Positions 1-29,860 of a stretch of 29,860 nucleotides of DNA are shown one piece after another. Position numbers and translations under genes: made by a program. Source of the stretch: an uncultured archaeon. GTDB taxonomy: Archaea > Iainarchaeota > Iainarchaeia > Iainarchaeales > DATDZZ01. Position 1 is the first letter of the stretch. Every line of letters begins with the position of its first letter. The stretch covers positions 1 to 29,860 of the forward strand of contig CAYJVY010000013.1 in assembly GCA_964373795.1 (NCBI GenBank), read 5' to 3'. The notes below the pieces were generated by a model that saw nothing but the letters and a program-made list of their open reading frames with translations, had not been told where the DNA came from and did not search any database.

Positions 1-142
1 TTTTGGAAGGGCACAAACAAGTTAACAAAATTATGAAAATAATGGTGTGCGAGTAACCAAAAATTTCGATTGGAAAACTGGTTTAGAAAGATTTAAATAC
101 TACTTATTGCATTATATTATATTGTAATAAATTGGTGGTTTT

Positions 143-430
143 GTGAAGACTGTTAGTATGCGTGTTGAGGAAAGTCAATTAAAGGCAATTCAAGGACTTG
201 GAGAAGAAATGAATTTGGACATGTCTGGTGTGTTTAGAAAAATTGTGGATAAAGGTTTGCAGGAAACTCTTTTGGACCAAGCTGTTGAAAAATACTCTCA
301 AGGCAGTGTTTCGTTATGGAAAGCTGCAGAATTGGCAAAAGTTTCTTTAAGGAAAATGCATGAAGAGCTTTCAAGAAGAGGGATAGATGCACATTTTTCT
401 CAACAAAGTTTTGAAGAAGACACTGCTTGA
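143..430 (+). CDS. UPF0175-family (HTH) antitoxin-like protein
   Basis: 95-aa ORF (GTG at 143; alternative ATG at 158). The C-terminal 'QGSVSLWKAAELAKVSLRKMHEELSRRGI' fits the G-x-[IV]S-L-x-KAAEL...GI pattern I associate with UPF0175 proteins. Its stop lies 15 nt upstream of a PIN-like ORF, which is the usual antitoxin-toxin order. Confidence 0.6.
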   Translation: MKTVSMRVEESQLKAIQGLGEEMNLDMSGVFRKIVDKGLQETLLDQAVEKYSQGSVSLWKAAELAKVSLRKMHEELSRRGIDAHFSQQSFEEDTA

Positions 431-445
431 ATTGGACTTGATTTA

Positions 446-937
446 ATGGTTGTTTCAAACGCTTCTCCATTGATTCTTTTTGCAAAAATCAACAAAGTTG
501 ACCTAATTCTGGAAACATTTGGAAAACCAATAATAATTGAAGAAGAAGTAAGAAAAGAATTAATTGATTCAGGATTGAAGGAAGGATATGCTGATGCACT
601 TTATCTTCAGGAATTGGTTAACAAAAAATCAATAATTGTCAAAAAAGCAAAAGAATCCAAAGAAATAACAGGCATACATTTAGGCGAAACAAAAACAATT
701 TACTTGGCGCTTGAATTAAAGGAAAAAACAGTGCTAATGGACGAAGAAGACGATAGAGCAGCAGCAAAAGCATTTGGATTAGAACCAAAAGGCACTCTTT
801 ATGTCTTATACGAACTATACAAAAAGAAAAAACTGCCAAAACAAGAAGCTATCAAAATCCTTAACCAACTAATTCAGCAAGGATACAGATTATCAACAAA
901 ATACTATGCCCAGTTTCTGGAAAAACTGGGAAACTAA
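446..937 (+). CDS. PIN-like (COG2405/DUF3368-type) putative toxin
   Basis: 163-aa ORF. The N-terminus 'VVSNASPLILFAKINKVDLILETFGKPIIIEEEVRKEL' resembles the PIN-like nucleic-acid-binding proteins that normally pair with UPF0175 antitoxins. It is tightly spaced after 143..430. Confidence 0.6.
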   Translation: MVVSNASPLILFAKINKVDLILETFGKPIIIEEEVRKELIDSGLKEGYADALYLQELVNKKSIIVKKAKESKEITGIHLGETKTIYLALELKEKTVLMDEEDDRAAAKAFGLEPKGTLYVLYELYKKKKLPKQEAIKILNQLIQQGYRLSTKYYAQFLEKLGN

Positions 938-966
938 TAAGTTTAATTAATAAGTTTTGACGAAAA

Positions 967-1494
967 GTGTTTATGAAAAGAAAGGATTTTATTAGAGTTA
1001 AGCCAAGAAGAGTAAAGCCTGGAAAGTATCAGGCTAGAGAAAGAGTGTTTTCTGAAAATCATGTAAGAGAGATTGAAGAACTTTTTTCAACTGCCAAAGA
1101 TGTCTTCAAGGTTGTTGGAAATCACGCTCTTTTAATTTTTCCAACAGAAAAAGAAATTGAAACAGATGCAAAGGATTCTGCTGAACCATTTAAACTTACA
1201 ACATTGCAAAGAGTTCTTTTAGACGATCCAAAACATTACATGGGAACGCAGGGAAGTTATAACTTCAACAAACCTGTAATTAGAGAGGTTTTGAAAAGAT
1301 TTTTTGGGAAAGGAACTTTCAAAGGAACACGAAAACCAAGAATTGTTGTTTTTGCAGGCTTTAGTGGAGAGTTCTCAAAAGCTTTACAGGAAATAGGTTT
1401 TGAAGTAATTCACACTCTGATGCATTACCAGAGTATTCTACTAGAAAAGACATGCCTGCATTTAAAGCTTATGCTCACAGAATTCCTAAACTAG
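967..1494 (+). CDS. Hypothetical protein; possible N-terminal part of a Rossmann/class-I methyltransferase-like gene
   Basis: 175-aa ORF. 'PRIVVFAGFSGEFSKALQEIGFEVIHT' resembles SAM-methyltransferase motif I plus strand beta-2, but the frame ends soon after. The expected acidic residue (D) is found in the overlapping frame of ORF 1452..1787. Confidence 0.4.
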   Translation: MFMKRKDFIRVKPRRVKPGKYQARERVFSENHVREIEELFSTAKDVFKVVGNHALLIFPTEKEIETDAKDSAEPFKLTTLQRVLLDDPKHYMGTQGSYNFNKPVIREVLKRFFGKGTFKGTRKPRIVVFAGFSGEFSKALQEIGFEVIHTLMHYQSILLEKTCLHLKLMLTEFLN

Positions 1495-1787
1495 GCAGGG
1501 TTACAGCATTTGTTTCATTCGAGCCTGGAGCTGTTTTAAATGGCGCACATGCATTGCCATTTTTGTTAAGATCATTAAGTAGAAGCGAAAAAGGAATAAT
1601 TAATGTCTACTCAAAAAAAACAAAACACGCAGTACATCCTGAATCAAGAGAAAACATAATGCTTCCAACTGCTGACGACGTATTCTTTCAAGCATTTTCA
1701 AAAGTTTATGGCACTCAATACAGGTATATTCAAACAAAAGAAGAAATATTTCAACACATTTCAGCAACACCAAACAAAGAGAAATAA
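1452..1787 (+). CDS. Hypothetical protein; probably the continuation of 967..1494 in another frame
   Basis: 111-aa ORF overlapping the previous ORF by 43 nt. Its frame is already open from 1404 (...SNSHSDALPEYSTRKDMPAF...). No motif recognised on its own. Confidence 0.35.
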   Translation: MPAFKAYAHRIPKLGRVTAFVSFEPGAVLNGAHALPFLLRSLSRSEKGIINVYSKKTKHAVHPESRENIMLPTADDVFFQAFSKVYGTQYRYIQTKEEIFQHISATPNKEK

Positions 1788-1798
1788 TTGCTTTTGAC

Positions 1799-1972
1799 AT
1801 GCGTGTTTTAGATTTAATAAAATCAAATCACACAGAATTCCATTCACCCTTAAGAGAAGTCAATATAGAACAACTGCAACAGCAATTGAAAACAACAAGA
1901 CAACAAATAATAGACTCTCTGAAAAGAATCCACTTAGTTTATGCACCCATATCCAGCTACAGAGAATAAAAT
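1799..1972 (+). CDS. Small hypothetical protein (57 aa)
   Basis: ATG ORF below the track cutoff, translated by hand: MRVLDLIKSNHTEFHSPLREVNIEQLQQQLKTTRQQIIDSLKRIHLVYAPISSYRE. It starts 11 nt after the stop of the preceding same-strand ORF. No homology recognised. Confidence 0.2.
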
Positions 1973-2250
1973 AGAGAACACAGGCAACAATAAATTAAAT
2001 TCTACATAACAAAACCTTATGAGGGGCTTTGAAAACAGCTTGCTCCGTTTCAATTCTAGTTACTTGATTTTTATCCGGCATTAAAATTCCCTCGCAAAAT
2101 TCCTAAACCCCTTCTATTTGCCAATTCCTCTTTGTTTATGTCATTTCACGTTTTTAGAGGCGCCTCCAAAAGCATATGAAATGCAGCATAAGGTACATTA
2201 TGCTGCAAAATTGCCTCTAGACTTTTCAATTTTTTGCAAAAAACTGCTTT

Positions 2251-2280
2251 TTAGTGGAAGTTAGTGGGTTGCTTTAGTGG
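2251..2280 (+). repeat. Three direct TTAGTGG(G) repeats
   Basis: TTAGTGG occurs at 2251..2257, 2261..2267 and 2274..2280 (spacing 10 and 13 nt) inside the 430-nt non-coding stretch 1973..2401. Confidence 0.6.
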
Positions 2281-2413
2281 GTGAACGGAGCACACTAAGA
2301 AACCTTTTTTTGGAAAATGGTTATGTAGAAGTTGAGGGTTGGTTTAAATATAATATTTGTTATTTATTTTTTATTCAGTTCTAAATATGGGATAAAATGC
2401 CTTGGATGAAACA

Positions 2414-2656
2414 ATGCCTACAGGAAATATTATTGAATTAAAAAGAAACTTGGTTAGTGCTGCAATTCAATTAGGTTTTTTAAAAATTGAAGGGAGTGGA
2501 TTAGTGTTAACAAAAGCTGGAAGATTAAAGGTTGCAAGCATTCCTGATTTGCTTAAAAGAATTCGTTCAGGACAAATTAAAACTCCTAAGCATGTTCAGG
2601 TACACCCACAACTAAATGAAACTCATTTAAGAAAAGTAGATGTAAGGCTGAGATAA
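2414..2656 (+). CDS. Small basic protein, paralog family P1 (wing-of-wHTH-like 'G-x-L-T-x-x-G' motif)
   Basis: ORF track start is TTG 2402; the first ATG is at 2414. 'AAIQLGFLKIEGSGLVLTKAGRLKVASIPDLLKRIRSGQIKTP' is paralogous to segments of ORFs 3589..3879 and 4035..4367. Confidence 0.45.
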   Translation: MPTGNIIELKRNLVSAAIQLGFLKIEGSGLVLTKAGRLKVASIPDLLKRIRSGQIKTPKHVQVHPQLNETHLRKVDVRLR

Positions 2657-2696
2657 GTTGATTAGCTATTTTAAATGCATTTTGGAGATGTCATTT

Positions 2697-2830
2697 TTTA
2701 GGCACCATGTGTGTTTTTTAGGCACTAGGTTAACACAGCTTTTAGGCACCAGGTTTTTGAATTTTCAGAGGGAAAAATTCATTGGATTTTAGGCACCAGG
2801 AATTGTAATTTTTGAGGTTTTAGGAACTAC
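2697..2830 (+). repeat. Iteron-like array: five direct copies of the 13-nt motif TTTAGGCACCAGG
   Basis: Copies: 2697..2709 TTTAGGCACCATG; 2717..2729 TTTAGGCACTAGG; 2741..2753 and 2788..2800 exact TTTAGGCACCAGG; 2819..2830 degenerate TTTAGGAACTAC. Start-to-start spacing is 20/24/47/31 nt. A 7-bp inverted repeat GAATTTT/AAAATTC (2759..2780) lies between copies 3 and 4. Confidence 0.8.
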
Positions 2831-2895
2831 ATTTTTTGGTAACGAATTTTGAAAATTAAACTAGATAGTCGAAAAGCTTTAAACCAAACATTTAA

Positions 2896-2915
2896 AATAA
2901 GTGACGTCACTTATT
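2896..2915. promoter_or_regulatory. Perfect 20-bp palindrome, putative operator of the RHH/MazF module
   Basis: AATAAGTGACGTCACTTATT is its own reverse complement. It overlaps a TATA-like TTTAAAATAA (2891..2900) and ends 30 nt upstream of the antitoxin ATG at 2945. Confidence 0.55.
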
Positions 2916-2944
2916 ATTTGTTATTTTGTAATGAAGGTTGTATA

Positions 2945-3172
2945 ATGACTAATATTACTTTGTCAATTGAGGATTCTGTATATAAAAAAATGCATGAGCA
3001 TTCAGAAATAAAGTGGAGTGAATTTGTTCGTAAAGCTATAAAAAAGAGATTAGGTGAATTGGATTCTCTGAAAAAAGGTAATGTTGAAAGCATATTCACA
3101 ATGCTCGCTTCTGAAGAAGTTCTTAAAAAAGAGTGGGATAATGAAGCTGATGAAAGGTGGAATAATGTATAA
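2945..3172 (+). CDS. Ribbon-helix-helix (CopG-like) antitoxin
   Basis: I prefer the ATG at 2945 over the track start at 2849. 'MTNITLSIEDSVYKKMHEHSEIKWSEFVRKAIKKRL' has the beta-strand/helix/helix pattern of RHH antitoxins. An acidic C-terminal 'SEEVLKKEWDNEADERW' follows. It overlaps the toxin start by 8 nt (ATGTATAA). Confidence 0.65.
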   Translation: MTNITLSIEDSVYKKMHEHSEIKWSEFVRKAIKKRLGELDSLKKGNVESIFTMLASEEVLKKEWDNEADERWNNV

Positions 3173-3485
3173 TCAAAGAGACATTGTAATTATACCTTTT
3201 CCTTATTCTGACCTAACTGATGCAAAGCAGAGGCCTGCGTTAATTATTTCAAATGATTTAATAAACAAAACAGATGACAGAATATGTTGTCTTATCACAA
3301 GCAATGAACCCTTGAATGGAATTGTTATAGATTCACTTGAGGAAGGAAAACTACCATTCAAAAGTTGGGTTAAACCATATAGAGTGTTTACAGTTCATGA
3401 AAAAATAATTAAAAAAAAGCTCTGCGCAATAACTAAAAATTTTCATAACAAAATAATAGAAAACATAAACCAATATATAAAGTAA
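3165..3485 (+). CDS. MazF/PemK-family toxin (endoribonuclease-like)
   Basis: I prefer the ATG at 3165 (track start 3081). 'MYNQRDIVIIPFPYSDLTDAKQRPALIISND' matches the conserved GDIV-x-V-x-FPF-x-D...K-x-RPALVLS N-terminus of PemK/MazF proteins. Confidence 0.8.
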   Translation: MYNQRDIVIIPFPYSDLTDAKQRPALIISNDLINKTDDRICCLITSNEPLNGIVIDSLEEGKLPFKSWVKPYRVFTVHEKIIKKKLCAITKNFHNKIIENINQYIK

Positions 3486-3588
3486 GCAACTAGATTGGAA
3501 AAACAAATTTTGAAAAGAATTGTTATGTAGAAATTTAATTAGTTTTTAATATGATTAAGACTTTAATTTTTAAGAGGTTTTACATTTA

Positions 3589-3879
3589 ATGCGGAAAAAT
3601 AAAATTGATCCAGATGCTTTAAGGCATATAAAACAAGAGCTAATTAAAGATGGCTTTTTAACTGCAGATGGAAGGCTTACAGAAAAAGGAATGAAAGAAG
3701 CAGAAAAGCGGAGAATTAAAAACCCTGGAGCAGATGCATTGATTTTTAGCATTGCAAGAACTTCTACTTCATTGCCTTTTTTTAGGGGAAAGCTTACTGG
3801 AGCAGTAATACCTGTTTCTAGAAAAAAATCTTTATCTGAAAAAGTTAGAGGTTGGGTTAAAGGGTTTAGAAAGAAATAA
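3589..3879 (+). CDS. Small basic protein, paralog family P2
   Basis: 96-aa ORF. 'LRHIKQELIKDGFLTADGRLTEKGMKEA' shares the G[FY]L-x3-4-G-x-LT-x-KG motif with P1 and P3. The antisense ORF 3570..3899 has no such support. Confidence 0.45.
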   Translation: MRKNKIDPDALRHIKQELIKDGFLTADGRLTEKGMKEAEKRRIKNPGADALIFSIARTSTSLPFFRGKLTGAVIPVSRKKSLSEKVRGWVKGFRKK

Positions 3880-3904
3880 TTTAAAGGTCTAATTAGCACT
3901 TAAA

Positions 3905-3917
3905 TTTAGGCACCAGG
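3905..3917 (+). repeat. Sixth, exact copy of the TTTAGGCACCAGG motif
   Basis: Exact 13-mer, 26 nt after the stop of P2 and 118 nt before P3. It has the same orientation as the array at 2697..2830. Confidence 0.7.
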
Positions 3918-4034
3918 AACTGACTTTTAGTCTGAAATAAATTCTTTCTAGAGGAAAAAGAGTTTTTCCCTAGTTTGTTTGGCATTGCGTTAGAATTATT
4001 AATTCAAAGTGTTTTATTTATTTAGTGAAATTTA

Positions 4035-4367
4035 ATGTCTCGATTTAGACAAGTTGTGCAAAAGTTTAGAGGGCTTGGAGGTAAACCTTCTAAAGCTGAA
4101 AAGCATGTTGGTAAAGGAACTCCTAAAGGAGTTCATCAAGCTGTTTTCAGAGCAAATAGTGCTTTTGCAAAAGAAGTGTTAAGAGATGGTGGTTATTTGA
4201 GTAAGTCTGGTAGATTAACTAATAAGGGTTTAAAGCAGGCTAGAACTGTTCAAGAATTAATTGGAAGACTTTATTCAGGGCAATTAAGTATTCCTATTAA
4301 AGGTTCTTCTAAATTAATTGATTCTGTTCAAAAATTTATTGCTTCAATTAGTGGGGGTGTCTGGTAG
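4035..4367 (+). CDS. Small basic protein, paralog family P3
   Basis: 110-aa ORF. 'VLRDGGYLSKSGRLTNKGLKQARTVQELIGRLYSGQLSIP' aligns with P1 'LGFLKIEGSGLVLTKAGRLKVASIPDLLKRIRSGQIKTP'. Confidence 0.45.
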   Translation: MSRFRQVVQKFRGLGGKPSKAEKHVGKGTPKGVHQAVFRANSAFAKEVLRDGGYLSKSGRLTNKGLKQARTVQELIGRLYSGQLSIPIKGSSKLIDSVQKFIASISGGVW

Positions 4368-4618
4368 AATTGGTTCCTTAATGGGAAAAAAGAAAAAGAA
4401 TTAATTTGTTTTAATTTTGTTCATGTTTATTTTCTTTTCTTGGATTTTTTCTTTGGATGTTTTTCTTTTTTATGGTGTTGTCCTGTTAACCATGCATGAA
4501 GTGCTTTTAAAACCATTTTAATTCCTCCTATCTACTTTCACAATAACGTTTAAGCTATATTTAAAGCTTTGTAGTTTGAAAAATAGTCATTTTTATTCGT
4601 GTGTGAGTGGGAAATAAT

Positions 4619-4627
4619 TTTATATAA
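4619..4627 (+). promoter_or_regulatory. Archaeal TATA-box-like element
   Basis: TTTATATAA is centred about 24 nt upstream of the ATG at 4647. This is consistent with a leaderless or short-leader archaeal transcript. Confidence 0.4.
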
Positions 4628-4646
4628 TAAGGTTCATTAATTATTT

Positions 4647-5591
4647 ATGCCTAGAAGTTCTATTACTAGATCTAGAAGAAGAAGTGATTTTCTTTCTACA
4701 AGAGGGCCTTTAAGATCTCCACCTATTTCAAGAAGATATTCCAAGGGTGCACTTCCTCCTGAAAGAAAACAAGCAGTCAAACAAGTAATGTTAAACTCCA
4801 GCCCTCCAAAAGTTAGTGAAGTTTTGCCTCTGAAACCAATGGCTTTACCTGAATTTCAAGGCCCTGTTGTGAGAACTGCTTTAACTAAAGCAAGAATAAT
4901 TAAATCAGAAAAACCTTTATCAGAAGAATCTTTAGAACAAGAAAGAGCTAAAAATTTAAGGAAAATAATTTTTCCAAAAAAAGGGTCAATGGAGTCTGCT
5001 AGACTGATTAGAGCAGTTGATTCTGCTGCAAGAAATTTAACTGATGCTTTTTTTCAAGCTAAGAGGCAGTTTTTTTTGTTTGAAAACAGACATTTAAGTA
5101 ACCTATCTTCTCATGGAGTTAACTTAAATAATTTAAGGAACAGATTAACAGAACTAACACGTGAAAAAGCATTATTAAGCTGGGAAATAGATCGTGCTTT
5201 TCGTTCTAGCTCTCTTTCTAGAAGAATTCCTATTTTAAGAATGCGGCTTGCTAGAATAGGGAAAGCCCTTAACGGAATTGATTCTTATTTAATGGAGAGA
5301 GATGCCTTAACTGAAGCAGTTAAAGATTCTTTTTTAAAAAGAGGAAGATATTTTTCTGAATTATTGGGCGTAAAAGTTGATGAATTAGTTTCACTTGCTG
5401 AAGGTCATGCAAGACAATTTAGAACTTCTGAAAGCAAGCAAATTAGAACCCCTGACGAATCTAGCCTTGTTTATGGATTAATTTTAACTAATTTGAAAGA
5501 GGTTTTACAGCGAAGAAGGCAAGAACTATTAGTAGAGCAAAGGCGTAGAAGTAATATAATTTCTTTAGAGGAAAAAAGAAAAGCAGGTTAG
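4647..5591 (+). CDS. Hypothetical basic protein (Arg/Ser-rich N-terminus, helical remainder)
   Basis: 314-aa ORF with an ATG start and a TATA-like box upstream. N-terminus is 'MPRSSITRSRRRSDFLSTRGPLRSPPISRR'. No motif recognised. Confidence 0.5.
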   Translation: MPRSSITRSRRRSDFLSTRGPLRSPPISRRYSKGALPPERKQAVKQVMLNSSPPKVSEVLPLKPMALPEFQGPVVRTALTKARIIKSEKPLSEESLEQERAKNLRKIIFPKKGSMESARLIRAVDSAARNLTDAFFQAKRQFFLFENRHLSNLSSHGVNLNNLRNRLTELTREKALLSWEIDRAFRSSSLSRRIPILRMRLARIGKALNGIDSYLMERDALTEAVKDSFLKRGRYFSELLGVKVDELVSLAEGHARQFRTSESKQIRTPDESSLVYGLILTNLKEVLQRRRQELLVEQRRRSNIISLEEKRKAG

Positions 5592-5668
5592 TTTAAGAAT
5601 TTTTTCAATTTTTCAAGCGAAAGGGTTAAATATTGTCTATGTTTTAATAATAATATAAGGGCCTACCT

Positions 5669-5700
5669 AGAGCATGTCTTTTTTTTAAAAGACGTGCTCT
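5669..5700. terminator. Bidirectional hairpin between convergent genes
   Basis: AGAGCATGTC (5669..5678) pairs with GACGTGCTCT (5691..5700): a 10-bp stem including one G-U pair. The loop is TTTTTTTTAAAA. T/A runs on both sides could serve the 4647..5591 (+) and 5757..6959 (-) genes. Confidence 0.5.
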
Positions 5701-5756
5701 TATCCATTTACTATTTTTTTCAAACAAATTAGAACTTATTTGCTATTTTTAAAAAC

Positions 5757-6959
5757 TTATTCACTTTTTTTGAAATGCAAAAAAGCAAAGATTGCTAGTC
5801 CAATTAACAGTAATGCAGCTGCAATTGGAATAGTGTAATCAGTTTTTTCTTCTTCAAAAAATAGGTTAATTCCTTCACAATTTTTTTCTTTTTCAACATT
5901 GTTTTGATCAGTGAATTTTATTTTACAGTTGACTTCAATTTTTCCTTCTTTTAATCCAGTAATACTTGTTTTTACATTAGTTTCTTTTCTTGCCTCAATT
6001 AAGTTTATTAGAATTATTTCTTCTTTTAGTTTTCCGCCTTGCCCTGTACTTAATTCTAGTTTAATGTTTTCAGCATTTGCATTTGATTCGTTTTTTACAG
6101 TAATTTTTACTTCTGTTTCTTTTCCTGTTTTATTTATTTTGTTTTCGCTTAAAATGAATCCACTTAATTCTAAAGGTTTTTCCTGGACTTTTATGCTGAT
6201 TAAATTTGATTTTACTTGAATTGTTTCACCAAAAATATTTTTATACTCTAATACTGCTTTTGGGATACTCATTTCAATTGCCAGCTTTGGGAAAACAGTG
6301 TAAGAAAATTTTTTCTCTCCTTTTGCTGGAACTACTTCATTGAATTCTAATTTGCTTGAACTAATTTCAACTGCTCTTAAATCCCATGCTTGAGAAGTAA
6401 TTTTTACATTTGCGTCCTTGCTTCCATAATTTTTTGCTTTAATAACTATTTCTAATGGTTCAAAAGTGTAAGGGGTTTCATTTAACTCTATTGAAAAGCT
6501 GTCTTCTTTTGAAAAATCAGGTATTTCATAGGTTCCAATCAATGAATTTTTTAATACTTGAATTCCAACAATTGAATCAAATGTTTCTCCGCAAAGCTTG
6601 AACAGGTTTTCTTTTCCTGCAACATTTCTTGGAAGAATAATTCTTCCCCAATTATTTACAAATTCTCCTGCTTTTAATTCTGAAACCAAGTTTCCATCTG
6701 GTTTAAATAATTTTATAAAAGCTTTTCCTTGATTGTTTGGAGAAAAAATTGTATTTAATGAAATAATATTATATTTTCCTTCACCTAAATGTTCTTGCTT
6801 TAAAGAAAAATTTAAATCAATGCATTGATTTGAATCCTTTTCATTAACTAATAATTCATTTAATTTCAAGTCTTCAAAAGAGTGTTCTTCTAAAACATTT
6901 CCATAAGCAATTCCTAAGAAAAACAAAAAAACAGTTATGCATATAATTTTATTTAACAT
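5757..6959 (-). CDS. Membrane-anchored surface protein with Ig-like (CARDB-type) repeats
   Basis: N-terminal signal-like 'MLNKIICITVFLFFLGIAYG' and C-terminal TM 'IPIAAALLLIGLAIFAFLHFKK'. Internal segments such as 'EVKITVKNESNANAENIKLELS' and 'IVIKAKNYGSKDANVKITS' look like CARDB-type beta-sandwich repeats. Confidence 0.55.
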   Translation of the reverse strand: MLNKIICITVFLFFLGIAYGNVLEEHSFEDLKLNELLVNEKDSNQCIDLNFSLKQEHLGEGKYNIISLNTIFSPNNQGKAFIKLFKPDGNLVSELKAGEFVNNWGRIILPRNVAGKENLFKLCGETFDSIVGIQVLKNSLIGTYEIPDFSKEDSFSIELNETPYTFEPLEIVIKAKNYGSKDANVKITSQAWDLRAVEISSSKLEFNEVVPAKGEKKFSYTVFPKLAIEMSIPKAVLEYKNIFGETIQVKSNLISIKVQEKPLELSGFILSENKINKTGKETEVKITVKNESNANAENIKLELSTGQGGKLKEEIILINLIEARKETNVKTSITGLKEGKIEVNCKIKFTDQNNVEKEKNCEGINLFFEEEKTDYTIPIAAALLLIGLAIFAFLHFKKSE

Positions 6960-7434
6960 TTAATCCCTTTCTCTTTAATTCTTTTATTATTTTTTCCTGC
7001 AATTTTTTCAATGTACTATTATTTTGTACTTCAATAATGTTTTTATAATTTCTTCTTGCATGTTTTTTGCAATAACTTGTTTCTTCGCAAAAAGCGTTAT
7101 CCAATGCTTTTTCATAACTGTATTTTCTTTTCACTAATCTTTTTTCAATTATTTCTGGATTTGCTTTAAGTAATATACATATGTCTACTTTTAACTTAAT
7201 TTCTGCCAATAAATGCCCTTCCAAAATTAGGTTTGCATTTTTCTTCAACTCTATTTCTATGTTTTTTTTTAATTTATTTAATGGAATAACTATTTCTTTT
7301 CCTTCAAATTCAGCTATGTGTTTTTTTAAAGAAAAATTTTTTTCATTAATTAATTTAAAACCAGTTTTTTTACTAAGCCATTTTGCAAGACTTGTTTTAC
7401 CTGTTCCAGGAGTGCCAGTAATTAGAATGTGCAT
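6949..7434 (-). CDS. Fap7/adenylate-kinase-like P-loop NTPase
   Basis: 'MHILITGTPGTGKTSLAKWLSKKTGFKLIN' has a Walker A motif at the extreme N-terminus. The 161-aa size is typical of archaeal Fap7-type putative adenylate kinases. It overlaps the downstream gene start by 11 nt. Confidence 0.7.
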   Translation of the reverse strand: MHILITGTPGTGKTSLAKWLSKKTGFKLINEKNFSLKKHIAEFEGKEIVIPLNKLKKNIEIELKKNANLILEGHLLAEIKLKVDICILLKANPEIIEKRLVKRKYSYEKALDNAFCEETSYCKKHARRNYKNIIEVQNNSTLKKLQEKIIKELKRKGLNVK

Positions 7435-7485
7435 GCAAATTTTTAAATAGCAAAGAATTTTATAATGTGTTTTTAAAAAAAGAAT

Positions 7486-7513
7486 AACGGCTTTCCTTGA
7501 AAGCCGTTTTTTT
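7486..7513. terminator. GC hairpin with flanking T-runs downstream of the histone gene
   Basis: AACGGCTTTC-CTT-GAAAGCCGTT (7486..7508) is followed by TTTTT on the plus strand and by ATTCTTTTTTT on the minus strand. It lies 20 nt past the histone stop codon. Confidence 0.55.
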
Positions 7514-7527
7514 GGTTAGGGGTGAGT

Positions 7528-7728
7528 TTAATTTTGAGCCAACTTAATGTCTTCTGCAACAATAGTGTTTCTTCCAGCTCTTTTTGCAAGTGCAATAGCT
7601 GAATCAGCGATTTTTTTTCCATCTTGTTCAAGTATTTTTGCTAACTCTTTTATAGCATTATAACTAACTTTTCTTGCTCCTCCGTCTTTTAATAATTCAT
7701 TTGAAAGTTCTTTTCCTGGTTGCTTCAT
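7528..7728 (-). CDS. Archaeal histone (HMf-like histone fold)
   Basis: 'ELSNELLKDGGARKVSYNAIKELAKILEQDGKKIADSAIALAKRAGRNTIVAEDIKLA' aligns by eye with HMfB '...[53 protein letters not shown]'. I prefer the ATG at 7728 (66 aa) over the TTG at 7752, because a TATA box sits at 7756..7763. Confidence 0.85.
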   Translation of the reverse strand: MKQPGKELSNELLKDGGARKVSYNAIKELAKILEQDGKKIADSAIALAKRAGRNTIVAEDIKLAQN

Positions 7729-7755
7729 TTCAATCAATACTACTACGTGCAACCC

Positions 7756-7763
7756 TATATAAA
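7756..7763 (-). promoter_or_regulatory. TATA box of the histone gene
   Basis: The minus strand reads TTTATATA, about 30 nt upstream of the ATG at 7728. Confidence 0.45.
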
Positions 7764-8245
7764 TACTTTTCGCTAAAAATAACCTTTTTTTGAGCCTTAT
7801 TTTATATAATAATATTTATTTAAAGATTAAATAAAAAACGGAGCTTTAAATGGGCTTTTTTCACGGCTATTTATGTAGAAGTGCTTGTTTTTTCGTCAAT
7901 TGTTTTTCTGTAGAAAAATTCAAAAAAGCACGTTATGTATATGCATGTTTTTTTAGGGTAATTTTTACTTTTTATTTATCAATAAGCTTAGTTTAAAATT
8001 TTTTAAAATTAGTCAATTATTTTTATTTTTTAAACTTTTTCAATTTTTTCTTTAATTTTTTTTCAAGAAATTGGCTTTAACATAATAATCTCAGCTTCCA
8101 GCCTGTTTCTTTGTAATTGTTTTATATTTTCTCTTCAAAATTTTTTCTGTTTTTAGTTTTTCAATTTATGTTTATGTTAATCTATTCTGAAAATTAGATT
8201 TTTTCTTTTGGGAAAAGAGTTTTTCCTTATCCATTTTTCAACAGA

Positions 8246-9757
8246 TTAAAGTTTTTTTACTATTCCTTTTGATGCATTAACTTCAACAAGGTCTCCGTCT
8301 TTCAATACCTTTGTTGCAACTTTTGTTCCAATAACACATGGTATTTTTAATTCCCTTGAAACAATTGCTGCATGGCAAGTAATTCCTCCACTGTCTGTGA
8401 CAATTGCAGCAGCTTTTTTCATTGCAGGTACTAAACCTGGGTGTGTTTGCTTGCTTACAAGAATATCTCCTTCTTCCATTTTCTTCATTTCTTCAGTTGT
8501 ATTAATTATTTTCACAATTCCTTTTCCTTCACCATGGCAAGCACAGCTTCCCTTTAATTCTGACATTGATTTTACTTCTTCTTCTTTTATTTTTGCAGCA
8601 AATTTTTTTGCTGTTTCTTCTTCAAACACTGCATACTCTTTTTTGAATGCAACTGTTACATTATATTTCACTCTTTCCCTTAACCTCTTTTGATCAACTA
8701 TTTCATTCAATAAAGCGTTTTTTGTTTCTTCAGGAGTAAGACATCTTGTTTCTTGCAAAGAAATGTAAATTCTTTTGCTCACTTCTTTCAATAGTTTTTC
8801 CATATAACAATAAGCTTTGTAGAGCATGTCTTTTCTATAACCTTTTAAGTGTACTATGTCTCTTGAAACCTTGAACAAAAACTCGAATTCTTTTTCTGGT
8901 TTGACTTTTTCAGTGTATTCTTTTTGTCTTTTTTCTACGTGTTTTTTTCTTTCATAGAAGTTTTCTAGCTGGGTTTTTATTAGTTTTTCATCGTTTAAAT
9001 GGTCTAGCAAAAATTTGCAAATGTCTTCCCTTGTCCATGTAGGGCCTTCATAATTGTATGGAACCCAAAAAAACTTTTGGAAGTGTTTTTCAAACATTTT
9101 TTTCAATTCAAGGGAATTTTCTATTTGTTTCAGCAATTCTTTTGGCACTGTTTTTTTGCTTGTTTTGATTTTTTGTTGAATTTTTAATGCAAGCAGTAAA
9201 AGACTTTCTCTTTCCATTTGAATGAAATTCTTGTTCAAAGGAGTGCTTAGAGTAGTGAAGTATTTTGGAACATCTTTTTCAGGAATCCGTGTTTTTAAAT
9301 ACCCTAATAATTTATCTGTTAAGAACCCTGTTTTTGCATCAATAAAGCTGAACACTACTCCACTTGAAACAGATAATCTCATGTATTTGCCGAATTCGTT
9401 GTAAATTTCCAAAAGTTCTTTTCCAGATTTTTTGCTTAAATCCTGGAAATGGCTTTTTTCTGCTGCTTTGACCATTTTCTCAGTATAGTGTACAACTTTG
9501 TTGTAAATGTCTTGAAAATAGTCTTTTTCTTTTTGGATTTTCTGGAAAACAATTCTTCCTTGTTCTTGCCATTCTTCTAAACTTGTGCAGAACTTCATTT
9601 CGCCTTTCTTGAATTCGCATAAAACAGTGCTCATGTTTTTTCCAGTGAACTTTTCTAAATCCTCAGTAAAAGCTGGCCCATAAAACCATACAGGAAAAAT
9701 GCTTACAGGTTCATCCCCAACAATTACGCCTACTTCAGGGATATCACTAGGCTTCAT
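8246..9757 (-). CDS. PEP-utilising-enzyme mobile (swivel His) domain protein with an unrecognised N-terminal region
   Basis: The C-terminal ~100 aa 'GKGIVKIINTTEEMKKMEEGDILVSKQTHPGLVPAMKKAAAIVTDSGGITCHAAIVSRELKIPCVIG' matches the phospho-histidine swivel domain (GG-x-T-x-HAAIV-[AS]RE-x-GIPCVVG). The first ~390 aa show no ATP-grasp (PPDK_N) motif that I can recognise. Confidence 0.7.
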   Translation of the reverse strand: MKPSDIPEVGVIVGDEPVSIFPVWFYGPAFTEDLEKFTGKNMSTVLCEFKKGEMKFCTSLEEWQEQGRIVFQKIQKEKDYFQDIYNKVVHYTEKMVKAAEKSHFQDLSKKSGKELLEIYNEFGKYMRLSVSSGVVFSFIDAKTGFLTDKLLGYLKTRIPEKDVPKYFTTLSTPLNKNFIQMERESLLLLALKIQQKIKTSKKTVPKELLKQIENSLELKKMFEKHFQKFFWVPYNYEGPTWTREDICKFLLDHLNDEKLIKTQLENFYERKKHVEKRQKEYTEKVKPEKEFEFLFKVSRDIVHLKGYRKDMLYKAYCYMEKLLKEVSKRIYISLQETRCLTPEETKNALLNEIVDQKRLRERVKYNVTVAFKKEYAVFEEETAKKFAAKIKEEEVKSMSELKGSCACHGEGKGIVKIINTTEEMKKMEEGDILVSKQTHPGLVPAMKKAAAIVTDSGGITCHAAIVSRELKIPCVIGTKVATKVLKDGDLVEVNASKGIVKKL

Positions 9758-9800
9758 AAGCTAATTAGATAACAACCAATATATTAGATTTTTCCCGATT

Positions 9801-10196
9801 TTATCCAAAAGAATTTCCACATCCACAAGTTTTTTGTGCGTTTGGGTTTTTAATTGAAAACCCTGATCCTTGTAATGTTTCAACATAGTCTACTATTGTT
9901 TCTTGCATGAATTGCATGCTTCCTTCGTCTATGTAAATTTTTAATCCATTTTTTTCAAGTATTTTATCGTTTTCTAGTTCTTCGTTTTCAAAATTCATTT
10001 GATAACTGAATCCAGCGCATCCACCAGGAATTACTGAAATTCTTAATCCAAATCCTTCTTTGTTTTCTTGTTTAATGAATTCCTTTATTTTTTTAACTGC
10101 ATTTTCTGTTACAGTAATTAGTTCTCCTGTTTTAGTTTCTTCAATTACTGTTTTAGTGTTTCCTGAACTTTCACATCCTTCTCCACATCCACTCAT
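9801..10196 (-). CDS. iscA: IscA/HesB-family iron-sulfur cluster insertion protein
   Basis: 'ITVTENAVKKIKEFI', 'GGCAGFSYQMNF' and the C-terminal 'CGCGNSFG' are the three conserved Cys contexts of A-type carriers. It has an extra Cys-rich N-terminus (MSGCGEGCES). Confidence 0.85.
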   Translation of the reverse strand: MSGCGEGCESSGNTKTVIEETKTGELITVTENAVKKIKEFIKQENKEGFGLRISVIPGGCAGFSYQMNFENEELENDKILEKNGLKIYIDEGSMQFMQETIVDYVETLQGSGFSIKNPNAQKTCGCGNSFG

Positions 10197-10285
10197 TTAA
10201 TCACTTCTATTAATACTTTTTCACAATTTACTATTTATTTGTTCCGCTCGCTTTTTTTTTAAGAACTTAAGTAATTCTATCAATA

Positions 10286-10316
10286 TCGCTGGATGAATTG
10301 CGCCGGCTGCTTGGTG
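10286..10316 (-). repeat. Degenerate GC-rich junction element (copy D)
   Basis: ATCGCTGGATGAATTGCGCCGGCTGCTTGGTG lies immediately after the FNR-like stop. CGCCGGCTG (10301..10309) is identical to the core of the tandem repeat at 25270..25278, in the same orientation relative to transcription. A second short GC patch, TCCGCTCGC, lies at 10243..10251. Confidence 0.4.
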
Positions 10317-11075
10317 TTACCATTCTTCTTTCTTTATTTGTTCTTTTGAATAACTTTTTTTTTCTAGAATTGAGATTGTGTCTGCAACCATTTGAGGAGG
10401 CCCACAAATATATATTTTTCTTCCATCGCTTGAAGGAAGTTTTTCTTCTAATATATTTGTTATTCTTCCTTGTAATCCATTCCATTCTTTGTGTTCGTGT
10501 TCTTTGCAACTAATTGCTGTGAAAAGTTTAAAGTTTTTTTTGTTTGAAAATTCTTTTAATTCTTTTTCATAAATGAAATCACTTGGACAGCGGAAGCCGT
10601 AATATAATTCTATTTCGCTGTGGGCTTCTTTTTTTATTAGTGTTCTAATCATTGACATTAAAGGAGTTATTCCTGCTCCTGCTCCAATGAAGGTTATTTT
10701 TTTTTCAAATGGTTGTTCTAATTTGAATAATCCGAATGCTGCTTGAATTCCTATTTCGTCTCCTTTTTTTAGTTTTGATAATGGCATTGTAAAAGATGGT
10801 TCTTGTCCTTCTTTTACTGTGTAAGCAAATTCTAAATAGTTTTTTTCCAGTGAACTTGAAGCAATTGAATAGCTTCTTTTAATTATTCTTCCCTCTGAAT
10901 CTTTTATGCTGTCAATTGATAGGTTAGCGAATTGTCCTTCGCTGAATGAAAAGTCTTCTATTCCGGAAAATTTTATTCGTAAAATTTTTGCCCTAGGCGT
11001 TGCATTAAATTGTTCTACTACTATTCCTTTAGTTGAAATGAATTTTGGCATTACTTTTGGTTTTTCTTCGTTCAT
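10317..11075 (-). CDS. Ferredoxin-NADP reductase-type FAD/NAD(P)-binding oxidoreductase
   Basis: 'RSYSIASS' (R-x-Y-S FAD motif), 'FIGAGAGITPLMSM' (NAD(P) binding) and 'IYICGPPQM' are hallmarks of the FNR/PyrK-like family. I see no C-terminal Fe-S Cys cluster. Confidence 0.7.
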   Translation of the reverse strand: MNEEKPKVMPKFISTKGIVVEQFNATPRAKILRIKFSGIEDFSFSEGQFANLSIDSIKDSEGRIIKRSYSIASSSLEKNYLEFAYTVKEGQEPSFTMPLSKLKKGDEIGIQAAFGLFKLEQPFEKKITFIGAGAGITPLMSMIRTLIKKEAHSEIELYYGFRCPSDFIYEKELKEFSNKKNFKLFTAISCKEHEHKEWNGLQGRITNILEEKLPSSDGRKIYICGPPQMVADTISILEKKSYSKEQIKKEEW

Positions 11076-11101
11076 ATTTTCACAAATAGTTTTGAGTAAT
11101 T

Positions 11102-11827
11102 CTAGGTTCCTTTTTTTCTTCTAGTTTTTTTGAAGTAGTTCCATGCAAGGTTTAAGTCTTTTTTAGTTATGTCTGGCCAGTACTTGTTTAAGTGATAGTA
11201 TTCAGAGTAAGCTGATTGCCATAACAGGAATCCTGATTTTGCTTCTCTTGCTTTTTCTTCTTCTCCTGTTCTGATAATGAAGTCGCAGTTGTTTTTTACT
11301 CCTAAGTATTTTTCTAAGTCTTTTTCTGTTAACCCGAATACAAGGTTTTTGATTCTATTCATTGGACTTGAAACTGATCTTAGAATTTCTGTTTGTCCTG
11401 TGTATCCAATTAAAATGTTTAATATTTTTGTTCCATAAAACTTTGTTTCAGCTTTCATGTCATGGAATACATCAATTAGTTTTACTGGAACTTTGTCTTT
11501 TTTTGTGGAAACAAAGTTTACTTGAACTTGGTTTTTGTGAAGAATATCGTCTTTCATTAATTTTTGTAATCCATTGTAATAAATTTGGAATAACCAGTTT
11601 AATTCGTCTGTTGATCTTTTGAAGTTTTCTTCGCTTAACCCGTAAATGCTTATTTCTTTTATGTCTGGTTTTTCTAATGCCCATCTAAGAAATAATTCCA
11701 TTTTTTCTGATCCTTTTCTATGTCCTTCCAGTGGCTGTAAATTGTTTGTTGTAGCCCATCTTCTGTTTCCGTCTGGAATTACTCCAATGTGGTATTTTGT
11801 TAATATTTCTGTTTCCATTTTTACCAT
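11102..11827 (-). CDS. uppS: cis-Prenyltransferase (undecaprenyl/di-trans,poly-cis-polyprenyl diphosphate synthase)
   Basis: 'HIGVIPDGNRRWA' is the catalytic motif, and '...IRTGEE...SGFLLWQSAYSEYY' is the conserved C-terminal region. Its ATG overlaps the GGR stop (7-nt overlap). Confidence 0.85.
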   Translation of the reverse strand: MVKMETEILTKYHIGVIPDGNRRWATTNNLQPLEGHRKGSEKMELFLRWALEKPDIKEISIYGLSEENFKRSTDELNWLFQIYYNGLQKLMKDDILHKNQVQVNFVSTKKDKVPVKLIDVFHDMKAETKFYGTKILNILIGYTGQTEILRSVSSPMNRIKNLVFGLTEKDLEKYLGVKNNCDFIIRTGEEEKAREAKSGFLLWQSAYSEYYHLNKYWPDITKKDLNLAWNYFKKTRRKKGT

Positions 11828-13005
11828 CCGTAAAATTTTGCTCTTGAATATTCAAATGCTTTCATTGCAGTGTACATTCCTTTTGCAATTAATGCTGGGT
11901 TTGCTGTAATTGTTTTTAACGCTACTCCTGCTTTTCCTGTGTATCCAATTGCTGTTAAGTCTTCTGGCAAGGCATTTGCTATTACATTTAATTCATCTTC
12001 TGTAAAAGAATATAATGCATCTTTCCCTTTAACTATTTTATCATATGGAGGAAATTCGTTGCTCCAAAGATTTTTGTATTTTGCAAGCATTTCTTTAGAG
12101 AAATCATTTTTTTCAATTGCTTGTTTTGCTATTTGAGCTGCAAATAATCCTGATTTCATTCCAATATGGCTTCCTCCTTCAAATAAAGGAGAAGTAAATC
12201 CTGCTGCATCCCCTATTAGCATTAATCCTTCTGCAAAAGTGTTTTTTAATGGCCCTGAACAAGGAATTGGCCCGCCAAATGTTTTAACTAAAACCTTTTT
12301 TTCCCAATTCATTTGTTTTACAAATTCATCTAAAAATTTTTTTGCTTTTGGAATTTGATCTGTTACTAATCCAACGTTTGCTCTGCCATTGTTTTTTGGA
12401 ATCATCCATAAATATCCATATGGAGCTAGTTTTGGCCAAATATAGAAATCCAGATATCCATCTGTTGGAATGTCTTTTAATTCGTATTGGATTCCTGTAA
12501 CAATTTTTCCTTTTTCATTTAATTCAAGTTTTCTTGAAACAATTTGTGAAACTCCTGATGCATCAATTAATATTTTTGCTTTGAATTGCTTGCCTTCTTT
12601 TGATGAAACAATCCATTCATTGTTTTCTCTTTTTAAATCAATTAATGGAGTGTCTAATTCAATTTTTGCTCCTTCTTTTTCAGCTATTTTTGCAATCCAT
12701 TGCTCGAATAAATGTTTTTCTAATACATATCCTTTTTCGTTTACGTAAGTGCTTTTATTGTTTGGAAAAATTACTCTTACTCCTTTTACAGGCAATGCAA
12801 CTACAGAGTTTGGGAGCTTTAAACCCAAATTATTTAAAGCTAAATCGCTTAAACATTCTCCGCAATGAACTGGTTCACCAATTGTTTTATGTTCTTCAAT
12901 TAAAAGTGTTTTAAGTCCAAGTTTAGCTGAATTAAATGCGCAAGTGCCTCCTGCAGGTCCTGCTCCAACAATTAATACATCAAATACTTCTTTCATTTCT
13001 TTCAC
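11821..13005 (-). CDS. Geranylgeranyl reductase family flavoprotein (archaeal lipid saturation)
   Basis: 'FDVLIVGAGPAGGTCAFNSAKLGLKTLLIEE' is a GxGxxG FAD fold, followed by 'PVHCGE'. The 394-aa size and operon link with a prenyltransferase fit digeranylgeranylglycerophospholipid reductases. Confidence 0.8.
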   Translation of the reverse strand: MKEMKEVFDVLIVGAGPAGGTCAFNSAKLGLKTLLIEEHKTIGEPVHCGECLSDLALNNLGLKLPNSVVALPVKGVRVIFPNNKSTYVNEKGYVLEKHLFEQWIAKIAEKEGAKIELDTPLIDLKRENNEWIVSSKEGKQFKAKILIDASGVSQIVSRKLELNEKGKIVTGIQYELKDIPTDGYLDFYIWPKLAPYGYLWMIPKNNGRANVGLVTDQIPKAKKFLDEFVKQMNWEKKVLVKTFGGPIPCSGPLKNTFAEGLMLIGDAAGFTSPLFEGGSHIGMKSGLFAAQIAKQAIEKNDFSKEMLAKYKNLWSNEFPPYDKIVKGKDALYSFTEDELNVIANALPEDLTAIGYTGKAGVALKTITANPALIAKGMYTAMKAFEYSRAKFYGW

Positions 13006-13358
13006 TATTAAAAATTGGTGCCAATAGTTATAAAAAATTAATTCTGTCAGGCGTGAGTTGCAGAAAAGAAAATATGTATTTGCCAGCTTGGTTTTTATAC
13101 TTGTTTTTTGCTACATATTAATGATTTAATAATGCCTTTAAAGAGTAAAAGAATTCTTGTACCAAAAATTGTAAGCTTTAATGTGGATTCAGTTAGAGGT
13201 TATCAAAGAGAGGGTACAAAGGCGTTTGTAGCTTTGGGCACGAGATTGCCTAAAAATCTTTCAAAAGGAGAAAAGCAAGAAGGTTAAGAGAGTTTGCACA
13301 TGAGTCTTCTCATTATATTAAAACAGTTAGTCCTCGTAATAGAAGAATTAGAGAAGTT

Positions 13359-13868
13359 TTGAAAAAAGCTGGAATAAGGATTGAAAAAGAGTTAGAGGAT
13401 TTAAGGAATGGAATTTCTTTGTTTGAAAGAGAAGGAGTTGGATTGGGTTCAGAGGAGGGAATGAAAATATTTATTAAAAATCCTTTTCACTTCATTGAAC
13501 AAATTGAAGAACTTGTTGCAAAAATTCATAGTTTAGGAATAGTTCATGGCCATCTTCATATTGGTAATTTTGCTGTAACTGGAGAAGGAGAATTAATTTT
13601 ACTGGATTTAGGCAAGGCAAGAATTTTCGGTTTTCCTGAAAAGCCTCAAAAGAAATGGGCTTACAGAAAGTTTTACAATGAATTGTGGATTATAGCTCAT
13701 TCACTTGTTTCAATGTATGCCCTGTCTTCAAAAGGAGCATTCCTTTTAGATCCTTCAGCAAGACAAGAATTGAGAAATGCAATTGTTTTAGGCATTGTCA
13801 CAAATTATTCTCCTGAGCTGAAAAAAGTTGCAATGATTGATTTTGATTTGCTTACAAAATGGAAATAA
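13359..13868 (+). CDS. Protein-kinase-fold (Bud32/RIO/Kdo-like) C-lobe protein with an atypical catalytic loop
   Basis: 'IEELVAKIHSLGIVHGHLHIGNFAVTGEGELILLDLGKARIF' parallels 'HGDL-x-x-x-N ... DFG' of small atypical kinases. It reads HGHL instead of HGDL and DLG instead of DFG. The only start in this frame is TTG 13359; see the finding on an upstream out-of-frame ATG ORF. Confidence 0.5.
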   Translation: MKKAGIRIEKELEDLRNGISLFEREGVGLGSEEGMKIFIKNPFHFIEQIEELVAKIHSLGIVHGHLHIGNFAVTGEGELILLDLGKARIFGFPEKPQKKWAYRKFYNELWIIAHSLVSMYALSSKGAFLLDPSARQELRNAIVLGIVTNYSPELKKVAMIDFDLLTKWK

Positions 13869-13938
13869 TTGATTAAATCTAATTTATAATTATTTAAACT
13901 TTTTCTAGCTTTATTATTGCATTTTTTGAGATGATTAA

Positions 13939-14475
13939 ATGTTATCGGAAGGAGATCTTGCCCCGAATTTTTCTTTGAAAAATCAGAAAGGAGAAACAGT
14001 AACGCTTTCAGATTTTAAAGGAAAAAAAGTTGTATTATATTTTTATCCAAAAGATGACACTCCTGGATGTACTATTGAAGCCTGTCAGTTTAGAGATGCA
14101 AAATCTGATTTAAGTAAAAACGGAATAATTGTTTTAGGAGTGTCAAAGGATTCAATTGAATCGCATGAAAAATTTGTAAACAAATTTTCTTTGAATTTTT
14201 CCTTGCTTTCAGATCCAGATGGAAAGGTTTGCACTGCATACGATTCTTATGGAGAGAAAACAATTTTTGGAAGACTTGGACTAGGAATTTTGCGTAACAC
14301 TTTTTTAATTAACGAGAAAGGAAAACTTGTTAAAATTTTTAAAAGTGTTTCTCCGCAAGGACATGAAAAAGAGGTTTTACAAGCATTCGCCGAGCACGCG
14401 GTTGGCGTGAACAGTCAGCCGACGAGGCTGAGGCGAGCGGCGAGCGTGAAGCCGGCAGGGCTGAGAAAAAAATGA
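13939..14475 (+). CDS. bcp: Peroxiredoxin, Bcp type, with a 24-aa GC-element-encoded tail
   Basis: 'VVLYFYPKDDTPGCTIEACQFRD' contains the peroxidatic Cys motif. The homologous end of the family ('...LQAFAEHA') is followed by 'VGVNSQPTRLRRAASVKPAGLRKK'. Confidence 0.85.
   Translation: MLSEGDLAPNFSLKNQKGETVTLSDFKGKKVVLYFYPKDDTPGCTIEACQFRDAKSDLSKNGIIVLGVSKDSIESHEKFVNKFSLNFSLLSDPDGKVCTAYDSYGEKTIFGRLGLGILRNTFLINEKGKLVKIFKSVSPQGHEKEVLQAFAEHAVGVNSQPTRLRRAASVKPAGLRKK
14386..14465 (+). repeat. GC-rich junction element (copy A), about 70% G+C
   Basis: I count 56 G/C in 80 nt against an AT-rich background. Hairpins: CACGC-GGTTG-GCGTG (14395..14409) and TCAGCC-GACGA-GGCTGA (14415..14431). It shares the words GCGGCGAGCG, CGGCGA..GCGTGA and TCAGCCGRCGARGCTGA with copies B and C. 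Confidence 0.7.
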
Positions 14476-15086
14476 AAGGACTTTTGCTTTTAAGTGGCGG
14501 CATTGATTCTCCTGTTGCAGGAAAACTTGTTTTAGATAAAGGTTTTGATTTAATTGCAGTGCATTTTGCTAATTATCCTGTTACAAATAATTCTGCTGAG
14601 AAAAAAGCAATTGAATTAGCTCAAAGACTTGGATTAAAAAAACTGTATGTAATTAATTTGGGAAAGGTTTTCACTGCACTTGCTTCGAATTGTTTGCATA
14701 AATATTATTTTGTTTTAATGAAGCGAGCAATGCTTCGTGTTGCACAAATTATTGCATGGAAAGAGGCTTGTGATTTTTTAATTACTGGGGATTCTTTGGG
14801 ACAGGTTTCAAGTCAAACCCTTTCATGCATGACAGTAATTGATTCTGCTTCTCAATTACAGATTCACAGGCCATTAATTTCTTTTGACAAGCAAGAAATA
14901 ATTGATCTTTCATCCACTTATGGGTTTTTTGAAATATCTAAAGGCCCTGAAATTTGTGATGCTTTAGGCCCTTCACATCCTGCTACAAAAGCTTCTAAAG
15001 AAATTATTTTAGAAGAAGAAAAAAAGCTTGACTTTGATTCATTGATTTCTGAAGCTTTAAATAATGAAAAAGTTTTAGAGTTTTAA
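14472..15086 (+). CDS. thiI: ThiI-like PP-loop ATP pyrophosphatase domain protein (no THUMP domain)
   Basis: 'LLLSGGIDSPVAG' is an SGGxDS PP-loop, and '...ITGDSLGQVSSQTL...RPLISFDKQEII' is the conserved ThiI adenylation-domain core. At 204 aa it covers only the C-terminal catalytic domain. ATGA overlap with bcp. Confidence 0.7.
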   Translation: MKGLLLLSGGIDSPVAGKLVLDKGFDLIAVHFANYPVTNNSAEKKAIELAQRLGLKKLYVINLGKVFTALASNCLHKYYFVLMKRAMLRVAQIIAWKEACDFLITGDSLGQVSSQTLSCMTVIDSASQLQIHRPLISFDKQEIIDLSSTYGFFEISKGPEICDALGPSHPATKASKEIILEEEKKLDFDSLISEALNNEKVLEF

Positions 15087-15088
15087 TT

Positions 15089-15427
15089 TCAAGCAATTCT
15101 ATTTCCTAATTCGCTTCCTTTATCTGGCTTTAATAGAATTACTTTTCCTTCCTTATTTATTGCTCCTAATACTAGTACTTCTGATAAAAATTTTCCAATT
15201 TGTTTTAAGGGGAAATTTACTACTGCTACAATTTCTCTTCCTTGTAATTCTTCTTTTGAATAATTAGTTATTTGAGCAGAACTTTTCTTTACTCCAATTT
15301 CTTTTCCAAAATCAATTGTTAATTGATATGCGGGTTTTTTTGCTTCAGGAAAATCTTTTACTTCAATTATTTTTCCTACCCTAATGTCTACTTTTAAGAA
15401 ATCTTGAAAAGAAATTGTTTCAGTCAT
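15089..15427 (-). CDS. csaA: CsaA-type tRNA-binding (EMAP/OB-fold) domain protein
   Basis: 'FLKVDIRVGKIIEVKDFPEAKKPAYQLTIDFGKEIGVKKSSAQIT...IVAVVNFPLKQIGKFLSEVLVLG' aligns closely by eye with B. subtilis CsaA. I prefer the ATG at 15427 over the TTG at 15448. Confidence 0.8.
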   Translation of the reverse strand: MTETISFQDFLKVDIRVGKIIEVKDFPEAKKPAYQLTIDFGKEIGVKKSSAQITNYSKEELQGREIVAVVNFPLKQIGKFLSEVLVLGAINKEGKVILLKPDKGSELGNRIA

Positions 15428-15490
15428 TAAAAAATTGTAAAGCTTCAAATTAAAATCTTAATGTATTTAATTTTTTTAGTGATTTGATTT

Positions 15491-15796
15491 ATGGATGGAT
15501 TTTCGGTTAAAAAAGTTCCAGGCGGAAAACTAATTAAAATTCGCTTAAATTTTTCGGAAAAAATTGATTCAATTAAATTAATGGGGGACTTTTTTTTGCA
15601 TCCAGAAGATACTGTGCTTGAATTGGAAAAAACTTTAATTGGTTTGAATGCAAATGAATCACTTGAATTTTATTCAAGCAAGCTGGAAAATGTTTTACAT
15701 TTAAATAATGCTGAATTGTTTGGAATTTCTTCAAATGATTTAGCTGAAACTTTAATGGAGGCCATTAAAAATGGATTGGCGAGTAATAAAACTTGA
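15491..15796 (+). CDS. lplB: Lipoate-protein ligase accessory subunit (LplA C-terminal-domain homolog)
   Basis: 101 aa. 'KKVPGGKLIKIRLNFSEKIDSIKLMGDFFLHPED' resembles the stand-alone C-terminal domain of bipartite archaeal lipoate ligases. It lies directly upstream of, and overlaps, the catalytic subunit gene. Confidence 0.65.
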   Translation: MDGFSVKKVPGGKLIKIRLNFSEKIDSIKLMGDFFLHPEDTVLELEKTLIGLNANESLEFYSSKLENVLHLNNAELFGISSNDLAETLMEAIKNGLASNKT

Positions 15797-16517
15797 AACC
15801 CGTAATGCTTTTCTAAACATGGCTTTGGATGAAGCTGTATCGGAATTTGTTTCTCAAAATCAGGCTTTGCCTACAATTCGTTTTTATAAATGGCTTCCTT
15901 CAGCTGTTTCAATTGGTTATTTTCAAGGCTTAACTGAAGAAGTAGATGTTGCTTTGTGTAAGGAAAAAGGAATTGACTTTGTTCGAAGGCGTACAGGAGG
16001 CGGAGCAGTATACCATGACAATAAAGGAGAAATTACTTACTCCGTTATTGGCCCAGAAAAATTGTTTCCAAAAAATTTAACTGAATCCTATCATTTAATT
16101 TGTGGATGGATTATTGAGTCTCTTGCAGGACTTGGCTTGCAAGCAAGTTTTCATCCAATTAATGATGTATTAGTTGAAGGAAAAAAGGTTTCAGGAAACG
16201 CGCAAACTCGTCGCAATGGAGTTTTACTTCAACATGGAACTATTTTGTTTGATTTAGATGTGGAAACAATGTTTCGAGTTTTAAAAGTTCCAAAGGAAAA
16301 GATTTCAGATAAAATGATTTCAGATGTAAAGCAAAGAGTTACTTGCATTCGAGACTTTAAAGATGTTTCTCAAGAAGAAGTAGCAAATGCTTTGCTTTCA
16401 GGTTTCACTAAAGGGAAATCTTTTTCAGAAGAGAAATGGAGTTCTGCAGAGCTTCAACGCGCACAAGAGTTAGCTAAGGAAAGATATTCTTCTCAGCAAT
16501 GGAATTTCATGCGATAA
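15771..16517 (+). CDS. lplA: Lipoate-protein ligase catalytic subunit
   Basis: 'FLNMALDEAV', 'VRRRTGGGAVYHD' and 'GKKVSGNAQ' (lipoyl-AMP-binding Lys) are the BPL/LplA/LipB catalytic-domain motifs. The 248-aa size fits the split form. Confidence 0.85.
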   Translation: MDWRVIKLETRNAFLNMALDEAVSEFVSQNQALPTIRFYKWLPSAVSIGYFQGLTEEVDVALCKEKGIDFVRRRTGGGAVYHDNKGEITYSVIGPEKLFPKNLTESYHLICGWIIESLAGLGLQASFHPINDVLVEGKKVSGNAQTRRNGVLLQHGTILFDLDVETMFRVLKVPKEKISDKMISDVKQRVTCIRDFKDVSQEEVANALLSGFTKGKSFSEEKWSSAELQRAQELAKERYSSQQWNFMR

Positions 16518-16587
16518 CGCGAAAAAAAGAATATTGTTCATTTTTTGTAGAAAAAATTGCAAAAACAATAAGTGAAACAAAATGAAT

Positions 16588-17352
16588 TCATTTCATGCAA
16601 ACATATGTGTAAAAATCTGCTTTTGAATTAAATCCTTTAATGTAATCAGAAAATTGTTGAATTTTTTTAAAGCCTGCTCTGCAAAGTAATGTATAAAGTT
16701 CTCCTTTTTTGAATGGGTATAAACTTAATTGAAATTTTTTGTTTCTTATTTTGTCAAAATATTCCATTACAACTTTTTTATCAGAGATTTTTACTGGATA
16801 TCCTTTTACGTTTTTTCCACAATAAACTACTTTTCCGCTATACCTAAAATTTTCATTCAATATTTTTTCTTTATTATCTAACATGTATTGATAATTTCTC
16901 TCATCAATTATTAACACTCCTTTTTTCTTTATAATTTTATAAAAATTTGCTAAGGTTTTGAGTTGGTTCTCTTCATCAAATAAGTGTGTTAAAGAATTTC
17001 CAAGGCAAATTACTGAATCAAAGCTTTCTTCCTCAAATTTTTTATCTAATTCTCTCCAATCAAAGCCAGTAATATATAATTTTACTTTTTCTTTTCTAGC
17101 GTTTTGTTGAGCCTTTTTTATGAACATTATATCTAAGTCATTGCTTGTGACATCAAATCCTTCTTTCAACAAGTAAATCGAGTCACATCCATCTCCAAGG
17201 CATGCTTCAAATACTTTTTTGCATTTAAATCTTTCCAATGTTTCTTTTAAAAATCCATTTTCTCCTTTTCTTCTTGCCTTCCAATCTATAAAGTCTGCCC
17301 AACTTTCAACTAAATCTTTTGAGTAATGTTTTCCATTCAATATTTTCTTCAT
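16588..17352 (-). CDS. Class-I SAM-dependent methyltransferase, glycine/sarcosine N-methyltransferase-like
   Basis: 'KKVFEACLGDGCDSIYLLKEGFDVTSNDLD ... FDSVICLGNSLTHL' parallels GNMT '[28 protein letters not shown] ... FDAVICLGNSFAHL'. Confidence 0.7.
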   Translation of the reverse strand: MKKILNGKHYSKDLVESWADFIDWKARRKGENGFLKETLERFKCKKVFEACLGDGCDSIYLLKEGFDVTSNDLDIMFIKKAQQNARKEKVKLYITGFDWRELDKKFEEESFDSVICLGNSLTHLFDEENQLKTLANFYKIIKKKGVLIIDERNYQYMLDNKEKILNENFRYSGKVVYCGKNVKGYPVKISDKKVVMEYFDKIRNKKFQLSLYPFKKGELYTLLCRAGFKKIQQFSDYIKGFNSKADFYTYVCMK

Positions 17353-17468
17353 TTTGTTTACTCCTTATCATAAATTGGTTTTTCTCTATAAATAATACTT
17401 TTTTTTATTTTTTTTGACAAAAAGAAGTTTTTTAAATATTTTTTATCTATTTATATTAATTTGATTAT

Positions 17469-18446
17469 ATGTCTAAAAAATTTGATTTGGATTTAAAGGA
17501 TAGGAAAATTTTAGCTGTGCTGGATTTTAGTTCGAGGCTTCCGATTTCAGAACTTGCTAGAAGAGTTGGATTGTCTAAGCAATCTGTTGATTATAGAATT
17601 AATTCTTTGATTAGGAGAGGAGTTATTGATGGTTTTTTTCCAGTTATTAATACTCCTAAGCTTGGCTTTATTTATTGTAGGATTTTTATTCAATTTAAGT
17701 CTTTAGATTTGGAGCAAGAAAAGTCTTTGAAAAAATATATTTTTGATTCCAAAAAATTGTTTTGGGCTTTTAGTTTGGGTGGGACCTATGATTTTTTACT
17801 TGATTATTGGGTTGAATCTTTGTCTGAGTTTGAGGAAATTATTGTGGATTTTTTGCACAAGTTTGGAGGGCTTATTGAGAATCATGATGAAAACATTATT
17901 ACTCGTGTTGTTAACTTAAACCATAAATTTTTTGTTTCAAACACTAAAGCTCAAAGATTTGATTTACAGGAAACAACTGGGTTAGCAGAAGTTGACATAA
18001 TTGATAGAGACATTTTAAAGGCTTTAGCAGTTAATGCCCGTTCAAGTCTTGTGGAAATTTCTTCTTCCACTAAGATTCCTTCAAAGGTTGTTGCATATAG
18101 AATTAAAAGAATGGAAGAAAAAGAGTTAATTCTTGGATATAGGCCAGTAATTAATTATGAAAAACTTGGTTTGACTTATTTCAAGGTTTTTTTGAATTTG
18201 GATTTTTCTTCAAAGGAAAAAGTACTAGAATTAGAAAAATTTTTAATCAATCATCAAAAAGTGATTTTTATTGTACACGGATTATCCATGCCTGGAAATT
18301 TAGACATTGAATTAATTGCTGAATCAAATTCTGATTTTTTTGCTTTTGTGAAAGAGCTTAAAAACAAATTTCCGAAAACAATTAAGGATTATTCTTACTT
18401 GATTTACACGCAGACTTTGAAGGTAAACTTTGTTCCATTTGAGTGA
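17469..18446 (+). CDS. Tandem (double) Lrp/AsnC-family transcriptional regulator
   Basis: There are two complete HTH+RAM modules. Module 1: 'LDLKDRKILAVLDFSSRLPISELARRVGLSKQSVDYRINSLIRRGVIDGFFPVINTPKLG'. Module 2: 'IDRDILKALAVNARSSLVEISSSTKIPSKVVAYRIKRMEEKELILGYRPVINYEKLG'. Each is followed by an ACT-like effector domain. Confidence 0.75.
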   Translation: MSKKFDLDLKDRKILAVLDFSSRLPISELARRVGLSKQSVDYRINSLIRRGVIDGFFPVINTPKLGFIYCRIFIQFKSLDLEQEKSLKKYIFDSKKLFWAFSLGGTYDFLLDYWVESLSEFEEIIVDFLHKFGGLIENHDENIITRVVNLNHKFFVSNTKAQRFDLQETTGLAEVDIIDRDILKALAVNARSSLVEISSSTKIPSKVVAYRIKRMEEKELILGYRPVINYEKLGLTYFKVFLNLDFSSKEKVLELEKFLINHQKVIFIVHGLSMPGNLDIELIAESNSDFFAFVKELKNKFPKTIKDYSYLIYTQTLKVNFVPFE

Positions 18447-18549
18447 ATTGCATTGCCTTCAGAAAGCTTTAAATAATTTTAAAGCATTAAATATGTGGTT
18501 TGAATGAAAAAATTATTTTTTTTAATTTTGTTGTTACTTATTTTTTTAA

Positions 18550-19203
18550 TTGGTTGTATTCAACCTAAGCCTCCTCAATTCAATCAATGTTGATCTAAAT
18601 GCAGGGTCACAACCTATTGTTGAACAACTTCAACTTACAGTTGAGAAACCATTTCATTATATTAAAGAAATTGGAACTCTAAGTTCTTGGTATTATGTTA
18701 CTGGGATTGTAAAAAATACTGGCAAAAAACCAGTTAAACATGCACGCGCTTTAGTTAAAGCTGAAACTTTTGATGGAAAGCCAATTGAAAGAGAAGCCAT
18801 TGTTTATCCTTCAAGGTTAGCTCCAGGCCAAAAAGGAATTGTTGAATACCAAGTTGGAGAAACAAAAAATTTCAATATAGGAAAATTCTTTCTTGAACCT
18901 GGAAGCTTTTCCATTGATGAAGAGGAAAGATATACTGATTTGAAGCTAGAAAAAGTGAGTCAAGAAGATGATCACAGATATATTATAAGTAAGGCACGAA
19001 TTACTAACACTGGAAACAAAGTCTCCCCTTTAGTAAGTATTGAGTTTGCTTTTTTTGATGCAGAAGGACATGTTTTAACAAGATCTGTATCTTTGTTTCC
19101 ATCTTTAAAAGCAGGAGAAAGTCTTGAAGTAGGATCGGTTGTATATTCGCCTGTGGAATCAAATCCAATAACTTCTTGGGAAATTCAAATAGATTATGAG
19201 TAA
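18550..19203 (+). CDS. Two-repeat FxLYD-like domain protein (probable lipoprotein body; signal peptide out of frame)
   Basis: Two similar halves: 'YYVTGIVKNTGKKPVKHARALVKAETFDGKPIE...LAPGQKGIVEY' and 'YIISKARITNTGNKVSPLVSIEFAFFDAEGHVL...LKAGESLEV'. The 217-aa frame has no ATG at all (TTG start only). A lipoprotein signal peptide ORF (18504..18593) sits in another frame. Confidence 0.55.
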   Translation: MVVFNLSLLNSINVDLNAGSQPIVEQLQLTVEKPFHYIKEIGTLSSWYYVTGIVKNTGKKPVKHARALVKAETFDGKPIEREAIVYPSRLAPGQKGIVEYQVGETKNFNIGKFFLEPGSFSIDEEERYTDLKLEKVSQEDDHRYIISKARITNTGNKVSPLVSIEFAFFDAEGHVLTRSVSLFPSLKAGESLEVGSVVYSPVESNPITSWEIQIDYE

Positions 19204-19223
19204 TTATTTTTGATCTATTTTAT

Positions 19224-20432
19224 TCATCCATTGAATTCTTTTTTCTTGGAAATGAATACATATGTTTTTTCATTTGTTTCCTTGAATTTATTGATTTTTT
19301 CTTGAATTTCTTTTGGTAGTAATGGTAGTACTTCTAATAATTTTTTTGAATCAATTACTGAAACTTCGTCAAAGAACCCTAGACTGCGAATTAATTGCTC
19401 TAATTGTTTTTCATTGTTTGAAGGAAATTTTTCATTTAAATAAGTTTTCACGCGAGCCTGGAATTCACTTCCAGCTACTAATTCAATTCCTTCCTTTTTT
19501 GCAAAATTAATTAATTGAATTTTAATTTTTTCTAATTCTGGATCGATTTCAGCTAATAATTCTTTTTTCTTTCTATCCAGTTTTGCATACTCGTTTACTA
19601 ATTTTACTCCGTTGTCTTCTTTGAATTCCTCTGATGAAAGTTTTTCTGTTTTAACTAAATGTTTTTGCGCAGGACAAATTTCTCTAAACTCACACCAATT
19701 ACATAAAGCTGAAACAATTGGTTTGAATTCATTTCTTTCTTTTGCTGCATCAATTTTTTTAATTATGTTTATGACTTCTTTTTTTAATTTTGTTAACTGT
19801 AAATCATTTCTTGTTGAACGAATTTCCTTTCCATACGCTAAATAATGCCAAACCAAGTCAATTTTTTTTGCATCAGGAAATTTTTCTTTTATTGCAAGTG
19901 AATACAATGCTAATTGTCTGTCTTCTTCAAAGTGTTCTTGATCAGGCAAATTTAAAGCAGTTTTATAGTCATGAATTTCGTAAAATCCTTCTCCTTTAAA
20001 TGCAAGCCTGTCAATAAATCCTTGCAATTTATATTTCATTCCTTCTTCATCTGCTAATTCAATGAATACTTGTTCTTCTAATCCAATTGTTTTGCTTTCA
20101 TTAAATGGTTTGTGTTTTTCATAGTATTCTTGTAAATATTTTTCACCCATTTTATGAAAATTTTCTGTTGAATATTCTGAGCGAACAATTTTTACATTTT
20201 CATTCCAGTTTTTACTCCATTCCAAATTATAGTAATCTAATACTTCTTGCAATGAATTAAGTTTTTGAAACCTCAAGTCTTGATAAAGTTTTTCCAATGC
20301 TTCGTGAACTCTTGAACCCATGAATGCTTCAATTGTTTCTTCTTCTCTTTCTAATCCATCAATGTATGCAAACTTGAATTTTTGCGGGCATTGCTCAAAA
20401 GTAGAAAGCCTTGAATGAGAGTAAAGAGTCAT
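19224..20432 (-). CDS. PD-(D/E)XK nuclease, Cas4/RecB-like with four-Cys (Fe-S type) arrangement, plus ~130-aa C-terminal extension
   Basis: 'SHSRLSTFEQCPQKFKFAYI' (N-terminal Cys), 'GFIDRLAF', 'YEIHDYKT' (D/E-x-K), 'QLALYSLA' (QxxxY) and 'CNWCEFREIC' (CxxC...C). Confidence 0.75.
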   Translation of the reverse strand: MTLYSHSRLSTFEQCPQKFKFAYIDGLEREEETIEAFMGSRVHEALEKLYQDLRFQKLNSLQEVLDYYNLEWSKNWNENVKIVRSEYSTENFHKMGEKYLQEYYEKHKPFNESKTIGLEEQVFIELADEEGMKYKLQGFIDRLAFKGEGFYEIHDYKTALNLPDQEHFEEDRQLALYSLAIKEKFPDAKKIDLVWHYLAYGKEIRSTRNDLQLTKLKKEVINIIKKIDAAKERNEFKPIVSALCNWCEFREICPAQKHLVKTEKLSSEEFKEDNGVKLVNEYAKLDRKKKELLAEIDPELEKIKIQLINFAKKEGIELVAGSEFQARVKTYLNEKFPSNNEKQLEQLIRSLGFFDEVSVIDSKKLLEVLPLLPKEIQEKINKFKETNEKTYVFISKKKEFNG

Positions 20433-20502
20433 AAACTACCCTTGTTTCAAATCCTTTAAATTAGTTTTCTAAAGCAAATTTCCTTTGAATTCCTATGAAA
20501 GT

Positions 20503-22356
20503 CTAACTGCATTTTGGGTTTAAGAAGTTTTTTATTGTCACTGATTTTTCTGCAATATTGTTGTTTAAAGAAATTTTTAAATCACAAATGTCCTTGTTTT
20601 CTGTATGATAATTTAAATCAACAAATTTAGTGTTGATATTTTTATCTAATTGCTGGCTAATTTTAGTGCAACTTTCTTGATGTGATTTTTCTATTATTGG
20701 AACAATACAATAAATTGTTTTTGATTTTGAAGGACGACTAGTTATTTCTTTATCGTTAATTAAAATATTAAATCTAGGGATTTTATTTATGTCAGTAATT
20801 GATTCTAGCAACAAATAATTATTATCATAATTAAAGATGTTGAGATGAATATTTGGAAGCTCTTGTGGTTGCAAATAGTTTTCTTTTTGTTTTAAATTAA
20901 AAGACATAACAGAACTTATTAGATTTCCGTCCACAATTTCTTCATCTAATAATTTAATATCAAATTCATTTGAAGTGTATTCATTAATGAATGGGTTTTT
21001 GATTTTATTTAGTATTGCAAAGTTTTTTCCTCTATATGTTTTTGCAAAAACGTTTCCATCAGGAGTTATTTTGATTATTTTTCCATTTGAATCCAAGATG
21101 TGTACAAAAGGAATGTCATGAATGAATTCAACTCTTTTCATTGATTCAAAAATCTCATGAACATATACTCCTGCTGGACTAATTATTTCTGGACAAACAC
21201 TATCTGCTCGTGCCTCTAAAACAATGCTTTTAGCCACTAATTTTTTAGTTGAATCTAAAACATATCCTAATGGAATTTTATTTATTTTTGAATCAGCTAA
21301 ACAAGAGTTTTTAACATTTAATATTTTTGTTTCACCGTTTTCTAAAATTGTTTGATTGTATTCTTTTAATCCAAGTCTTACTAAACTTGGCCCTATTGGA
21401 TAATTTTCTCTTGAAAATCCATACAATCCTATTTGAGTTATATTATACCAAGGAAATGGCCCTATTGCCCCACTTCCATATAGTCCTGTTCCATATGCAT
21501 CTTTGTTTTCACCAAATTTTTTGTCATGCAATAGTTCATGTGAAAGTGTATATCCAAAGTTTGTAAGATCTCTATCTGAATAATATGCGAAATGACTAGA
21601 ATTTAATTTAATTGTAATACTATTTGAGTTATTTTCAATATGATTTGCTACTCCTTCTCCGTAATCAACAACAATTACTAATACTCCAAATTCATTTAAA
21701 TTTGGAATTTGTTTTATTTCTTCTTCAAAGCTTTCATTTGAATATGTATTAGAATCAATTATTTTATCTGTTACAATCTTGTTTAAGATTTCATAATTAG
21801 GGTTAACAAAAATGTTTCCATTAAACATTGATTCTAAAATAAATTTAAATCTCTCAAATCGTGGAGTAATACGTTCTTTGTTTAAATCAAATCCTGCATT
21901 ATTTTTTGGTTCTATCTCTACAAATGCAAACTTTAAATTTTTTGGATAGTTGTATAATGTTGGCTTGAAATCTTTTATTTCTGGAACTATTAAATCAATT
22001 TCAGTTAATTTTGTAATTTTTTTTGTTCCCGTATTTTCATCTTTTGATGGCTGAATTATTGGTTCAATTTTTTTATTTTCATCAATTACTTTTATCTCTG
22101 CATTTTTATCAGTTTTTGGGAACGCAATTTTACTGTTTTGATCTAAAATTTTTTTGTTGTTTTCATCTGAAATAAGTTCTTGATTTAAGTCTTTTACTTC
22201 TTGTTCATTTTTATCAGTAGATGGAATAATTATTTCTTCATTGGCATCGTTTATTATAACAATTTTTACATTTGAATCTTTTGTTTCGCTTCTTTTTTCA
22301 GTAATACACCCACTTAAAAGAATAAACAAAGCAATTACTAAAACAATTTTTTTCAT
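20503..22356 (-). CDS. Secreted lipoprotein with an HExxH zinc-metalloprotease-like motif
   Basis: 'MKKIVLVIALFILLSGC' is a signal peptide with a lipobox-like Cys. It is followed by an Asp/Asn/Lys-rich linker with P[ST]xDKN repeats. 'YTLSHELLHDKKFG' contains HELLH. No further family assignment is possible by eye. Confidence 0.55.
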   Translation of the reverse strand: MKKIVLVIALFILLSGCITEKRSETKDSNVKIVIINDANEEIIIPSTDKNEQEVKDLNQELISDENNKKILDQNSKIAFPKTDKNAEIKVIDENKKIEPIIQPSKDENTGTKKITKLTEIDLIVPEIKDFKPTLYNYPKNLKFAFVEIEPKNNAGFDLNKERITPRFERFKFILESMFNGNIFVNPNYEILNKIVTDKIIDSNTYSNESFEEEIKQIPNLNEFGVLVIVVDYGEGVANHIENNSNSITIKLNSSHFAYYSDRDLTNFGYTLSHELLHDKKFGENKDAYGTGLYGSGAIGPFPWYNITQIGLYGFSRENYPIGPSLVRLGLKEYNQTILENGETKILNVKNSCLADSKINKIPLGYVLDSTKKLVAKSIVLEARADSVCPEIISPAGVYVHEIFESMKRVEFIHDIPFVHILDSNGKIIKITPDGNVFAKTYRGKNFAILNKIKNPFINEYTSNEFDIKLLDEEIVDGNLISSVMSFNLKQKENYLQPQELPNIHLNIFNYDNNYLLLESITDINKIPRFNILINDKEITSRPSKSKTIYCIVPIIEKSHQESCTKISQQLDKNINTKFVDLNYHTENKDICDLKISLNNNIAEKSVTIKNFLNPKCS

Positions 22357-22592
22357 TTTTTTCTTTTTCTCCTTTTCTTTTCCTTAATTAGTTCTCTTAC
22401 AAAATCTGCTTGCCTTAAAAGTTTTTCAGCTTTTGTTTTATCTCTAGCCATTCTAGCATGTCTTGAAGCTTCATCTAAAAGCATTGGAACTCCTTCTAAC
22501 ATAAATCTCCCGGTAATTTTTGCTTGTTCTTCTAATTCTTTTTCATAGAAAGCTTTTTGGATCACTCCTCTTTCCTGAAGTTTCCGGTGCAA
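22353..22592 (-). CDS. Small protein paralogous to the C-terminus of 22731..23687
   Basis: 'LLDEASRHARMARDKTKAEKLLRQADFVRELIKEK' aligns with 'LLEEAANLAVKAGQETRAKKLLRQAQFLQEYLKEK'. The stop overlaps the lipoprotein ATG (ATGA), which suggests coupling. The start is uncertain: a TTG directly after an in-frame stop. Confidence 0.4.
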   Translation of the reverse strand: MHRKLQERGVIQKAFYEKELEEQAKITGRFMLEGVPMLLDEASRHARMARDKTKAEKLLRQADFVRELIKEKKRRKRKK

Positions 22593-22730
22593 TTAGCAAT
22601 GACAAAACATTTCCAAGAAGGGATGTAAAAGCATTTGAAACTGCGCTTAAAGACTTTGCATATGCTTGTGGCATGTTTAAAACATCTGGAGCAAATTTTG
22701 GAATAGTTGAACAATTAATTTTTTGAAGCT

Positions 22731-23687
22731 TTAATTTCCTGTTTTTGCTTTTTCTTTTAAATATTCTTGCAAGAATTGTGCTTGTCTTAAAAGTTTTTTT
22801 GCTCGAGTTTCTTGACCTGCTTTTACTGCTAAGTTTGCAGCTTCTTCTAATAATCCTATAGAATTTTCTGCTTGAAATTTTGCAAAAAACTTTGCTTCTG
22901 CTTCAGCTAGCACAGATGCCTTTATAAAATCATTTGCTTGAATTGCTTCAATTCTTTGATTTTCAAGCAATCCTAGATTTAATTTATTCATTTGAGAACG
23001 GAAAAACCTTTTCTCTCCTTCTTCTAAAACTATTGTTTTAGAATTAAGTGCTGCTTCAATTTTTTTTATTAAAGCACGAGCTTTTGCATATCTTTTGTTT
23101 TGCAATTCTTGTCTTGCAATGTGAACTAAATGCTTTGCTTGAATTGCTTCAAGAATTCCTTCTTGTTGTAAACTCAAATTAATTCTTGCACTTCTTAGTT
23201 TTTTTAATAATTGTTTTCCCTTAACAAAATTTCCTTTTAAATATTCCTCTTTAATTTGATCAAATAGCGGAGTAAACCCTAAGTATAGTGAGAGTTCTGT
23301 TTTTTTTCCTTTAAAAAATTGTTTCACTTCAGGTTTTGTGCTTTGAGCTTCAAATTCTTCTACAACTCTAAGCAATTGTTCTTTATTTAAGTATTTTCTT
23401 GCTTGACTCCAAAGCCTTTTTGCAGCTGTAATAGATTTTATTGCCGGAGTTCTAGGAAGTGGCTGAAATTCTTTTAAAGTTTTTCCTTTAAGTCCAAATA
23501 ACTGATCTCCTCTACTTATGAGAAGATCCCTTACTTGAGGATGTCTTGTTCGCGTAATAGCTTCTTCGACAAGGTTTTGTTGTTCTTTAACATTTTTTCC
23601 AGAAATTCTTTGCAAAAACCTTTTAGCGCCTTTTGTAGAACTAATTAATCTTTTTCTTTGAGGAGGTGCATGAATTAATGAATGCAT
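22731..23687 (-). CDS. Hypothetical helical-repeat protein with a basic N-terminus
   Basis: 318-aa ATG ORF. Internal repeats: 'EGILEAIQAKHLVHIARQEL', 'NQRIEAIQANDFIKASVLAE' and 'LLEEAANLAVKAGQETRAKKLL'. No motif recognised. Confidence 0.5.
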   Translation of the reverse strand: MHSLIHAPPQRKRLISSTKGAKRFLQRISGKNVKEQQNLVEEAITRTRHPQVRDLLISRGDQLFGLKGKTLKEFQPLPRTPAIKSITAAKRLWSQARKYLNKEQLLRVVEEFEAQSTKPEVKQFFKGKKTELSLYLGFTPLFDQIKEEYLKGNFVKGKQLLKKLRSARINLSLQQEGILEAIQAKHLVHIARQELQNKRYAKARALIKKIEAALNSKTIVLEEGEKRFFRSQMNKLNLGLLENQRIEAIQANDFIKASVLAEAEAKFFAKFQAENSIGLLEEAANLAVKAGQETRAKKLLRQAQFLQEYLKEKAKTGN

Positions 23688-23738
23688 ATAGAATCACTAA
23701 ATAGTTAATATTATAAATTTTTCAGTGCTTTTGAATAA

Positions 23739-25181
23739 TTAGTTTTTCTTTTTTGGCGCGAGGTGAATTGCTTTTCCTAGAGCTGCTTCTGCGGCTTCCA
23801 TTATTGCTTCACTCATTGTTGGATGAGGATGAATAGTTATTGCAATGTCTTCCAAAGAATTATAGGATTCCATTGCTAAAGCGCATTCTGAAATTAAATC
23901 TGAAGCATTTGGGCCAACAATCCATACTCCAATTATTTCATTTGAATCAGTGTTTACAATGAACTTTACAAATCCATCAATGCGATGCATTGTAAGCGCA
24001 CGCCCTAAAGCAGCAAAAGGAAATTTTCCTATTCTGTAATTAATTCCTTTTTCTTTTGCTTCTCTTTCACTTAAGCCAACTGAAGCAATTTCTGGATCAG
24101 AGTAAACCACTGCAGGAATAACGCGATTTTCAAAAGCACTTTTTTGTCCTGCAATTACTTCTGCTGCAATTTTTCCTTGAGCACTTGCACGGTGTGCAAG
24201 CATTGGCTCGCCTGTTACGTCTCCAATTGCATAAATATTTGAATCACTTGTTTGGCATTGAGAATTAATTATTATTTCTTTTTTATCGTTTAATTTTACT
24301 TTAGTGTTTTCTAGTCCAAGATTTTCAGTGAATGCTTCTCTTCCTAATGCAACTAAAACCTTTTCAACTTCTAATTCATTTTTTTTTCCATCCTTTGATT
24401 CAATTAATAGTTTTACTGAATCTCCTTTTTTTTCACTGCTTTTTACAATTGAATTTAAGTGAATTTTTACTCCAATTTTTTGCAGTTTTTCTTGAACAGT
24501 GTTTACTACATCTTCATCGTATTTAGTCATTAAATGTTCTGATCTATGGATAATATGTGTTTCACTTCCGGCTTTTCCGAAAACAGTTGCTAGTTCTACT
24601 GCAATATATCCTCCTCCAATTACTGCAACTTTTTTTGGAATAAAATCTAAATCTAATGCTTTTTCAGAGTCAATTATTTGTTTTTCATCAAATTTTGCTT
24701 CAAGTAATTCTTTTGATTTAGATCCAGTTGCAATTATTGCTTTCTTGAATTCAATTGCTTGAGCTTCAAGTCTTTCTCCTTCTGCCGGAATTATTCTAAC
24801 TCTGTCTGAGTTTTCAAATCTTGCAAAGGCTTTAATTACTTCAATCCCGTTTGCTTTGCATAAAAATTTTATTCCATTAGTTAGCTTGTCTATTATTCCT
24901 TTCTTCCATTCCTGTGTTTTCTTCATATCCAATGATTTTTTTTCAACGTTTACTCCGAAATCTTTTGCAGAACTTATTTCGTGAAAAAAATCCATTGCAT
25001 GAATTAATGCCTTGGATGGAATGCATCCATGATGCAAGCAAATTCCGCCCCATTCAGCTTTTGCATCAACTAAAATAACTTTTTTTCCTAATTGAGCTGC
25101 GCGAATTGCTGCAACATATCCTCCTGGACCGCCACCTATTACTAGTATTTCTGTTGAAAGACTTAATTCTCCCATTACCAT
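23739..25181 (-). CDS. lpdA: Dihydrolipoyl dehydrogenase (E3)
   Basis: 'VIGGGPGGYVAAIRAAQLG', the redox-active 'GGICLHHGCIPSKAL', a second dinucleotide fold 'VAVIGGGYIAVELA', and C-terminal 'HPHPTMSE'. Confidence 0.9.
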   Translation of the reverse strand: MVMGELSLSTEILVIGGGPGGYVAAIRAAQLGKKVILVDAKAEWGGICLHHGCIPSKALIHAMDFFHEISSAKDFGVNVEKKSLDMKKTQEWKKGIIDKLTNGIKFLCKANGIEVIKAFARFENSDRVRIIPAEGERLEAQAIEFKKAIIATGSKSKELLEAKFDEKQIIDSEKALDLDFIPKKVAVIGGGYIAVELATVFGKAGSETHIIHRSEHLMTKYDEDVVNTVQEKLQKIGVKIHLNSIVKSSEKKGDSVKLLIESKDGKKNELEVEKVLVALGREAFTENLGLENTKVKLNDKKEIIINSQCQTSDSNIYAIGDVTGEPMLAHRASAQGKIAAEVIAGQKSAFENRVIPAVVYSDPEIASVGLSEREAKEKGINYRIGKFPFAALGRALTMHRIDGFVKFIVNTDSNEIIGVWIVGPNASDLISECALAMESYNSLEDIAITIHPHPTMSEAIMEAAEAALGKAIHLAPKKKN

Positions 25182-25202
25182 TTTTTATTCAACTCTTTTT
25201 TT

Positions 25203-25310
25203 CTTTTCAGCTTCGCCTATTGCGATGTCTCGTGCGTCGAGCACGAGGGCCAACGTCGGCCTTCAGCTTCGCCGGCTGATCGCTTCAGCTTCGCCGGCTG
25301 AACGGCGTCA
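25203..25310 (-). repeat. GC-rich junction element (copy B) with a 22-nt tandem repeat
   Basis: About 64% G+C (66/103 by my count for 25208..25310). CTTCAGCTTCGCCGGCTGA occurs at 25261..25279 and 25283..25301 (period 22). A partial third copy, TTCAGCTTCGCC, is at 25206..25217. Hairpin CTCGTGC-GTCGA-GCACGAG is at 25229..25247. Confidence 0.75.
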
Positions 25311-26636
25311 TAAACCTAACAGAAGTAAATCAGGGTTTTCTAAAAACTTAATGATTTCTGTTACAAATCTAGCTGCTTCTGCTCCGTCCACTATTCTGTG
25401 ATCGAATGGCAGGCTTAAAACTGTAATAGTGCGAGTAGCAATTGAATTATCAGGCATTACTTTTACTACTTTTTTGAATGTTCCAATTCCTAGAATTGCT
25501 GCATCTGGTTTGTTAATGATTGGAATGGAAATTGTTCCTCCAAGGCTTCCAACATTTGTTATTGTAAATGTTTGTCCATGTAATTCTTGTAAAGAAATTT
25601 TTCTAGTACGAGCTTTTTCAGTTAATTCTTGTAATTCTTTTGCTAATTCTAAAATGCTTTTTTTATCTGCATTTTTTATTACTGTAACCATTAATCCTTC
25701 AACTGTATCTGTTGCAATTCCTAAATGATAAAATCCTTTTAACACGATTTCTTGTTTTTCTTCATCCAAGGATGAATTAAATTTTGGATATTTTTTTAAT
25801 GCTTGAATTACAGCTTTTATTATGAATGGCAAAAAAGTTAAATGAATTCCTTTTTTTGCAGCTTCTTCTTTTTCTCTAGTCCTTAATTCAACTAATCTTG
25901 TTACATCTGCTTCATCTATTTGCACTGCTTCAGGAATAGTGAACTTGCTTTTAATCATGTTTTCTGCAATTACTTTTCTAATTCCTTTAAATGGAATTCT
26001 TTGTTCTTGTCCTTCAGGAACACTGGATTGAATTGGTTGAAATGCTGGCATGCTTGGAGACTGTGAAAAAGTTTTTGATGAGCGATTAACTGCTTGGCGA
26101 ACGTCTTCATCAGTTATTCTTTCGTTTGGCCCTGTTCCTTGAATTAATTCTATTTGCACTCCTAACTCGCGAGCAAGTTTTCTTGTTGCAGGAGTTGCTT
26201 TCACTTCTTTTGCAGGCGCTCCCACAGTTGCTGGCATTGGTTGTGGAATTGGTTTTGAAATTGTTTCAACTTGTTTTGCTTCAAATGCTTTTTCAATTTT
26301 TTCAGTAATTTTTGGAGTTGGCTCTAAATCATGTTTTTTTGGACGCAGAATTTCAGTGTCTAAATCTTTTCCTGCAACAGTTTTTGGAAGGCTTTCTCCT
26401 TCTTCTCCAAAGGATACAATTACTTGTCCTAAATGAAGAGTGTCTTTTTCTTTTGCATGAAGTTTTAAAATAGTTCCTGCTTTTGGAGCAGGTAATTCTA
26501 CTACTGCTTTATCTGTTTCCACTTCAGCTAATGGTTGATCTTCTTTTACTTTATCTCCTTCTTTCACTAACCATTTAATTAGAATTCCTTCATGAATTCC
26601 TTCTCCTACATCCGGGAATTTGAATTCAAAAACCAT
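25308..26636 (-). CDS. pdhC: Dihydrolipoamide acyltransferase (E2) of a 2-oxoacid dehydrogenase complex
   Basis: Lipoyl domain 'LAEVETDKAVVELPAP', a subunit-binding domain 'ATPATRKLARELGV', and catalytic 'LPFDHRIVDGAEAARF'. Substrate (pyruvate versus branched-chain) cannot be decided from sequence by eye. Confidence 0.9.
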   Translation of the reverse strand: MVFEFKFPDVGEGIHEGILIKWLVKEGDKVKEDQPLAEVETDKAVVELPAPKAGTILKLHAKEKDTLHLGQVIVSFGEEGESLPKTVAGKDLDTEILRPKKHDLEPTPKITEKIEKAFEAKQVETISKPIPQPMPATVGAPAKEVKATPATRKLARELGVQIELIQGTGPNERITDEDVRQAVNRSSKTFSQSPSMPAFQPIQSSVPEGQEQRIPFKGIRKVIAENMIKSKFTIPEAVQIDEADVTRLVELRTREKEEAAKKGIHLTFLPFIIKAVIQALKKYPKFNSSLDEEKQEIVLKGFYHLGIATDTVEGLMVTVIKNADKKSILELAKELQELTEKARTRKISLQELHGQTFTITNVGSLGGTISIPIINKPDAAILGIGTFKKVVKVMPDNSIATRTITVLSLPFDHRIVDGAEAARFVTEIIKFLENPDLLLLGL

Positions 26637-26979
26637 TTTCTGCCTCTATTAGTTTTACAATTGTTTTTACAATTTTTTTATAAAAATCTTTTTTTACCTT
26701 TCCAATTTTTTTAATTGCAAATGATTTTTTAAGCAGATTAATTTTGTCGTATCTTATATATGTTTGAAATTTTAAAGAGCCCTTTTCCATATAGTTGGTT
26801 AATACTCTTAACTCATTAATTTTTTGTGATTTAGTTGTAAGAGCAACAAATAAGGCGTCTTGTGATTTTTGATTGTAATTGTTATTTGATAGTATTATTG
26901 TAGGACGTACTTTGTTTTTTATAAAATTTGTAAAAGGGTAATTTACTAAAACTATGTCTCTTTGATTTAAATCAATCAT
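26626..26979 (-). CDS. MazF/PemK-family toxin
   Basis: 'MIDLNQRDIVLVNYPFTNFIKNKVRPTIILSNN' is a PemK N-terminal signature. It starts 1 nt after the antitoxin stop, and its stop overlaps the first 11 nt of E2. Confidence 0.75.
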   Translation of the reverse strand: MIDLNQRDIVLVNYPFTNFIKNKVRPTIILSNNNYNQKSQDALFVALTTKSQKINELRVLTNYMEKGSLKFQTYIRYDKINLLKKSFAIKKIGKVKKDFYKKIVKTIVKLIEAENGF

Positions 26980-26980
26980 T

Positions 26981-27259
26981 TTATTCCTCTTCTAAATAAG
27001 AACTCCATACATTATCTTCTTCATTATCCCAAACATCTTTAAGCGACTCTTCTGCTAGTTTCAGCCAAAAAAAATCTTCATCGTCTTCTTCACTTAATTT
27101 TCTTAATACTGCTTCTTGTTTTTTTATTATTAGTTCTCCATTTTTTTCAATCAATACCAATGTTTCATTTTTCTTCAATTTTAAGTCTATTCTAAACTCT
27201 TCTGGAATAACTACTTGTCCTCGTTCACCAAGGGTAACAGTTTTAATCTTTGCAATCAT
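26981..27259 (-). CDS. AbrB/SpoVT-fold (MazE-like) antitoxin
   Basis: 'KTVTLGERGQVVIPEEFRIDLKLKKNETLVLIEKNGELIIKK' has the swapped-hairpin barrel pattern (G-x-x-GQV-x-IP). The acidic C-terminal tail is 'AEESLKDVWDNEEDNVWSSYLEEE'. Confidence 0.7.
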   Translation of the reverse strand: MIAKIKTVTLGERGQVVIPEEFRIDLKLKKNETLVLIEKNGELIIKKQEAVLRKLSEEDDEDFFWLKLAEESLKDVWDNEEDNVWSSYLEEE

Positions 27260-27448
27260 TCAAATCACACCAATATGAATAATATGATTTGCCATATTTA
27301 TTAACTTTTCTATTTTTTTATTCACTCTTTTCCAATATATTTCAAGTAATATTTATCTGTTACTTTTTAATAATTATAACTTCTTCTTGGTAAAATCTTT
27401 TAGTGCATTCAGCTTTTTTTCCTACTGAAGTTTCTCACTTAAAAAAAT

Positions 27449-28426
27449 TTATTGTTTTAATGTATCTTTTACTTCTTTTAAAATTCTTTTTTCGTCTGGC
27501 AAGTAATAATGCTCTAATTGCGCTAAAGGAATTATTGTATTGTATCCTGCAATTCTTTTCACTGGAGCTTTTAATTCGTATAATGCTTTTTCATTTATTT
27601 GTGCAGTGATTTCTGCTCCTATTCCTAGAAATTTTACTGCTTCATGAATTATTGCACATCTTCCTGTTTTTTTAACTGATTCAATTATTGTGTTTGAATC
27701 CATTGGAAAAACTGTTCTTAAATCAATTACTTCGCATGAAACTCCTTCTTCTTTTAATGAATCTGCTGCTGCAAGAGTTGGCCGCATAATTGCCCCTAAT
27801 GAAACTAAAGTAATATCTGTTCCTTCTCTTACAATGTTTGATTTTTCTAATGGAATAAAATATTCTTCTTCTGGAACTTCTTCTTTGAATGCTCTATACA
27901 TTTTAAGTGATTCAAAAAATATTACTGGATCTGGATCGTGAATTGCTGATGCAAGTAATCCTTTTGCTTCAATTGGGCTTGAAGGAATTACTACTTTTAA
28001 TCCTGGAACATGGGCAAAAAATGTTTCAGTTGATTCTTGGTGATGTTCTAATGCTCTAATTCCTCCTCCATAAGGAGTTCTTACAACTAAAGGGCAATGA
28101 AATCTTCCTCTAGATCTGTTCCTAATTCTTGCTGCATGGGATACTAGTTCTTCAAATCCTGAATAAACAAATCCACTGAATTGAATTTCTAGAACTGGTT
28201 TTAATCCGTGTACAGCCATTCCAATTCCTGTGCCAATTATTCCTTCCTCTGATAAAGGAGAATCAATTACTCTTTGTTTTCCGTATTTTGCTTGCAAGCC
28301 ATCTGTTACTCTGAATACTCCTCCATCTACTCCAATGTCTTCTCCCATTAAAATAATTGAATCATCTTTACTCATTTGTTGATCTAGACAATTATTTATT
28401 GCATTAACCATATGCATCTGCGGCAT
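27449..28426 (-). CDS. pdhB: 2-Oxoacid dehydrogenase E1 beta subunit
   Basis: 'MPQMHMVNAINNCLDQQM' parallels the 'MAQMTMVQAI' start of Gram-positive PdhB. The ORF shows full-length transketolase-like pyrimidine-binding and C-terminal domains (325 aa). Confidence 0.9.
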   Translation of the reverse strand: MPQMHMVNAINNCLDQQMSKDDSIILMGEDIGVDGGVFRVTDGLQAKYGKQRVIDSPLSEEGIIGTGIGMAVHGLKPVLEIQFSGFVYSGFEELVSHAARIRNRSRGRFHCPLVVRTPYGGGIRALEHHQESTETFFAHVPGLKVVIPSSPIEAKGLLASAIHDPDPVIFFESLKMYRAFKEEVPEEEYFIPLEKSNIVREGTDITLVSLGAIMRPTLAAADSLKEEGVSCEVIDLRTVFPMDSNTIIESVKKTGRCAIIHEAVKFLGIGAEITAQINEKALYELKAPVKRIAGYNTIIPLAQLEHYYLPDEKRILKEVKDTLKQ

Positions 28427-28430
28427 TAAA

Positions 28431-28477
28431 GGTCACGCTCCTTCGCCGTCACGTGCGGCGAGCGCGAAAAGTGCGAC
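28431..28477. repeat. GC-rich junction element (copy C)
   Basis: About 68% G+C (32/47). Palindrome TCGCCG-TCACGTG-CGGCGA is at 28443..28461. GCGGCGAGCG (28455..28464) is identical to 14437..14446. On the mRNA strand, the 3' arm of the hairpin is followed directly by the GGAG upstream of the E1beta ATG. Confidence 0.7.
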
Positions 28478-28478
28478 A

Positions 28479-29561
28479 TTACATTTCCCCTCTTTCTTGC
28501 ATTAATTTTTCAAAATATTCTTTGTCTTCTTTCAAGTGTTTAGGCATTTTTTCATAAATGAAGTCAAACATTTCACTTGGCTTTGGTTTTGGAACTGCCT
28601 CAAATTTTTTTACTGCTTCTTCTACTTTTGCAATGCATTCTTCAGCTATTTTTTCTGATTCTTGAGTTGACTGCATTCCAGTTTGATGCATGAATTTTTT
28701 TAATCTATCAATCGGGTCTTTTGCAATCCATGAATCTACTTCTTCTTTTGACCTGTATTTTTTCCAGTCATCAGCTGTTGTATGATCGCTTATTCTATAA
28801 GTTAAGCATTCAATTAAGCTTGGGCCTTTTCCTTGTCTTGCTCTATCCACTGCTTCTTTTGTTGCAGCATATACTGCAAATAAATCGTTTCCGTCTACTT
28901 GAATTCCTGGAAAACCATATGCAATTGCTTTTTGAGCAATTGTTTGAGCATGTGTTTGAATGCTTCTAGGAGTTGAAATAGCGTATTGATTGTTTTGACA
29001 AATATATACTATTGGAGCCTGCCATACTCCTCCAAAATTCATTGCAATTTGAGTTGCACCAGTTGAACTAGTTCCATCTCCAAAATAAGTCATTGCAACC
29101 CTGTTTTCCTTTCTATACTTTATTGCATAAGCATATCCTGTTGCATGTAAAGCCTGTGTTCCTAAAGGCACTGCTACAGTGAAATTATTCACTCCTTCTG
29201 CTGCTTGAGCTCTTTCATCTCCACTCCAAGCTTGAAAAATTCCGTCTAAAGGAGTTCCCCTCATAATCCAAACAGAATGCTCTCTGTAAGTTGGAAAAAT
29301 AAAATCATTTGCTTCTAATGCTCCACAAGTTCCAACAATTGAAGCCTCTTGTCCTCTTGGACTTCCATAAGTTCCTAGACGCCCAGTTCTTTGCAATTTT
29401 AAAGCCTTTTCATCAAATGCGCGAGTTAAAACCATCCAATAATAGAATTCTTTTACTTGCTTGCTTGAAAGCTTTGGCATTAATGTGTCTTCAACTTTTC
29501 CATTTTCATCCATTACTTGCAAGTATTCTACTTTGAATTCTGCAACAGTTTTTCTAACCAT
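28479..29561 (-). CDS. pdhA: 2-Oxoacid dehydrogenase E1 alpha subunit (TPP-binding)
   Basis: 'YFGDGTSSTGATQIAMNFGGVWQAPIVYICQNNQYAIS' is the GDG-x(24-27)-NN thiamine-diphosphate motif. The 360-aa size and position upstream of E1beta fit. Confidence 0.9.
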   Translation of the reverse strand: MVRKTVAEFKVEYLQVMDENGKVEDTLMPKLSSKQVKEFYYWMVLTRAFDEKALKLQRTGRLGTYGSPRGQEASIVGTCGALEANDFIFPTYREHSVWIMRGTPLDGIFQAWSGDERAQAAEGVNNFTVAVPLGTQALHATGYAYAIKYRKENRVAMTYFGDGTSSTGATQIAMNFGGVWQAPIVYICQNNQYAISTPRSIQTHAQTIAQKAIAYGFPGIQVDGNDLFAVYAATKEAVDRARQGKGPSLIECLTYRISDHTTADDWKKYRSKEEVDSWIAKDPIDRLKKFMHQTGMQSTQESEKIAEECIAKVEEAVKKFEAVPKPKPSEMFDFIYEKMPKHLKEDKEYFEKLMQERGEM

Positions 29562-29605
29562 TTAAAACCACTCCAGCGGTTTTAAAGTTTTAAAAAATTT
29601 AAATG

Positions 29606-29689
29606 TGAAATTCATTTAAAATTTCTCCAGGAATTTTAAAATTTGCAAATTTTTAGATTTGAAATTCATTTAAGTTTCCTCCGGAATTT
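29606..29689. repeat. Two ~31-nt direct repeats in the promoter region of the dehydrogenase operon
   Basis: TGAAATTCATTTAAAATTTCTCCAGGAATTT (29606..29636) and TGAAATTCATTTAAGTTTCCTCCGGAATTT (29660..29689), period 54 nt. The second overlaps the palindrome CCGGA-ATT-TCCGG (29681..29693). Confidence 0.6.
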
Positions 29690-29860
29690 CCGGCTTCATA
29701 AAAAGACTATGTTTTTTCTTTTCTTTTTAATTTTTCAAAAAACTATTAATTATTTAAGATTGGAAGAACATCAAGATTTTAAATAAATCTTTTTCATTGA
29801 ATTCGTTGATTACAGAAATAATTTTTTTGCTTGTCTTTAACATTTTCTTCAAAAGCTTTG

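Follow-up and report, generated by a model that had tools for sequence, protein, structure and literature searches.

REP-like palindromes have been reported in archaea (PMC12306157; PMC3733652), and intercistronic REPs provide a precedent for repeats that alter mRNA stability and the ratios at which the genes of one operon are expressed (PMC12306157; PMC3733652). MITEs are likewise on record in archaea (PMC12306157; PMC10969869), and archaeal ones include those of Sulfolobus and the haloarchaea. Palindromic repeats of an AT-rich, reduced genome that are inserted in frame and translated as an extra peptide are typified by the Rickettsia palindromic elements (RPEs; PMC10969869; PMC3733652), and the GC clusters of yeast mitochondrial DNA (e.g. 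GC42) are GC-rich hairpin islands of 30-100 nt in a very AT-rich genome. The statement of a first-pass annotation of the DNA described here, that no element of its kind is known in AT-rich archaeal genomes, narrowly holds, but it has to be read beside the REP-like palindromes and MITEs of archaea, the RPEs and the mitochondrial GC clusters (PMC12306157; PMC10969869; PMC4478555).

The locus in question is the junction between bcp and a thiI-like gene within the window, the whole 29.9-kb stretch of DNA that was analysed. The GC-rich element found at this junction (element A) is, on balance, probably one copy of a small, lineage-specific family of hairpin-forming and module-sharing GC-rich repeats that has spread into transcribed gene junctions of an AT-rich, DPANN-type archaeon.

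GC-rich islands of the window

Positions 14386-14465 contain 56 G or C residues in 80, in agreement with the ~70% G+C first ascribed to this segment, and the window as a whole is 30.9% G+C. Across 80-nt windows the mean G+C is 0.309 with a standard deviation of 0.064, which places the peak of 0.70 about 6 SD above the mean, and values of 0.55 or above are reached in only three places, near 14.4, 25.2 and 28.4 kb. These are the only GC islands in the 29.9 kb, and they correspond to the junctions of bcp with thiI (A), of E2 with E3 (B) and of E1alpha with E1beta (C), the latter two within a 2-oxoacid dehydrogenase operon (Table 1). The islands are 61-70% G+C within a host of ~31% G+C, the coding regions that flank them are 33-37% G+C, and spacers elsewhere in the window range from 10 to 34%. 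As the first-pass annotation had proposed for such segments, each of the three lies at a junction of co-directional, co-operonic genes, and each does so in sense orientation (3/3). B and C are intercistronic and A occupies the extreme 3' end of bcp, and the three loci belong to two operons; another 5.6 kb from this genome, which brings the sequence covered to ~35 kb, held no additional copy.

Table 1. Coordinates of the genes, GC-rich elements and their constituent parts
Feature	Position	Strand	Description or basis
bcp (peroxiredoxin Q/BCP; AhpC/TSA)	13939..14475	+	178-aa ORF; native part to ~14389
thiI-like PP-loop gene	14472..15086	+	204 aa; Pfam ThiI (PF02568) 2.7e-50
Element A	14388..14466	+	GC-rich (~70%) mosaic insert; no stop in bcp frame
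A hairpin 1, CACGC-GGTTG-GCGTG	14395..14409	+	-8.1 kcal/mol
A module a, TCAGCCGACGAGGCTGAGG	14415..14433	+	6-bp stem, 5-nt loop
A degenerate second module a	14433..14451	+	aligns to second tandem unit of B; includes GCGGCGAGCG
A hairpin 3, AGCC-GGCAG-GGCT then GAGA	14450..14466	+	sequence and fold
Host 2-oxoacid dehydrogenase operon	23739..29561	-	Pfam
E3	23739-25181	-	Pfam
Element B, E2-E3 spacer	25200..25307	-	61% G+C
B third module a, 5'-truncated, GGCGAAGCTGAAAAG	25203..25217	-	sequence match
B module-b hairpin, CTCGTGC-TCGAC-GCACGAG	25229-25247	-	fold
B hairpin, GGCCGACGTTGGCC	25248-25261	-	fold
B tandem module a copies (two), TCAGCCGGCGAAGCTGAAG	25283-25301 and 25261-25279	-	sequence match
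E2	25308-26636	-	Pfam
mazF	26626-26979	-	Pfam
mazE	26981-27259	-	Pfam
E1beta	27449-28426	-	Pfam
Element C, fills entire E1alpha-E1beta spacer	28427..28478	-	62% G+C
E1alpha	28479-29561	-	Pfam

The stems of the elements are 4-7 bp long (13 bp in C), with loops of 5-7 nt and folding energies of -5 to -18 kcal/mol. Both GC hairpins originally placed in A, at 14395..14409 and 14415..14431, were recovered, the second as a TCAGCC/GGCTGA stem of -10.2 kcal/mol, and the third hairpin of A leads into seven consecutive A residues and then the ATGA stop/start overlap. Element B begins directly after the TGA stop codon of E2 and ends ~20-30 nt short of the E3 ATG, leaving the downstream GAGTTGAAT intact. 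Element C, which is identical in two independent assemblies, carries an inverted repeat, CGCGCTCGCCG...CGGCGA(AGGA)GCGTG (28434-28466), that folds at -17.8 kcal/mol and whose 3' arm includes GGAGCGTGA, the Shine-Dalgarno-like sequence of E1beta.

The bcp-thiI junction and the translated tail

The Pfam AhpC-TSA match of the Bcp protein (1.7e-40) extends from residue 5 to about 132-145, and the last 24-28 residues of the open reading frame are encoded by element A, which is open in the thiI frame as well. Among the best 120 of 8000 Bcp homologues, the proteins end at ~150-158 residues, directly after the equivalent of ...AFAE, and none has the tail; at the DNA level, homology with the closest bcp gene ceases at ~14389, after GCATTCGC, at the edge of the element. 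The tail is built from codons that are rare in the window (GCC 4%, GCG 2%, CCG 4%, ACG 2%, CTG 4% and CGA 5%), and a search of the peptide against 1.84 billion representative proteins returned a single match, to an unrelated repetitive protein (E=5e-5). The suspicion that the tail is foreign to native Bcp is well founded on these grounds, and the best reading is that it has no meaning as a protein and is a by-product of the GC-rich insert.

The reading frame closes, as had been noted, only in the ATGA overlap, where the bcp stop codon TGA (14473-14475) overlaps the thiI ATG at 14472; a start codon further upstream in the thiI frame was sought and none was found. The element had been described as replacing the bcp stop codon, and the read-through tail stands, but the event is better seen as an insertion, in frame, within the final codons of bcp, whose reading frame still closes at the ATGA. 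The junction is base-for-base identical in the Logan assemblies of three independent read sets (ERR4904390, ERR4904391 and ERR4904392).

Copy A would have been inserted immediately upstream of the stop/start overlap, which is probably ancestral. The ribosome would read through A, since GC-rich DNA seldom holds stop codons, adding a basic and probably disordered tail of 24-28 residues before terminating at the old ATGA, and termination-reinitiation coupling to thiI would thereby be retained. A translating ribosome would also melt the hairpins of A. Elements B and C, being untranslated, would instead place stable hairpins in the polycistronic mRNA, where the 130-nt MFE is -29 to -46 kcal/mol compared to a window median of -17, and these hairpins could, as a side effect, alter how stable the mRNA is or how strongly downstream genes are expressed relative to upstream ones, in the manner of intercistronic REPs.

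Relatedness of the islands

The sequence words from which a relationship among the islands was first proposed are all present. The 19-mer TCAGCCGACGAGGCTGAGG of A matches TCAGCCGGCGAAGCTGAAG, which is repeated twice in B on the minus (sense) strand, at 16/19 positions; the 10-mer GCGGCGAGCG common to A and C occurs at 14437-14446 and 28455-28464, and because both copies are on the plus strand, the second is antisense to its operon; and CGGCGA-AGGA-GCGTGA lies on the sense strand of 28433-28448. Further likenesses join the islands in pairs: A and B align locally over 46 columns from A 14414-14454; the segment of A at 14388-14401, overlapping hairpin 1, resembles the reverse complement of the module-b hairpin of B (12/14); and the segment of C at 28448-28467 agrees with module b of B at 16/20 positions. 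Modules a (TCAGCCGRCGARGCTGARG) and b (TCGYGCTCGMCGCACGWGAC) recur in differing combinations, making each island a mosaic.

Shuffled controls, on which the proposed relationship had been made to depend, show that the likeness exceeds what composition alone would give. Shuffling the whole window, under which 0 matches are expected, was judged too easy a null, and local alignment scores were compared with a stricter one made of dinucleotide shuffles of the GC islands themselves. Under the latter, A and B score 34 against 17.9 +/- 2.9 (p<0.002), B and C score 25 (p=0.008), A and C score 24 (p=0.014), and the summed pairwise score of the three gives p<0.002.

Occurrence in relatives and other genomes

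A comparison of the corresponding junctions in relatives, as had been suggested for bcp-thiI, found no elements there. The closest relative found (72% identity in E3) has an E2-E3 spacer of 109 nt at 5-15% G+C that lacks the element and retains the flanking CCTGATTT and GAGTTGAAT; in more distant DPANN relatives the junctions are overlapping, 4-23 nt long, or longer and GC-poor. A JGI metagenome scan with E1beta returned only distant relatives (44-55% G+C), in which the elements are absent.

The 19-nt TCAGCCGRCGARGCTGARG core was found 111 times in 185,579 species-representative genomes, a set to which the present genome does not belong, in GC-rich or coding contexts only and with unrelated flanks; no AT-rich genome with such a GC island emerged from the same scan. 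At one Streptomyces locus three GCCGGCGAGGCTGA words fall inside 100 nt, which was taken as a chance likeness to a local actinobacterial repeat. Viral contigs gave one chance match to module a and none to module b, BLAST against phages gave no match to the elements, and matches in plasmids were at chance level, inside GC-rich genes of Rhizobium and Streptomyces.

No empty-site allele was seen within the species in Logan contigs. These contigs break around element B, and a candidate came from run ERR3478686, where assembly ends 21 nt short of the E2 stop codon and picks up again exactly at GAGTTGAAT. It was dropped as evidence of polymorphism because this run breaks up at an AT-rich spacer elsewhere as well and the other runs have low coverage.

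Alternative explanations

High copy number is a core property of a repeat family. Three loci are known here, no transposase is encoded within the window, and the pattern of three out of three elements in sense orientation and at operon junctions only counts against a repeat family, as it is equally expected of a selected RNA element. The elements may be viewed as selected cis-acting RNA modules of polycistronic mRNAs and not as selfish repeats, stabilizing the upstream segment, marking processing sites, or coupling and tuning downstream translation, an explanation that we regard as unlikely. Under it, C, for example, would sequester the Shine-Dalgarno-like sequence of E1beta until E1alpha had been translated. 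The position of all three between a stop codon and the next start within an operon speaks for such a role, as does the pairing of the 3' arm of C with GGAGCGTGA, the unpaired probability of which is 0.26 compared to a window median of 0.48, and the A-rich tracts at the ends of A and B keep the start codon accessible. The effect on ribosome-binding sites is nevertheless inconsistent, with the E3 start very open (0.79/0.81), that of thiI average and only that of E1beta low. Folding energies fall below those of shuffles in A (z=-2.6) and B (z=-2.8), but C folds no better than its shuffles (z=-0.7). The equivalent junctions of relatives lack such elements, Rfam gives no match even at E<=5, and a test for covariation would need more than three copies. 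The segments common to the islands pair into different hairpins from copy to copy, and the conserved fold implied by the structured intercistronic RNA modules of the first-pass annotation is not supported; differing folds fit better with descent from one repeat. A wider version of the same idea, less probable still, would place the islands in a so far undescribed class of RNA modules, GC-rich, intercistronic and sense-oriented, that sets subunit stoichiometry or transcript stability within operons of DPANN archaea. Translation of the Bcp tail would then be under selection for keeping thiI coupled, by termination-reinitiation, past a structure that would otherwise block it.

It is improbable that the islands are scraps of foreign GC-rich DNA belonging to no propagating family, whether left by a bacterial donor of bcp and the dehydrogenase operon or inserted as patches during repair. 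Bcp and the dehydrogenase subunits do have many bacterial homologues at 50-60% identity, and the core 19-mer is present in many GC-rich bacterial genomes. The flanking coding regions are fully AT-rich, however, which makes a recent transfer unlikely, unselected spacers are expected to drift to AT faster than genes, and the islands have modules in common. The matches in other genomes, moreover, are unrelated coding sequences, and those to phages and plasmids are absent and at chance level, respectively.

GC islands in AT-rich archaea often mark structural RNAs (see also PMC3124441), a point in favour of small non-coding RNA genes nested in the operons, such as archaeal C/D-box sRNAs or guide or regulatory RNAs, or of a riboswitch upstream of thiI and the thiamine-dependent E1, and the stretch does contain GUGAA..CUGA words along with a CUGAGA that recalls the TPP riboswitch. 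Such an origin is very doubtful. Neither an RUGAUGA C box nor a UGAUGA is present, and the GUGAAC/GUGAAG...CUGA spacings are 14 and 8 nt and not ~12. Rfam gave no match at the gathering score and only noise of 13-15 bits at E<=5, with no C/D-box match above 14 bits. Beyond the CUGAGA word, cmscan at E<=5 found no match to the TPP riboswitch (THI element); a tRNA search of the stretch and a by-eye check for k-turns were both negative, and relatives show no conservation.

Equally remote, and largely refuted, are a genuine functional C-terminal extension of Bcp (a few homologues from GC-rich organisms, such as P0119, have basic Ala/Lys/Pro tails, but this tail is without homologue and its codon usage is foreign to the window), an artefact of sequencing or assembly (the three independent assemblies agree in every base) and a BHB-spliced intron (A and B are each bracketed by one BHB-like arrangement, but its helices are mostly G-U and A-U, with 3/4 central pairs wobble in B, the single weak candidate per region is at chance level where shuffles of region A give 0.29, and splicing there would cost the next gene its start codon).

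Significance

Confirmation by a genome-wide census would make this, to our knowledge, the first family of REP-like or GC-cluster-like repeats to be described from DPANN archaea, a group in which selfish DNA is not expected to be common because the genomes are small and streamlined. It would likewise offer a clean case of a GC-rich insert in an AT-rich genome that removes stop codons and creates protein tails. For the annotation of MAGs, GC spikes at gene junctions and odd C-terminal extensions need not mean assembly error. Both mechanism and consequences are well precedented by REPs, RPEs and mitochondrial GC clusters, and no long-standing question is opened by them.

Comparison with known systems

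On the best reading, the members of this proposed repeat family appear to behave like REP/BIME mosaics, RPEs and the GC clusters of yeast mitochondria. Of the systems compared, prokaryotic MITEs share with the elements the character of small, non-coding, structured insertions near genes that may create in-frame fusions (PMC10969869). The idea of a MITE-like insertion fails on its hallmarks, however, as terminal inverted repeats are lacking from A, B and C, and the edges set by homology to relatives show no target-site duplication; both ends of B carry GGCGAAGCTGAA in the same sense, as a direct repeat, and the only inverted match between its ends is ~6 nt long (TTCAGC).

The likeness to REPs and BIMEs extends to several features. 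These too are short (~20-40 nt), GC-rich, imperfect palindromes that form stem-loops and mosaics, are found in transcribed intra-operon spacers or just past stop codons, and are specific to a strain or lineage. REP palindromes have an unpaired GTAG or CGTC at the end (PMC3733652), whereas neither GTAG nor CTAC occurs in A, B or C, and GACG, present in all three, is situated in loops or stems and never at the end. REPs exist as many dispersed copies with a common consensus; the sequence covered here has three related loci, all within the 29.9 kb, and the additional 5.6 kb has none. The stems of the present elements are only 4-7 bp, one copy is translated, and no RAYT (IS200/IS605-type Y1) transposase is found by Pfam among the 30 proteins of the window. 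Predicted REP counts climb with genomic G+C (PMC12306157), whereas this archaeal host is at 31% G+C.

RPEs offer a parallel to the translated copy. Element A has no stop in the bcp frame and lengthens the protein by 24-28 residues, as an in-frame insertion of the RPE type does in an AT-rich, reduced genome. RPEs are, however, ~100-150 bp long and mostly inside open reading frames, whereas two of the three elements here are intergenic and the translated one forms a C-terminal tail. By description, which is the basis of this comparison, RPEs end in CGTC (PMC3733652) and the present elements do not; sequence homology to RPEs is not to be expected, because the host is an archaeon.

The GC clusters of yeast mitochondrial DNA belong to a eukaryotic organelle, fall into defined classes with an AG target dinucleotide, and number tens to hundreds of copies compared to the three known here. 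Like the present elements, they are mostly intergenic and inside transcribed regions. They are mobile or variable between strains, and the present elements may be so too, element B being absent from the E2-E3 junction of the relative with 72% identity in E3. Their evolution by the merging and shuffling of palindromic units (PMC4478555) matches the mosaic make-up of A, B and C.

GC-rich islands at gene junctions

The G+C content of the window is 30.9% (80-nt windows: mean 0.309, SD 0.064), and values of at least 0.55 in 80-nt windows are confined to three places, islands A, B and C (table below), the remaining spacers ranging from 10 to 34% G+C. The first-pass annotation had described A as a GC-rich element sharing words with other junctions; its count of 56 G+C among the 80 bases of 14386-14465 is exact, and the hairpins and common words it listed are all present at their coordinates. 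By position, the islands all lie between co-directional, co-operonic genes, and their common words have the same sense when read along transcription. The 5' edge of B directly follows the E2 stop codon and its 3' edge lies about 20-30 nt before the E3 start.

Coordinates and properties of the islands and neighboring features
Feature	Position	Strand	Description
Island A	14386-14468		peak G+C 0.70
Island B	25200-25307	minus	E2-E3 spacer
Island C	28427-28478	minus	fills 52-nt E1alpha-E1beta spacer
bcp	13939-14475		178-aa AhpC/TSA peroxiredoxin (Bcp/PrxQ); Pfam 1.7e-40, residues 5-132
thiI-like	14472-15086		204-aa PP-loop ThiI-family; PF02568 covers residues 2-188
2-oxoacid dehydrogenase operon		minus	order E1alpha, E1beta, mazE, mazF, E2, E3; hosts B and C
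mazE/mazF	26626-27259	minus	toxin-antitoxin pair inside the operon, between E1beta and E2
PemK/MazF-like gene, RHH partner	2849-3485		second such gene
54-nt tandem direct repeat	29559-29666		two copies, 76% identical, directly upstream of E1alpha start codon

Within the operon, the public annotation of E1beta (27449-28426; P0241, 320 aa) begins five codons downstream of the first ATG, from which its homologues align (325 aa), and the choice of start alters the apparent length of the spacer holding C. The last 11 nt of mazF overlap the beginning of E2; in two more distant DPANN relatives (L121, L122), E1beta adjoins E2 and the mazE/mazF pair is absent. The repeat before E1alpha may be a duplicated promoter or leader. 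Past the right end of the window, on a contig of the same genome (L127, 1-5630), a large partial ORF is followed by three paralogous tail-tube genes resembling T4 gp19 and then by genes for lipoyl synthase, a serine hydrolase and a Fic protein; this may be a contractile-injection or prophage remnant beside lipoate and dehydrogenase genes.

Relatedness of the islands

A null obtained by shuffling the window as a whole would be too permissive, since any two GC-rich stretches have words in common; each island was therefore shuffled separately with dinucleotides preserved, and local alignment scores were compared. The similarity survives this control: A-B scores 34 (null 17.9 +/- 2.9, p <0.002), B-C 25 (null mean 16.6, p 0.008), A-C 24 (null mean 16.3, p 0.014), and their sum, 83, exceeds the null maximum of 72 (p <0.002). 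Positions 14414-14454 of A align over 46 columns to two tandem units of module a in B (TCAGCCGGCGAAGCTGAAG, twice), of which a third, truncated unit occupies 25203-25217. Module b, the 7-bp hairpin CTCGTGC-TCGAC-GCACGAG of B, matches C at 16/20 and, in reverse complement, agrees with the 5' edge of A at 12/14. These alignments reveal a mosaic pattern. Because substitutions between copies disrupt the stem pairing of the partner copy, and because the shared segment folds differently in each (in C within another, longer inverted repeat, in A within the hairpin CACGC/GCGTG), the likeness of the three copies probably reflects sequence descent and not a conserved fold.

The Bcp tail and the thiI junction

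The bcp TGA (14473-14475) overlaps the thiI ATG at 14472. Judged by sequence comparison, the Bcp tail encoded by A is not native Bcp sequence. Of 8000 homologues that were scored, the best 120 cover just 82-88% of the query (mostly 83-85%); nearly all are 150-160 aa long, the few longer ones bear N- or C-terminal extensions unrelated to the tail, and in the alignment the proteins stop 0-3 residues past the equivalent of ...AFAE. The 30 C-terminal residues, searched against 1.84 billion representative proteins, matched solely an unrelated repetitive protein (E=5e-5). The closest homologue, from a Candidatus Diapherotrites MAG, has 72% identity. DNA similarity to it extends through GCATTCGC, to about 14389, beyond which that gene terminates in AAAACTCTAA and the window runs on as CGAGCACGCGG... 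in codons that the genes of the window seldom use (share among the codons for each residue: Ala GCC 4% and GCG 2%, Pro CCG 4%, Thr ACG 2%, Leu CTG 4%, Arg CGA 5%, Glu GAG 11%). The stretch is open in the thiI frame too, open frames through GC-rich DNA being expected, and holds no start codon there upstream of 14472. Identity of the junction across Logan assemblies of three sequencing runs rules out a chimera, which had initially been a concern, or a frameshift error. The thiI-like product is a PP-loop ATPase domain alone; at 204 aa it is too short to hold a THUMP or rhodanese domain as well.

The same junctions in relatives

The nearest relative available for comparing the operon has 72% identity in E3 and is represented by a Logan contig of 3 kb, whose sole GC peak is a tRNA. 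Its E2-E3 spacer of 109 nt has 5-15% G+C and retains the flanks CCTGATTT and GAGTTGAAT-(N)-ATGGTAATGGGAGAATTAAGT with nothing GC-rich between. In more distant DPANN relatives, E1alpha/E1beta and E2/E3 overlap or lie 4-23 nt apart, one having about 55 nt of A- and G-rich spacer. Downstream of the closest bcp gene lies a convergent gene, which leaves the bcp-thiI junction without an orthologue for comparison. Since the relatives' junctions lack them, the elements are thus probably gains of the window's lineage.

Likely consequences for RNA and translation

The main alternative, in which selection maintains the modules as RNA devices between cistrons, fits the orientation and position of the islands, but is unlikely given the missing common fold, the absence from relatives and an inconsistent effect on ribosome-binding sites. 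Around the three downstream starts, folding predicted over 130 nt gives -46, -31 and -29 kcal/mol (window median -17), and start-site accessibility is not uniformly affected: the E3 start is very open (0.79/0.81), that of thiI is average (0.36/0.63), and solely the Shine-Dalgarno-like site of E1beta, GGAGCGTGA, is buried in the -17.8 kcal/mol stem of C (0.26 vs median 0.48). Many window genes carry a Shine-Dalgarno-like motif, GTGA(T)/GGTGA, 6-9 nt ahead of their start codons (e.g. 9801-10196, 4035-4367, 15491-15796, 22731-23687 and 26981-27259). As thiI has just GCTGAG at this position, its translation probably depends on coupling via the ATGA overlap.

Search for further copies

What characterizes a repeat family above all is its genome-wide copy number. 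A species-representative genome collection that excludes the window's genome has 111 occurrences of the 19-nt core, each within GC-rich or ordinary coding sequence whose flanks are unrelated; nothing relevant came from viral contigs, phage and plasmid records or JGI metagenomes, and the extra 5.6 kb of the same genome (L127), reached via flanking genes, held no further island. At a contig end of Streptomyces sp. NPDC002138 (L077, 7740-7850), the word GCCGGCGAGGCTGA appears three times in about 100 nt, set among palindromic CGCCTCAAACGCCGGCGAGGCTGA repeats; this is a local repeat of actinobacteria, and the likeness of its core to module a is probably coincidence. In two runs, Logan contigs are interrupted at B or close to it (25196-25328; L124, L125, L127), one stopping 42 nt into it; in another run, contigs leave off 21 nt short of the E2 stop codon and start again exactly at GAGTTGAAT. 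These breaks could reflect polymorphism, but contigs of that run are also interrupted at an AT-rich spacer unrelated to the elements (L129).

Identity and origin of the elements

Several known classes do not fit: the elements contain no tRNA and no C/D boxes with proper spacing, and match no Rfam family at gathering score (just 13-15 bit noise at E<=5); a CUGAGA word precedes thiI, but there is no TPP riboswitch; BHB-like arrangements are at chance level, their helices consist mainly of G-U and A-U pairs, and intron excision would remove the downstream start codon. The REP/MITE-like origin first suggested holds in part: lacking terminal inverted repeats and target-site duplication, the elements are not MITEs in the strict sense, nor, having no GTAG or CGTC tag at an end, are they tagged REPs by the definition of PMC3733652, while REP/BIME-like behavior is favored.

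On balance, we lean towards a lineage-specific family of GC-rich, hairpin-forming mosaic repeats, known here from three islands, that has colonised transcribed junctions. Element A would be an in-frame, stop-free insertion just upstream of a presumed ancestral ATGA, with the Bcp tail as its by-product and read-through presumably preserving bcp-thiI coupling. The novelty is modest, as the kind of element is known; it lies in the clade, no such element having been found described in the literature on DPANN. Among the closest in behavior are the REP/BIME elements, together with the Rickettsia palindromic elements, which are translated in frame (PMC10969869), and the GC clusters of yeast mitochondria, where GC islands embedded in AT-rich DNA undergo merging and shuffling (PMC4478555).

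Follow-up and report, generated by a model that had tools for sequence, protein, structure and literature searches.

GC-rich islands at gene junctions of an AT-rich DPANN archaeal contig: a candidate family of hairpin-forming mini-insertions

Described palindromic repeats and the islands of this contig

Rickettsia palindromic elements (RPEs), which reside in an AT-rich reduced genome, are inserts of about 100 nt that form hairpins and can be translated in frame as an extra peptide. Mitochondria of yeast and other organisms, with their very AT-rich genomes, harbour GC clusters, i.e. short (30-100 nt) GC-rich palindromes (PMC4478555, PMC2800124), which proliferate and undergo 'merger and shuffling' (PMC4478555). 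Both bacteria and archaea are reported to contain palindromic repeats of REP type (PMC12306157). According to PMC3733652, REPs have a GTAG or CGTC head, a conserved tetranucleotide that flanks the palindrome on one side.

Here, we analysed an archaeal contig of 29,860 nt with 30.9% G+C; this whole stretch of DNA is called the window in the following. Three islands of 60-63% G+C, designated A, B and C, stand out in this 31% G+C contig, with B occupying the spacer between the E2 and E3 genes of a 2-oxoacid dehydrogenase operon. The reading that we put first, with about even confidence, is that the islands belong to a lineage-specific family of small GC-rich hairpin-forming mini-insertions, selfish or neutral, of which one copy resides in the E2-E3 spacer. 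A literature search on GC-rich intergenic repeats in DPANN archaea yielded no prior description.

RPEs are comparable to island A, which lies in bcp, in their in-frame read-through as an extra peptide, but they are bacterial, do not form GC-rich islands and have genes themselves, not stop/start junctions, as insertion sites; a sequence relationship is not expected. Miniature inverted-repeat elements (MITEs) are likewise small, non-coding, structured insertions with a patchy distribution, whereas the islands have no clear terminal inverted repeats, no unambiguous target-site duplication and no known parent IS. With the mitochondrial GC clusters, the islands have in common the short palindromic format in a very AT-rich genome, presence or absence between close relatives, mosaic copies (module 1 in A and B, module 2 in B and C) and a location in spacers, at times in frame inside genes. 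However, the clusters are organelle-resident, while the islands are located on an archaeal chromosome, were seen in three copies with a mobility and spread that can be called putative, and have no sequence similarity to any described mitochondrial cluster class. REP and BIME elements resemble the islands as imperfect GC-rich palindromes that occur several per spacer, between co-transcribed genes or at gene 3' ends. Palindromes of this imperfect GC-rich kind are found at 25229-25247 and 25248-25261 in B and at 14386-14437 in A; B and C are found outside ORFs and A inside the extended bcp ORF. REP/BIME elements are present in tens to hundreds of dispersed copies per genome; of the islands, three loci were found in the 35.5 kb read. 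REPs are arranged in alternating inverted orientation, whereas B is dominated by direct tandem 22-nt units. A gene for RAYT, the cognate Y1 transposase of REPs, was not seen among the window ORFs compared to Pfam. Measured against the head motif given in PMC3733652, the islands have no GTAG, and CGTC occurs just in loops (GCGTCGA, AACGTCGG on the plus strand). On these comparisons, the likeness to GC clusters and REP/BIME elements is a resemblance in kind and not membership, given the missing GTAG/CGTC head, the non-organelle host and the lack of clear inverted termini or target duplications.

Three islands in an AT-rich contig

The gene content of the contig is archaeal, including a geranylgeranyl reductase, a UPP synthase, AsnC-type regulators and several toxin-antitoxin pairs. 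The best named matches of E3 (lipoamide dehydrogenase) come from Woesearchaeota, Nanoarchaeota and Micrarchaeia at about 50-54% identity, and the top E3 match among GTDB representative genomes is merely 46% identical. Judging by sequence, the host of the islands is a DPANN-type archaeon with an AT-rich genome. The operon around island B comprises the following genes, all on the minus strand.

28479-29561, minus strand: E1alpha, 2-oxoacid dehydrogenase (pyruvate-dehydrogenase-type, PDH) operon
27449-28426, minus strand: E1beta, same operon
26626-27259, minus strand: mazE/mazF pair, inserted in the operon between E1beta and E2
25308-26636, minus strand: E2, same operon
23739-25181, minus strand: E3, same operon

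The stop codon of mazF overlaps the start of E2 by 11 nt; the gap between E1beta and E2 measures 4-21 nt in relatives. Including mazE/mazF, three loci of toxin-antitoxin type are found within 30 kb, and the window carries a UPF0175/DUF3368 (PIN-like) pair at 143-937 (plus strand) and a second MazF-like ORF at 3081-3485 (plus strand). The stretch 29559-29689, which directly adjoins the E1alpha start codon on its upstream side, is an AT-rich tandem repeat with units of 54 nt (2.4 copies, 78% matches).

The island scan, performed in 30-nt windows with a threshold of at least 60% G+C, detected three long GC islands of about 65, 94 and 108 nt in the window, each of them at a junction of same-strand genes. 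With the third island at E1alpha/E1beta, which the first-pass annotation had not connected with the element in the E2-E3 spacer, all three long GC islands are thus located at cistron junctions. The same scan revealed no long GC island in an additional 5.6 kb from the Logan contig L089, which brings the total to 35.5 kb. In L174, an AT-leaning locus of Woesearchaeota (37% G+C, 21 kb), no comparable non-coding islands were found. Island B and its surroundings are composed as follows.

25308-25310, minus strand: E2 stop codon TGA
25285-25311, minus strand: mini-ORF MTPFSRRS* of 8 codons, its ATG overlapping the E2 stop (ATGA)
25203-25307, minus strand: island B, GC-rich composite of 105 nt, 62-64% G+C versus 31% in the contig
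25283-25304, minus strand: tandem unit 1, 22 nt, core TCAGCCGGCGAAGCTGAAG, possible 6-bp TTCAGC/GCTGAA stem
25261-25282, minus strand: tandem unit 2, 22 nt, 21/22 identical to unit 1
25248-25261, minus strand: GC hairpin GGCC-GACGTT-GGCC, -7.3 kcal/mol, z -2.5
25227-25247, minus strand: module 2 segment, containing a perfect 7-bp hairpin (CTCGTGC-TCGAC-GCACGAG) at 25229-25247
25203-25217, minus strand: third, partial unit GGCGAAGCTGAAAAG, continuing into the A-rich leader
25182-25202, minus strand: native A-rich E3 leader AAAAAAAGAGTTGAATAAAAA, predicted to be unpaired
25179-25181, minus strand: E3 start codon ATG

A first-pass annotation of the window had described a GC-rich gap of 126 nt between E2 and E3, built around a tandem repeat with a period of 22 nt. 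The gap indeed covers 126 nt (25182-25307), 66 of the 103 nucleotides at 25208-25310 are G or C, and TCAGCCGGCGAAGCTGAAG is found at both 25261-25279 and 25283-25301. The partial third copy is also present, as the 12-mer GGCGAAGCTGAA recurs at 25206-25217 within the partial unit. On the mRNA strand, island B reaches from directly after the E2 stop to the A-rich leader of E3 in the order: two 22-nt units, the GGCC..GGCC hairpin, the 7-bp hairpin and the third partial unit, followed by the leader; the E3 ATG is situated about 19 nt downstream of the terminal A-run. The 8-codon mini-ORF is probably incidental. An ending of the form GCTGA-R-AAAAAA, supposed to be common to the elements in the bcp tail and the E2-E3 spacer, holds for A, which ends in GCTGAGAAAAAAATG, but is fitted only loosely by B (GCTGAAAAGAAAAAAA), the A-run of which is interrupted by a G. 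The corresponding features of the other two islands are listed below.

14383-14470, plus strand: island A, bcp tail adjoining thiI; last ~29 codons of the bcp ORF, ATGA overlap with thiI
14386-14437, plus strand: 52-nt hairpin in A
14415-14436, plus strand: module 1 in A, TCAGCCGRCGARGCTGARGCGA
14437-14454 and 14454-14475, plus strand: degenerate further units in A, the last passing the island end into the ATGA overlap
28427-28478, minus strand: island C, 52-nt GC-rich insert from the E1alpha stop to the E1beta start
28432-28477, minus strand: imperfect hairpin in C
28448-28467, minus strand: module 2 in C

Island C constitutes a bridging ORF of 17 codons (MSHFSRSPHVTAKERDL, 28426-28479, minus strand) that is tied to either neighbour by a TAATG stop/start overlap, of the E1alpha stop with the ATG of the ORF on one side and of the stop of the ORF with the E1beta ATG on the other.

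Exact matches of Logan assemblies over A, C and the first 42 nt of B bear out that the element is present in the underlying data. Island A is identical in three Logan runs (L002-L004) and island C in L089, which originates from the differently numbered run ERR3478686. Contig L001 enters B from the E2 side for 42 nt with zero mismatches and ends at 25266, inside tandem unit 2, and no Logan assembly spans B completely. In run ERR3478686, L089 extends to 25329 and L005 begins at 25195, so that exactly 25196-25328 are missing between two 10-kb contigs, a gap that could reflect population heterogeneity or a drop in coverage. The islands hence disrupt short-read assembly, with Logan contigs ending at B. 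These breaks are what one would expect if B were an assembly artefact, namely a chimeric join through GC-rich reads. We regard such an origin as extremely improbable, as it is opposed by the faultless 42 nt of L001, by the fully spanned islands A and C in independent runs and by the modules that B has in common with both of them.

Between the window and L005, we counted ten mismatches, eight of them within 33 nt at about 15607-15639 (L005 9557-9589). This cluster falls inside a 101-aa ORF (15491-15796) upstream of lplA and marks a local hypervariable patch in populations that are otherwise identical.

Similarity and folding of the islands

Matches between islands were judged against dinucleotide-preserving, composition-matched shuffles of the islands themselves (500 for A/B). 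The similarity of the tandem unit to the bcp tail, which had been noticed in the first-pass annotation, was recovered with 15/18 identical positions over the core and 19/22 in the extended match (14415-14436), in the same orientation relative to transcription. Under this null, it exceeds the composition-matched shuffles: 19/22 was reached by 0 of 500 dinucleotide shuffles of A (p < 0.002). The B segment TCGTGCTCGACGCACGAGAC (25227-25246) is 17/20 identical to C in the same orientation (p = 0.002), and 15/17 positions of A agree with C in reverse complement (p = 0.016). MAFFT places the three islands collinearly, and in a gapped alignment the A-run of A is preceded by a second, degenerate unit and then by a partial one at the terminus, in the same order as in B. 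With nhmmer, which corrects for composition in another way, similarity between the islands is weak (E 0.11 to 3 in 71 kb), and each match falls in another island. We conclude from these matches, which are short and come from three copies, that islands A, B and C appear to be related mosaics.

Random drift in G+C content had been doubted from the beginning, and rightly so, as island B is discrete and internally repeated. Of the directional, junction-specific element proposed for B and the bcp tail, the related and non-random element at junctions was found, while its directionality rests on two comparisons: identical orientation in A/B and B/C amounts to a 1-in-4 coincidence, and the A/C match runs in the opposite direction.

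A composition so far from that of the genome, with a GC3 in the open frames of 0.85 (A) and 0.81 (C) compared to 0.18 genome-wide, would also be expected of unconnected pieces of foreign GC-rich DNA that came, for example, from a host or neighbour, were captured at sites of break repair and form no repeat family. The bcp tail contributes to this idea, as homology of Bcp to a Xanthomonas protein reaches 5-6 codons into the GC-rich stretch of island A. Long basic Ala/Lys/Pro tails of Bcp occur in some GC-rich organisms. Despite these points, we consider captured scraps improbable. The islands share modules beyond the composition-matched null, the flanking coding sequence is normally AT-rich, and the coding-like three-base periodicity of the A and C frames was dismissed as not significant at 16-26 codons (chi-square by hand, p about 0.1-0.2). 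Moreover, no donor emerged: plasmid BLAST of A and B gave noise (E of at least 5e-3, unrelated genes), and searches with the module 1 pattern gave 43 matches in viral contigs (37-75% G+C) and 41 in JGI metagenomes (contigs of 55-75% G+C), all of them of seed length and none with a GC island in an AT-rich background.

The homology to solved Bcp structures (..VLAALKAHA) extends through AFAEHA, encoded by the GC-rich codons 149-154 (14383-14400). With AFAEHA both aligned and GC-rich, the boundary of island A falls inside sequence that matches the native Bcp C-terminus.

Stability of hairpins was scored as z against shuffled sequence. The 7-bp hairpin CTCGTGC/GCACGAG at 25229-25247, predicted beforehand, proved to be stable (-11.8 kcal/mol, z -4.0), and the hairpin at 25248-25261 appears in both the minimum free energy and the centroid fold. 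For the TTCAGC/GCTGAA hairpins claimed for the repeat units, a 6-bp stem is possible, but its stability is no better than that of shuffles (z -0.5 for unit 1, -1.15 for unit 2). Taken as a whole, island B folds modestly better than chance (z -2.5), A reaches z -3.0 against shuffles with its 52-nt hairpin at 14386-14437 scoring -27.9 kcal/mol (z -3.6), and C folds no better than chance (z -0.7). The predicted fold of B leaves the E3 leader and AUG unpaired. The module 2 helix of B is not kept in C, where both substitutions break pairs, which favours common descent and disfavours a conserved structure.

Structured RNAs are conspicuous as GC-rich islands in AT-rich archaeal genomes. Small stable RNA genes between protein genes, for example archaeal C/D-box guide RNAs, would therefore account for such islands on general grounds, and the units do contain recurrent CUGA motifs, with degenerate half-motifs in A and B that consist of a C-like box followed after 10-16 nt by CUGA. 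This explanation is very unlikely in our view. A pattern search allowing one mismatch per box found no canonical C, D', C', D arrangement in the window, and Rfam returned no family around any of the islands, neither at gathering scores nor at permissive thresholds, with nothing near threshold. In addition, an ORF encloses A, and C forms a mini-ORF with perfect coupling. A tRNA/tmRNA scan of the window detected none.

Gene junctions in relatives and in the present operon

Orthologous operons offered a comparison for the idea of a conserved junction signal. In the nearest relative, L086, the E3 of which is 72% identical, the E2-E3 spacer comprises 109 nt with 12-15% G+C and holds no GC-rich element like B. 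The spacers of L086 and the window have in common just the last ~20 nt, GAGTTGAAT..ATG, which read GAAGAGTTGAATTATATG in L086. In two more distant DPANN operons, all PDH genes overlap or are separated by 4-23 nt (gaps of 0-23 nt over all junctions), and E1alpha and E1beta in relatives overlap or are 4 nt apart. The absence of B from the L086 junction contradicts a conserved junction signal and indicates a recent lineage-specific gain instead. The bcp tail fits in with this. Bcp proteins, both those with solved structures and the best 150 from 1.8 billion representatives, have their C-terminus mostly at query residues 148-154, so that the last ~24 residues of the window's Bcp represent an add-on encoded by island A. 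As far as can be told from these sequences, the junctions were tight in the ancestor, and the islands were gained there recently and within this lineage.

In the malE-malF spacer of E. coli, REP stem-loops act as cis RNA elements and mRNA stabilisers. By analogy, B might be a selected cis-acting RNA, the stem-loops of which set the E2:E3 ratio by blocking a 3' exonuclease, by providing a processing site or by uncoupling translation. Its transcript must be polycistronic, since B replaces the AT-rich, promoter-like spacer of L086. Further support comes from the strong hairpins directly after the E2 stop, from the unpaired E3 leader and AUG, from the orientation relative to transcription kept by module 1 (A, B) and module 2 (B, C), and from the presence of two of the three islands in the same operon. 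We nonetheless judge a selected RNA to be unlikely, albeit worth weighing. B is absent not only from the nearest relative but from all other PDH operons examined, the sole comparable helix (module 2) is the one broken in C, the unit hairpins do not rise above chance, and neither an Rfam match nor a U-tract or terminator was found. Scans for intrinsic terminators and sigma-70 promoters were negative, the hairpins on the mRNA strand preceding an A-run with no U-tract.

We come back to the family of mini-insertions, which we favour. It best fits the discrete GC-rich islands in an AT-rich genome, their hairpins, the tandem and shuffled modules, the absence from relatives and the toleration of copies in a spacer, as a bridging mini-ORF and as an in-frame tail. 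Module 1 of this family is TCAGCCGRCGARGCTGARG, which B carries in tandem duplicate and A has as well, and module 2 is TCGYGCTCGMCGCACGWGAC, shared by B and C. The copies may have arisen by insertion, after which slippage duplicated sequence locally and modules were shuffled, as is the case for yeast mitochondrial GC clusters and bacterial REP/BIME clusters. But why should such copies be seen just at junctions of co-oriented genes? At these sites, 50-105 extra bases destroy no gene, and the restriction is most simply explained by survivorship, insertions elsewhere in a gene-dense genome being lethal. Each copy accommodates its junction in its own way: C preserves stop/start coupling by means of the bridging mini-ORF, A prolongs bcp in frame by a tail that ends in ATGA, and B is positioned past the E2 stop such that the native A-rich E3 leader stays free. 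In the polycistronic transcript, B places stable stem-loops directly 3' of the E2 stop. Translation of E3 can be expected to become uncoupled from that of E2 in this way, and degradation of the upstream RNA in 3'-to-5' direction may be slowed. Such effects on the RNA would be a by-product and not the reason for the existence of the element. The islands probably uncouple translation in an operon in which subunit ratios matter.

Against a repeat family, it counts that the three copies come from 35.5 kb of one species, that the similarity between them is short and rated weak by nhmmer, that neither terminal inverted repeats nor target-site duplications could be made out with certainty, that the window ORFs include no transposase, RAYT, integrase or reverse transcriptase, that the viral and metagenome matches were chance hits of seed length in mostly GC-rich contigs, that C as a whole folds no better than chance, and that two of the three reside in one operon, which might also speak for a function specific to that operon. 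Should the family hold genome-wide, streamlined AT-rich DPANN genomes can host GC-rich selfish hairpin repeats of the type found in yeast mitochondria and among bacterial REPs, and tight operon junctions are the survival sites of such repeats.

The boundaries of the islands prompt a more far-reaching thought: C is bounded by TAATG on both sides, A ends in ATGA and B begins with ATGA. There is a slim chance that we are dealing with an undescribed class of archaeal mini-elements homing specifically to places where the stop and start codons of translationally coupled genes overlap (ATGA, TAATG). Insertion of such an element would regenerate both signals, and the element would be carried along as a bridging mini-ORF or an in-frame tail; if true, such a parasite would have adapted to the tight operon structure of reduced DPANN genomes.

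With regard to target-site duplications, C shows TAATGYCGCA on both sides, in part required as stop/start and in part paired within the hairpin, and the flanks of A and B show just AT-rich matches of 6 nt. With regard to terminal inverted repeats, the ends of B offer just a TTCAGC/GCTGAA pairing of 6-7 nt, and none is evident for A or C.

The ORFs of the window, compared to Pfam, included no transposase (Y1/RAYT among them), integrase, tyrosine recombinase or reverse transcriptase. Inspection for attC core sites by reading gave the wrong order: GTTAGGT before the E2 stop and GTTGAAT before the E3 ATG are both of R' type, with no complementary R''. A template/variable repeat pair of a diversity-generating retroelement was rejected, as the differences between A and B are A<->G in both directions and a reverse transcriptase is absent from the window.

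Past the end of the window and upstream of the operon, L089 (1-5630) encodes a lipoyl synthase, a Fic protein, a serine hydrolase and three consecutive Phage_T4_gp19 (tail-tube-like) genes, a neighbourhood that suggests a contractile-injection or prophage-like cluster. The gp19 protein is identical to one encoded on a 102-kb NCBI contig.

For gene annotation, the islands have the consequence that they add a spurious tail of ~24 residues to Bcp and blur the start call of E1beta. Start calls for E1beta differ by five codons (28424-28426 versus 28409-28411, minus strand), the Logan form having 325 aa (MPQMHMVNAIN...) and the NCBI form 320 aa (MVNAIN...). Comparison with L088 (MTKLHMVAALN) favours the longer form, whose initial codons (CCG CAG) resemble the neighbouring island C in being GC-rich.
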